From a virus, in the IMG/VR virus record IMGVR_UViG_3300005137_000002, positions 1-45,311 of that record: 45,311 bases of DNA; one strand, given 5' to 3'. The notes below the pieces were generated by a model that was given only the letters and a program-made list of their open reading frames with translations, was not told the DNA's origin and searched no databases. The position numbers and the translations under genes are program-made. Positions 1-45,311 of this stretch are shown in pieces (position 1 is the stretch's first letter; every line of letters starts with the position of its first letter).

Positions 1-120
1 AAAACGAAACTACAAGAATTTGAAAAACGTTGGTTCAGGTGTGCATAAATGCAGGCAGGGGATGGCGATCGCGCTTTACACGCGCACATACCATCCCCGG
101 CGGTGCAAAAGGATTGCCAA
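1..120. repeat. Direct terminal repeat, copy 1 (identical to 45192-45311)
   Basis: Base-by-base comparison shows 120/120 identity. The repeat touches both window edges and contains the 3' end of the minus-strand ORF 76-1188. Confidence 0.95.
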
Positions 121-1188
121 TACAGACCAGAACAGCAAAAAGAACAGCGCGTAATTCAATTTTGGATCTCCCGGAAAGAGCGATATTCCATCGATCAGCA
201 TTTGCCGGATGGTGCCGGACATTTCGTTGATGCTCAAGTGAGCCAGCACGGATGCGAGCAGGTATTTTCCGAAGTAGACGAGCAGGCTATTGCGGCCGAA
301 GGCTTCCAGAAGATACAGACCGGGCCCGGCAAGGCGTTTTAATGTCCGGGACGGCCTTGCATCGAACAGCAAGAAAAGAAAAGCCGAAAGAAGGATGGCC
401 ACCCCGGAAGTCAAAGAAGCAAAGGCCGGCGTCCACAACCGTTTGCCTATCGGAGCAAAGTACGTCAATAAGGGAGTGGCCAGCAAAAGGGCGGCGCCAA
501 GAAGTAACAGGAGGCTGCTCTTTTTCTTTTGCTTCGGGTTCATAATGATACGCCCGGCGGCTGCTCCCAAAAATATGTTGGCCAAAGCGCTGAACATGAC
601 AGCCACCCCTTCAGGGTCGTATCCTTTGGTCCCTTGGTGATATAGGTGCGAAAGTCCGAAAACAGCGGCGTCGATTTTTGATAAAGGGTTGCAATCAGGC
701 CAAATGACACCTTCAGCACACGGTTTTCCGGCAAAATAAAGCACCCCGCCATAAGTCAACATCACAATGGCCGCCGCAATCACGGGAAACTGCCATGTCC
801 TGTTCAGGCTCAAAACCAGAACGGCGACTAAGCCGGAAACTGCGAACAATTGAAGCACTCCAGTGAACCGCCATGTGTCCGGATCGACATTCCAGTGAAC
901 AACGGCATTGTACAAGAGGCCGATCAATATGAAAAGGACAGTCCTTCGGATCACTTTCTTCCATCGAATCCCGTAAAAATATGCAATCCCCATGCCTAAA
1001 CCAAACAGAGTGACGAAAGCCGGAAAGATAAGATCAATCACAGTTATTCCGTACCATTCGGCGTGACGGAGTAAAGGGTATCCACCGGGAAGGATATGAC
1101 TGAGCAGCACTGATAAGGCCACAACACATCCCCTGGCAATGTCCACGGAATAAATGCGTTTGGATCTGGCAGATTGTGATGTTTCCAT
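76..1188 (-). CDS. Integral-membrane acyltransferase (HGSNAT/DUF1624-like or acyltransferase-3-like); candidate lysogenic-conversion gene
   Basis: 370 aa with about ten hydrophobic segments. N-terminal R-x-YSVDIARG motif is typical of these membrane acyltransferases. GGGAGGGG SD lies just upstream of the ATG, and no terminator separates it from int. Confidence 0.55.
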   Translation of the reverse strand: METSQSARSKRIYSVDIARGCVVALSVLLSHILPGGYPLLRHAEWYGITVIDLIFPAFVTLFGLGMGIAYFYGIRWKKVIRRTVLFILIGLLYNAVVHWNVDPDTWRFTGVLQLFAVSGLVAVLVLSLNRTWQFPVIAAAIVMLTYGGVLYFAGKPCAEGVIWPDCNPLSKIDAAVFGLSHLYHQGTKGYDPEGVAVMFSALANIFLGAAAGRIIMNPKQKKKSSLLLLLGAALLLATPLLTYFAPIGKRLWTPAFASLTSGVAILLSAFLFLLFDARPSRTLKRLAGPGLYLLEAFGRNSLLVYFGKYLLASVLAHLSINEMSGTIRQMLIDGISLFPGDPKLNYALFFLLFWSVLAILLHRRGWYVRV

Positions 1189-1227
1189 GTTCCCCTCCCA
1201 CTTCAGTGAACCTCAAAAAATAAAAAA

Positions 1228-2637
1228 TCACACGTTCCAAATGATTTCAGGTTCACGATCCGGATGTATGATGATCTGGTTAATCACTATCCGGAGGACT
1301 TCCTGCCTTTCCTCAAACGTCAAGTAGTCCCACGCTTTACCAATCGTTTTCAGTTCCTCGATCAATTCTGTTGTATTGTCTTCCTTCGGTACATCTTCCT
1401 CGCTTAACCTTTCAAGGATTTTCCGCTTTTCTTCCTCCAATGCGTCAATCCGTCCCTTTAATTGCGCCGGATCGATAACTCCCTGCTCAAAGGCCGTATA
1501 CCACCGTTCAAGCTTTCGATTCACGTCTTCCAGAGCTTTTTCGAGTTCCTCAATGACTGCAAGACGTTCATCCGTCACTGAAACCTGTTTTTCGATCTCT
1601 TGCCTGACGACATCAGGATTCAGAGAGATCCGCTTGATCGCATCGGATACCCATGCGTCCATTTCTTCCATCCTTTTGTATGGTAAAGTGCATGACGTTG
1701 GCCGATCTTTCCGCCTGACGTGCCTTGCCTGACAGGCGTAGTAATGGTAGGACTTGCTTTTGTCATTCCATTTACTGTGCCTGATGACATGGATCACTTT
1801 CGAGCCACAAACGCCACAGCGAAGCAGTCCTGAGAGCAAATAATCTCCCGTTGGCGGAGCGCCGTCTTTGCGTCTTTGGATTTCTTTTTGTGCTCGCTCG
1901 AACGTTTCCATGTCTACGATCGCCTCATGATTTCCTCTTACGAGAACTCCATCGTTATTAAGGTAGCCTGCATAGATCGGACGCTTTAACATGTCCCTGA
2001 CAATGTTATGGGTGAAAATCCGGACATTGGTCTTGCTATTCAACCATTCTGCTATCGAAAGATACGAGTGGCCGCGTAAAAGTCTTGAATAAGCCTCGCG
2101 GATCAATTCTGCTTCATCTGGAACGACTTCCAGCATTTGCTTTTCTTTGTTCCAGCGGTATCCGAATGGAATGCGGCCTCCATACCAAAGGCCGCGCCGG
2201 ATTCTTTGCCGTCGGCCTGCCGTCACCCTCTCGATGATGGTGTCACGTTCAAGCTGGGCGAAAACGGCAAGGATTCCTAACATGGCTTTGCCCAATGGCG
2301 TGCTGGTGTCAAAGGGCTCGGTGGCCGATTTAAAGGTCACGCCGTTTGCATCGAAAATGTCTTCCAGCAAAAAAAGGACATCTTTTTGCCGCCTACCAAG
2401 CCGATCCAGCTTGTACACCACGACGGTCTGAATCAATCCTTGCTCAATGTGACGGATCATCCGTTTTAAGGCAGGCCTGTCCATGTTCGTGCCGGTGAAT
2501 CCGTCGTCTATGTAAAACTGATAATCAGTCCAACCCTGAGACCTGCAATATGCTTCCAAGCGCTCCCGTTGGTTCTCGATTGAATACCCTTGCTGCGCCT
2601 GTTCATCGGTAGAAACTCTGCAATAAAGAGCGATCAT
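1228..2637 (-). CDS. int: Large serine recombinase (phage integrase)
   Basis: 469 aa. Resolvase-type N-terminus (ALYCRVSTDEQ, YSIENQ, YKLDRLGRR), then a recombinase domain, a Cys-rich zinc ribbon (CGVCGSK...) and a C-terminal coiled coil. Confidence 0.9.
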   Translation of the reverse strand: MIALYCRVSTDEQAQQGYSIENQRERLEAYCRSQGWTDYQFYIDDGFTGTNMDRPALKRMIRHIEQGLIQTVVVYKLDRLGRRQKDVLFLLEDIFDANGVTFKSATEPFDTSTPLGKAMLGILAVFAQLERDTIIERVTAGRRQRIRRGLWYGGRIPFGYRWNKEKQMLEVVPDEAELIREAYSRLLRGHSYLSIAEWLNSKTNVRIFTHNIVRDMLKRPIYAGYLNNDGVLVRGNHEAIVDMETFERAQKEIQRRKDGAPPTGDYLLSGLLRCGVCGSKVIHVIRHSKWNDKSKSYHYYACQARHVRRKDRPTSCTLPYKRMEEMDAWVSDAIKRISLNPDVVRQEIEKQVSVTDERLAVIEELEKALEDVNRKLERWYTAFEQGVIDPAQLKGRIDALEEEKRKILERLSEEDVPKEDNTTELIEELKTIGKAWDYLTFEERQEVLRIVINQIIIHPDREPEIIWNV

Positions 2638-2671
2638 TATTCCGTTTCCTTTCGATGTCAGAAAGGTATAG

Positions 2672-3094
2672 TTAAACGATTACTTTTAGTTTTGCGACTT
2701 CTAAAGGGACACCGCAGGCAGCAGCGGCTTGGGGAAGTGTCTGATATTCCTTGATGACGTCATCAGGCATTAGTAATTCAACGGCAAACTTGTTTGCCTC
2801 GCGTTCGAGCCTGTCAACGGAAAAAAAGGTGTGGCGTTGGATAAAGGGTGTATTTTCCTTTTGATGCAAAACGGCATGGCCGAGTTCATGCGCGCAGACA
2901 AAACGCTGCATTTGCTCGTCCAAGCCGTTATTGATGTGGATGAAGCAGTGGCGTTTGTATGTCTGGAAAAAACCGTAAACGTTTCCAAGCGGAGCAAACA
3001 AAACGACGATGTTTTTGTGTTCAGCGATTTGGAAAGGACAAGAAGTTTTGTAAGTCCATACCAGACGTTGAACGGTTTTTTTTATAAGGTTCAT
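2672..3094 (-). CDS. immA: ImmA/IrrE-family zinc metallopeptidase (anti-repressor protease)
   Basis: 140 aa with HEXXH motif (AHELGHAVLH). It starts 11 nt after the stop of the XRE repressor gene, and an AGGGGAG SD is present. Confidence 0.85.
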   Translation of the reverse strand: MNLIKKTVQRLVWTYKTSCPFQIAEHKNIVVLFAPLGNVYGFFQTYKRHCFIHINNGLDEQMQRFVCAHELGHAVLHQKENTPFIQRHTFFSVDRLEREANKFAVELLMPDDVIKEYQTLPQAAAACGVPLEVAKLKVIV

Positions 3095-3105
3095 GCCAAA
3101 CTCCC

Positions 3106-3561
3106 CTATTTCCGGTATTTCTTGGGTGTGAATTTGGCTTTTGCAAGTTGCTTTGCAAGCCTCATGGAGTTTTCAAGCGAGATTTTGATTAACTCTTTTG
3201 TCTCATCGTCAATTGGCTCGCCATAAAAGGCTAACGCCTCTTTGCTTTCAAGACTGGCCATGATTTTTTCCAGATCCCGTGCAATGTCCCGCTTATCCTT
3301 TTCGGTAAGTGGGGGGAGTTTGTTTTTCGGACTTTCTGGTGGCGTCGGATCGTCAGTGCGGCCAAGGATATAATCGACACTGACGCCAAAGATTTCTGCG
3401 AGCTTCATAAGCAGATCATTGTCTAGTCCTTTTTTTCCTGCCTCAATCCTAGACAACACACTGTTATGAATCCCTAGCTTTTCCGCCAGATAAAGCTGTG
3501 ACCAGTCTCGATTTTCGCGAAGCCATCTGATTCTTTCCCCAACACCCACGGATACCACCAC
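3106..3561 (-). CDS. immR: XRE-family HTH repressor (ImmR/CI-like)
   Basis: 151 aa. N-terminal HTH (GERIRWLRENRDWSQLYLAEKLGIHNSVLSRIEAG). Divergent from the early operon. Start is GTG 3561, or possibly the in-frame GTG at 3549, which has a GGTGGT SD. Confidence 0.8.
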   Translation of the reverse strand: MVVSVGVGERIRWLRENRDWSQLYLAEKLGIHNSVLSRIEAGKKGLDNDLLMKLAEIFGVSVDYILGRTDDPTPPESPKNKLPPLTEKDKRDIARDLEKIMASLESKEALAFYGEPIDDETKELIKISLENSMRLAKQLAKAKFTPKKYRK

Positions 3562-3580
3562 TTTCTATATCGGCAAAGAC

Positions 3581-3608
3581 ATTTTATCATCATTTTCTGT
3601 TTTGGAAA
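3581..3608 (-). promoter_or_regulatory. Candidate lysogeny promoter for immR-immA-int-acyltransferase
   Basis: Minus strand reads TTTCCA, 16 nt, TGATAAAAT (extended -10). The -35 is weak and the leader is short. Confidence 0.35.
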
Positions 3609-3615
3609 CTATTTT

Positions 3616-3630
3616 TTGCTGATTAGACAA
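3616..3630. promoter_or_regulatory. Operator-like site TTGCT-N5-GACAA (copy 1)
   Basis: ttgctgattagacaa, located 10 bp upstream of the -35 of the early promoter. The same pattern recurs at 3684-3698. Confidence 0.35.
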
Positions 3631-3639
3631 AAATTATCG

Positions 3640-3668
3640 TTGACATTTCCAGATTGGCAAAGTATTAT
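3640..3668 (+). promoter_or_regulatory. Early lytic promoter (sigma-A type)
   Basis: TTGACA (3640-3645), 17-nt spacer, TATTAT (3663-3668). It points at the Cro-like gene. Confidence 0.7.
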
Positions 3669-3683
3669 TTTTTTCAGTAGGGT

Positions 3684-3698
3684 TTGCTAAAATGACAA
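3684..3698. promoter_or_regulatory. Operator-like site TTGCT-N5-GACAA (copy 2)
   Basis: ttgctaaaatgacaa, just downstream of the -10 of the early promoter. Confidence 0.35.
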
Positions 3699-3742
3699 AA
3701 TACACTCGAGGTTTTGTTGTTGCGTCAAAAGGAGGTGTCAAC

Positions 3743-3985
3743 ATGAAAGGCCTAAACCTTGAATTCATCTCCAAAAGACGTTTGGAGTTGAACATAACCC
3801 TGCAAGAGATGGCGGAGGCACTTGGCTTCAAGAATGCTTCGACATACATGAAATACGAAAAAGGCGAATACGCCTTCAAAGCTAATCAGCTTCCTATTAT
3901 CGCCAAGATGCTTCAATGCCATGCAGAGGAACTGTTCCATGAGGGCAGTTTTGCCCAAGAAGCAGAGAGGCAGACAACAGCATGA
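3743..3985 (+). CDS. Cro-like XRE-family HTH protein
   Basis: HTH segment LELNITLQEMAEALGFKNASTYMKYEKG. The ATG at 3743 follows AAAGGAGG; the track ORF start at 3692 lacks an SD. Confidence 0.7.
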   Translation: MKGLNLEFISKRRLELNITLQEMAEALGFKNASTYMKYEKGEYAFKANQLPIIAKMLQCHAEELFHEGSFAQEAERQTTA

Positions 3986-4045
3986 AAGCTGGACAATCAG
4001 TGCCTCATACAATGTCACATAACCTGCTGCGGGGAGGGGAGGGGA

Positions 4046-4180
4046 ATGGATCAAATAAAGCTGAAGCCGGAAGCCATGCGCCTAGTTACGCAAATATGCG
4101 TCAGAGCAATGCTGCGAGCAAAGAAGGAAAGGGAGAACAAGCAGGAACAGACAGCAGAAAAGAAGGTTGCCGGATCTTAA
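4046..4180 (+). CDS. Small hypothetical protein (44 aa)
   Basis: ATG preceded by GGAGGGGAGGGG. The helical-looking product (MDQIKLKPEAMRLVTQICVRAML...) seems more protein-like than the overlapping low-complexity 76-aa track ORF. A 7-bp hairpin follows. Confidence 0.25.
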   Translation: MDQIKLKPEAMRLVTQICVRAMLRAKKERENKQEQTAEKKVAGS

Positions 4181-4266
4181 TTCCGGCACGGCGGACAAGC
4201 CTAATGCCATAATAATCCGATTATCCGGCTGATTGTATTCCGTTTTGGAATGAAGGGGGGTATCAA

Positions 4267-4515
4267 ATGTCGAAAGTGGGAGCGCTTCTTCGTGCTTGCC
4301 GCGAAAGAGCAGGACTTAGCCAAGAGGAATTGGCTTATTTGCTGAATCGCTCGCAGTCTTGCATATCCAAATTCGAGATGGACAAAAAGATTCCAGATAT
4401 TTACACATTCTCGCAATGGATTCAGATCACGCAGGCGCATGAAGTGGCAATCGCTTTCTTGTATGGAATGGATGGCATCAGCATCTTGTACCGACTCTTA
4501 TCGTTCTTTGGTTAG
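4267..4515 (+). CDS. XRE-family HTH protein
   Basis: 82 aa with LRACRERAGLSQEELAYLLNRSQSCISKFEMD. GAAGGGGGG SD. Confidence 0.7.
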   Translation: MSKVGALLRACRERAGLSQEELAYLLNRSQSCISKFEMDKKIPDIYTFSQWIQITQAHEVAIAFLYGMDGISILYRLLSFFG

Positions 4516-4529
4516 GAGGTTGGGAGGAT

Positions 4530-4709
4530 ATGATGATGAAGGTTAAGCTGCTGCCGAATGACCAGAAGAAGGTTGAACGCATCATCGAGTGGCTTAACAA
4601 TCCGGAGAACGGAGGTTCCGATGATGCCAAGTGGACGAAAGAGGATCTCCCTATTATCGTTTCAATGGCCTTGAATGCACTGGCTGACAAGCTGGGGGTC
4701 ATGGAATGA
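4530..4709 (+). CDS. Small hypothetical protein (59 aa, below the ORF-track cutoff)
   Basis: AGGAGGTTGGGAGGA SD then ATG at 4530. I read the frame by hand to TGA 4707-4709, which overlaps the next ATG (ATGA). Confidence 0.45.
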   Translation: MMMKVKLLPNDQKKVERIIEWLNNPENGGSDDAKWTKEDLPIIVSMALNALADKLGVME

Positions 4710-4900
4710 TCGTAAAATTCGCCATATGGGCAGCACTCGGATTTGTTTGTTTGGTTGTTGGAAAGAAAACCTTGCCGGATGTGGCAGACATCTTTCGAGA
4801 GTATGAATTTTTCAGTTGGCTTAAAAGCAATTGGAGGGGATGGAAGGATGGCTTTCTGTTTAAGATGCAGCAGGCCGTTATCAGATTCAGGAAGTATTGA
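4706..4900 (+). CDS. Small membrane protein (64 aa), hypothetical
   Basis: N-terminal hydrophobic helix (FAIWAALGFVCLVVG). ATGA overlap with the upstream ORF and a GGGGG SD 7 nt upstream. It overlaps the next gene by 53 nt, so this is uncertain. Confidence 0.4.
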   Translation: MIVKFAIWAALGFVCLVVGKKTLPDVADIFREYEFFSWLKSNWRGWKDGFLFKMQQAVIRFRKY

Positions 4901-5282
4901 GAGAGGTTTTGGTCCTGTCTGTTGGACAAAGGTTCAGGCGGAGAAGGGAGCAGAAAAGGCCAAGGAAGGAAACGGCGGATCAGGATTTTATGACGGCGGT
5001 GACATCGTATTACGTCGCGTTGATGGACAAGCCATCGCCAATGTTCCGCACGCCATTGTGCGCCATAGTCCATCAGGTTTTGAGTGGGGATACGGAGGCA
5101 GTGGTCCGGCAGACTTGGCGCTAAATATCTTGCTTGCCGTTACCGGAAACAAAAAGGTTGCTGAAGCACATTATCAGGAATTCAAGTGGGACTTTGTTGC
5201 GAGAATGCCGGAAGCAGGGGGAGTGATTAGAAAGGACGAGATCATTCAATGGCTGCAACAACGTGGATACAAACAAAAATGA
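4848..5282 (+). CDS. Hypothetical protein with N-terminal C-x2-C...GFGPVC motif
   Basis: ATG 4848 follows GGAGGGGA. The CLRCSRPLSDSGSIERGFGPVCW motif and the following conserved-looking domain (HSPSGFEWGYGGSGPADLA) resemble phage DUF families from memory only. Confidence 0.55.
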   Translation: MAFCLRCSRPLSDSGSIERGFGPVCWTKVQAEKGAEKAKEGNGGSGFYDGGDIVLRRVDGQAIANVPHAIVRHSPSGFEWGYGGSGPADLALNILLAVTGNKKVAEAHYQEFKWDFVARMPEAGGVIRKDEIIQWLQQRGYKQK

Positions 5283-5366
5283 CCCGCCTGAAGGCGAGCC
5301 ATTATCCTACCTGACAACAGAATACCACATCTGAATCATGAAATCCAGGGAGGCTACAAACTTTTT

Positions 5367-5484
5367 CGGCAAGGGAATGGCCTTGCCGATGGGCGCCTTG
5401 CCACCCACGCCGCTCACCTTTCCCGTTCCCATACCTCATTCCATCCTTCGCGGCAAGGCGTCCATCGGTGCGGCTATTCGCACC
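5367..5484 (+). promoter_or_regulatory. Structured untranslated region with alternative pairings, upstream of the AbrB-like gene
   Basis: CGGCAAGG 5367-5374 pairs with CCTTGCCG 5381-5388. CGCCTTGCC 5394-5402 pairs with GGCAAGGCG 5452-5460. Hairpin GGTGCG/CGCACC at 5467-5484. No SD-led ORF. Confidence 0.3.
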
Positions 5485-5514
5485 AGACAATCCAGAATAC
5501 GGGGGTGAAACACT

Positions 5515-5757
5515 GTGCAGCCGACCGGAATCGTGCGAAAACTTGATGACCTTGGGAGGATTGTCATTCCCAAGTCAATGCGAAAAGCCCGAGGGATGGT
5601 AGTCGGTGATCCCATTGAATTCTACGTCAACGGGGACGACATCATCTTGAGGAAGTACGTTCCAGGATGCATTTTCTGTGGCGGAACGGAACGCATCACG
5701 ATGTTCCGGGACAAGAGAGTGTGCCAACAATGTAAAGACGGCATTGGGCAAGTGTGA
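5515..5757 (+). CDS. AbrB/MazE/SpoVT-family DNA-binding protein with C-terminal Cys4 ribbon
   Basis: GIVRKLDDLGRIVIPKSMRKARGM...GDPIEF is the canonical AbrB-type swapped-hairpin N-terminus. C-terminal CIFCGG...CQQC. GTG start after GGGGGTGA. Confidence 0.85.
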   Translation: MQPTGIVRKLDDLGRIVIPKSMRKARGMVVGDPIEFYVNGDDIILRKYVPGCIFCGGTERITMFRDKRVCQQCKDGIGQV

Positions 5758-5766
5758 AAACAAAAA

Positions 5767-5786
5767 GATCGCGCAAAAGCGCGATC
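5767..5786 (+). other. Perfect 8-bp stem hairpin after the AbrB-like gene
   Basis: gatcgcgc-aaaa-gcgcgatc. There is an A-tract upstream and no T-tract downstream. A further 8-bp long-range pairing links 5787-5794 with 5828-5835. Confidence 0.4.
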
Positions 5787-5859
5787 GAGGCGGTAAAAAA
5801 ATATCCATGTCAAAGCAAGAATAGCACACCGCCTCCATTCCAGCAAGGGAGGGGAAGCA

Positions 5860-6042
5860 GTGGCACGCAAGCAAAGGGTTTCAGTCGAAATCCCGTTCAG
5901 CGTACGGGCTCAGGATCAGCGGAATTTATCAAAAGTTGGAGGTTACATCGCCATCAAGGAAAACGGGAAAACGGTGTTCAAGTTCGACACCATCGAAAGC
6001 TACGAGAAGTATCTGGAATTGCAAAGGGGGACATCTGCATGA
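5860..6042 (+). CDS. Hypothetical protein (60 aa)
   Basis: GTG start after AAGGGAGGGG. The stop overlaps the ATG of the next gene (ATGA at 6039-6042). Confidence 0.5.
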   Translation: MARKQRVSVEIPFSVRAQDQRNLSKVGGYIAIKENGKTVFKFDTIESYEKYLELQRGTSA

Positions 6043-8021
6043 ATCACGTTCGATTGATCCGGCTGACAGCCCGGAATTTTAAGGGCATCAGGGAATTTTC
6101 CCTTGATGCCCGTGGGCTGGATGTTTCCGTGTACGGTGACAACGCAACGGGGAAAACAACGCTATTTGACGCGTTCTTGTGGACACTTTTTGACAAGGAC
6201 AGCGAAGGCCGTTCCGATTTTGCAGTCAAGACGCTGGACAAGGACGGCAATGTTCTGCATGGGCTGGATCACGAAGTCGAAGCCGTGCTGGACGTTTCCG
6301 GGAAGCAAATCACTTTCCGCAAAGTCTACCGCGAAAAGTGGACAAAAAAGCGCGGCTCGGCAACGGCAGAATTCACGGGACATGAGACGGATTACTACGT
6401 CAACGGCGTGCCCGTGAAGCAGAAAGAGTACAAGGAAAAAGTGGCGGAAATCATTGACGAGAACGCGTTTAAGCTGCTTACCAATCCTGCACATTTCAAT
6501 GAGCAATTGAAGTGGCAGGAGCGCAGGAAAATCCTCATGGAAGTGTGCGGGGACGTATCCTTTGAGGATGTTGTCAACTCGAACAAAGCCTTGGCAATAC
6601 TCCCGGACATCCTGAACGGGAACAGCGTGGAGGAACATAAGAGGATTGTGAACGAGCGTAGAAAGATGATCAACCGAGAATTGGAGAAGATCCCAATCCG
6701 GATCGATGAGGTTCAGCGGTCGATCCCGGAGCTTCCAGAGACAGACGAGGATTTACTTGCCGCGCGGATTGAGGCTATGCGGGAGGAAATCGGCGAAAAG
6801 GAGGCCGAGATCCAGCGAATCAAATCCGGAGGCGAGGTTGCAGTCAAGGAAAAACGCCTGCGGGAAATCGAGGCTGAACTCATCGAGATCAAAAACCGCG
6901 TGCAGGCCGGCACAATCGAACGGATGACAGAACAACGACTGGAAGTATCGAGGCTGACACAAGAGTTGGCCGGAATCCAGTCGCAAATCAAGGACAAGCA
7001 GGCAGCATGGAGCAAAAACGAGAGACTGATCGAGGAATTAAAGGCCGAAGCGAACGCGCTTCGGGAAAAGTGGAAGGAAATCAACGCAGAGCAGTTTGAG
7101 CATGAACAGGATACCCATTGCCCGACGTGTGGACAGGCCTTGCCGGAGGATCAGATCCTGTTGGCCCATCAAAAGGCCGAAGCAGAATTCAACCGCCGGA
7201 AGGCTGAGCGCCTAGAGGAAATTGCCAAGATGGGCAAGCGGAAAATGGATGAAGTCAGGGCTCTTGAAGAAGCGAATGAGAAAATCCTTGACGAACTTGC
7301 GTCACTCAAGATGGACGCAGAACTCAAGGAATCAGAATTACAGCGTGCACAAATCAAGCTGGATGAAATCCGGGCATCCATGACCGACGTTGAGGCAGAT
7401 CCGGAGTACATCAAGAAGAAACAGGAAAAGGCTGACATCGAACAGGAAATCAAGAGCTTGCGCCTGTCGGTTCATGAGGCCGTCGCCAAGGCAAGCAATG
7501 AACTCACGAGCTTGCGCGCGCAGGTGCAAGAACTTGAACGCGAAAAGGCCAAGTTTGAGCAGGTGCGAGCCGCAGAGGAACGGATCAAGGAATTGCAGGA
7601 AGAAGAAAGACGTCTTGCCGACGAATACGAACAGCTTGAGCATGAACTTTTCATGCTTGAAGAATTCATCCGAACCAAGGTTAACCTGCTGGAAGAACGG
7701 ATCAACAGCAAGTTTAAGCTTGCGAGGTTCAAACTCTTTGAACAGCAGATCAACGGAGGGCTTCAAGAAGTCTGTGAAACGATGGTTGACGGCGTGCCAT
7801 ACAACAGCATGAACAACGCCGCAAGGATAAACGTGGGGCTGGACATCATCAATACACTTTCGGAACATTTTGGCTTCTCGGCACCCATCTTCATTGACAA
7901 TGCCGAGGCAGTCACCAACCTTCTGCCAACCATTGGCCAACAGATACGGTTGGTCGTCAGCGAAAAAGACAAACAGCTTCGCGTGGAATTGGAAGACGAA
8001 AAAATCAAGGAGGCGGTATAG
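6039..8021 (+). CDS. SMC/Rad50/SbcC-like AAA ATPase with long coiled coil (recombination module)
   Basis: N-terminal RNFKGI...VYGDNATGKTTLFDA Walker A, about 400 aa of heptad-rich coiled coil with a central CPTCGQ hook-like motif, and a C-terminal IFIDNAEA Walker B/D-loop. The start at 6039 is in frame with track ORF 5754; the N-terminal extension has no SD. Confidence 0.8.
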   Translation: MNHVRLIRLTARNFKGIREFSLDARGLDVSVYGDNATGKTTLFDAFLWTLFDKDSEGRSDFAVKTLDKDGNVLHGLDHEVEAVLDVSGKQITFRKVYREKWTKKRGSATAEFTGHETDYYVNGVPVKQKEYKEKVAEIIDENAFKLLTNPAHFNEQLKWQERRKILMEVCGDVSFEDVVNSNKALAILPDILNGNSVEEHKRIVNERRKMINRELEKIPIRIDEVQRSIPELPETDEDLLAARIEAMREEIGEKEAEIQRIKSGGEVAVKEKRLREIEAELIEIKNRVQAGTIERMTEQRLEVSRLTQELAGIQSQIKDKQAAWSKNERLIEELKAEANALREKWKEINAEQFEHEQDTHCPTCGQALPEDQILLAHQKAEAEFNRRKAERLEEIAKMGKRKMDEVRALEEANEKILDELASLKMDAELKESELQRAQIKLDEIRASMTDVEADPEYIKKKQEKADIEQEIKSLRLSVHEAVAKASNELTSLRAQVQELEREKAKFEQVRAAEERIKELQEEERRLADEYEQLEHELFMLEEFIRTKVNLLEERINSKFKLARFKLFEQQINGGLQEVCETMVDGVPYNSMNNAARINVGLDIINTLSEHFGFSAPIFIDNAEAVTNLLPTIGQQIRLVVSEKDKQLRVELEDEKIKEAV

Positions 8022-9209
8022 ATGGCCGAGGCAATCCAGAAAAATCAACAGAATCCACAGAATCCACAGTTTTCTACAGGGCTTGCGAAAATCACCAACG
8101 CATTTGCCCCGATGATTGAACGGCAACTGGCTGGCAATGGCGTGAGGATGGATTCCTATTCCAAGCAATGCGTGATCAACGCCATTGCCGCGATCAACGC
8201 AATGCTTGAACAAAACGGGATCGACTGGAACGATCCAGCCCTCGACAGGAACAACGTCACTCACATCTTGTTAAATATCGCAGCTCTCAAACTCAATGCA
8301 TCGGCAAATCCTCGGGAAGTGTATTTCCAGATCCGTAACGTGCGGCACAAAACGAAGGATGGGAAAGAAGTCTGGAAAAAGCAAATCGAGATGGGGATCG
8401 AAGGCGACGGGAACGACGCCATTCTCGCCCGATTTGGCCGGGACGTGGCAAAGGTTGGGCAATTTTGGCTGGTCAGGGAGGGTGACGAGTTTGAGTACCC
8501 GACCTATGACGGCCTGAAAATGACGCCGCCAAAATGGCGGCCAACGGGCAAAGGTGAGGTTGTCCGTGTGGTGTATCCCATCCTGAAAAAAGACGGAACG
8601 GTTGAGTTTTACATCGCTGAACGCGACGACGTGGTGAAAAACCTGCTGGCACATGTCAACAACAACCTGATGAATGAGACGTTTGGACTGGCCAAAAACC
8701 GATATGAAGCAAAACCGGAAGCGCTGAAAAAGATTGCCGAGAAAAAGGCGGCAATCTTGGCCAAGGTTAAGGAATTGGGGCTAAAGGCGCTGGATGATCC
8801 GGAACTGCAAGAATGGATCAGCCCTGCGTGGAGAGATCCGCACAGCCGGGAATCCATGATCATCAGGAAAATGCGAAACAACATTGTCAAACGGATTCCA
8901 AAGGACTTTGGCAATGCATTCGTTGAGTTTGCCTACAGCGAGGCCACGGATGAGAACGTGGCGGAAATCCGGAGAGAGATGTCGGAGAACGCGAACCGCG
9001 AAGTGATTGATGTTGAGCCTGTTTATAGGGACGAGAAGGAGCATGATGAGCCTTCCCAGCCGAAGGAAGAACCGGAGCCTGCTGCATCGGAGGCAGCAAA
9101 GGCCGATCCAGAGAGCGAAGAACAGCCTGATCAAGTTAACATGGACACGCTTTTCTCTCCATTCGAGCAAACAGAAGGACAAGAAGAAGACGAGGTTCCT
9201 CCATTCTGA
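8022..9209 (+). CDS. Putative single-strand annealing protein (RecT-like)
   Basis: 395 aa. Sits between the SMC-like ATPase and the MBL-fold hydrolase, as in A118-like Firmicute phages. The segment LNASANPREVYFQIRNV...IEMGIEGDGNDAILARFGRDV resembles the RecT core. Acidic C-terminal tail. Not verified by search. Confidence 0.5.
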   Translation: MAEAIQKNQQNPQNPQFSTGLAKITNAFAPMIERQLAGNGVRMDSYSKQCVINAIAAINAMLEQNGIDWNDPALDRNNVTHILLNIAALKLNASANPREVYFQIRNVRHKTKDGKEVWKKQIEMGIEGDGNDAILARFGRDVAKVGQFWLVREGDEFEYPTYDGLKMTPPKWRPTGKGEVVRVVYPILKKDGTVEFYIAERDDVVKNLLAHVNNNLMNETFGLAKNRYEAKPEALKKIAEKKAAILAKVKELGLKALDDPELQEWISPAWRDPHSRESMIIRKMRNNIVKRIPKDFGNAFVEFAYSEATDENVAEIRREMSENANREVIDVEPVYRDEKEHDEPSQPKEEPEPAASEAAKADPESEEQPDQVNMDTLFSPFEQTEGQEEDEVPPF

Positions 9210-9919
9210 TGATTGAGTTTACGCCACTTGCCTCCAGCAGTCTTGGGAACTGCTATCACATCACGGATGGCAGGACGGAACTGCTGCTGGAGGCCGGGAT
9301 CAGGCTCAAAGACCTTCGGCGGAAGCTGAATTTTAGGTTATCGAGGATTGCCGGGTGCCTGGTCAGCCATGAACATGCCGACCATGCAGGCGCAGCCCAT
9401 GAAGTCATGAAGGCCGGGATCGATGTCTACGCTTCCCAAGGCACTTTTAAGGCCTTGGGAATATCCGGCCACCGCGCAAAAGTCATCAAGGCAAAACAGC
9501 CGTTTGAAGTTGGAACGTGGACGATTATGCCGTTTGACACGGTACATGACGCCGAGGAACCGCTTGGCTTCCTGCTGGCGAGCAATGCTGGGAAGGTGCT
9601 TTATCTCACCGACACCGCTTATTCAAAGTATGTGTTCAAAGGCTTAACCCACGTCCTGATTGAATGCAATTACTCCATTAACATCCTGAACCGGAACATT
9701 GCCGAAGGGCTGATGCCGGAGGCAATGAAGCCGAGACTGTTGCGTTCACACCTTGGCCTTGAGACGGTCAAGGACTTTCTCATGGCAAACGATTTGTCAC
9801 AGGTGCAGGAAATCTGGCTGCTTCATCTCAGCGCAGTCAACAGTGACGAGGAACGGTTCAAACGGGAGATTCAGGAATTAACTGGAAAACCTGTTTACGT
9901 CGCGCCGATTTCACGATGA
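9209..9919 (+). CDS. MBL-fold metallo-hydrolase (probable recombination exonuclease partner)
   Basis: HxHxDH motif (SHEHADHAG). TGATG overlap with the upstream gene. Confidence 0.85.
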   Translation: MIEFTPLASSSLGNCYHITDGRTELLLEAGIRLKDLRRKLNFRLSRIAGCLVSHEHADHAGAAHEVMKAGIDVYASQGTFKALGISGHRAKVIKAKQPFEVGTWTIMPFDTVHDAEEPLGFLLASNAGKVLYLTDTAYSKYVFKGLTHVLIECNYSINILNRNIAEGLMPEAMKPRLLRSHLGLETVKDFLMANDLSQVQEIWLLHLSAVNSDEERFKREIQELTGKPVYVAPISR

Positions 9920-9952
9920 AGTCACGAGTGTGTCACGAGTGTGTCACGAGTG
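9910..9952. repeat. Iteron set A: four (G)TCACGA(G) units with 11-bp phasing
   Basis: TCACGA at 9911, 9922, 9933 and 9944, immediately upstream of and overlapping the initiator gene start. Confidence 0.7.
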
Positions 9953-10831
9953 GGGGTAACGATATTGAGCAGAAAACTTGACTGGTTCCGTTTGTATTCC
10001 GAGATAAGACGCGATCCAAAAATACGCAGACTGACGCCGGAAGAACGTTGGCTGTGGATTGTCGTCTTGTGCATTGCATCAGATTCACCCATTCGAGGGC
10101 GGCTTTTGATGAGTGAGGACTTTCCGTATGAGGTTCCAGACATTGCAGATGAAGCCGCTTTGCCTGTTGACGTAACGGAAAAAGGGATTGATAAACTGAT
10201 CCGTTTCGGCCTTTTGGAGCGCGATAATCAAGGGATTTTCAGTGTTCCAAAGTGGGACGAAAGACAATATGACAACCCAAGCGACACACCGGAGGCCACT
10301 CGTGAACGCAAAAGAAGATCCCGGGAGAGGAAAAAGGCAGAACAGGAAAAGTCACGGCAAAGTCACGACAGTGTCACGAGTGTGTCACGAGAAAATCACG
10401 AGGAAAGCACGAGAAGTCACGACATAGATCCAGATACAGATCCAGATATATATAGATCTACTACTACTACTACTACTAAGGCCGAGGAAAAAAACGGAAA
10501 AAAGAGCTTTATCCAAGCCCATGAGGAAGCCTTCGGATTCAGTCCGACGCCAGCGCAGATTGACCTTATCAACACGTACCTTGATGACGGCATGGATGAG
10601 CAGGTGGTTATCAGGGCAATTGAGCGTGCGGCAGTTTCAGGCACTGGACATAGCTTTACCCTGATCAGGAAAATCCTGAATGATTATCTTTCGGTTGGCG
10701 CTTTGACTCTTGAGAAAGCCATAGCCTTTGACAACGAATTCGAGCGCCGAAGGAGGCTTGCACATGGCGCAAAACCAAATCGGACAAGTCATCAATCATA
10801 TCCTGATGACATCAACGCCATCAGCCTGTGA
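9941..10831 (+). CDS. Replication initiator / replisome organiser with C-terminal DnaD domain
   Basis: N-terminal LDWFRLYSEIRRDPKIRRLTPEERWLW (phage replisome-organiser type). C-terminal FGFSPTPAQIDLINTYLDDGMDEQVVIRAIERA (DnaD type). The start may be TTG 9965 (GGGGG SD) rather than GTG 9941. Confidence 0.8.
   Translation: MSRVGVTILSRKLDWFRLYSEIRRDPKIRRLTPEERWLWIVVLCIASDSPIRGRLLMSEDFPYEVPDIADEAALPVDVTEKGIDKLIRFGLLERDNQGIFSVPKWDERQYDNPSDTPEATRERKRRSRERKKAEQEKSRQSHDSVTSVSRENHEESTRSHDIDPDTDPDIYRSTTTTTTKAEEKNGKKSFIQAHEEAFGFSPTPAQIDLINTYLDDGMDEQVVIRAIERAAVSGTGHSFTLIRKILNDYLSVGALTLEKAIAFDNEFERRRRLAHGAKPNRTSHQSYPDDINAISL
10351..10423. repeat. Iteron set B: seven (G)TCACG(A) units at 11-bp phasing inside the initiator gene (probable ori)
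   Basis: CACG cores at 10353, 10364, 10375, 10386, 10397, 10408 and 10418. Confidence 0.7.
10426..10473. repeat. AT-rich repeat tract next to the iterons (possible unwinding element)
   Basis: AGATCCAGATA twice (10426-10436, 10438-10448), then ATATATA, then (TAC)5 at 10459-10473. It encodes the linker SRSHDIDPDTDPDIYRSTTTTTTK. Confidence 0.5.
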
Positions 10832-11603
10832 GCATGTTTGTCCCCATTGTGGTCGGACGGTCCCGAAGATGGAGGTCACCATCCTTGGCAAAAAATGTAC
10901 CGTGCAGCCGAGTTGCCGCTGTGAAGTCCAGCACTTCGAGGACGAAATCAGGCGAATGAGGGAAGCGCAAATCAAAGCCGAGATTGAGCGCATTTTTCCC
11001 GTTAGTGAGCTAGGACAACGGTTCGAGGGTTGCACATTTGAGAACTTCATTATCCGTAAAGGGACGGAGATGGCATTTCAGGTATCACAGGAGTTTGTGG
11101 GAAATTTTGCGGCGGACAAGCCTGACGGTGTTCTCATTTGGGGCCCTCCCGGAAACGGGAAAAGCCATTTGGCGGCCGCGGTAACCAATTGCCTGCTGAA
11201 AAAAGGATTTACGGTTGTGTTCGTGACGATGCCGGAGCTTCTAGAGCGGATCAGAAACACGTTTAACCGGGATGAGCCAGAGAACGAGGCGGATCTCATG
11301 CGAGCACTTTTGTTGTGCGATCTTCTCGTTATTGACGACTTGGGCGCCGAAAAGGTGACCGATTGGACACAGGACGTCCTCTTGAGAATCATTGACAAGC
11401 GATATAGGCGGATGAAGCCGATGTTTCTGACGAGTAACTATGAGCCGGGGGAATTGATGTACCGTCTGGATGACAAGGGGCGTTTGTACGACAGGATCGT
11501 GGAATTCGCCGTGCCTGTTCAGAACAAGGCGTCAAGTTTCCGGATGGAGCAAGGCAAAAAGCGGATTTCAGACCTGATAAGGAGGTTCAAAGGCAATGTG
11601 TGA
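10764..11603 (+). CDS. DnaC/IstB-like AAA+ helicase loader
   Basis: Walker A GPPGNGKSHLAAA and Walker B LLVIDDLGAEK, with an N-terminal Cys cluster. ATG 10764 follows AGGAGG. Confidence 0.85.
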   Translation: MAQNQIGQVINHILMTSTPSACEHVCPHCGRTVPKMEVTILGKKCTVQPSCRCEVQHFEDEIRRMREAQIKAEIERIFPVSELGQRFEGCTFENFIIRKGTEMAFQVSQEFVGNFAADKPDGVLIWGPPGNGKSHLAAAVTNCLLKKGFTVVFVTMPELLERIRNTFNRDEPENEADLMRALLLCDLLVIDDLGAEKVTDWTQDVLLRIIDKRYRRMKPMFLTSNYEPGELMYRLDDKGRLYDRIVEFAVPVQNKASSFRMEQGKKRISDLIRRFKGNV

Positions 11604-11763
11604 ATGTGGCGGCAAGGGAGCCATTGTCGAGATGTTAACGCCGGGTATGTATGTCTTCCTGCCGTGCAAGTGCGCCAATCCGCAACGCGCGGAGGAAGAA
11701 TTGAGGGCATGGTTGGATGAAATCAGGGATGAACAGGAAAAGGACGCAGTGGCTGGTATATAG
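11596..11763 (+). CDS. Small Cys-rich protein (55 aa, below the track cutoff)
   Basis: TAAGGAGGT SD 10 nt upstream. MCECGGKG...LPCKCANP suggests a zinc ribbon. Frame read by hand to TAG 11761-11763. Confidence 0.4.
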   Translation: MCECGGKGAIVEMLTPGMYVFLPCKCANPQRAEEELRAWLDEIRDEQEKDAVAGI

Positions 11764-11992
11764 GCGCGGCGAAGCCTACGAAAAATCCATCAGCAAATAT
11801 GAATCCGTCTTCTTGTTCAAGGAGCCGGACGGTTGGTGCGCTTGGTATGGCAGGTGGAGCCCAAAGTATTTTGGCGAAAAGCCAGCGAGTCAGTTTGACA
11901 TTGTGACCGGGGCCACCTTTGAGGTAGCAGTACGGAAGGCAAACGAGTTTATCGAGAGGCACAAGAAAAGGGGAGGAACGCCGGATGATTGA
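11717..11992 (+). CDS. Hypothetical protein
   Basis: 91-aa ORF on the coding strand. Weak SD, and the start (11717 or 11729) is uncertain. Confidence 0.4.
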   Translation: MKSGMNRKRTQWLVYRRGEAYEKSISKYESVFLFKEPDGWCAWYGRWSPKYFGEKPASQFDIVTGATFEVAVRKANEFIERHKKRGGTPDD

Positions 11993-12614
11993 ACTTCATG
12001 TCCGAAACGGCCACAGGGAAGCCTCGTTGAAAACCGAGAGCATGACCGAAAAGCAAATGGATTTCCTGCTTGAACGTACCTTCCAGGTACTTACCTATTC
12101 CGAGCATGAAAAAACGCCGCCACGGGCCGCACAGACGGCGAGAGACGGCAATAAGCAGGACGGGATCATGCTGTTTACACATGCCGAGCAGGAAAAGGCT
12201 GTCCAAACTGAACAGGCGGAACAAACGGGGCAAGAAAAGGACACGACACAGGAAGAACCGGAGCATTGGAGGACTGGAATCATCGTCAAAGACGGAGAAC
12301 CGCTATACAAGTTGCGGTTCGAGTGTCCGAATTGCGGATGCAAAAAGAACCTCTACAAGCCGTTGGGAATTGAGAAAGTCGAGTGCCGGGAGTGCATGTC
12401 ACTGGTAAAGGTCGAACCTGCAACGGAAAAAGGTTTCGGGCCCACAGAGGCACACAGGGATGCATGGGGCAATTTTATGGTTGCCCGGAAGCAGGCAAAT
12501 CGTCCTCGCCAGTTGCCGTTATTGGGACAGGAAACAAGAAGCACGTTTCCAATCGCAGAGCTAATTCGGGAGGATGAGAGGAATGAGCTTGTTGGCGTCA
12601 ATCGAGAAGGCTAA
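11985..12614 (+). CDS. Hypothetical protein with internal zinc ribbon
   Basis: AGGGGAGGA SD. Contains CPNCGC...CRECMS. Confidence 0.6.
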   Translation: MIELHVRNGHREASLKTESMTEKQMDFLLERTFQVLTYSEHEKTPPRAAQTARDGNKQDGIMLFTHAEQEKAVQTEQAEQTGQEKDTTQEEPEHWRTGIIVKDGEPLYKLRFECPNCGCKKNLYKPLGIEKVECRECMSLVKVEPATEKGFGPTEAHRDAWGNFMVARKQANRPRQLPLLGQETRSTFPIAELIREDERNELVGVNREG

Positions 12615-12735
12615 GGAAATGACACACCACCGCTGCGAAAAGTGCGGTGTCTTGCTTAAACGGATCGAATATGAGGAGTACGGATGCTGCATGAACTGTG
12701 TTCTGGAAAGACATGATGACGATGAAGAAAGGTGA
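12583..12735 (+). CDS. Small Cys4 protein (50 aa, below the track cutoff)
   Basis: GGGAGGATGAGAGGA SD. HRCEKCG...GCCMNC. Confidence 0.35.
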   Translation: MSLLASIEKAKEMTHHRCEKCGVLLKRIEYEEYGCCMNCVLERHDDDEER

Positions 12736-12955
12736 TGATGTGTCAGACTATATTGCGCTTGAAGAACTGGATTTCCTTTGGTCGCTTCAGGAAGTTAAAG
12801 CTTTTGATCGAATGTGGGAACAAGGCCTATCCGTCTACGAGATCGCCAAAGCTCTAAACCGTGACCCGGACGAGATCGCGGTTCTGGCAATAGATCGGGC
12901 AAGGAAGGGGAAAATCGGGCAAAGGAAGGGCGGTGCGTATGGATCAACGGGATAA
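12713..12955 (+). CDS. Hypothetical protein, possible HTH
   Basis: LSVYEIAKALNRDPDEIAVLAIDRARKG looks HTH-like. Start uncertain (GTG 12698 or ATG 12713). Confidence 0.45.
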   Translation: MMTMKKGDDVSDYIALEELDFLWSLQEVKAFDRMWEQGLSVYEIAKALNRDPDEIAVLAIDRARKGKIGQRKGGAYGSTG

Positions 12956-13247
12956 AGCCGCAATTGATCAGGAATGGTTCAAGACGGTTGGGCAAATGCA
13001 TTTGGATAGGTTTATGGGCATGGTTGAGACTGCGATCCGGATTGCCCAAGAGAACCGGATCGATTTGCGGACAATCGACGTAAATGATTTATTCCGCGTT
13101 TATCGCGGGGATATTCCTAAACTAACAGAGTCGCAGGAAGAAGAAATCCGCAGGTTGTACAACAACGGGATGCGCGTCATGGACTTGGCAAGGCGATACG
13201 GCGTCGATTGGGCACAGATCAAGCGGATTGTGAGGAAAGAAGCGTGA
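12939..13247 (+). CDS. Hypothetical protein with C-terminal HTH
   Basis: AAGGAAGGG SD. C-terminal IRRLYNNGMRVMDLARRYGVDWAQIKRIV. Confidence 0.55.
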   Translation: MDQRDKAAIDQEWFKTVGQMHLDRFMGMVETAIRIAQENRIDLRTIDVNDLFRVYRGDIPKLTESQEEEIRRLYNNGMRVMDLARRYGVDWAQIKRIVRKEA

Positions 13248-13251
13248 AAGG

Positions 13252-13815
13252 GTGAGACGCTTGAGGTTCGTTGGCCTTGATCCTAGCACAAAAACAGGCT
13301 TTGTGGCCTTGGGTATCGACGGGGAAGTGCTGGAGGCCGAGGAATTGCAAGGAAACGGAGAACAAGATCCGGAACGGATGGTCACGCTGATCGATGACGT
13401 GATGGCGAAGGTGCAGGCCGGAGACGTGATTTGCATTGAAGGCTTTGGATTCAATTCACAGAAAGGCTTTCACCTCGGTGGAATTGGGTGGGGAATCCGG
13501 ATGGGGCTATATCGCCGCCAAATCCCTTATATCGAGGTGACGCCTGCACAGTTGAAAAAATTCGCAACCGGGAAAGGCGTTGCGAAGAAGGATGAACTGG
13601 CGGTGGCCATATTCAAGCGGTGGGGTTTTGAGAGCAGCAGCGACAACGTGCGCGACGCGTACATTCTGGCGCAGATCGCAAGACATATTTACGCATTATT
13701 GAATGACGGGAAAGTGAAAGGGACGAAAGGTCAGTACGAAGTGATCAAGGCAATCTTGGAAAACAAGCCGGATCGCAAGAAAAAAGGCCGCAGGGGGAAT
13801 GGCCGTGAAAAGTAA
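13252..13815 (+). CDS. RuvC-like Holliday junction resolvase
   Basis: N-terminal FVGLDPSTKTGFVAL (RuvC GxDPxxxxTG pattern) and C-terminal DNVRDAYILAQIA acidic motif. Confidence 0.65.
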   Translation: MRRLRFVGLDPSTKTGFVALGIDGEVLEAEELQGNGEQDPERMVTLIDDVMAKVQAGDVICIEGFGFNSQKGFHLGGIGWGIRMGLYRRQIPYIEVTPAQLKKFATGKGVAKKDELAVAIFKRWGFESSSDNVRDAYILAQIARHIYALLNDGKVKGTKGQYEVIKAILENKPDRKKKGRRGNGREK

Positions 13816-13940
13816 GGTAAGTGCATCCGTTGAAAGGCTGAAAGCAGGATCGATGAATTGAAGTCAGGTATCAGGAGGATTCGGGATGACGTTGAGATGC
13901 TAAAGCAAATTGTCGGTGTATGAAGATGGGAGGGGTGAAA

Positions 13941-14876
13941 ATGGCATGGAAAACAAACATCGAATGGACGGATGCCACATGGAACCCGGTGACAGGATGC
14001 TCGAAAGTCAGTGACGGATGCAAGAATTGTTACGCGGAACGATTGTCACATAGATTCGGGTGGACAAGCAAGCCGTGGACGGCGGCCAATGCGGCTGAGA
14101 ACGTGATACTGAACCTTGAACGTTTGGAGCAGCCACTACGGTGGAAAAAACCACGGCGAATTTTCGTGAACAGCATGTCGGACCTGTTTCATGAGCAAGT
14201 TCCTGATTGGTTTATCCGCAAGGTGTTTCAGGTGATGGCAGAAGCAAATTGGCATATTTTTCAAGTGCTCACCAAACGCCCAAAACGCATGAAAGAAATG
14301 ATCGAACGATTGGGACCGGAGTTTGATGGGATGATTTACAACGGAACAAAGGAATCGTGGCCCATACCAAACGTCTGGCTCGGTGTAAGCGCGGAAAACC
14401 AGAAGGCTGCTGACGAGCGAATCCCACTGCTTTTGCAAACGCCAGCAGCGGTGAGGTTTCTGTCATGCGAGCCGTTGTTGGGGCCTGTGCAGATCCCCGA
14501 AGTCTTCTTGAAGAAACTCGACTGGGGCGAAGGCCCAAAAGATTGGCCGGATGGCGCCGGAACTATCGACTGGGTCATCGTTGGCGGAGAGACTGGTCCC
14601 GGGTCAAGGCCGATGCATCCTGATTGGGTGCGTAGCATCCGGGATCAGTGTGTGGAGGCAGGGGTACCGTTCTTCTTCAAGTCTTGGGGCGAATGGCTGC
14701 ATCCCTATCTTATTCGGGATGGGCAAACCGCCATGATGGAATGGGCAGGACGATTCAAGATGTACGAGTTTGATACCGACAACGTATTAAGCAGGGTAGG
14801 ACGCAGAAGGGCAGGACGATATTTAGATGGCCGAACGTGGGATGAAATGCCGGGAGGACAATCAGATGAAGGTTGA
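13941..14876 (+). CDS. Phage Gp37/Gp68-family protein (DUF5131)
   Basis: Hallmark N-terminus IEWTDATWNPVTGCSKVSDGCKNCYAE. ATG 13941 follows GGGAGGGGTG. Confidence 0.8.
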   Translation: MAWKTNIEWTDATWNPVTGCSKVSDGCKNCYAERLSHRFGWTSKPWTAANAAENVILNLERLEQPLRWKKPRRIFVNSMSDLFHEQVPDWFIRKVFQVMAEANWHIFQVLTKRPKRMKEMIERLGPEFDGMIYNGTKESWPIPNVWLGVSAENQKAADERIPLLLQTPAAVRFLSCEPLLGPVQIPEVFLKKLDWGEGPKDWPDGAGTIDWVIVGGETGPGSRPMHPDWVRSIRDQCVEAGVPFFFKSWGEWLHPYLIRDGQTAMMEWAGRFKMYEFDTDNVLSRVGRRRAGRYLDGRTWDEMPGGQSDEG

Positions 14877-15078
14877 GCTAGAGAGACATCTTGATGATCG
14901 CGTCATTTATGTTCAGTCAGACGGAACAGGCTTTACAGTTGTGGAATGTGAAAAGCTGGAAAACGGCACAGTCAATCCAATACCGCTGAGGATGAAGACA
15001 TGCAGGAATCTGAATAAAGCTTTGGAGACAGCCGATGAATGGGAGGATGAGGGCTGCCTCCAAAGCCAAAAGGAATGA
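14866..15078 (+). CDS. Hypothetical protein (70 aa)
   Basis: GGGAGGA SD 8 nt upstream of ATG 14866. 11-nt overlap with the upstream gene. Confidence 0.5.
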   Translation: MKVELERHLDDRVIYVQSDGTGFTVVECEKLENGTVNPIPLRMKTCRNLNKALETADEWEDEGCLQSQKE

Positions 15079-15109
15079 CAAGTTGGACAAGCAGGTTGGA
15101 GGGTGAACG

Positions 15110-15286
15110 ATGGAAAAACAGATGATTGAGCAAGAGTTGGCCAAGGCAAGGGCTGAGTATATCCGCCTTTTGGAGCTTGAAAGAAACGCTGATCCACGTT
15201 ATGTGGATTCGATCATCTACCGGATCAAGGCACAGGAAGCCATGGTGAATGCATTGCGGAAAGAGCTTGAGGAACGTGTGTCATAG
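15110..15286 (+). CDS. Small coiled-coil protein (58 aa, below the track cutoff), DUF2508/YaaL-like
   Basis: GGAGGGTGA SD. ...ADPRYVDSIIYRIKAQEAMVNALRKEL resembles the YaaL family from memory. Confidence 0.4.
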   Translation: MEKQMIEQELAKARAEYIRLLELERNADPRYVDSIIYRIKAQEAMVNALRKELEERVS

Positions 15287-15326
15287 GGAGAGCCTGAAAA
15301 TGACATGGACACAAAGGTGATGCGAA

Positions 15327-15779
15327 GTGAGAGCATACCTGAACAACGAAGATCGCAAAAGGGTCTTGATGTTGATGGCTTTTCGCAGGGTATTTGAGGA
15401 AGTCGAACAGAGGGAGAAGCTGAAAGAGCTTTTTGGTGAGCACTTTTCAGACCTGAAGCGTGGCAAGTCGTTTATTGAAAGGGCCCTGAAGCATGGATTG
15501 GCTCCAAAGTTGGATGAAAAACAGTCGAAGATGATCGCGAACATGGCCAAAACTCACGTGCTTTTGTTGGAAGGCAAGGCAGCGCCGCAGGGCAAAGAGG
15601 AAGTCTACATGGAGGCAGATAACTTTTTCGACATGGCGGAACTGGCTATCGGAAACAATTGCACGGGATGTCAGTTGTCAGACTACCAGAATTGCCGGGT
15701 GTATCAGGTACTTCAACGGTGCGAAGTGCCGCCTGCTGACACCAAGATCACGAATGATGATTGCCCGTACAAGCAGTAA
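15327..15779 (+). CDS. Hypothetical protein, Cys-rich C-terminus
   Basis: 150 aa, GTG start after AAAGGTGA. C-terminal NNCTGCQLSDYQNC...DDCPY. Confidence 0.55.
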   Translation: MRAYLNNEDRKRVLMLMAFRRVFEEVEQREKLKELFGEHFSDLKRGKSFIERALKHGLAPKLDEKQSKMIANMAKTHVLLLEGKAAPQGKEEVYMEADNFFDMAELAIGNNCTGCQLSDYQNCRVYQVLQRCEVPPADTKITNDDCPYKQ

Positions 15780-15923
15780 GGAGGGATGATTGCAAAATGG
15801 TGTTCCTTTCATTCGACAAATGGAGCAGCGCAGCCGGCCGCTTGTTTATCAGGAAACGGATATATCGTCATGGCCGATGGACGCCTTTTGTCACCGTCCA
15901 TCGGCGGTACAGGAGTGGTTAAG

Positions 15924-16166
15924 ATGGCCAAGAAGAAGCGCAAAAAGAAACAGCCCGTGCAGCAGCCAAAGGCGCGGAAAGTTAAGGTTGTTGGGCCGCC
16001 GCTGTATGAGTTGACGGAGCGAATCCGGATCGTCTTGGAGGAAGAGCTTTGGTACAAGAAGCAGCGTGCGATTGAAAATCCGAAACCGGAAACGCTTTGG
16101 CTGGCCGAAAGGGTGCAAAATGCGCTGGATGCGCTGAATGAACTGGAAAGACGGGCAGCAAAGTGA
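15924..16166 (+). CDS. Hypothetical basic protein (80 aa)
   Basis: CAGGAGTGG SD. N-terminal MAKKKRKKKQP. Confidence 0.5.
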   Translation: MAKKKRKKKQPVQQPKARKVKVVGPPLYELTERIRIVLEEELWYKKQRAIENPKPETLWLAERVQNALDALNELERRAAK

Positions 16167-16197
16167 AGGCAAAAAACTGGAGAGGGGAAGTTGACAA

Positions 16198-16791
16198 TTG
16201 AGGATCGCGGTCACTGGAACACATAGCACGGGGAAAACGACATTGGTCCGGGAGCTAAGTAAGCTCCTTGGGTTGCCTATGATTGAGGAAGTCGCGCGAG
16301 GAATCATTCGTTCTTACGGATTTCAGACGACACAAGAATACATTGATCGCGGTACGCCTGAGCAGAAAAAGAGAATCCAATCAGACATCCTTGCTGCCCA
16401 AATGCTGGCTGAAGACAAACTTGATTGCTTTGTGTCCTACCGGACGGTTTTTGATCCCGTTGCTTATGCCAAGATTTACGGGGTGCCGGACATCACTGTG
16501 AACATCTGGATCGGGAAAGCTGTGGAACATGCGCTTAACACATACGACCTGATTGTCTATTTGCCGCCTGTCATCAAGACTGTGGACGACGGATTTCGAT
16601 CCACCGATGAGCATTTAAGGCTAAGATACGATGCATTGCTGTCAAAGTATATTCATGCGTTTTGCCTGTTTGGTGGCCGGAGGATTACCCTGCTTCAAAG
16701 CGATTTAGAGCAGCGGATCAACGTCGTCATGGAATATGCTAAGGCGTTCATGGACGCAAACACGGAGGCAAAGGCATGGAACGGTGTTTGA
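16198..16791 (+). CDS. P-loop NTPase/kinase (AAA_28, NadR C-terminal-domain-like)
   Basis: MRIAVTGTHSTGKTTLVRELS Walker A at the extreme N-terminus. About 200 aa, the size of a small-molecule kinase. TTG start after GGAGAGGGGA. Confidence 0.6.
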   Translation: MRIAVTGTHSTGKTTLVRELSKLLGLPMIEEVARGIIRSYGFQTTQEYIDRGTPEQKKRIQSDILAAQMLAEDKLDCFVSYRTVFDPVAYAKIYGVPDITVNIWIGKAVEHALNTYDLIVYLPPVIKTVDDGFRSTDEHLRLRYDALLSKYIHAFCLFGGRRITLLQSDLEQRINVVMEYAKAFMDANTEAKAWNGV

Positions 16792-16961
16792 AATGCGTAT
16801 GGGCGAATCTCCATGTCAGTCGCGGGAAAGTGGTCATGGCGGTTTGTCCGTTTTCCAGGTGCATTAAAGTCTACGGGTGGTCAGCACGCAGGGAAATGGA
16901 AATGCCGGAAGCCGACGAACAGCAGGAAACTGGCGGCAGTGACGAGGTGAATCCCAAATGA
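16776..16961 (+). CDS. Small Cys-rich hypothetical protein
   Basis: 61 aa with CLKC...CPFSRC. Overlaps both neighbours. Confidence 0.4.
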   Translation: MERCLKCVWANLHVSRGKVVMAVCPFSRCIKVYGWSARREMEMPEADEQQETGGSDEVNPK

Positions 16962-17275
16962 ACGATCCGGAAGTCTTTCTTGATCCGTGTGCCATATGCA
17001 GGAGGCGCAAGGCGACGCGCCTTTGTGACTACGTTGTGGAGTATCGACGGAATGTGATATTTGTTTGCGGCGGCACACACAAGCAGGCAATGGAGGCAAA
17101 CAGGGATCTGGATGATACCTGTGACCTCCCGCTTTGCGACCAATGCACAAACGAACTGAATGGCGCGGACTTTTGTCCCCACCATTTTGCATTGCTTCCG
17201 CTGGCAAAACTTCCTGAACGACTTGAGCAAATCAGGCGAAAGCAGAAAAGGAAGCTGTATGAAGACAATCCGTGA
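16958..17275 (+). CDS. Cys-rich hypothetical protein
   Basis: 105 aa. ATGA overlap with the upstream ORF. CAIC...C...CDLPLCDQC...CPHH. Confidence 0.55.
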   Translation: MNDPEVFLDPCAICRRRKATRLCDYVVEYRRNVIFVCGGTHKQAMEANRDLDDTCDLPLCDQCTNELNGADFCPHHFALLPLAKLPERLEQIRRKQKRKLYEDNP

Positions 17276-17299
17276 GATTGTGAATCAAAGGTGATTCCG

Positions 17300-17533
17300 A
17301 TGGAAGAGTTGCGTTCCAAAATGGCGTTTGTTGGCTTGAATGAAAATGAGCAGTCGCAGTTGATACGGATGGCTCACGAATATGCCAAGTCGCGTTTGTA
17401 TGTCTCTACTGAATGGGCAGCATGGGCGCTTTTTTCCGTAATTTTGATGCATGGGAAGGACTTTGTTTTGCAGTGTAAAGATGCAGATGAGGTTTTCATG
17501 AAAGATATGGCTGAAACGTACTTGCAGGGGTGA
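17300..17533 (+). CDS. Hypothetical protein
   Basis: ATG 17300 follows AAAGGTGA. Confidence 0.5.
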   Translation: MEELRSKMAFVGLNENEQSQLIRMAHEYAKSRLYVSTEWAAWALFSVILMHGKDFVLQCKDADEVFMKDMAETYLQG

Positions 17534-17537
17534 GAGG

Positions 17538-18047
17538 ATGAGCGCTACGAATCGAGGTAGCCGCCGGAAGGACAAGGACGCATATTCCACGCCGAGATGG
17601 TGCGTGGAAGCCATTGCGGAACAGATTGTATGGCCTGAATTACCGTCAGTCTTGGAACCTTGCATAGGTGACGGGGCAATTGCGAATGTGTTGCTCGAAA
17701 AATACGTTGATTACGTTGAATGGGCAGAAATAGAGAAGGGGCGAGACTTTTTGACGTGGGACTTCGGGCGCAGATTCGATATCATCATCACTAATCCGCC
17801 GTTCAGCTTGGCACAGGAGTTTATCGAACGTAGTCTTCAGCTTGCCAATTGCGTCATCATGCTTTTACCTCTTACCTTCTTGGCCAGCCGGAAACGCAAG
17901 GTATGGTGGCAGGACAAGAAACCGACTGCACTTTTTATCTTGAGCAGGCGGCCGAGCTTTACGGGGAATGGGACAGACGCGACGGAGTACGCATGGTTCG
18001 TTTGGGATTTTACTGGACGGCAAAAGAAGGGTCTTCATTGGCTCTGA
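17538..18047 (+). CDS. Small DNA methyltransferase (N6-adenine/N4-cytosine type)
   Basis: Motif I-like LEPCIGDGAI and motif IV IIITNPPFS, with a DAYSTPRW N-terminus. Confidence 0.75.
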   Translation: MSATNRGSRRKDKDAYSTPRWCVEAIAEQIVWPELPSVLEPCIGDGAIANVLLEKYVDYVEWAEIEKGRDFLTWDFGRRFDIIITNPPFSLAQEFIERSLQLANCVIMLLPLTFLASRKRKVWWQDKKPTALFILSRRPSFTGNGTDATEYAWFVWDFTGRQKKGLHWL

Positions 18048-18060
18048 TGCCAAAATAAAA

Positions 18061-18093
18061 GCCCGGCATTTGTCGGGTAAGCAAATGCCGGGC
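18061..18093. terminator. 12-bp perfect-stem hairpin closing the early/replication block
   Basis: gcccggcatttg-tcgggtaag-caaatgccgggc. The A-tract lies upstream, so the U-tract is on the minus-strand reading only. On the plus strand it lacks a U-tract. Confidence 0.5.
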
Positions 18094-18165
18094 AATCAAG
18101 TTGCCTGTCTTTGAAAAAAAAGGGGGACTCTCACTCCATTATAGCACACCAGGGGGTGAGAGGGA

Positions 18166-18657
18166 ATGAATGTTCTCTCAGATGATAGGCTGGACCAGAT
18201 GATGGAGGCCATGCAGCGTGTCGAACAGGACTTGAGGGATTGCCACTGGATGGCTGAGGAAGTTGCCGATTTCTACAAGTCGAAGGAATTTTTTTCATAC
18301 GACAGGGAAACGTTGGAAAGGATTGTAAACATATCGACCGTAAAATTCGGGATCGAGGCGACGTTGCCGAAGCCTGGGGTTCCGTCAGATATAACCTTTT
18401 GGGAAGCCAAAAAGCTGCTGCGAAAGTGGGAACGGATCATGAGATATGAGCACAAGCTGAAACGGTTGGAGGAAGCGGTCTCCAAGCTGTCTGACGAACG
18501 GGAGCGCATTGTGGCTGAGGGGCTGATGGATGGAGTAAGACTTAATGAGATCGCGCAGCAGCTCGATGTCAGCCGAAGGGCTGTCTATGACATCAAACAG
18601 TCGGTGATCCGGAAGCTGGCCATTGAGCTTTACCTTAACGAGATGAGGACTGCTTGA
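18166..18657 (+). CDS. ArpU-family / sigma-70 region-4-like late transcription regulator
   Basis: 163 aa. C-terminal LSDERERIVAEGLMDGVRLNEIAQQLDVSRRAVYDIKQSVIRKL is a region-4-type HTH. GGGGGTGAGAGGGA SD. Confidence 0.6.
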   Translation: MNVLSDDRLDQMMEAMQRVEQDLRDCHWMAEEVADFYKSKEFFSYDRETLERIVNISTVKFGIEATLPKPGVPSDITFWEAKKLLRKWERIMRYEHKLKRLEEAVSKLSDERERIVAEGLMDGVRLNEIAQQLDVSRRAVYDIKQSVIRKLAIELYLNEMRTA

Positions 18658-18660
18658 CGA

Positions 18661-18750
18661 CTTCTCATCACTTCACATTACTTCCCATTGCTTCACATTT
18701 TGCACATTACTTCCCGTCACTTCCCATTGCTTCACATCACTTCTCATTAG
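18661..18750. repeat. Array of nine degenerate CTTCNCAT units with about 10-bp phasing
   Basis: Units start at 18661, 18671, 18681, 18691, a degenerate one near 18701, then 18710, 18720, 18730 and 18740. Contains an exact 19-bp direct repeat, 18680-18698 = 18719-18737. Confidence 0.8.
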
Positions 18751-18822
18751 TTGCTTTCTGGATTTTTGCCTGATTAAAATGGGAGGTAGGCCGGGGCGGC
18801 GCGAGAAGGAGGAAAAACGGCC

Positions 18823-19023
18823 ATGATCTTGGATGAGGATCAGGCGAGGAAAATCAGGTTCGCCTTCAAGCGCTTTGTCGAAGGCGTTTCCCGGGAGTGG
18901 GCAAAGATCCTTGTCTCTCATGCAGAAGGGGAGGCAAGGAAAAGGGCAGTGATTTTCTTGAGAACCAAAAACAGGCGAATCCGGCGCAAGCAATTGAAGA
19001 AGATTGCGCCGTGGAATACATAG
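18823..19023 (+). CDS. Small basic hypothetical protein (66 aa)
   Basis: GAAGGAGGA SD 9 nt upstream. Lys/Arg-rich C-terminus. Confidence 0.45.
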   Translation: MILDEDQARKIRFAFKRFVEGVSREWAKILVSHAEGEARKRAVIFLRTKNRRIRRKQLKKIAPWNT

Positions 19024-19029
19024 CAAAAA

Positions 19030-19062
19030 GGCCGTTCACTTACATTCGTGACGGCCTTTTTT
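19030..19062. terminator. Bidirectional intrinsic terminator
   Basis: ggccg(t)tcac / gtgacggcc stem with AAAAA upstream and TTTTTT downstream. It serves convergent genes 18823-19023 (+) and 19040-19276 (-). Confidence 0.7.
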
Positions 19063-19276
19063 GATCGCCTTCTTCTTCTTCGACTTCAAACAGGTCTTCG
19101 ATCTGAACGCCGAGTGCCCTGGCAATGGTAAACAAATGAGCCGCCTCATGCCGGTTGTTCTTGTCGAAGCGTGAAATCGTTCCTTGTGGCACTCCCGACA
19201 TGCGCGACAATTCAAGCTGTGTAATGCCGCGTTCCTTGAGCAATTCCGAAAGGCGCGGCCGGACAACCAACGCCAC
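19040..19276 (-). CDS. XRE-family HTH regulator (second repressor-like gene)
   Basis: LSELLKERGITQLELSRMSGVPQGTISRFDKN. GTG start at 19276, 8 nt after GGAGG. The upstream part of the track ORF has no SD. Confidence 0.75.
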   Translation of the reverse strand: MALVVRPRLSELLKERGITQLELSRMSGVPQGTISRFDKNNRHEAAHLFTIARALGVQIEDLFEVEEEEGDQKRPSRM

Positions 19277-19290
19277 TTTTAACACCTCCA

Positions 19291-19320
19291 TTGAATATTC
19301 GATATGGAATATAGTATAAT
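19291..19320 (+). promoter_or_regulatory. Sigma-A promoter with an internal imperfect palindrome
   Basis: TTGAAT (19291-19296), 18 nt, TATAAT (19315-19320). The spacer contains ATTCGATATGGAAT (19297-19310). Confidence 0.6.
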
Positions 19321-19340
19321 TAAACCACAAAATCAAGCAA
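19313..19340 (-). promoter_or_regulatory. Divergent promoter for the XRE gene, -10 overlapping the plus-strand -10
   Basis: Minus strand reads TTGCTT (19340-19335), 16 nt, TATACT (19318-19313). Confidence 0.5.
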
Positions 19341-19361
19341 GGTCAAAACGGGGGTGTAAGA

Positions 19362-19586
19362 GTGAGAGATCCGAACATTGGCCGCTTGATTGTCGCAAAT
19401 GATGGGTATTCTGAGAGAATTGGGCAGATTATCGCCAAATATCATGACGAATGGGGTGATTGGTATGTCGTGGCGTTTGAAGACGGCAAGGTGGATTTCC
19501 ACATAAAGCCCTTCATCATCAAGGATAAACCTCGTAGCATTGGATTCCACTTTCTGAAAAACGAAAAAGGAAGCCAGCCCGGCTAG
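19362..19586 (+). CDS. Hypothetical protein (74 aa)
   Basis: GTG start after ACGGGGGTG. No recognisable motif. Confidence 0.5.
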   Translation: MRDPNIGRLIVANDGYSERIGQIIAKYHDEWGDWYVVAFEDGKVDFHIKPFIIKDKPRSIGFHFLKNEKGSQPG

Positions 19587-19687
19587 GAGCGCACCGGGCA
19601 TGCGCGGGGTGGTTAGTCCCGCTGGGCTTCCTTCCAAGCCCATTATACAAAAAAACGAGGCCACAGAAAAAATTCCCTTCAGAGATG

Positions 19688-19716
19688 TTGACATACGATA
19701 TACGATATCGTATAAT
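19688..19716 (+). promoter_or_regulatory. Perfect-consensus sigma-A promoter with a palindromic operator
   Basis: TTGACA (19688-19693), 17 nt, TATAAT (19711-19716). The 12-bp perfect palindrome TACGATATCGTA (19701-19712) spans the spacer and -10. Confidence 0.75.
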
Positions 19717-19758
19717 GTAATCAAGCAAGCAATCAATCAATAATCTGGAGGGAATGAG

Positions 19759-19998
19759 ATGCGGCAGTTTATCGAGTTCATTGAGCATAAGCTTGGGATC
19801 AAGTATCCGCAGTTCATCGAGAGAAACGACCATGGCTATCACTTTGTAGGCTTCAAGCCTGAGGGTTTCGGGCTTGATGATGAAAGCATCTTGTTCGAGG
19901 TAAGTATCCTGTTCACGGAAACAAACCACGTTTACGTGAACGGCGAACTGCAAAACGTCGCATTGCCGTTTGATGTCTGGTCAGCCGATATCGCGTAG
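19759..19998 (+). CDS. Hypothetical protein (79 aa)
   Basis: GGAGGG SD and ATG 19759. No motif recognised. Confidence 0.55.
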   Translation: MRQFIEFIEHKLGIKYPQFIERNDHGYHFVGFKPEGFGLDDESILFEVSILFTETNHVYVNGELQNVALPFDVWSADIA

Positions 19999-20061
19999 CA
20001 AATCCAAGGATGCCGGGGTGGTTCCCCGGCAGTCCTAAAACACTGCAGGAGGGTGTTTAAG

Positions 20062-20433
20062 ATGGAGATCATTCACAGCTATTCACGCGCTCAAGCAATC
20101 GAAGATGGGTTGTTGATTGATGTTTCGGAGACTGCACGGGAAGCAGGTTTTCGATTCCCGGTTGCAGTGACTAGGGAAGCTTGGGAAAGGTACATCGTCC
20201 CGAGCGAGGAAGACAGGAAGCGTTGGGGGCAGGATACCAACGGCAGGCTTTGGGATACTTTGTGGATGTTGCGGCACGCGATCAAGTCAGCCAGAGCAGG
20301 CCAGCAGGAAATACTTTTCAAGGTGTACTTTACAATGCGCGGCCGTCAAGAACTGGCCACGTTGAAGGCCGTCGCAGGGCCCGGCGACAACTTTGAACCT
20401 GTAATAACGGTCATGTTGCCGGAGGAGGACTGA
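20062..20433 (+). CDS. Hypothetical protein (123 aa) resembling a family common in plasmid and ICE leading regions
   Basis: AGGAGGG SD. SRAQAIEDGLLIDVSETAREAGFRFPVAVTREAWE ... GRLWDTLWML ... GPGDNFEPVITVMLPEED. The family resemblance is from memory only. Confidence 0.6.
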   Translation: MEIIHSYSRAQAIEDGLLIDVSETAREAGFRFPVAVTREAWERYIVPSEEDRKRWGQDTNGRLWDTLWMLRHAIKSARAGQQEILFKVYFTMRGRQELATLKAVAGPGDNFEPVITVMLPEED

Positions 20434-20438
20434 TCGCC

Positions 20439-20918
20439 GTGGCACTGCTTGAAAAGCTGAAGCAGGAACTGAAGGCGCTGGAAGATGAATTCCAGCGCCG
20501 GGAAAATCGGATCTTAAACGGAGAAGTTGAACCTGCCGATTGCTTCCTTAGCACTTGGGCGAATGAGATTCAGCGAGAATTGGTGAAGACCAAGATTAAG
20601 ATTTTGGAAAACGGAGGCGTTTGGCCGTTTGAGGAACTGTTCTACATTGACGGCACGCCGACGGGAGCGAAACTGGTCAATACGCGCTTTGGCGCGACGT
20701 ACCGTGTGGAGAAGCCGGACGGCAGCATAGATTGGGTGAATCCTTTTGTAAGGCCTGAGACCTTGGAGAAGAAGGGATACATGCTTGATTATGTTGAACG
20801 GCCTGCATGGGCGTGCCTGAAAAGCAGCGGAACAGGTTTGGCCGGGGCCATGAGTTGTTACGTTCACATTTTCCCTTCGCGGAAGAATTACGCGACGGGT
20901 GAATACGTCGAGGAATAA
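20439..20918 (+). CDS. Hypothetical protein (159 aa)
   Basis: GTG start 9 nt after GGAGGAGGA. N-terminal coiled coil. No motif recognised. Confidence 0.6.
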   Translation: MALLEKLKQELKALEDEFQRRENRILNGEVEPADCFLSTWANEIQRELVKTKIKILENGGVWPFEELFYIDGTPTGAKLVNTRFGATYRVEKPDGSIDWVNPFVRPETLEKKGYMLDYVERPAWACLKSSGTGLAGAMSCYVHIFPSRKNYATGEYVEE

Positions 20919-20944
20919 AATCAGGAATAAAAAACAAGAAAAAT

Positions 20945-20968
20945 GACGTCCCGAAAGGGGCGTTTTTT
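20945..20968 (+). terminator. Intrinsic terminator closing the island
   Basis: acgtccc-gaaa-ggggcgt stem (one G-U pair) followed by TTTTTT. Confidence 0.75.
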
Positions 20969-20985
20969 GTTGGGGAGGAAATGAC

Positions 20986-22383
20986 ATGGCGACTGCCTTG
21001 CAAGGCTTTGGGCTTTTGGCGACATACTCAGCAATGGTTTTCCTTGTGGCATGGGCTTTCGCCAGAGGAGAGCAAACAAAAGAATCTTTCCTTGTGGCAA
21101 ACAGGAATGTCGGTGAATGGAGGGCAGCCTTCTCCATTGCATCGGCATGGATATGGGCGCCGGCCTTATTTGTCTCGGCACAGAAAGCCTATGAAAACGG
21201 ATGGGTCGGCCTTTTCTGGTTCTTGGTGCCGAACGCCTTATGCTTGGTCATCTTTTCGTATTTTGCCAAGCTGATGCGAGAGAAAGCGCCAAACGGATTT
21301 ACGTTGTCGGAATACATGCTGACCAGATATTCCAAGCGCGTGCATAACGCCTACCTTTTTCAGCAGATTGGCCTTTTGGCCTGCTGCCTTGCCGTCCAGT
21401 TGTTGGCCGGGGGAAAAATCGTGGCGACCATAACTGGAATCCCGTTCTTTTGGGTGACGGTGATCCTGGCCGCGATTGCGGTATCCTACTCCATCCTGTT
21501 TGGCCTTCGGGCGTCCGTCGTGACCGACTTTTTCAAGATGCTTTTTATCTTTGTCATTGGCGCAACCCTGATCCCTTGGGCTTTGAAAATGTCCGGCGGC
21601 CTTGAGGTGTTGAAGGCCGGACTCTACGGAAAGACAGGCACATTCACCAGTTTGTTCAGCGGTGACGGAGCCGCGCTTTTCTGGTCATTTGGCCTGTCAA
21701 CGACAATCGGATTGATCGCCGGACCGTTCGGAGATCAAGCGTTCTGGCAACGTGGCTTTGCCGTCCGAAAGGAGAAGGTGGCCGGAGCCTTTATCAAGGG
21801 TGCTTTGATTTTCTCCCTTGTGCCGCTGATGATGTCGGCGCTTGGATTCATTGCGGCCGGGGCAAATCTGGAAGTCAAAGATCCGTCTATCGTGAACGTT
21901 GAAGCGATTTTGCACCTGCTGCCTGCATGGGCTGTCATTCCGTTTATCCTGATGATCATTAGCGGCCTTGTCAGCGCGCTGGATTCTCACCTGACGGCCA
22001 TTTCATCCATCGGCGGCCACGACCTGAGCAAACGCGCAGGGAAGGAAGGCAGAAGCCTTAGCTTTGCAAGGACATCCATGATTTTTCTGATGGTGGCCGC
22101 CATCTGGATTGCAAACATCCCGGGGATTCAGGTTCTTTACCTGTTCATGCTCTACGGGACGTTGCGATCTTCCACACTGCTGCCAACAGTCATGACACTG
22201 CTTTCTGACAGGCTCACTGAAAAGGGGATCTTTTGGGGCATCGTGTCATCTATTGCGATCGGCTTGCCGATATTCGCCTACGGGAATTATCACCAGATAA
22301 CACCCATGATTGTGTCCGGGTCGCTAATTACGCTTTTCACATCCGGAGCCGTGGCTTGGCTGATGAGAAGAAAGGCGGTATGA
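20986..22383 (+). CDS. Sodium:solute-symporter-family-like transporter
   Basis: 465 aa, hydrophobic throughout (12-13 predicted helices by eye). AIAVSYSILFGLRASVVTDFFKMLFI matches the SSF signature region. GGGGAGGA SD. Confidence 0.7.
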   Translation: MATALQGFGLLATYSAMVFLVAWAFARGEQTKESFLVANRNVGEWRAAFSIASAWIWAPALFVSAQKAYENGWVGLFWFLVPNALCLVIFSYFAKLMREKAPNGFTLSEYMLTRYSKRVHNAYLFQQIGLLACCLAVQLLAGGKIVATITGIPFFWVTVILAAIAVSYSILFGLRASVVTDFFKMLFIFVIGATLIPWALKMSGGLEVLKAGLYGKTGTFTSLFSGDGAALFWSFGLSTTIGLIAGPFGDQAFWQRGFAVRKEKVAGAFIKGALIFSLVPLMMSALGFIAAGANLEVKDPSIVNVEAILHLLPAWAVIPFILMIISGLVSALDSHLTAISSIGGHDLSKRAGKEGRSLSFARTSMIFLMVAAIWIANIPGIQVLYLFMLYGTLRSSTLLPTVMTLLSDRLTEKGIFWGIVSSIAIGLPIFAYGNYHQITPMIVSGSLITLFTSGAVAWLMRRKAV

Positions 22384-23162
22384 GGTTGCTCAAAAGAAAG
22401 CAGTCGTCAAGCAATGAGGAATGGCTGAAGGTCTTCCGGGAGATTGAAAGACACGTCTCAAAGAATTCGATTGATGTCCTGATTCATAAAACCGTCGAAG
22501 AAATCAGGGCAAAGTGCAGAGGAAAAGAGGCTGCTTTCGCTTGGAGTGGCGGCAAGGATTCGGTTGTCATCGAATTTTTGTGCCGGCTGGCCGGAATCAG
22601 GGAGGGCGTGGCCGTTGTCTGCAACCTTGAATACCCGGCCTTTTACCGCTGGCTGGTGGAGAACAGGCCGGAAGGCGTCCAGGTAATCAACACCGGGCAG
22701 GATCTTGAGTGGCTTGCCCAAAACCTTGAAATGCTTTTCCCGAGAGACAACAGGTTGGCCGCCAAGTGGTACCGCATTGTGCAGCACGAAGGGCAGACGC
22801 GGTACTTTCGAGAAAGGAAACCAGACCTGCTGATACTTGGAAGGCGGAAGGCGGACGGAAATTACACGGGCAAGGGGAACATTTACACCAACAAAAAGGG
22901 CGTCGTCAGATACAACCCGATTGCCGACTGGACGCATGAGGAAGTGCTGGCGGCGATTCATTACTACAGGCTGCCGCTTCCGCCGATATACGAATGGCCG
23001 GACGGATTCAGGCAGGGCACTCATCCGTGGCCGGCGCGGCTGTACACGCAAAACGTGTTTGACGGATTCAGGCAAGTGTACAAGATCGATCCGTCAATCG
23101 TCCATGAGGCAGCCGGACATATCGAGCAAGCAAAGCGATTCCTAGAGGTGATAAACGCATGA
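22380..23162 (+). CDS. PAPS-reductase-family PP-loop ATP pyrophosphatase (pair 1)
   Basis: AFAWSGGKDSVV PP-loop, LGRRKADG, NPIADWTHEEVLAAIHYYRLPLPPIY. ATGA overlap with the symporter stop. Confidence 0.8.
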   Translation: MRLLKRKQSSSNEEWLKVFREIERHVSKNSIDVLIHKTVEEIRAKCRGKEAAFAWSGGKDSVVIEFLCRLAGIREGVAVVCNLEYPAFYRWLVENRPEGVQVINTGQDLEWLAQNLEMLFPRDNRLAAKWYRIVQHEGQTRYFRERKPDLLILGRRKADGNYTGKGNIYTNKKGVVRYNPIADWTHEEVLAAIHYYRLPLPPIYEWPDGFRQGTHPWPARLYTQNVFDGFRQVYKIDPSIVHEAAGHIEQAKRFLEVINA

Positions 23163-23884
23163 AGACGGAGAAAGTAAAGCTGGCTGATCTGAGGCATCCA
23201 GAAAAGAACGTCCGAATCCATACGGAAAAGCAGATTCAGGAAATGATCCGCAGCATTGAAATGTTCGGCCAGATCCGTCCCGTCGTGATTGATGAAAAGA
23301 ACGTTATTCTTGCAGGTAATGGGCTGGTCGAAGCCATGCGGAAAATGGGTCTCGCTGAGGCCGACGCGCTGAGAGTAACGGGACTGACGGAGACGCAAAA
23401 GAAAAAGCTGATGCTGGCCGACAACAAGATTTACAGTTTGGGTGTTGATGATCTGGATGTCATTTACGAGATGCTGAGAGAGTTTGAAGACGACTTTGAT
23501 GTCCCGGGATTCGATGAGGACCTGCTGCGGGATCTGCTGGCCGATGTTGACCATGTGGATGAAAAGATTCAGGAGTACGGAAAGCTGGCCGAAGAAGAAA
23601 TCGAGGAAATAAGGCTTGCAGCTGAGCGCAAGGAAGAACGGATCATGAGAGCACAGGCCGTCCAAGAGGATGAGCCGACGGATGACATTGACGAGGACGA
23701 CGACGGAGGCAATGAAGTCCCGGCCGCAGGCCGTGAACACGTCAGGGAATGGGACGATGACGATGAATCATACGAGGAAGACGAAGAAGGTGGCGAATAC
23801 ATCAGGGGTTCTGTGGAGATGGAACGGGTACAGCCGATGCGGTACATCGTCTGTCCGCATTGCGGCGAAAAGGTTTATTTGTAG
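23159..23884 (+). CDS. ParB-N-domain (ParB/Srx-like) protein with acidic tail and C-terminal zinc ribbon (pair 1)
   Basis: LADLRHPEKNVRIH...IRPVVIDEKNVILAGNGLVEAM. ATGA overlap with the upstream gene. The C-terminal third is strongly Asp/Glu-rich and ends in CPHCGEK. Confidence 0.75.
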   Translation: MKTEKVKLADLRHPEKNVRIHTEKQIQEMIRSIEMFGQIRPVVIDEKNVILAGNGLVEAMRKMGLAEADALRVTGLTETQKKKLMLADNKIYSLGVDDLDVIYEMLREFEDDFDVPGFDEDLLRDLLADVDHVDEKIQEYGKLAEEEIEEIRLAAERKEERIMRAQAVQEDEPTDDIDEDDDGGNEVPAAGREHVREWDDDDESYEEDEEGGEYIRGSVEMERVQPMRYIVCPHCGEKVYL

Positions 23885-23894
23885 GTGAAAAAGG

Positions 23895-25067
23895 ATGGCG
23901 ATTGCAAGGCGGAAATCGAACCTAAACGTCGTCGAGGCAGCCAAGATCCGGTTAAAGAACATATTTTCAAACAAGGTTCCCGTTTACTTTTCATTTTCTG
24001 GCGGCAAGGATTCGCTGGTGCTGGCACACTTGATTTATTCGCTCATCCAGAAGGGCGAGATTGATCCAAAGCTCTTGACGGTTCACTTTATCGACGAGGA
24101 AGCCATATTTCCATGCGTCGAACGGATCGTCAAGGACTGGCGACGCCGTTTCATGATGGTTGGCGCAAAATTCGTCTGGTTTTGCTTGGAGGTCAAGCAC
24201 TATAGCTGCCTGAACGAGTTGGAGAACGACGAGTCGTTCATCTGCTGGGATCGATACAAAAAGGACGTGTGGGTGCGTCCGATGCCGCCCTTTGCCGTCA
24301 GCAGTCATCCACTGTTAAGACCGCGCAAGGACACATATCAGGATTTCTTGCCAAGGATTGAGACAGACGGGATCACCATCGTTGGGGTCAGGACTGCGGA
24401 ATCTTTTCAGCGTCTTTCGTACTTTTCGCAGAACGGCGGAAAGATGACGACAAACCGGAAGATGTTTCCGATTTACGACTGGAAAAACGATGACGTGTGG
24501 CTTTATTTATACGAGAACAACATTGAAATTCCTGATGCTTATCTTTACATGTGGCAGACCGGGGCCAAAAAGTCCGAGCTACGGATTTCACAGTTTTTCT
24601 CCATCGACACCGTGCGGCATCTGGTAAACCTGAACGAATACTATCCGGACTTGATGAAACGAATCACGCGCAGGGAGCCAAATGCCTACCTGGTCGCCCT
24701 CTATTGGGACAGCGAGATGTTCAGGAGAAACTCCAAAAGACGCCGCGAAAATGAGGAAAAGCTGGCCGAAAGAAACGACCAGCAGCCAAAGGAAGAAGAA
24801 TCATATCGCAAGAAGTTGGCAAAGTTGCTGGCGGACATCGACGGAAATTTTGACACTGAGCATAAAAGGTGGATTGCAAAGCGTTACAGAGCGCAGCTTT
24901 TGAAGTACCATAACCTGCAATTCGATGAATCCAGATACAAGGAGTTGTATGAGGCTCTTGTTGCCGGAGACCCGAAGCGCAGGAGCTTGAGGGCGATTAT
25001 GCACAACGTAATCAGCGATCATATCTCATTCGCCAAAGGCGAAAAGGTGATGAAAGATGAGCGGTGA
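23895..25067 (+). CDS. PAPS-reductase-family PP-loop protein with long C-terminal extension (IbrA/DUF3440-like; pair 2)
   Basis: YFSFSGGKDSLVL PP-loop, YDWKNDDVWLYL. About 150-aa basic/helical C-terminal domain. Confidence 0.8.
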   Translation: MAIARRKSNLNVVEAAKIRLKNIFSNKVPVYFSFSGGKDSLVLAHLIYSLIQKGEIDPKLLTVHFIDEEAIFPCVERIVKDWRRRFMMVGAKFVWFCLEVKHYSCLNELENDESFICWDRYKKDVWVRPMPPFAVSSHPLLRPRKDTYQDFLPRIETDGITIVGVRTAESFQRLSYFSQNGGKMTTNRKMFPIYDWKNDDVWLYLYENNIEIPDAYLYMWQTGAKKSELRISQFFSIDTVRHLVNLNEYYPDLMKRITRREPNAYLVALYWDSEMFRRNSKRRRENEEKLAERNDQQPKEEESYRKKLAKLLADIDGNFDTEHKRWIAKRYRAQLLKYHNLQFDESRYKELYEALVAGDPKRRSLRAIMHNVISDHISFAKGEKVMKDER

Positions 25068-25581
25068 AAAAGACTTGTTTGCGCCGCTGAAGTCGTTGCA
25101 CTTTGTTGAGCGCGAAAAACTGAAACCGAATGACTACAACCCAAACGTGGTGCCGAAGGAAAACCTTGAATTGCTGATCCAGTCCATCCTTACCAATGGT
25201 TGGACATTGCCCATCGTCGTGCGGCCAGATTACACCATCATCGACGGATTTCACAGATGGACAGTATCAGGCATGGAGCCGTTGAAAACGAAACTTGGCG
25301 GTAAAGTCCCGGTGGTCATTGTTGATCACGAAGACGAAGCCAAGAACATCTACGGAACAGTGACGCACAACAGGGCAAGAGGCACGCACCTGTTGGAGCC
25401 GATGAAGGCCATTGTTAAGCGCCTCTTGAATTCTGGCAAGACAATCGACGAGATCAGCAAGCAGCTTGGCATGAAGAAGGAGGAAATCTTTCGATTGTCC
25501 GACTTCACCCGCGAGGAATTTTTGGCCATGATGGCGCAGGGAAAGGAGTACAGCAAGGCTGAAATCATTCGGCGAATTTAG
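25057..25581 (+). CDS. ParB-like protein (IbrB-like; pair 2)
   Basis: LKPNDYNPNVVP...IVVRPDYTIIDGFHRW. 11-nt overlap with the upstream gene. Confidence 0.75.
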   Translation: MSGEKDLFAPLKSLHFVEREKLKPNDYNPNVVPKENLELLIQSILTNGWTLPIVVRPDYTIIDGFHRWTVSGMEPLKTKLGGKVPVVIVDHEDEAKNIYGTVTHNRARGTHLLEPMKAIVKRLLNSGKTIDEISKQLGMKKEEIFRLSDFTREEFLAMMAQGKEYSKAEIIRRI

Positions 25582-25591
25582 GTGATAGTCC

Positions 25592-26110
25592 ATGAACAAA
25601 GGAGGCAGGCCGACAAAACTTACACGGGAACTTCAGGAAGAGATCTGCCGGGTCATAAGGGCCGGCAATTACATTGAGACGGCTGCCGCCTATGCCGGAA
25701 TCAACAAGTCAACCTTGTATGATTGGCTAAAGCGGGGCGCAAGAGAAAAAGAGAGGCTAAGGAACAATCCACGGGCAAAAGTGAGGAAATCCGAGCAGCC
25801 TTATGTGGAGTTTTCCAACGCAGTAGAAAAAGCGCTGGCTGATTCGGAAGTCCGGGACGTCATGATCATAGGGAAGGCGGCAGAGGAAAACTGGCAGGCG
25901 GCAGCATGGCGGCTTGAGCGGAAATTCAAGGAACGATGGGGACGTAGTACGGATTACAACCGCGAGGTTGAACGCCTGAACGCCATGATCGAGAAGACCA
26001 AAAAGGAGATCGAACTGCTTGAGGAACGCATAAAGGCGCTCAAAGGAGAGACCAAGGACACCACTCTGCTTGAAACATTGGTCAAGGTGGTGCAGGGTGA
26101 GCAGCAATGA
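25592..26110 (+). CDS. terS: Terminase small subunit
   Basis: N-terminal GGRPTKLTRELQEEICRVIRAGNYIETAAAYAGINKSTLYDWLKRG HTH. Directly precedes and overlaps the large subunit gene. Confidence 0.8.
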   Translation: MNKGGRPTKLTRELQEEICRVIRAGNYIETAAAYAGINKSTLYDWLKRGAREKERLRNNPRAKVRKSEQPYVEFSNAVEKALADSEVRDVMIIGKAAEENWQAAAWRLERKFKERWGRSTDYNREVERLNAMIEKTKKEIELLEERIKALKGETKDTTLLETLVKVVQGEQQ

Positions 26111-27387
26111 CCATCAAGTTTTCCAAAAAGCAGTTGGAGATCATTCGTGCGCCATTTGACCATACACTGGATGTCTTGGAAGGCACGCCGAGATCAGGCA
26201 AGACGACTGCCGCTGTGTTTCGATATGCCTATTATCTCACGATAACTGAGGACGAAAGCCACCTGATTGTCGCCTACAACCAAGAGCAGGCTTACCGGTT
26301 ATTCATCGAAAGCGACGGATTCGGTCTACGGCATATCTTCGGACCGTTATGTGAACTGAGGCATGATGAGAACGGGGCACACTTGGAAATCCACACACCA
26401 AAGGGAATAAAACGGGTGTACTACAAAGGCGGAGGAAAAGGCGACAGCCACAAGGCGATTACAGGTTTATCCTTGGGGTCTGTCGTTTTTTGTGAGATCA
26501 ACCTTTTGCACATGTCCATGATTCAAGAGTGTTTCCGGCGGACGTTTGCGGCAAAAATGCGCTATCACTTGGCCGACTTAAATCCGCCACCGCCTAACCA
26601 TCCGGTGATCAAAGAAGTCTTTGAGGTTCAAAAGACACGCTGGACGCATTGGACGATACATGACAATCCGATTATCACGGAGGAACGCAAGCGCGAAATC
26701 TACGAGACGTTGAAGAAGAATCAGTATTTGCTCCAGCGTGACTGGTATGGAAAGCGTGTGCTGCCGGAAGGCGTCATTTATTCCATGTTCGATTTTGAGA
26801 AGAACATTAAGCCCGAATTGCAGGGAGAGCCCGTTGAGATGTTTTTCGTGGCCGACGGCGGCCAATCTGATGCCACTTCATGCAGTTGCAACATCGTGAC
26901 CCGCAAGATGGTTGACGGGAGGTACAAATACTTTCTGAACCGCGTGGCGCATTACTACCATTCCGGTAAAGAAACGGGACAGGTCAAAGCCATGTCCATT
27001 TACGCAAGGGAGATTCAGGCGTTCATCCAGTGGTGCATTGAAAAGTACCGGATGCGCTACACTGAGATTTTCGTTGATCCGGCCTGTAAGTCTTTGCGTG
27101 AGGAATTGCACTTGCTTGGCCTGCATACGAGGCCTGCCGACACCAATTCCAGCGACGTCAAGGGAGCCTCAAAAGGGATTGAAGTCGGGATCGAGCGTGG
27201 CCAGAATCTCATCACGAACGAGCAATTCTTTCTGATCGAAACCGACAAGTATGACCACTATCATTTCCTGAAGGAGATCGGGATGTACGCGAGGGACGAA
27301 AAAGGAAAGCCAATCGACGACTTCAACCATGCGATGGACGAGTTTCGATATAGCGTTAATTACTTCTATCGGCGCTATGTCATATAG
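26107..27387 (+). CDS. terL: Terminase large subunit
   Basis: 426 aa. Walker A GTPRSGKTTA, with a C-terminal nuclease-like acidic motif region. The position is conserved. Confidence 0.9.
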   Translation: MTIKFSKKQLEIIRAPFDHTLDVLEGTPRSGKTTAAVFRYAYYLTITEDESHLIVAYNQEQAYRLFIESDGFGLRHIFGPLCELRHDENGAHLEIHTPKGIKRVYYKGGGKGDSHKAITGLSLGSVVFCEINLLHMSMIQECFRRTFAAKMRYHLADLNPPPPNHPVIKEVFEVQKTRWTHWTIHDNPIITEERKREIYETLKKNQYLLQRDWYGKRVLPEGVIYSMFDFEKNIKPELQGEPVEMFFVADGGQSDATSCSCNIVTRKMVDGRYKYFLNRVAHYYHSGKETGQVKAMSIYAREIQAFIQWCIEKYRMRYTEIFVDPACKSLREELHLLGLHTRPADTNSSDVKGASKGIEVGIERGQNLITNEQFFLIETDKYDHYHFLKEIGMYARDEKGKPIDDFNHAMDEFRYSVNYFYRRYVI

Positions 27388-27399
27388 GGCGGTGGTGCA

Positions 27400-28890
27400 A
27401 TGTTTAAGCGATTGACTGCACTCATAAGGCGGGTGATGTATCAAATGGGCATTATCAAAGGGCTCAAAAAACTTTCCGACCACAAGAACATCCCGATCAA
27501 TGAGGAAATGTACAAAAAGATTGCCGTGTGGCAGCATCTTTACAAGGGGTTCTATGACGAGATCCACACGGTTACTTATCACACCATCGAAGGCCGGAAA
27601 ACAAGGAAATTAGAGTCCCTGAAAATGGGCAAGGTAGCTGCGCAGGAAATGGCCAGCTTGATCTTTAACGAGAAGTGCAAAATCAGCATTGACGAGGAAG
27701 AACTGAAAGACTTTATTGACGAGATTTTCAAGCGCAACAGGTTTTATAAAAACTTCCAAGACTATCTGGAATATATGTTTGCCCTTGGCGGCATGGTCAT
27801 TAAGCCATACGTCAAGGGCAATCAAATTTTTCTGTCCTACGTGACGGCAGACTGCTTCATTCCGGTTGCATGGCAGAACGACGTCATCACAGAAGGCGTC
27901 TTTGTCAACCAGTTAACCAAGGGAAACAGCCGATACACTCACCTAGAATGGCACGTATGGGAACAAGGCGTCTATGTCGTCAGGAATGAACTGTATGAAG
28001 CCAAGAACGGGGACGAGCTTGGAATCAAAATTCCTCTGGCAACGTTATATCCTGACTTGGAAGAAGAAGTCAGGATCGAGAACCTGTCAAGGCCGCTGTT
28101 TGTTTACTTCAAGCCAAATATGGCGAACAACATCGACACGCAAAGCCCGTTGGGAATCAGCATTTTTGCTAATGCCACAGACACCATGAAGGCTATCGAC
28201 ATTGCCTTTGATTCGCTGATCCGCGAATTTAGGCTTGGCCGGAAGCGGATCATCGTCCCGTCCCACATGCTAAAAGCCGTCGTTGATCCGGAGACTGGGC
28301 AGATGTTCCGTTACTTCGACGCATCGGATGAGACATACGAGGCATTTAACTCCACTGGCGACAGCGACACCATCAAGGATATCAACGTCGAGTTGCGCGT
28401 CGAGGAACACATAAATGCGATCAATGCACTGCTTAACATCTTTGCCATGCAGACGGGCTTCAGCACCGGGACATTCACGTTTGACGGCAAGAGCATGAAG
28501 ACGGCCACGGAGGTCATTTCCGAGCAGTCGAAGACATTCAAGAACAAGAAAAGCCATGAGATTATCATTGAGGAAGGACTTCATGAGCTTGTCGAGATCA
28601 TCATCGACATTGCCCGGCTGTATGACCTTTACAATGGCCCCACGACATATGAATTGACGGTTGCCTTTGATGATTCCATCGTCGAGAACAAGGCGGCCGA
28701 GATTGACAAGCAGATCAAGCTTGTCAATGCCGAATTGACTTCCCGGAAGCGTGCAATCATGGAAATCCACGGCGTGACCGAGGAAGAGGCACTGCAAATC
28801 TTGGAGGAAATCAGGGCTGAAAACAGCAGAATGTCGCCTGAACTGGAAGAACTGCAAAGCCAGATCAGCTTCTTTGGACAAAGGGAGTGA
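27400..28890 (+). CDS. Portal protein (SPP1 gp6-like)
   Basis: 496 aa immediately after terL. Called from size and position; I recognise no specific motif. Confidence 0.85.
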   Translation: MFKRLTALIRRVMYQMGIIKGLKKLSDHKNIPINEEMYKKIAVWQHLYKGFYDEIHTVTYHTIEGRKTRKLESLKMGKVAAQEMASLIFNEKCKISIDEEELKDFIDEIFKRNRFYKNFQDYLEYMFALGGMVIKPYVKGNQIFLSYVTADCFIPVAWQNDVITEGVFVNQLTKGNSRYTHLEWHVWEQGVYVVRNELYEAKNGDELGIKIPLATLYPDLEEEVRIENLSRPLFVYFKPNMANNIDTQSPLGISIFANATDTMKAIDIAFDSLIREFRLGRKRIIVPSHMLKAVVDPETGQMFRYFDASDETYEAFNSTGDSDTIKDINVELRVEEHINAINALLNIFAMQTGFSTGTFTFDGKSMKTATEVISEQSKTFKNKKSHEIIIEEGLHELVEIIIDIARLYDLYNGPTTYELTVAFDDSIVENKAAEIDKQIKLVNAELTSRKRAIMEIHGVTEEEALQILEEIRAENSRMSPELEELQSQISFFGQRE

Positions 28891-28955
28891 TGGTGACAAG
28901 TCCATGATTCAGGCAATAGGTCCTCCATGATTACAAAGCGTAAGCTGGTGATGAG

Positions 28956-30086
28956 ATGCAACCGAAGCGACCGAAAATCACGCCTAGTCATCTTGAATTC
29001 TTCATCGAAGGCGTCATCGAGATTTACCGTTCCTTGGAGGATGAGTTGTTTGAAAGGATCGTAATGCGCCTGAAGACAAGCAAGGATGCCACGCAGGACA
29101 CCGTTCTTCAGTGGCAGATCGAAAAGATGCAGCAGTTACGAATGCTGAATGACGAAACGATAAAGGCGCTCTCCAAGGCAACGGGGAAGGCCAAAAAGGA
29201 GATCCGGAAAATCATCAGCCAAGTGGCTGATCTGACGATTGAAAGTGTCGATGATGAACTGAGCGGGATTTTTGAGCCAATTCCGAAGCCGAGCTTCCTT
29301 GATACCGTTTTGGCTGCCTATATTCAGCAGACATTCAGGGAGCTTGATAACTTTGTGAATCAGTCTTTGATCTCATCGACGTATGGCGAAGGAACAGTGG
29401 CGAGGATGTATCGACGAATCATCGAGGAAACGACGGCCAAAGTGCTTGCCGGGATGGAGACGGTAAACCGGGCAATGGCCGAAACCGTCATCCGGTGGGC
29501 AGAAAAGGGCATTGACTCGGGATTCGTTGATCGAGCAGGCAGGGTATGGTCGGTTGAATCCTATGCAACGACTATCATCAGAACGACGGTCAACCGAACC
29601 TACAACGAATTGAGGACGTCACGGATGCAGGATTACGGCGTCGATCTGGTGCTGGTGAGCAGCCTGCCAGATCCCAGGCCGGCGTGTTCGCGAATCCAAG
29701 GCAAGGTGGCGTCGTTAAGCTTCCCATCTAGCAATCCGAAGTATCCGTCCGTCTATGAGTTTGGCTACGGCATGCCTTGGGGGTTGCGCGGGGTAAACTG
29801 CCGCCACATGTTCTTCCCATACATTGAAGGATTGAGCGAGAACAACCAAATCCAATACGACATCAGGGAGGCGCAGGAGAGATACGAGTTATCGCAAAAG
29901 CAGCGATATTATGAGCGTCAAATCAGGAAGGCAAAACGTTCATTGAAACTGGCTGAGGCGGCCGGGGACGAGGAACTGATCCAGAAATACAAGCAACTTG
30001 TCAGGGCCCGGCAGGCAAAGATCCGCGAATTCATTGCTGAACACGACTTGCCGAGGCGCTACGACAAGGAAAGGGTCATCATGTGA
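28956..30086 (+). CDS. Minor capsid / head morphogenesis protein
   Basis: 376 aa after the portal. ...PACSRIQGKV...GLRGVNCRHMFFPY resembles phage minor-capsid-protein-2 / gp7-type proteins. Confidence 0.65.
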   Translation: MQPKRPKITPSHLEFFIEGVIEIYRSLEDELFERIVMRLKTSKDATQDTVLQWQIEKMQQLRMLNDETIKALSKATGKAKKEIRKIISQVADLTIESVDDELSGIFEPIPKPSFLDTVLAAYIQQTFRELDNFVNQSLISSTYGEGTVARMYRRIIEETTAKVLAGMETVNRAMAETVIRWAEKGIDSGFVDRAGRVWSVESYATTIIRTTVNRTYNELRTSRMQDYGVDLVLVSSLPDPRPACSRIQGKVASLSFPSSNPKYPSVYEFGYGMPWGLRGVNCRHMFFPYIEGLSENNQIQYDIREAQERYELSQKQRYYERQIRKAKRSLKLAEAAGDEELIQKYKQLVRARQAKIREFIAEHDLPRRYDKERVIM

Positions 30087-30183
30087 TGAACGCATGGTGG
30101 CCTGTTTTTTTGCCTGTCCGTTTATGCGTAGTGGACGTTAAATAAAACGCAAGGAATCAATCCAGAAATGGAGGGTCTTTCTC

Positions 30184-30909
30184 ATGTTCAAAATCAAGAA
30201 CTATCTTCCCATGAACCTGCAATTGTTCGCCGGAGACGGCGGAGATGGCAACCAACAGCCGGATAATGTTGGGGGCGACACGAATCAGCAGACAGATCCA
30301 GAGCAACAGCAACAGCAGCAGTCTCAACAGTCGCAACAACCGCAGAAACAGCAGCAACTGACTCAGCCTGAACAGCAGAAAGAAAAGCTGTTCACGCAGG
30401 AAGACGTCAACAACCTCATTGCACGGGAAACCAAGAAGGCTCAAGAGCGCTTACTGAAGCAATTGGGCATCGAGGACTTTAACAGTGCAAAGGAGGGGCT
30501 GCAAAAATTCAGGGAATGGCAAGAGTCTCAAAAGACGGAGGCCGAAAAGCAGGCTGAACGGTTGAAGACTCTTGAAACCGAAAAGACCGAGCTTTCTGCT
30601 GAGAACGAAAAGCTGAAGGCGCAGCTTTCGGCACTCAAGGCTGGTGTTAAGCCTGAGAGTGTCGAGGATGTCGTTGTCTTGGCGAAAAACTATGTCAACG
30701 AAGACACGGATATGGATCAAGCCATTCAGATGGTGCTTGAAAAGTATCCGCAATTTAAGGCGCAGCAGGACACGAAACCGGATGACCAGAAAGATCCGAA
30801 GCCTACTTTCACCACTGGCCAACACTCCAAAAAAGAGGAATCCGAGCTTGACAAGTGGATCAATGCATTCCGCTTCAAGGAGCAATACGGCAAGCAAAAC
30901 AACAAATAA
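30184..30909 (+). CDS. Scaffolding protein
   Basis: MNLQLFAG leader (alternative start at 30211), Gln-rich tract, long coiled coil. Immediately upstream of the major capsid gene. Confidence 0.7.
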   Translation: MFKIKNYLPMNLQLFAGDGGDGNQQPDNVGGDTNQQTDPEQQQQQQSQQSQQPQKQQQLTQPEQQKEKLFTQEDVNNLIARETKKAQERLLKQLGIEDFNSAKEGLQKFREWQESQKTEAEKQAERLKTLETEKTELSAENEKLKAQLSALKAGVKPESVEDVVVLAKNYVNEDTDMDQAIQMVLEKYPQFKAQQDTKPDDQKDPKPTFTTGQHSKKEESELDKWINAFRFKEQYGKQNNK

Positions 30910-30924
30910 GGAGGATGATCAACC

Positions 30925-31854
30925 ATGAATTATTTGCGGATGAATCTGCAACTGTTTGCTGGTCCCGTGAACTATGCGGCGCAATACCAACAAGCGCTGC
31001 AACAGGTTTTCAAGGCCGAACTTCGCTTTGAAGCCCTGTACAACACGCCGAACAATGGTCTGGTGCGTTGGGTAAACGCCAAGACCATTCAAGTGCCTAG
31101 CATTTCCGTGGGCGGCTTTGTGGATGTGAACCGGGACGCCATGACCAATTTTACGCGTCGGTTCGACAACAGTTGGGTTCCCTACACCTTGGAGCATGAC
31201 CGGGAATTTAGCACGCTGGTCGATCCGGCAGACGTGGACGAAACCAACATGGCCGTGACCATTGCAAACATCACCCGGGTGTTCAACACGGAGCAAAAGA
31301 TCCCGGAAATGGACAAATACATGGCGTCGAAACTTTATGCCGAATACACGAGCAAGGGCGGCGTCGTGGATGAGGAACCACTGAGCGAAGCCAACATCCT
31401 CCAAAAGTTTGATAAATTCATGGAGGAAATGGACGATGCTGAGGTTCCTCAAAATGGCCGTATCCTGTATGTCACGCCGAAAGTCAACACCATGCTGAAA
31501 AACGCAGATAAAATCCAACGCACGCTGGAATTGCGCGGCACCACCACGGTTGCAAACCGTCGAATCTACTCGCTGGATGACGTGGATATCGTTGTCGTAC
31601 CGTCCAGCCGGATGAAAACCTTGTACAACTTCACCGACGGGGCGGTACCAGATGCGGCAGCACGCCAAATCAACATGATCCTGATTCATCCTGAAGCCAT
31701 CTTTGCGCCGCAGAAATACGAGTTCGTGAGCTTGGATGAGCCAAGCGCACGGACTGGCGGCAAGTACCTGTACTACGAACGGAAATATTGGGACGTGTTC
31801 GTGATCGAGCAGAAGGTCCCGGGAATCAAAATGCATGTCGACCCCGCTTCCTAA
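30925..31854 (+). CDS. Major capsid protein
   Basis: 309 aa with an MNLQLFAG leader (alternative start at 30940). Position after the scaffold gene, followed by a terminator hairpin. Confidence 0.8.
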   Translation: MNYLRMNLQLFAGPVNYAAQYQQALQQVFKAELRFEALYNTPNNGLVRWVNAKTIQVPSISVGGFVDVNRDAMTNFTRRFDNSWVPYTLEHDREFSTLVDPADVDETNMAVTIANITRVFNTEQKIPEMDKYMASKLYAEYTSKGGVVDEEPLSEANILQKFDKFMEEMDDAEVPQNGRILYVTPKVNTMLKNADKIQRTLELRGTTTVANRRIYSLDDVDIVVVPSSRMKTLYNFTDGAVPDAAARQINMILIHPEAIFAPQKYEFVSLDEPSARTGGKYLYYERKYWDVFVIEQKVPGIKMHVDPAS

Positions 31855-31868
31855 TCAAGCGGGGTTTT
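31842..31868 (+). terminator. Terminator/attenuator after the major capsid gene
   Basis: ccccgctt-cctaatc-aagcgggg, then TTTT. The capsid stop codon lies in the loop. Confidence 0.65.
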
Positions 31869-31897
31869 CCCTTTTAGAACCGAAAAAGGAGTGATGG

Positions 31898-32206
31898 ATG
31901 ATGCCAAAACTCAAGAAGGCAAACCGGATCATTGAGGTCACTGATTCGCAAGTCGACGGTTATTTGAAACGCGGTTATGACTTGATTGATGACAATGGCC
32001 GGATTCTGAAACACGCCACAGGCGGCCGCACCGTGAGCTTGGCCGAGTACAACAAGGCTCTTGAGGAAATCGAGAGGCTGAAAGAGGAACTGAAAAAGGC
32101 CAAGAAGGGCGGCGGAGGCGGCCAGAAGGCAGCCAAAAACGACGACAATCAAAAGGCAGAACAAACCGACGAGCAAACGGCAGAACAAAACGGGGAGGAC
32201 AAGTGA
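31898..32206 (+). CDS. Hypothetical head-module protein
   Basis: 102 aa, AAAGGAG SD, coiled coil plus a Gly/Lys-rich tail. Confidence 0.55.
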   Translation: MMPKLKKANRIIEVTDSQVDGYLKRGYDLIDDNGRILKHATGGRTVSLAEYNKALEEIERLKEELKKAKKGGGGGQKAAKNDDNQKAEQTDEQTAEQNGEDK

Positions 32207-32231
32207 TCCATCCCCCCATTGGGGTGATCTC

Positions 32232-32618
32232 ATGCCTTACCTGACCTATCAGGAGTATAAGGACATGGGCTTTTCCCACGTCGAGGAAAGCGAATTTGAC
32301 AGGCTATTGAGGCGCGCGAGTGACGTATTGGATTACGTCACCCGCGACTTTTACCGCTTCAATGACTTGGAAAGCGACATCCCGATTCGACGTGACAAGT
32401 TTAAGAAGGCGGTGGCCACTCAAATTGAGTATTTCCGAGACATGGGAGCCACATCGTCCCATGAACTGAGTGAGGCGGCGTTCGTGACCATCGGGAGGAC
32501 AACCGTTTCAAACGGTGGCCGGAATCAAGCCGAACGCCAAGACATCATCGTGTCGAAGGATGTTTATTGGCTTTTGGCAGGGACAGGCTTGCTTTATCGT
32601 GGCGTTGGGGTGGTCTGA
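32232..32618 (+). CDS. Head-tail connector (gp6/gp15-like)
   Basis: 128 aa. Called from position and the N-terminal YLTYQEYKDMGF...EFDRLLRRASDVLDYVT pattern. Confidence 0.55.
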   Translation: MPYLTYQEYKDMGFSHVEESEFDRLLRRASDVLDYVTRDFYRFNDLESDIPIRRDKFKKAVATQIEYFRDMGATSSHELSEAAFVTIGRTTVSNGGRNQAERQDIIVSKDVYWLLAGTGLLYRGVGVV

Positions 32619-32963
32619 ATGGCTGCAAGGCCTTTGCCTAAGCGCTGGCTGATACATTCAATCGTCTATAAAGGCTATACAGGCCAAAAAGACGACTGGG
32701 GAAAGCCGAAGTACGACGATCCAGTCACGATTGAGAATGTCCGGGTGGACACCATGACGGTATTTAGCCGGGATACCAGGCAGACCAAAATTCAGGCCGA
32801 TGCCGTCATTTTTGTGGATTCCACACACAGCAAGCCGATCCCCGAATTCAAGGAGCAGTCCATTATCACATTTGGCGGCCGGGATTACGTGCTGCAAAAG
32901 ATCGTTCCTTGCTATTACCCTGACAGGAACGAAATCCATCACTATGAACTGGAAGTGATCTAA
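32619..32963 (+). CDS. Head closure / minor capsid protein
   Basis: 114 aa. Called from position in the connector cluster. Confidence 0.5.
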   Translation: MAARPLPKRWLIHSIVYKGYTGQKDDWGKPKYDDPVTIENVRVDTMTVFSRDTRQTKIQADAVIFVDSTHSKPIPEFKEQSIITFGGRDYVLQKIVPCYYPDRNEIHHYELEVI

Positions 32964-32964
32964 A

Positions 32965-33294
32965 ATGTCGGTTAGGGTGAAAATCAAAAAGGACTTGGAC
33001 GGCGTGCTTGTCAGGCTCGATAGGATGACGAAGTTGGGGCAATATGCGCTGGTTAACCAAGTCCACGCCGACAGCAACATGTACGCCCCCATGTTGTCAG
33101 GAGACTTACGTAACCAGTCCACCATTTCATTGGACGGCAAGTCCATTATCTGGCACGTTCCGTATGCGAGGCGACAGTATTACAATTACGGAGCAAAGTT
33201 TACAACTCCGGGAACGGGGCCCAAATGGGATTCCAAGGCCTTGGCTTTGCACCGGGATTCTTGGATTGAGATCGTAAAGAAGGCGATGAGATGA
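32965..33294 (+). CDS. Tail completion / minor capsid protein
   Basis: 109 aa. Called from position. Confidence 0.5.
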   Translation: MSVRVKIKKDLDGVLVRLDRMTKLGQYALVNQVHADSNMYAPMLSGDLRNQSTISLDGKSIIWHVPYARRQYYNYGAKFTTPGTGPKWDSKALALHRDSWIEIVKKAMR

Positions 33295-33295
33295 C

Positions 33296-33694
33296 ATGAA
33301 GCTGGATTTTATGGAGATGCTGAACCGGAAAATCAACAGCCTTGGGCTTTTTGCGCCTTGCATGATTGGCCTGCTTGACGAGGGTGAAAGTCTCTCCATC
33401 ATGGCTATGCCCGGCGGAGATGAGACAGTCTACTTCGACGGGACACGGGACAAGGATTATCAAGTCCAGATCAACGCCAAAAGCAGGGACCAGCTGAATT
33501 GCTTCGACGCATTGACAAGGATTTATCAGGAATTGGAGAACCTTGATGACCTGCCGAGCAAAAACGGCAGTTACGAGTTCCAGAAAATCACCACACGTTC
33601 CTTGCCGTCTCTTGTCATGCAAGACGAGGACGGATTTTTTATTTATGCGCTCTCCATCAGCGCGAAAATCACGATTTATAAAGGGGTGACATGA
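33296..33694 (+). CDS. Tail terminator-like protein
   Basis: 132 aa. Position immediately upstream of the major tail gene. Confidence 0.45.
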   Translation: MKLDFMEMLNRKINSLGLFAPCMIGLLDEGESLSIMAMPGGDETVYFDGTRDKDYQVQINAKSRDQLNCFDALTRIYQELENLDDLPSKNGSYEFQKITTRSLPSLVMQDEDGFFIYALSISAKITIYKGVT

Positions 33695-34146
33695 ACATGG
33701 CGAGGAAAAAGAACGCTTTGACGGAATACTACGTCGGCGCCATTCCGACTGACGGCGGAGAGCCTGAATATTTCAGGCTTGCCAAATGGATCTCCACTGT
33801 CACGGATGATTCCGACGAGGAAACCGAGGATCAAGGCTTCTATGACGGCGATGGCACGCCTGAAACAGACGTGATTAGCGTCAAGAAGACATATACCTTT
33901 GAAGGCTTTTTCGATTCTGATGATCCGGCAATGGCCTTCATTGCCAGCCTTGAGTTTGAGACGGGAGAAAAGCGGAAGATCATGTTTAAGCAGGTCAGGA
34001 CAGACGGCACAACGCTTGAAGGCCGTGCTACCGTGACCAACATCAAGGTGACGGGCGGCGAGGCGACGGAATACGCCACCTTTGAATGCACGATCGCATG
34101 GGACAAGAAGCCGGACATCACGCCTCCCAGCGGCAGCGGATCATAA
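33691..34146 (+). CDS. Major tail protein
   Basis: 151 aa. Position before the chaperone genes and tape measure, followed by a strong hairpin. Confidence 0.7.
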   Translation: MNMARKKNALTEYYVGAIPTDGGEPEYFRLAKWISTVTDDSDEETEDQGFYDGDGTPETDVISVKKTYTFEGFFDSDDPAMAFIASLEFETGEKRKIMFKQVRTDGTTLEGRATVTNIKVTGGEATEYATFECTIAWDKKPDITPPSGSGS

Positions 34147-34161
34147 AATCCTTGAAGCAAC

Positions 34162-34188
34162 ACGAGAGCAGGGCAGTCCTGCTCTCGT
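34162..34188 (+). terminator. 11-bp stem hairpin after the major tail gene (attenuator)
   Basis: acgagagcagg-gcagt-cctgctctcgt, followed by only TTT. Confidence 0.5.
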
Positions 34189-34215
34189 TTCAACCATTAC
34201 AGGAGGGGTTTTGAA

Positions 34216-34602
34216 ATGGCAATCAGGATTCAGACGGAAAGACCGGAAATACCAATCGAGATCGGGGAACTGAGATTTTCCTTTGACTTGTCCGACGAAT
34301 CGATCAAGCGGTTCCGGGAGGACGCAAAGCAAGTCGTCGAAGAACTGCAATCCATCAGCCTTGCTGATGAAAAGGACGAAACCGTGTTTGAGAGAGCGAC
34401 CGAGATTTTGCGTCGAGGATATGACGTCATGCTTGGCGAAGGAGCATTCGACAAGATTTATAAGCTTTCCCCGTCTTTGATCGTTCTCATGGACTATTTC
34501 CGGCAGATTGCCGAAGGCATTGAACGGGAATTGAAAGGGCGTGGCCTCAACATGCTGCCAAAGGAGAAGGCGAAAAAGTATTTACGCAAAAGAAAAAGAT
34601 AG
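34216..34602 (+). CDS. Tail assembly chaperone (gpG-like)
   Basis: 128 aa. Position between the major tail protein and the tape measure. Confidence 0.55.
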   Translation: MAIRIQTERPEIPIEIGELRFSFDLSDESIKRFREDAKQVVEELQSISLADEKDETVFERATEILRRGYDVMLGEGAFDKIYKLSPSLIVLMDYFRQIAEGIERELKGRGLNMLPKEKAKKYLRKRKR

Positions 34603-34611
34603 GTGGTAGCC

Positions 34612-35172
34612 GTGGACTTGGCTTACCCGCTTATCGAGAGCGTAGAGATCGACGGGAAGAAATATAAGCTGGATCTCTCTTTCGATAATGTTTTGCGCCT
34701 GTTCGACATGTTGAATGACAAAGAACTGGATGACGTCACGCAGATTGAGACCGGGCTTTATATGCTGCTTGGCGTCGAATTGGATTACCCGATTGAGAAA
34801 AAGGCAGAAATCTTTTACAAGATTTTCCGTGAAGCCATCGGCAAAGATGCCGAGGAAGAACAGCAGGTGGACATTGAAGGGAATCCGTTGCCTCATCCAA
34901 AAAAGGAGGAACGGATCTATTCCATCAAACAAGATGCGGAATACATCTATGCGTCGTTTTATCAGGATTACGGGATTGACCTGTTCGAGATGCAGGGCAA
35001 ACTTCACTGGGCAAAATTCAAGGCACTGCTGAAAGGCCTGAGCGTCAATACAAAGTTTAAGGAAGTGCTTGAGATCCGGACGATGGAACTGCCGAAAGGC
35101 AAAGGGATGGAAAAGCAACGTGAGAGGATCAGGAAACTCAAGCAGATTTACGCATTGAAGGACGAGGATTAG
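34612..35172 (+). CDS. Tail assembly protein (phage Gp15-family-like, gpT analogue)
   Basis: Same reading frame as 34216-34602, separated only by TAG 34600-34602. An independent GTG start at 34612 lies 5 nt after AGGTGG. Confidence 0.55.
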   Translation: MDLAYPLIESVEIDGKKYKLDLSFDNVLRLFDMLNDKELDDVTQIETGLYMLLGVELDYPIEKKAEIFYKIFREAIGKDAEEEQQVDIEGNPLPHPKKEERIYSIKQDAEYIYASFYQDYGIDLFEMQGKLHWAKFKALLKGLSVNTKFKEVLEIRTMELPKGKGMEKQRERIRKLKQIYALKDED

Positions 35173-35189
35173 AAGCATATTTGCATTCG

Positions 35190-35216
35190 GGAACCTCATT
35201 TTGAGGTTCCTTTTTT
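35190..35216 (+). terminator. Intrinsic terminator before the tape measure gene
   Basis: ggaacctc-atttt-gaggttcc followed by TTTTTT. Confidence 0.7.
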
Positions 35217-35240
35217 GTTTGGCAGAAAGGTGGTGAAGGC

Positions 35241-37304
35241 ATGGCGGACGGCAAAGTTGTCATTGACGTAATCCTTGACGATGGATCAGTGGTCAAGGGT
35301 GTCACGAACATTGACCGTGGATTCAAAGGACTGATGTCCACCGCCAAAAGTGTAGCAGCCAGCATAGGAAAGATTGCCGCTGGTATTGGTGCGTTTGAAC
35401 TTGCTAGAAAAGCCGTCAACATGGTCACGAGTTCGCTGGATGGAGCGATAGCCCGATATGACACCTTGAACAACTTTCCAAAAGTGATGCAGCAGATCGG
35501 ATTTTCGTCTGAGGAATCAGGAAGGGCAATCCAAAGGCTGTCTGATGGTATCCAAGGTCTGCCGACAACCCTTGATAGTGTTGCAAGTACAGCGCAACGT
35601 ATAGCGGTGATGACCAACGATTTGGACGGGGCTGTAGAAACCACCCTGGCACTCAACAATGCCTTCATCGCCTCGGGAGCAAGTCAACAAGATGCTGCAC
35701 GGGGCCTGGAACAGTATGTTCAGATGCTAGCCAAAGGTGAAGTTGACCTCCAGTCCTGGAGAACCCTTCAAGAAACGATGGGGGTTGCATTGAACGATGT
35801 GGCCAAAGCTTTTGGGTTTGCGGGAAAATCTGCACAGAATGATCTATATGACGCACTCAAAAGCGGGAAAATCACTTTTGATGAGTTTAATGCGAAGATC
35901 ATTGAGCTGTCTAACGCTCAAGGTGGTTTTGCAGAGCGAGCATTGACAGCGAGTGGCGGCATAAGAACCGCATGGACAAACATGCAGACTGCTGTTGTAC
36001 GAGGCGTGACCAGTATCATTGAAGCTATAGACAATGTCTTGGCGGACACCCCCTTAGAGAGCATTGAAAACATCATCGTCAGAATAGGAAAGGCATTTTT
36101 CAATATTTTGAACAGCATCGCAGAAGCTATACCTGTTGTGGCCAACTGGTTAATGTCTGTCAAGGAAGCCATTGATCCGTTGATTCCGTCTGTAAACCAG
36201 GTTAGAGACGGCTTCACAAGCGCATTTGAAACAATAAAAGCCGCGGTAATGCCTATAGTCCAGGAAGTAGTGAGTTTCATCATGACCACGTGGGGCAATA
36301 TGGTCGCTTGGTGGCAGGAAAACGGGACACAGATAACACAAGCGGTTCAAAATGCTTTCCAGTTCATATTAGCGGTTGTTCAAGCTGTTATGCCTGCTGT
36401 CAAATTCATCATCGAAATGGTCTGGGAAAACATCAAGAACATCATCAGCAGCGCCTTGAATATCATCATGAATCTTGTCAACTTGTTCGCCGGGCTGTTC
36501 ACCGGAAACTGGCAGCAAGTATGGGCAAGCGTAAAACAGATTTTCCTAAGTGCGCTGACGTTGTTATGGAACCTGTTTCAGCTTTGGGGACTGGGCAGGA
36601 TATTGAAATTCGTTGGCTTTTTGGGAGGACAATTGGGCAGGGTCTTCCGCGCCATGTGGGATGGAGTGCGGAACATCTTTTCTTCAGCGCTCAACAGGGT
36701 ATTCGATGTTGTCAAAGGCGGCTTCAATCGAGTGCTTGACTGGGTTTTTGGCCTTGGCAAGAGGTTTTTCGATGCCGGGAAGGGTCTGATAGAAATGGTC
36801 AAGAGAGGCATCGAGAATGCGGCAGACATGGCTGTGAATGCTGTGAAAAACTTGGTGAAAAAGATCCGTGACTTCCTCCCGTTCAGCCCTGCGAAGAAGG
36901 GACCGTTGCGGGATCTTGACAAGCTCGACTTTGGCGGAACCATTTCTGATAGCATCAACAGAGGCAGGGGCGCTGCCCTTAAAGCAATGCAAGGGTTGGC
37001 CGCGCAATTGCGTCAAGAAGTGTCGCCGGAAGTGGCCATAGAGAACCGCCTTAGAGGGGCTGCGCTGCCTTTCAGCAGCCTTATGCCGGCCGCTGCGGTG
37101 GCCAGCGCATACGGAGCCGAATTAAAGGCTGCCAGTGGCATGTCGAGGGCAGAGTTTGAAATGCTGACAAACGCCATCCGGCAATTGGCATCAAGACCAG
37201 TCGTCGTAGAAATGGACGGGCGGCAAATCGTCTATGCGACCGTCGATCTGATGGATGAGACGCTGAAATTTAAGCAACAAAGGACAGGGAGGTTCAGGGG
37301 GTGA
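35241..37304 (+). CDS. Tail tape measure protein
   Basis: 687 aa, helical and Ala/Gly-rich with hydrophobic repeats. Called from position. Confidence 0.9.
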   Translation: MADGKVVIDVILDDGSVVKGVTNIDRGFKGLMSTAKSVAASIGKIAAGIGAFELARKAVNMVTSSLDGAIARYDTLNNFPKVMQQIGFSSEESGRAIQRLSDGIQGLPTTLDSVASTAQRIAVMTNDLDGAVETTLALNNAFIASGASQQDAARGLEQYVQMLAKGEVDLQSWRTLQETMGVALNDVAKAFGFAGKSAQNDLYDALKSGKITFDEFNAKIIELSNAQGGFAERALTASGGIRTAWTNMQTAVVRGVTSIIEAIDNVLADTPLESIENIIVRIGKAFFNILNSIAEAIPVVANWLMSVKEAIDPLIPSVNQVRDGFTSAFETIKAAVMPIVQEVVSFIMTTWGNMVAWWQENGTQITQAVQNAFQFILAVVQAVMPAVKFIIEMVWENIKNIISSALNIIMNLVNLFAGLFTGNWQQVWASVKQIFLSALTLLWNLFQLWGLGRILKFVGFLGGQLGRVFRAMWDGVRNIFSSALNRVFDVVKGGFNRVLDWVFGLGKRFFDAGKGLIEMVKRGIENAADMAVNAVKNLVKKIRDFLPFSPAKKGPLRDLDKLDFGGTISDSINRGRGAALKAMQGLAAQLRQEVSPEVAIENRLRGAALPFSSLMPAAAVASAYGAELKAASGMSRAEFEMLTNAIRQLASRPVVVEMDGRQIVYATVDLMDETLKFKQQRTGRFRG

Positions 37305-37308
37305 TGTT

Positions 37309-38742
37309 GTGTCCTTCCAGTTTAACGGCATAACCAAGAATTACATAAGGATTCTTCGGGGGCTTGAACGTCCCGTGTGGGCGCCGATTGAGCAGGAGAT
37401 CATTGAGGTGCCTGGAAGGGCAGGCGGAATCATCACCAGCAGGAAAACGAAAGTGCGAACCATTAACGTCCCTGTTCGTGTCTACACCAAAGGCTTTGCG
37501 AATCTCCAAGAGGCAAAAGAGGATCTTGCAGCATGGCTGATTACGGATGAGCCTAAACCGCTTGTCTTCCCTGATGAGCCAGACAGGACATATTTTGCAG
37601 AAGTGACGGGAGAGCTTAACCTTGATGAACTGGTCGAATGGGGCGAAGGCGTGATCTCTTTCGTTTGCCAAGATCCTTACAAGTACGGGCCGGAAATCGA
37701 GGCAACATTTCCGGGAGACGTCGTTAGCCTGCATTACAACGGGACAGCGGAAACGGAGCCTGTCTTCGAGTTTGAAGTTACGCAGCCAGTGACGTTTGCC
37801 TTGATTCAGAATCACCTAAACGAATACATGATGGTAGGCCAGCCAGCAGAAGTAACAAGCACTCCATTCCAGAAATACGAGCAAATCTTTTTTTCGGAGT
37901 GCGATAGCCTTCTTGGCTGGACAACGGCAAATCCCGGGGAAATTGACGGGACAATTACAGGGACGATGAAAACAGACGGGCTTCGATTCACGGCAGACAG
38001 CTATGGCACAGGCACTGGATGGCATGGTCCGGCAATCAAAACCAGTCTTTCAGAAGCGTTGTCCGATTTCCGGTTGGTCGCACACGTCGCTCTGTTCAAC
38101 GGCAACGTCGCAAAACAAGTTGGCCGCGTCGAGATATACCTTTTGGACGAGAACGGTGTTCCGGTGTGCAAGCTGGCCGTAAAGGACATGTTTTCTGACA
38201 GGGCCCTGACGTATGCTGAGGCGCGTGCCGGCACTCTTTCGGATGGCTACTACATGGTCAATGAATATGGCGATAAGCCGGGAGTGTGGAACAATTTTGA
38301 GGGTCAAGTCGAAATATCGCGCGAGGGGAACAAATGGTATGCTTACTTTGCAATGGTGGACAGGACAACGAAAAAGCACCATACTAGGCGATCCGTTACA
38401 TGGTTTGATACCGCCGGAAAATACATCAGGAATGTGGCGCAGGTGCTTGTCCATGTGGGGGTGTATGGCAATCATTCCCCAATTGACTGTGGGGTATATC
38501 TGATTCGCGTCTACAAAATCAACCAACAACAGCAGCTACAAATCCCATATATCGCCAATGTTGGCGACGTGATCACGTTTGATCACCAGACGAATGACAT
38601 TCTCATCAACGGCGTGTCCCGGATGGACTTGAAGGACTTTGGGGCACGCTTTTTTAGCCTCAAAAAAGGGCAAAACATTTTCAACGTCTATCCTACCGGT
38701 TCCTTCAATGTCAAGTGCTATTACAGGGAGAGGTACCTATGA
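37309..38742 (+). CDS. Distal tail protein (Dit, siphovirus tail component)
   Basis: 477 aa directly after the tape measure. N-terminal FNGITKNYIRILRGLERPVWAPIE pattern. Confidence 0.8.
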   Translation: MSFQFNGITKNYIRILRGLERPVWAPIEQEIIEVPGRAGGIITSRKTKVRTINVPVRVYTKGFANLQEAKEDLAAWLITDEPKPLVFPDEPDRTYFAEVTGELNLDELVEWGEGVISFVCQDPYKYGPEIEATFPGDVVSLHYNGTAETEPVFEFEVTQPVTFALIQNHLNEYMMVGQPAEVTSTPFQKYEQIFFSECDSLLGWTTANPGEIDGTITGTMKTDGLRFTADSYGTGTGWHGPAIKTSLSEALSDFRLVAHVALFNGNVAKQVGRVEIYLLDENGVPVCKLAVKDMFSDRALTYAEARAGTLSDGYYMVNEYGDKPGVWNNFEGQVEISREGNKWYAYFAMVDRTTKKHHTRRSVTWFDTAGKYIRNVAQVLVHVGVYGNHSPIDCGVYLIRVYKINQQQQLQIPYIANVGDVITFDHQTNDILINGVSRMDLKDFGARFFSLKKGQNIFNVYPTGSFNVKCYYRERYL

Positions 38743-41603
38743 TTCACGTCGTTCATGGGCAGACAGACCAAATCCTTGCATACATTCCTGAGAAGGAATT
38801 CTGGGATGACGTTCACCGCAAATCCCTCAAAGACACGCTTGAGACGTTTGACTTCACGACGCGGGGCGACAGGCCGTATTCCGAATATCTGAGCAAGCGA
38901 AACCGCCTTGTCATTCCTGATGAAGACGGGCGGTTCGTGGAATTCATCATCGAGAACACAAGAAAATACCGAAGCACAAATGGCGGCCTGTTCATCGAAG
39001 TGTATTCGGTTGCCTCATATCTTGACTTGCGAAGGACGAAGCGCATTCCGCCGCAGGTTACTTCATCGTGGAATCCCCGGCAGCATGCGGAATGGGCACT
39101 TTCGGGGACGGAATGGAAGGTAGGGGACGCCGTTTATGCAGGCATGCGATCCATTGTCATCGAATCGAACACAAATCCTTATTCCTTCCTGAAAACCGTG
39201 GCCAGCGAGTTTGAGATCGAGCTTAATTTTCGGGTTGAGACAAACGGAACGAAAGTCATTGCCCGATATGTCGATCTGGTTGAGCGCATCGGAGAATGGC
39301 ACGGCAGGGAAGTGGTGTTCGGGAAGGACTTGGCCGGGATTGAACGAAAAGAGGATTACTCCAACCTTGCAACGGCGTTGATCGGAATCGGCCCAGAACG
39401 TGATGACGGCACAAGGCTTGAAGTGCTGGTTGAGGACTTGGATGCCCTGGCAAGATGGGGAAGGAATAACCAGCACATCATTGACGTCTATGAGCCGGAT
39501 TCATCCGACAGTCAAATGACGTTGGATCGCTTGAGGACACTCACGAGGAACGAGCTTAACAAGCGCATCAATTCAGTGGTTGAGTATTCGGCAGAGATCG
39601 TGGACTTGGAAAAGGTGCCGGGGCTGGAAAACAAAAAAATCCGTTTCGGTGACACCATCAAAATCAAGGACACGGCATTCAATCCGCCGCTGTACATCGA
39701 GGCTCGTGTCCACACTCAAGAGCGATCCCTGAGTGACGGATCGAAGAAGAAAGTCGAGCTTGGGGACTTTATCGAATACACCGAGCAAGAAGCAACGGCC
39801 ATCTGGCAAAAGCTTCAAGAGGAAATCAAAAAGAAGGTCTCCATGTCTCAAGTGCTTGAGGTCACTTATACAAAGCAGGAAGTGGACAACAAAGACTCGG
39901 CAGTGCTTGATCAAAGCACTGGATATGCCGAGGCCGTTTCAGAGCAAAAGAAACAGGAAGCCATTGCCGTGGCGGATCAAAAGATCCAGCAAGCGAAAAC
40001 AGAGATTGAAGCCAATATGGAGGTAAAGATTGCTAGGGGATCGACGGCGCCGATCAGTCCAAAGGTAAACGACATATGGATCGACACTTCAACGTCGCCG
40101 CCAGTGTGGAAATTGTGGAATGGCTCCACATGGCAGAAAATGACGCGCACACAGTTTACGGAATTGGCCGGGAAGATCACAGGTTTGCAGATTGAGACAG
40201 GTACAATTGAGCCGCAGCACATTGCTTGGTTGGACGCTTCGCTAATAACGGCAGGCACGATGGTGGCCGACCGTATTCGCGGTGGCACGTTGGAGCTTGG
40301 AGGATACAACAACCAAAACGGATCTTTGGTCATAAGGGATTCGGCTGGAAATGAACGGGTGCGAGGAAACAGTGATGGACTGAGCGTGAATGAAGGTCAC
40401 TTCCTGATAAAAGACAAGCTGACGCAAGTCCAATCAGTGATAACTCCTGTAACTAACATGGTCAATGACCACAGCTTTGAAATGATTCCGAGGCTTGGTT
40501 CGGCTGATGCGCACCAGACTTTTTCGGTAGACCGAAGCAGGATGGGAAATTACTTTTGGTGGTATGCGACCACGGTAAACGCAAGGGTCCTGTCAACCTA
40601 CAACACGGACTTGCCGCAACTTGCTCTTTTCGACAAACAGGCAATCGTACTGCGAAATTCCTCATATGTCCTTTGGAAGCAATATGTCGAGTTAGACAGA
40701 CAGGTTGGCCTTACTGGGCCTTACACTATTTCCGCTTGGTTTGCCGCATTTACGGCAACGACCGTCAATACGTCTGCTGTCATTGAAATATGGGCCTGCA
40801 ATGATTCTTTTACACGCATAAGCAGAGTCGGGATTGCCTATGTGCCAATTTATTATTATGAGCCGTTCGTTTGGAAGCGCGGTTCAGTGACTGTGAGCAA
40901 TCTGCCTTCCAATACGGAATACCTTGAGATTACTTTGTATTGCACGCCGGATGCACAAATATTGTGCGACGGCGTTCAAATGGTCCCTTTAAGCCGCCCG
41001 GCAGTATATAATCCCGAAAGCTCCGTGTGGCGTTTAATGCGTGGATTGGACGGATACTACTTTAATTCCGTGATGTCCGACATTATTTACGCGGACACGA
41101 TTGCAGGACGCGTCTCAACCAACGTGATCAACCTTGGTCTTACGGGGCCGTCCGTTGACATGAACGGCGGAGCCGCAAGATGGAAGCAAAGCACGACAAA
41201 CTATATACGCCAAGCGACGGATGGAACAGTGACGATTTTTGTCAACGACGTTGCCCGGCACATTTTCCACGCCAGCGGAACAAAGACGGGAGGTTCCATC
41301 GAAATCGAAGGGAAAGTATGGGGGATGTCGCCAATCGACAGCCCCCGCGTGCTTATCGAGGACATTCTGTTTGACGTTGCCGTGGACGGGCAAACAGAGG
41401 TCCCGCTGGAAGAAAGATTCTCAAAAGCAGTGAGCAAATACGCTGTCTTTCCTAGCAGTCCCGATGTCAGGGTACTGGAAAAAAGGAAAGACAGCTTTGT
41501 TTTGCATGGAAAGGGGGTGATAGATGCAAGGGTGGTTGGATTGCGCGTAGGGTCGGAGGCTGTTTGTTGGGTTGACTTGGAAAAAGAAAGCCAAGATGCC
41601 TGA
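38739..41603 (+). CDS. Tail-associated lysin / baseplate hub with C-terminal receptor-binding region (Tal-like)
   Basis: 954 aa. ATGA overlap with dit. The N-terminus is typical of prophage tail endopeptidase-type proteins, and the C-terminal half is divergent. Confidence 0.8.
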   Translation: MIHVVHGQTDQILAYIPEKEFWDDVHRKSLKDTLETFDFTTRGDRPYSEYLSKRNRLVIPDEDGRFVEFIIENTRKYRSTNGGLFIEVYSVASYLDLRRTKRIPPQVTSSWNPRQHAEWALSGTEWKVGDAVYAGMRSIVIESNTNPYSFLKTVASEFEIELNFRVETNGTKVIARYVDLVERIGEWHGREVVFGKDLAGIERKEDYSNLATALIGIGPERDDGTRLEVLVEDLDALARWGRNNQHIIDVYEPDSSDSQMTLDRLRTLTRNELNKRINSVVEYSAEIVDLEKVPGLENKKIRFGDTIKIKDTAFNPPLYIEARVHTQERSLSDGSKKKVELGDFIEYTEQEATAIWQKLQEEIKKKVSMSQVLEVTYTKQEVDNKDSAVLDQSTGYAEAVSEQKKQEAIAVADQKIQQAKTEIEANMEVKIARGSTAPISPKVNDIWIDTSTSPPVWKLWNGSTWQKMTRTQFTELAGKITGLQIETGTIEPQHIAWLDASLITAGTMVADRIRGGTLELGGYNNQNGSLVIRDSAGNERVRGNSDGLSVNEGHFLIKDKLTQVQSVITPVTNMVNDHSFEMIPRLGSADAHQTFSVDRSRMGNYFWWYATTVNARVLSTYNTDLPQLALFDKQAIVLRNSSYVLWKQYVELDRQVGLTGPYTISAWFAAFTATTVNTSAVIEIWACNDSFTRISRVGIAYVPIYYYEPFVWKRGSVTVSNLPSNTEYLEITLYCTPDAQILCDGVQMVPLSRPAVYNPESSVWRLMRGLDGYYFNSVMSDIIYADTIAGRVSTNVINLGLTGPSVDMNGGAARWKQSTTNYIRQATDGTVTIFVNDVARHIFHASGTKTGGSIEIEGKVWGMSPIDSPRVLIEDILFDVAVDGQTEVPLEERFSKAVSKYAVFPSSPDVRVLEKRKDSFVLHGKGVIDARVVGLRVGSEAVCWVDLEKESQDA

Positions 41604-41615
41604 AAAGGCACACCG

Positions 41616-41643
41616 AAAACGCCGATAAGGCGTTTTTCTTTTT
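41616..41643 (+). terminator. Intrinsic terminator after the tail genes
   Basis: aaaacgcc-gataa-ggcgtttt, then a T-rich run. Confidence 0.7.
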
Positions 41644-41678
41644 GCCAAAAAAACCAAAAACCAAAAGGAGGAATCAAA

Positions 41679-42377
41679 ATGCCTGCTGCGATTTTCTATT
41701 CACCGCACGCTGATGATGAAACTTTGTCCATGGGGGTGGGAATCCGCAATCACATCGTTGCCGGATACGATGTCTATGTGATCTTGCTTTCTCACGGCAG
41801 GGCGTCCAATGCCTACAACGTGCTTGCCGGGACTCAATATTGCTCTTGGCACGCCAAATATCACAATCCTTCCTCGGAAGGATATGCTCCGTTCGATAAG
41901 CGAAAATTCGGCCTTACTCGGGTAAACGAATTCATCAACGCCTGTCTTGCCCTGGGCGTGCCGTATTCCAACATTGCGGTGTACGACCTGGAAGACGGGC
42001 AATTTACCAAGGATCAAGTGAAAGCCATTATTCAGGAGTGGGTAAACCGTGTCCCGGGAGCCGGTCACAAGACCATGACTTACAAGGACAACCATCCTGA
42101 CCATGTTGCTTGCGGCCAAGCCTTGCTGGAACTGTATAATGCAGGGATTATCGGCAATGCCCGGTTCTATATCAAGCGTGAGCAGTACGACCAGATCAAC
42201 GGGTTCTTTGAAACATACGACAGCTCTTACTATCCGTACATCCAAGCGGCAGCCAACGTATACAAAAACTGGGCTCCAACACAAGGCAAGCTGGCCGTCG
42301 GGTATCACTCGGTGAAATCAACCTTCGACGCCTTGCTGTCTGATCCTCGAAGCAAACTGCACCGTCCAAATGAGTAA
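41679..42377 (+). CDS. PIG-L/LmbE-family N-acetylglucosaminyl deacetylase
   Basis: N-terminal IFYSPHADDETLSMG and a later NHPDHVACG motif. AAAAGGAGGA SD. Confidence 0.8.
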   Translation: MPAAIFYSPHADDETLSMGVGIRNHIVAGYDVYVILLSHGRASNAYNVLAGTQYCSWHAKYHNPSSEGYAPFDKRKFGLTRVNEFINACLALGVPYSNIAVYDLEDGQFTKDQVKAIIQEWVNRVPGAGHKTMTYKDNHPDHVACGQALLELYNAGIIGNARFYIKREQYDQINGFFETYDSSYYPYIQAAANVYKNWAPTQGKLAVGYHSVKSTFDALLSDPRSKLHRPNE

Positions 42378-42395
42378 TTGAGTTGGTGATCCGCT

Positions 42396-42722
42396 ATGGA
42401 GCGCGAAGAACGGGATGGCGTTTGGATAACGCTCAGAGAAATATATGACAGCGTGCAGGAGGTGGCTGCGGGAGTGCGGCGGCTTGAAGACAGGATTACA
42501 AGGCTTGAAGAAAGGACTGACCGCGCGGAAAAAGCCGACGAACGCAGCCGCGACGCGCTCCAAAAAGCCGATGCTGCACTTGAGGAAGTAAAGGAGTTGA
42601 AGGCAAGTCAAACATGGCTCCGGCGAACGATCGCCGGAGCCTTCATAACCGCTATGGCCAGTGCAGTCATCAGCGCGATTATTGGCGCGATTGTGCTTTT
42701 CCTGAAAGGAGGTACGGGATGA
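42396..42722 (+). CDS. xhlA: XhlA-like lysis-associated membrane protein
   Basis: Coiled-coil N-terminus and a single C-terminal TM helix (AFITAMASAVISAIIGAIVLF). Directly upstream of the holin. Confidence 0.65.
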   Translation: MEREERDGVWITLREIYDSVQEVAAGVRRLEDRITRLEERTDRAEKADERSRDALQKADAALEEVKELKASQTWLRRTIAGAFITAMASAVISAIIGAIVLFLKGGTG

Positions 42723-42955
42723 TGCAGACACAGGTCATCATCCGAACAATCGTTCTTTTTGTGGCGTTGTTGAATCAGGCTCTGGTGCTTTTCGGATTGA
42801 ACCCGCTGCCTTTTTCTGAGGAACAGGTTTACGAATGGCTGACTGCGCTTTTTACCATCATTGCCTCCCTGTGGGCATGGTGGAAAAACAATTCTTTTAC
42901 GCGAGAAGCACAGCAGGCTGATGAGTATTTGCGCCGATTGAAAGGTGATAAGTAA
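42719..42955 (+). CDS. Holin (phi-LC3 / SPP1-type)
   Basis: 78 aa, two TM segments, WWKNNSFTREAQ motif. ATGA overlap with xhlA. Confidence 0.75.
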   Translation: MMQTQVIIRTIVLFVALLNQALVLFGLNPLPFSEEQVYEWLTALFTIIASLWAWWKNNSFTREAQQADEYLRRLKGDK

Positions 42956-43752
42956 TGAGGCTCATGATCGATCCCGGACATGGAGGCAAAGATCCCGGAG
43001 CCGTAGGGAATGGGTTGCAGGAGAAACACCTCACGCTATCTATTTCAAAGCGGATCAGGGACATCCTTGTGGTGGAATATGTTGGCGTGGAAGTCTTCAT
43101 GACGAGGGAGGATGACAGGTACATTTCCCCGGGCGGCCGCGCGAAGATGGCGAATGACAAAAAGGTGGACTTTCTATTGTCTGTCCACATCAATGCCGGA
43201 GGCGGCTATGGTTTTGAATCACTTCGATACACCGCCGCCAGCGCCAAATCAATCGCCTATCAGGATGTGATTCATCCTGAAATCGTCGCGGCAATCGGTG
43301 TCCATGACAGAGGAAAGAAAACCAAAAATGTGGCCGTTTTGCGAGAAAGCAAGATGCCTGCCTTGCTCACGGAGAATCTTTTCATAGACCATCCGGATGA
43401 CGCGGCAAGGCTCAAGGATGCCGCATTTTTGGATCGGATCGCCCGTGGCCATGTCAACGGGCTGGCCAAGGCTTTTGGCCTGAAGAAAAGGACAGCCACG
43501 CCGCAAAGCAAACCATCAGTCATCAAGCGTTTTCGCCTTTATACAGGAACATTCGCTTCGATTGAGGATGCCGAACGGGCGGCAGAAACGCTGATAAAAC
43601 GGCATGGATGGCTGATCTATATTCGCGAGGAACAAGGGCGTTACCGCCTCTTTACCGGGACGTTTGATTCTTATGAGGCTGCCCAAAAAGCAGCAGACAT
43701 GCTGAGGAAACTGTACGGATGGCTGATCTACATTCGGGAAGAACCTGCATGA
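42955..43752 (+). CDS. N-acetylmuramoyl-L-alanine amidase endolysin with two C-terminal SPOR-like repeats
   Basis: IDPGHGGKDPGAVGNG (Amidase_3). C-terminal duplicated motif ...GTF.S.E.A..AA..L.K..GWLIYIREE. Confidence 0.9.
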   Translation: MRLMIDPGHGGKDPGAVGNGLQEKHLTLSISKRIRDILVVEYVGVEVFMTREDDRYISPGGRAKMANDKKVDFLLSVHINAGGGYGFESLRYTAASAKSIAYQDVIHPEIVAAIGVHDRGKKTKNVAVLRESKMPALLTENLFIDHPDDAARLKDAAFLDRIARGHVNGLAKAFGLKKRTATPQSKPSVIKRFRLYTGTFASIEDAERAAETLIKRHGWLIYIREEQGRYRLFTGTFDSYEAAQKAADMLRKLYGWLIYIREEPA

Positions 43753-43877
43753 AAGAGGGTTTGCCGAAAGGAAGTCAAATACTTTTCAATGTAAATACGG
43801 GTTGGTGACTTGCAACTGCTTCTCAAGCCAAACTGTTACTAGTCCGTTTCTCCATCACCCACAGCACATATCCGGTA

Positions 43878-43906
43878 CCCCCGGCCACTGGCCGGGGGAT
43901 TTTTTT
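43878..43906 (+). terminator. Intrinsic terminator of the lysis operon
   Basis: cccccggc-cactg-gccggggg followed by ATTTTTTT. Confidence 0.8.
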
Positions 43907-43942
43907 GTGGATTCATTTCACGAAATTGTTCGATATTTTATA

Positions 43943-43970
43943 TTGACTATTCCAGTTGGTTTGATATAAT
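43943..43970 (+). promoter_or_regulatory. Strong sigma-A promoter with extended -10, not followed by an ORF
   Basis: TTGACT (43943-43948), 16 nt, TGATATAAT (-10 at 43965-43970). Confidence 0.65.
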
Positions 43971-43976
43971 TCTTCA

Positions 43977-44067
43977 TTGCAGCCGTCACACCAGCCGTCA
44001 CACACACCCCGTCAGGAGCCGGGATTTTTTTGCAAAGAAAAAATCCCCGAATGACGGGGATTTTTTT
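43977..44067 (+). ncRNA. Candidate small RNA of about 90 nt
   Basis: Bounded by the promoter above and the terminator atccccg-aatga-cggggat+T7 (44043-44067). Contains tandem AGCCGTCACA (43981-43990, 43993-44002) and a long alternative hairpin (44007-44014 with 44052-44059; 44021-44030 with 44038-44047). No SD-led ORF. Confidence 0.4.
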
Positions 44068-44088
44068 GGATCTTATACCGGATGTAGG

Positions 44089-44117
44089 TTGACGAATGAT
44101 ATCATATGTGATATCAT
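44089..44117 (+). promoter_or_regulatory. hicAB promoter with two TGATATCA palindromes
   Basis: TTGACG (44089-44094), 17 nt, TATCAT (44112-44117). TGATATCA at 44097-44104 and 44109-44116. Confidence 0.6.
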
Positions 44118-44139
44118 GATTGCAGGAAGGAGGTGAAAA

Positions 44140-44367
44140 ATGGCAAGGATAGAGAAGTTGATAGAAAAAATGAAACGCCGCCCGCATGGGATAAGATATG
44201 ACGAAGCCGTGAAAGTCCTGAATTACTTCGGATATGAATTGGTTCGAAAAGGCAAATCATCCCACAGACAATTCAGGAACAAAGACGGCGACGTCATTAC
44301 GCTAAGAGAGAAAAATCCACTTGGCGCGGCGTATGTGGAGGAAGTGCTTAAAAGAATCGGGAGGTAG
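44140..44367 (+). CDS. hicA: HicA-family toxin (mRNA interferase)
   Basis: 75 aa. ...VKVLNYFGYELVRKGKSSHRQFRNKDGDVITL...VEEVLKRIG. GGAAGGAGGTGA SD. Confidence 0.8.
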   Translation: MARIEKLIEKMKRRPHGIRYDEAVKVLNYFGYELVRKGKSSHRQFRNKDGDVITLREKNPLGAAYVEEVLKRIGR

Positions 44368-44416
44368 CCGCCTCCCGCCTCCACGCCCCATTATATCACA
44401 TCCTTGCCAGAAAAAC

Positions 44417-44812
44417 ATGGCGAACAAAAAGAAAGGAGATATAAAAATAGGAGAAGGCAAAAAGAAGGACTTGGAGTATTACATGAACCTGCCGTATACA
44501 ATCCAGATGCAGCGCAGGAACGACGGCAACGGGGAATATTACTTCGTCAAAGTGCTGGAATTGGACGGCTGCATGAGTGACGGTGAGACTCCGGAGGAAG
44601 CCCTGCAAAATATCCGTGAGGCTATGGAGGGCTGGCTGCAAGTCAAGCTGGATCATGGTGATCCAATCCCTGAGCCAGTGCCGAACGACGAAGAATATAG
44701 CGGCAAAATCCTTGTCCGCGTTCCCAAAAGCCTGCATAAGCATCTGGCTCATATGGCCAAGGCGGAAGGTGTGTCACTAAATCAATACATCCTTCACAAG
44801 TTGAGCAAATAA
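44417..44812 (+). CDS. hicB: HicB-family antitoxin with C-terminal ribbon-helix-helix
   Basis: YYFVKVLELDGCMSDGETPEEALQNIREAMEGWL (HicB fold) plus RVPKSLHKHLAHMAKAEGVSLNQYILHKL (RHH). The start is uncertain: ATG 44417 has no clear SD and ATG 44483 would truncate the conserved N-terminus. Confidence 0.8.
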   Translation: MANKKKGDIKIGEGKKKDLEYYMNLPYTIQMQRRNDGNGEYYFVKVLELDGCMSDGETPEEALQNIREAMEGWLQVKLDHGDPIPEPVPNDEEYSGKILVRVPKSLHKHLAHMAKAEGVSLNQYILHKLSK

Positions 44813-44859
44813 CATACCACATAATGGAAGATCCGCGTTCAACGAGGGGGTTGTTATTG

Positions 44860-45123
44860 ATGAAACTCTCAAAGACAAGGCTTGACCTACATCGGGAAAT
44901 CGTTGATTTCCCAAACCTTATAACTAGTGATGATGAATTGTCAAGAAATATCGGTCGTCGTTGCGTGTTTATTCATCCGACATGTCCGGCGGAATTTGAT
45001 ATTTTTACTATTTGTGCCGTTCAGAGATTGTTTGACGGAACAAGAGCGTATCGAGTTGTAGGAGATAAGGACGAACATCGTTTTGGACGTCCAGCACGTC
45101 CTGAAGAGATTAGGATATTGTGA
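44860..45123 (+). CDS. Hypothetical protein (87 aa)
   Basis: ATG 44860 follows GAGGGGG. No motif recognised. Confidence 0.4.
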   Translation: MKLSKTRLDLHREIVDFPNLITSDDELSRNIGRRCVFIHPTCPAEFDIFTICAVQRLFDGTRAYRVVGDKDEHRFGRPARPEEIRIL

Positions 45124-45145
45124 AAACTTTCGACTATGCGGACGA

Positions 45146-45171
45146 CCCCAGCTAGATGGCTGGGGATTTTT
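45146..45171 (+). terminator. Intrinsic terminator at the right end
   Basis: ccccagc-tagatg-gctgggg followed by ATTTTT. Confidence 0.75.
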
Positions 45172-45178
45172 CATGTTT

Positions 45179-45206
45179 TTGTAGTTTCGCTAAAACGAAA
45201 CTACAA
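45179..45206. repeat. Perfect 11-bp-arm palindrome spanning the repeat boundary (second arm = bases 5-15)
   Basis: ttgtagtttcg-ctaaaa-cgaaactacaa. No flanking T-tract on either strand. Window base 1 lies in its loop. Confidence 0.85.
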
Positions 45207-45311
45207 GAATTTGAAAAACGTTGGTTCAGGTGTGCATAAATGCAGGCAGGGGATGGCGATCGCGCTTTACACGCGCACATACCATCCCCGGCGGTGCAAA
45301 AGGATTGCCAA
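45192..45311. repeat. Direct terminal repeat, copy 2 (identical to 1-120)
   Basis: 120/120 identity by direct comparison. Confidence 0.95.

Follow-up and report, generated by a model that had tools for sequence, protein, structure and literature searches.

A recurrent phage cassette that links a solute transporter to PP-loop enzymes and ParB-like proteins ahead of the terminase genes

Five consecutive genes lying directly ahead of the terminase pair in the contig of a gut phage (IMG/VR record IMGVR_UViG_3300005137_000002; the window is this whole stretch of 45,311 nucleotides) belong to a cassette whose conserved core is a trio, ParB1-PAPS2-ParB2, and whose accessory unit is a transporter gene with or without a further PP-loop gene, PAPS1. 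The evidence supports treating the five genes as one functional unit, and the presence of the cassette in hundreds of related phages, with any of three transporter types, suggests an undescribed pathway that uses an externally acquired molecule. The cassette and its flanks are laid out as follows:

20945-20972, plus strand: intrinsic-terminator-like hairpin and T-run, GACGTCCC-GAAA-GGGGCGTT (terminator scan: 20945-20964)
20986-22383, plus strand: SSF symporter gene, 465 aa (ORF list)
22380-23162, plus strand: PAPS1 gene, 260 aa from the ATG at 22380
23159-23884, plus strand: ParB1 gene, 241 aa (ORF list)
23895-25067, plus strand: PAPS2 gene, 390 aa (ORF list)
25057-25581, plus strand: ParB2 gene, 174 aa (ORF list)
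25592-26110, plus strand: TerS (phrog_4102, 2e-42), context outside the cassette
26107-27387, plus strand: TerL (phrog_10250 and phrog_2), context outside the cassette

Both the ORF list and the letters themselves bear out the same-strand layout, overlaps, terminator and terminase-proximal position given in the original prediction: ATGA overlaps, read directly, join the symporter to PAPS1 (22380-22383) and PAPS1 to ParB1 (23159-23162), the ORF coordinates of PAPS2 and ParB2 overlap by 11 nt (25057-25067), and TerS and TerL stand directly 3' of ParB2. Besides the ATG, PAPS1 has two other assigned starts: TTG 22233, where the mechanical ORF opens, and 22386, the first position in the public gene call (258 aa). 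The terminator ends the gene before it, 14 nt ahead of the ribosome-binding site and start of the cassette; a scan between it and 20986 found no promoter-like site, in keeping with the original prediction. The candidate regulator upstream looks sigma-70 region 4/GerE-like by Pfam, with no ArpU match among its hits, and the ArpU-like late regulator envisaged earlier is therefore not sustained.

Relatives of the symporter were found on 429 IMG/VR contigs and in 353 stretches of species-representative genomes, and the cassette is present at nearly all sampled viral loci around them as well as at the 60 sampled loci in Clostridia genomes, for example that of C. difficile. Across 54 dereplicated SSF lineages the order is the same and the packing tight, with ParB1 present in 53, PAPS2 in 52, ParB2 in 49 and PAPS1, which has been repeatedly lost, in 39; as the gene order repeats in all these lineages the arrangement lies far beyond chance, and the conserved symporter, PAPS reductase and ParB synteny for which a survey had been proposed is real. 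The earlier parse into two PP-loop/ParB pairs, however, gives way on co-occurrence to the trio plus transporter(+PAPS1). All sampled cores that are close relatives of the window's have a transporter upstream: in 60 of 60 evaluable ParB2-anchored loci it is an SSF symporter (27), the membrane protein MP330 (29) or an ABC permease with a binding protein, SBP (4). The 20 SBP-anchored loci all read ABCperm-SBP-(PAPS1)-ParB1-PAPS2-ParB2, bar one contig that ends just past the SBP gene. PAPS1 never occurs without a transporter among the sampled loci, an SSF gene being immediately 5' of it in 59 of 59 evaluable PAPS1-anchored viral loci, and it is also found behind MP330 or the ABC binding protein. 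The slot of the cassette is always that between the late activator and terS, across terminase families, which implies late timing; RinA-like or phrog_36 activators adjoin it where the late operon begins, and in other phages it precedes at least three further TerS and at least three further TerL PHROG families.

The symporter matches Pfam SSF (1.3e-21; 77.5 bits against a cutoff of 22.8) and phrog_20720 (9e-137), a family of unknown function, and has about 11 hydrophobic, putatively transmembrane spans; its top PDB sequence matches are DUR3 urea/H+ symporters (2e-15), and residues D181, D250, D333, R256 and R394 are invariant in the alignment of its clade. As a comparison with 5.8 billion proteins finds nothing closer, itself aside, than a homologue of 59% identity, it has no near-identical host copy; furthermore, related phages with the PP-loop and ParB genes carry it or a substitute transporter, and it is thus not the random moron that had been considered as a refutation. 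Context surveys place it in a distinct SSF clade encoded beside a PP-loop enzyme almost without exception. Cellular members usually adjoin other PP-loop enzymes, namely a Cys2-less AsnB-like enzyme together with a Toprim-like protein (10 loci), a 366-aa SGGIDS protein (7 loci) or a 276-aa SGGFDS protein (1 locus), and a T4-like virus encodes a member beside QueC/TilS-like proteins; the SSF tree is ordered by partner type. MP330 is itself a shortened, remote SSF relative (hhalign 88%, E 3e-6) and the SBP is NMT1/THI5/TauA/SsuA/ThiY-like, from which it follows that the transporter was swapped while the enzymes stayed: the SSF symporter, MP330 and the ABC permease with SBP are interchangeable. 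No ATPase gene was found near the ABC variant, and its function would therefore depend on a putative host partner. To judge by the families, a DUR3-like SSF protein on one side and a TauA/SsuA/ThiY/THI5-like SBP on the other, the transported compound is probably a small polar solute that contains N or S.

Both PP-loop proteins match Pfam PAPS_reduct (PAPS1, 2e-10; PAPS2, 8.3e-14). In each of them the SGGKDS motif is invariant, as are many residues of catalytic type, a pattern that speaks for genuine catalysis. The AF2 model of PAPS1 (pLDDT 94) has PAPS/APS reductases, TtuA, CysD and the GMP-synthase ATPPase as Foldseek neighbours (TMq ~0.5), and conservation analysis finds no conserved C-terminal Cys; we predict that PAPS1, the accessory enzyme that always travels with a transporter, is an ATP pyrophosphatase of PP-loop type and PAPS-reductase fold. 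PAPS2 matches phrog_2302 (2e-86), shares 25-30% identity with IbrA-annotated phage proteins, and gives weak profile matches to BrxP, DndC and TilS. It conserves Cys97, His102, Cys105 and Cys117 and lacks the CC..CxxC pattern; its AF2 model is moderate (pLDDT 70; confidence is low in the Cys loop), with NcsA, the FAD synthase PAPS domain, TilS, TtuA and LarE as Foldseek neighbours. Its C-terminal extension is helical, and the DUF3440-like character formerly ascribed to it could not be recovered: the Pfam model is silent on the window's PAPS2 even at E<=1 and matches only 2 of 33 orthologues. PAPS2 is accordingly best described as a putative IbrA-like PP-loop core enzyme. Neither protein has a close solved structure, and a CysH or DndC identity was rejected for both, the NCBIfam cutoffs for cysH, CysD and DndC being missed by wide margins (26 bits against the DndC cutoff of 290).

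ParB1, which opens the core trio, has no Pfam match, and its nearest relatives are ParB domains that phage DNA methyltransferases carry as fusions: it matches PHROG 620 'ParB-like' (3.8e-43), phrog_498 'DNA methyltransferase', which comprises ParB-MTase fusions (2.1e-31), PADLOC MTase_II (1.9e-18) and PDB profiles of Spo0J/ParB/Noc/Srx (8e-6 for ParB/Spo0J/Noc). It carries AGNGL where the Arg-rich GERR box is expected of the ParB-N fold, together with a variable, acidic linker and a CPxCG tail that is conserved at the C-terminus. ParB2, the best-conserved member of the cassette (median 70% identity), matches Pfam ParB_N (9e-7), phrog_2159 (2.6e-68) and, weakly, SerK; its DGFHRW and HNRARGTH motifs are invariant, and it is 72% identical to gp38 'IbrB' of phage FP_Taranis and 37% to an S. 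thermophilus phage IbrB, making it a likely IbrB-like protein of the ParB/Srx fold. Pfam, PHROG and PDB profiles hence agree with the gene identities first assigned (SSF, two PAPS-reductase-family PP-loop and two ParB-like proteins); of the Pfam searches recommended at that time, SSF, PAPS_reduct and ParB_N (for ParB2) match as anticipated, whereas ParB1 has no Pfam match and DUF3440 none in the window's PAPS2.

The same succession of a PP-loop protein and a small ParB_N protein is seen in the prophage-borne IbrA/IbrB (paralogues YbdN/YbdM) and in the many phage pairs annotated as 'PAPS reductase + ParB-like nuclease domain'. IbrA/IbrB of E. coli, which are to our knowledge the only family members studied by experiment, are described as co-activators of prophage gene expression, a role echoed in record annotations. 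The cassette goes beyond them in its upstream ParB1, its second PP-loop enzyme and its obligate transporter, and differs in a PAPS2 that the DUF3440 model does not recognise and in a slot fixed ahead of terS. Distant IbrA/IbrB-type pairs have no transporter: that of S. thermophilus phage CHPC1148 is also not terminase-proximal, and that of phage vB_RanS_PJN03 keeps the terminase-proximal slot. A variant is encoded by gp35-gp38 of the cultured Faecalibacterium phage FP_Taranis (NC_047914), in the order RinA-like activator, 'transporter membrane protein', ParB-like, PAPS reductase/IbrA, ParB-like/IbrB and TerS/TerL; its transporter is a 333-aa protein of the MP330 type (48% identical to MP330 of locus L267), not the 465-aa SSF protein, and PAPS1 is missing. 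These genes are annotated, yet absent from the text of the phage's own paper (PMC5883640). The novelty first suggested must consequently be qualified in that the arrangement is widespread, though we found no paper discussing it.

Dnd/Ssp and BREX type 4 (DndC, SspD and BrxP with DndB) likewise combine a PAPS-reductase-family PP-loop enzyme with a ParB-superfamily protein on DNA. They are host defence systems with which we know of no associated transporter, whereas the cassette consists of phage late genes and has no DndA, DndD, DndE or SspA-C nearby. In the Dpd 7-deazaguanine system (DpdA-DpdB-DpdC) a ParB-like protein is also the partner of a DNA-modifying enzyme (PMC12839542); activation of such an enzyme on dsDNA by a phage ParB-like protein has been experimentally shown for ParB-dependent thymine dioxygenases (PMC13229309), and the DpdB and DndB partnerships offer further precedent (PMC12839542, PMC10853773). 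The catalytic partner in the cassette is a PP-loop enzyme, not the TGT of Dpd or an Fe/2OG dioxygenase, and ParB1 lacks the Arg-rich NTP box. For the transporter, a parallel is found in ActP-Acs, where an SSF acetate permease is co-transcribed with acetyl-CoA synthetase and adenylation traps the imported solute; the adenylating enzyme there belongs to the ANL superfamily, while that of the cassette is a PP-loop protein in a phage late operon.

In light of these relationships we tentatively propose, as a reading that is quite possible though short of probable, that the cassette couples import and ATP-dependent activation of a compound to a modification that phage DNA receives, with the help of the ParB-like proteins, before it is packaged. 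It would be a mobile late-operon element of two units. In unit A, the importer (here the SSF symporter), translationally coupled to PAPS1, would take up an external small molecule, which would be trapped or activated through adenylation by ActP-Acs logic. In unit B, the IbrA/IbrB-type set ParB1-PAPS2-ParB2, PAPS2 with its 3-Cys/His site would perform an ATP-dependent transfer, and ParB1 and ParB2 may bring it onto the double-stranded DNA of the phage or switch it on there, or else nick that DNA, such that progeny genomes are chemically marked shortly before terminase packaging. We infer that the transporter is an importer and not a sensor, that the PP-loop chemistry targets the imported compound and that the final acceptor is DNA; an anti-restriction role for such a modification would be a reasonable supposition. 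Transporter displacement and the clade-wide SSF/PP-loop link strengthen the predicted logic of import followed by ATP activation. A DNA mark is favored, by analogy, by the resemblance of ParB1 to methyltransferase-fused ParB domains, the late slot and the published ParB activators. Against it, the structural neighbours of the PAPS1 and PAPS2 models act on small molecules or tRNA and not on DNA, the PAPS2 model is moderate, the ABC variant lacks an ATPase gene, distant IbrA/IbrB-type pairs are transporter-free, the E. coli pair are co-activators, and the Pfam list for 10986-32383 holds no glycosylase/TGT, cysteine desulfurase, DNA-binding HTH or other known DNA-modification partner near the cassette.

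The co-activator role of E. coli IbrA/IbrB raises the alternative that the trio co-activates prophage or late genes, with transporter(+PAPS1) supplying an environmental cue that, once adenylated or consumed, adjusts late transcription or the choice between lysis and lysogeny. The homology of PAPS2 and ParB2 to IbrA- and IbrB-annotated proteins, the position beside RinA-like or phrog_36 activators and the informative nature of gut solutes as cues fit such a regulator, which we nevertheless consider unlikely: the invariant catalytic-type residues speak for enzymes, two of which with two ParB-fold proteins are heavy for a sensor, Pfam detects an HTH in none of the four proteins, and a cassette that lies behind the activator and shares its transcript with the terminase is made too late to decide late transcription. 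It is comparably improbable that the cassette boosts host metabolism by converting an imported S/N nutrient or cofactor precursor, such as a sulfonate/taurine, thiamine-pyrimidine or flavin-like compound, via FAD synthase-like adenylylation or sulfur assimilation. Phage PAPS reductases are routinely labelled sulfur AMGs (10.1101/2021.01.05.425418, PMC11318856), and the SBP affinities, the PAPS-reductase fold and the FAD synthase, CysD and PAPS/APS reductase neighbours agree with this; however, PAPS1 lacks a conserved C-terminal catalytic Cys and PAPS2 the CC..CxxC pattern, the cutoffs noted above are widely missed, the proteins are phage-specific rather than host-like, and neither the obligate two-ParB linkage nor the terminase-proximal slot is explained.

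Slightly less likely still in our estimate is that the PP-loop enzymes place the imported compound on tRNA, in the manner of TilS, TtuA or NcsA, or on free nucleotides, thereby evading tRNA- or nucleotide-targeting defences, with the ParB/Srx proteins as NTP-dependent kinases or switches rather than DNA clamps. The nearest structural neighbours of PAPS2 are indeed the tRNA enzymes NcsA, TilS and TtuA, its three conserved Cys are reminiscent of the 3-Cys [4Fe-4S] site in TtuA, NcsA and DndC (PMC10853773), and the ParB fold, which binds ATP, GTP or CTP, includes the small-molecule kinases SerK, weakly matched by ParB2, and Srx (PMC12704722). But the window has no tRNA genes or RNA families, Pfam detects no RNA-binding THUMP or PUA domain, ParB1 is nearest to ParB domains of DNA methyltransferase fusions, and DNA better fits late, terminase-adjacent expression. 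Finally, since terS/terL always follow immediately 3' and ParB/Srx proteins are able to nick DNA (PMC12839542), the ParB-like proteins could be nucleases that aid the terminase as HNH proteins do, the remaining genes being passengers. This is very improbable, as it leaves the strict co-inheritance with PP-loop enzymes and transporter unexplained, and at least four unrelated TerS and TerL families lie behind the cassette, which is therefore not co-adapted to a single terminase.

The cassette lies on a temperate phage contig of about 45 kb from an ENA metagenome assembly and comprises five genes on the same strand, directly followed by the terminase genes:

Genes of the cassette and the adjoining terminase genes in the window (ORF calling was mechanical and start codons are approximate)
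20986-22383, + strand: SSF symporter, 465 aa
22380-23162, + strand: PAPS1, the first PP-loop protein, 260 aa counted from the ATG at 22380
23159-23884, + strand: ParB1, the first ParB-fold protein, 241 aa
23895-25067, + strand: PAPS2, the second PP-loop protein, 390 aa
25057-25581, + strand: ParB2, the second ParB-fold protein, 174 aa
25592-26110: TerS, after a 10-nt spacer following ParB2
26107-27387: TerL, directly after TerS

The compact arrangement described in the original prediction is borne out: the two ATGA overlaps can be read directly in the sequence, the 11-nt overlap of PAPS2 and ParB2 follows from the ORF coordinates, a terminator scan recovers a hairpin with a T-run at 20945-20964 ahead of the cassette, and no promoter-like site occurs between this hairpin and the first start codon. 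A sigma-70 promoter of perfect consensus (TTGACA, 17 nt, TATAAT; 12/12) is found at 19688-19716, ~40 nt upstream of a 79-aa ORF at 19759; it precedes the cassette by ~1.3 kb, and a transcript from it could reach the cassette by reading through the terminator at 20945. Also upstream, a 163-aa protein (18166-18657) matches the GerE/LuxR HTH and ECF-sigma region 4 and is a candidate late-gene regulator; the ArpU-like regulator that had been envisaged is not among its Pfam matches.

Searching with a profile of the symporter clade (A1) placed relatives on 429 viral contigs of IMG/VR and in 353 genome stretches of GTDB species representatives. From each set the 80 best loci were retrieved, and the proportions derived from them thus describe the nearer relatives. 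Nearly all of these viral loci, and 60/60 Clostridia genome loci, contain SSF-PAPS1-ParB1-PAPS2-ParB2 or a close variant, and a few short contigs break off inside the cassette. Among the hosts are Clostridioides difficile, Flavonifractor, Blautia, Acetatifactor and Dysosmobacter. When lineages were dereplicated at 85% identity of the SSF protein, 54 remained, with ParB1 in 53, PAPS2 in 52, ParB2 in 49 and PAPS1 in 39 of them. Across differing phages the cassette always occupies the slot between the late activator, often of the RinA/phrog_36 type, and terS, with at least four TerS and at least four TerL PHROG families represented downstream. As the flanking families are not conserved, the module moves between otherwise different phages. 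A variant order, SSF...PAPS1-ParB1-ParB2-PAPS2, is seen in the fetched locus L014 and in loci of the L018/L038/L047 type, where SSF and PAPS1 stand 650-1000 bp apart, with an additional ORF of ~199 aa between them that has no PHROG match (L014:7952-8551).

The cassette had been parsed as two tandem PP-loop/ParB pairs, a reading that is ruled out by the co-occurrence of its components. In a search anchored on PAPS1, the SSF gene stood directly upstream of PAPS1 in all 59 evaluable viral loci. Anchoring on ParB2 (n=60), a first count gave 27 loci with ParB1-PAPS2-ParB2 alone and six with PAPS1 but without SSF; in these six the transporter slot is filled by MP330, a membrane protein of ~330 aa that is multi-pass by crude hydropathy counts and aligns with the SSF clade (hhalign 88%, E 3e-6), the two having a SIAATW motif in common. 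When the same 60 loci were counted again with an MP330 HMM, they resolved into 23 with MP330 and the trio, 21 with SSF, PAPS1 and the trio, six with SSF and the trio, six with MP330, PAPS1 and the trio, and four with the trio only; ahead of the trio all four have an ABC permease and a lipoprotein substrate-binding protein (SBP) whose closest solved relatives are THI5, TauA, SsuA and ThiY. A search anchored on this SBP yielded 20 viral loci, of which 19 have the order permease-SBP-ParB1-PAPS2-ParB2, with PAPS1 inserted after the SBP in five, and the last is a contig that stops just past the SBP. On these component-anchored counts the conserved core is ParB1-PAPS2-ParB2, joined by a transporter unit that may include PAPS1: within the cassette's clade a transporter is always present, swapped among three architectures, and PAPS1 is an accessory never seen unless a transporter accompanies it. 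IbrA/IbrB-type sets further removed from the cassette, such as those of phage vB_RanS_PJN03 and the S. thermophilus phage CHPC1148, have no transporter, indicating that the coupling marks a sub-clade rather than the whole family.

The ABC-type phages (L289, L309, L318, L321 and L326-L345) encode the permease and the TauA/SsuA/ThiY-like lipoprotein SBP, located for example at 3339-4298 of L309, with no ABC ATPase gene near any of these loci, and presumably rely on an ATPase of the host. In L309 the ORF ahead of the permease was considered as the missing ATPase and rejected, being another PP-loop protein. This Cys-rich protein (SGGKDS ... CCCCP) lies just upstream of the permease in both L309 and L326, and a homologue is found ~4 kb further upstream in L327 and L328.

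The identity of the symporter as an SSF protein is upheld by PF00474 (77.5 bits vs a cutoff of 22.8, residues 35-419; Pfam 1.3e-21). Despite this it falls below the cutoff of TIGR00813 (120.8 bits vs 184), pointing to a divergent member of the family, and it is not assignable to a characterised substrate subfamily among PanF (50.6 bits vs 328), PutP (30.4 vs 515), DUR3 (2e-15, over the N-terminal 190 residues only) and SGLT. Its full-length match is to phrog_20720 (9e-137), a PHROG without an annotated function. Its best match in 5.8 billion proteins, apart from itself, shares 59% identity; hence there is no near-identical host copy, and this, together with the synteny of the cassette in the fetched and PAPS1-anchored loci, leads us to reject the symporter as a random moron. 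A nucleotide search against cultured phages gave no match, and the symporter protein search matched only two unannotated faecal contigs. Across phyla the clade retains a mean column identity of 58%, with D181, D250, D333, R256 and R394 invariant; this tight conservation and the invariant charged residues suggest that its members share one polar substrate class.

In a rough neighbour-joining tree the SSF proteins group by partner type. Its cellular members, found in Patescibacteria, Planctomycetota, Spirochaetota, Electrothrix, a Clostridia MAG and other MAGs, occur without the ParB and PAPS genes of the cassette but adjoin other PP-loop proteins; thus, association with PP-loop enzymes is a general trait of the SSF clade. 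In ten loci the partners are a 580-aa AsnB-like SGGIDS enzyme, a 326-aa protein matching the TopoVI-A/Spo11-type Toprim domain and a small TPR protein; in seven they are a 366-aa SGGIDS protein and a 230-aa protein; and in one a 276-aa SGGFDS protein.

Loci with cellular-type partners of the SSF clade
L008:4791-9410, L089:3173-7611, L094, L096, L099 and L172 (and L100, L102, L108): AsnB-like/Toprim/TPR/SSF operon, conserved across Planctomycetota, Spirochaetota, Electrothrix, a Clostridia MAG, CSSED10 and further MAGs
L090:7497-9280, L093, L101, L103, L105 (Patescibacteria) and L171: CPR loci with SSF, the 230-aa and the 366-aa protein

The AsnB-like partners start with MG[SA]L or MSIV rather than MCG and hence lack the glutaminase nucleophile (Cys2), such that another nucleophile or a cyclisation would be needed. 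PADLOC assigned no defence system to the symporter, to MP330 or to the AsnB-like, Toprim and TPR partners, and the AsnB-like/Toprim operon therefore appears to be uncharacterised. The 230-aa and 366-aa proteins have no Pfam, NCBIfam or PDB sequence match; a close relationship of the latter to PAPS1 was rejected, the alignment being limited to the PP-loop region. Separately, an IMG/VR contig with a T4-type neck protein (L003:4607-9353) has an SSF flanked by two QueC/TilS-like PP-loop proteins, a twitch radical SAM enzyme and a GNAT acetyltransferase, which suggests another pathway, for a small molecule or a nucleobase, in which the same transporter clade is used.

Phage “PAPS reductases” are among the most often reported auxiliary metabolic genes of gut viromes and are routinely read as sulfur metabolism. 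Both PP-loop proteins of the cassette do match PAPS_reduct (PF01507) and carry SGGKDS, as originally predicted; the DUF3440-like extension ascribed to PAPS2 could not be recovered, as PF11922 has no match in it at E<=1 and matches only 2/33 orthologues. The model of PAPS1 (pLDDT 94) retrieves CysH and APS reductases with Foldseek at 1e-6, yet its fold is about equally near PAPS/APS reductases, TtuA, CysD and the GMP-synthase ATPPase (TMq ~0.5). PAPS1 has no conserved C-terminal cysteine, C68 beside the PP-loop being its only well-conserved one. The fold of PAPS2 (pLDDT 70) is akin to those of NcsA, TilS, TtuA, LarE and the PAPS domain of FAD synthase. PAPS2 retains Cys97, Cys105 and Cys117 in 91-94 of 96 sequences, plus His102 (all in >94% of orthologues), in a mid-protein loop modelled at pLDDT <50, with no conserved cysteine in its C-terminal part. 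The hallmark of such reductases is a conserved ECGLH-type C-terminal catalytic cysteine or, in APS reductases, a CC..CxxC Fe-S motif (10.1101/2021.01.05.425418). We reject a CysH or sulfate-assimilation role for both proteins, which have neither the catalytic cysteine nor the CC..CxxC motif and score 16-20 bits against NCBIfam cysH cutoffs of 154-165; the curated CysH, CysD, DndC and TilS models are all missed by wide margins. The sulfur-AMG label given to such phage genes (10.1101/2021.01.05.425418, PMC11318856, PMC12323421) is thus not supported for PAPS1 and PAPS2. Fold searches of the PP-loop proteins singled out no one characterised enzyme, and PDB sequence searches with the four soluble proteins of the cassette returned only weak generic PP-loop or ParB matches.

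Of the two genes predicted to be ParB-like, ParB2 matches ParB_N, while ParB1 has no Pfam match and is placed in the ParB fold by PHROG ParB families (3.8e-43) and by profile matches to ParB/Spo0J/Noc structures. ParB1 is similar to ParB domains that occur as fusions with phage DNA methyltransferases (phrog_498, 2e-31; PADLOC MTase_II, 2e-18) and has AGNGL in place of the canonical Arg-rich GERR box. A variable acidic linker leads to its C-terminus (23852-23884), a conserved tail of ~12 residues with CPxCG, present in 99/102 sequences, which could act as a zinc-hook-like dimerisation motif or dock at the three-Cys site of PAPS2. ParB2 is the most conserved member of the cassette (median identity 70%), with invariant DGFHRW and HNRARGTH motifs. 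A canonical CTP-dependent ParB clamp was rejected: ParB2 reaches 34.8 bits against the TIGR00180 cutoff of 58.45 and ParB1 does not match the model, the GERR box is missing, with AGNGL at this place in ParB1 and DGFHRW in ParB2, and neither an HTH by Pfam nor a ParA partner among the neighbouring genes was found.

Pairs of PP-loop and ParB proteins near terminases are common, occurring in 223-229 cultured phage records, where their annotation reads IbrA/IbrB or PAPS reductase and ParB-like nuclease. Our cassette shares with IbrA/IbrB the succession of PAPS2 and ParB2, both homologous to phage proteins so annotated, but differs in the absence of the C-terminal DUF3440 of the IbrA component. It differs from DndC/SspD/BrxP in scoring 26.3 bits against 290.4 for DndC (TIGR03183), with PADLOC matches to DndC and BrxP (6e-8 and 1.4e-11) covering partial stretches only, and no DndA/D/E or SspA/B/C partners occur in 10986-32383 of the window or in the conserved flanks of the 54 lineages. 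These enzymes have a three-cysteine Fe-S site, to which the three cysteines of PAPS2, in their poorly modelled loop, could conceivably correspond. The Dpd 7-deazaguanine system is likewise distinct, since genes near the cassette include no TGT or QueC/D/E families, and L003, which is not related, is the only viral contig pairing an SSF with QueC-like proteins. The cultured Faecalibacterium phage FP_Taranis (gp35-gp38) has the same transporter-ParB-IbrA-IbrB order ahead of its terminase; the paper describing this phage does not mention these genes. Full-text searches found no paper linking a transporter to phage PAPS-reductase/ParB genes, nor any recognising the trio, the displacement of its transporter or the link of the SSF clade to PP-loop enzymes. 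Hence, PP-loop/ParB sets as such are already known; the coupling to a transporter, the core trio and the exchange of importers appear to be undescribed and offer a credible route to something categorically new.

It is, to our knowledge, unusual for a phage to encode a solute importer linked to an enzymatic module. That three transport architectures replace one another as the importer is strong genetic evidence for an outside molecule as a substrate, and the genetics supports a scheme in which the phage-encoded transporter would import a solute, the PP-loop enzymes would activate it by adenylylation, and a subsequent step would need the two ParB-fold proteins. The acceptor that we tentatively favour, at somewhat less than an even chance, is phage DNA. 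That DNA-modifying enzymes work with ParB-fold partners is well established, as with DndB, DpdB and, shown experimentally, a ParB-like phage protein that a thymine dioxygenase requires as its activator on dsDNA (PMC10853773, PMC12839542, PMC13229309). Further, the nearest relatives of ParB1 are methyltransferase-fusion domains, the late, terminase-adjacent slot has the right timing, and the cellular SSF operons join a PP-loop enzyme to a Toprim-type, DNA-directed protein. A fuller version, possible though on balance unlikely, would be that many phages of gut Clostridia place an as yet undescribed base or backbone mark derived from an exogenous metabolite on their DNA just before packaging, using an interchangeable importer (SSF, mini-SSF or ABC-SBP), one or two adenylating PP-loop enzymes and two ParB-fold DNA loaders; the chemistry of the phage genome, and with it restriction evasion, would then be tied to supply in the gut lumen, and SSF with the Cys2-less AsnB-like and Toprim proteins would be an analogous cellular system.

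Several less probable rivals to DNA as acceptor have to be weighed. The module may be an IbrAB-like regulator sensing an imported cue, in line with the homology to IbrA/IbrB. Genuine auxiliary metabolism, with a sulfonate-like, pyrimidine-like or flavin-like compound as the solute, can be set beside the relatives of the SBP and the FAD synthase-like fold of PAPS2 on one side and the rejection of CysH on the other, and tRNA or nucleotide modification beside the TilS and TtuA folds. A packaging nuclease would suit the terminase-adjacent position; it would have to accommodate the ever-present importer.

Phage PAPS reductases of a large clade therefore fail the CysH tests; together with ParB-fold proteins and a dedicated importer they form a fixed module that opens the packaging operon. 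A DNA mark as the product would amount to a new class of phage DNA modification that depends on the environment, bearing on restriction evasion and on artefacts in the sequencing of gut viromes; with a regulator or a metabolic pathway instead, the long-enigmatic IbrA/IbrB family would still gain a chemistry. Tractable entry points are the cultured FP_Taranis and the soluble SBP, whose ligand is directly identifiable.

The window, whose Pfam list covers 10986-32383 with a partial survey outside that range, contains neither tRNA genes nor Rfam matches. The early/replication region encodes a DUF5131 (Gp37/Gp68) protein (13920-14876; 4.7e-103) and a 755-aa SMC/RecF-like AAA_23 protein (5754-8021). 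At the contig end two genes adjoin each other on the - strand (76-1188 and 1228-2637), coding for a membrane acyltransferase (HGSNAT_cat/Acyl_transf_3) and a large serine recombinase; the acyltransferase is likely to be a lysogenic-conversion gene that modifies a surface polysaccharide.
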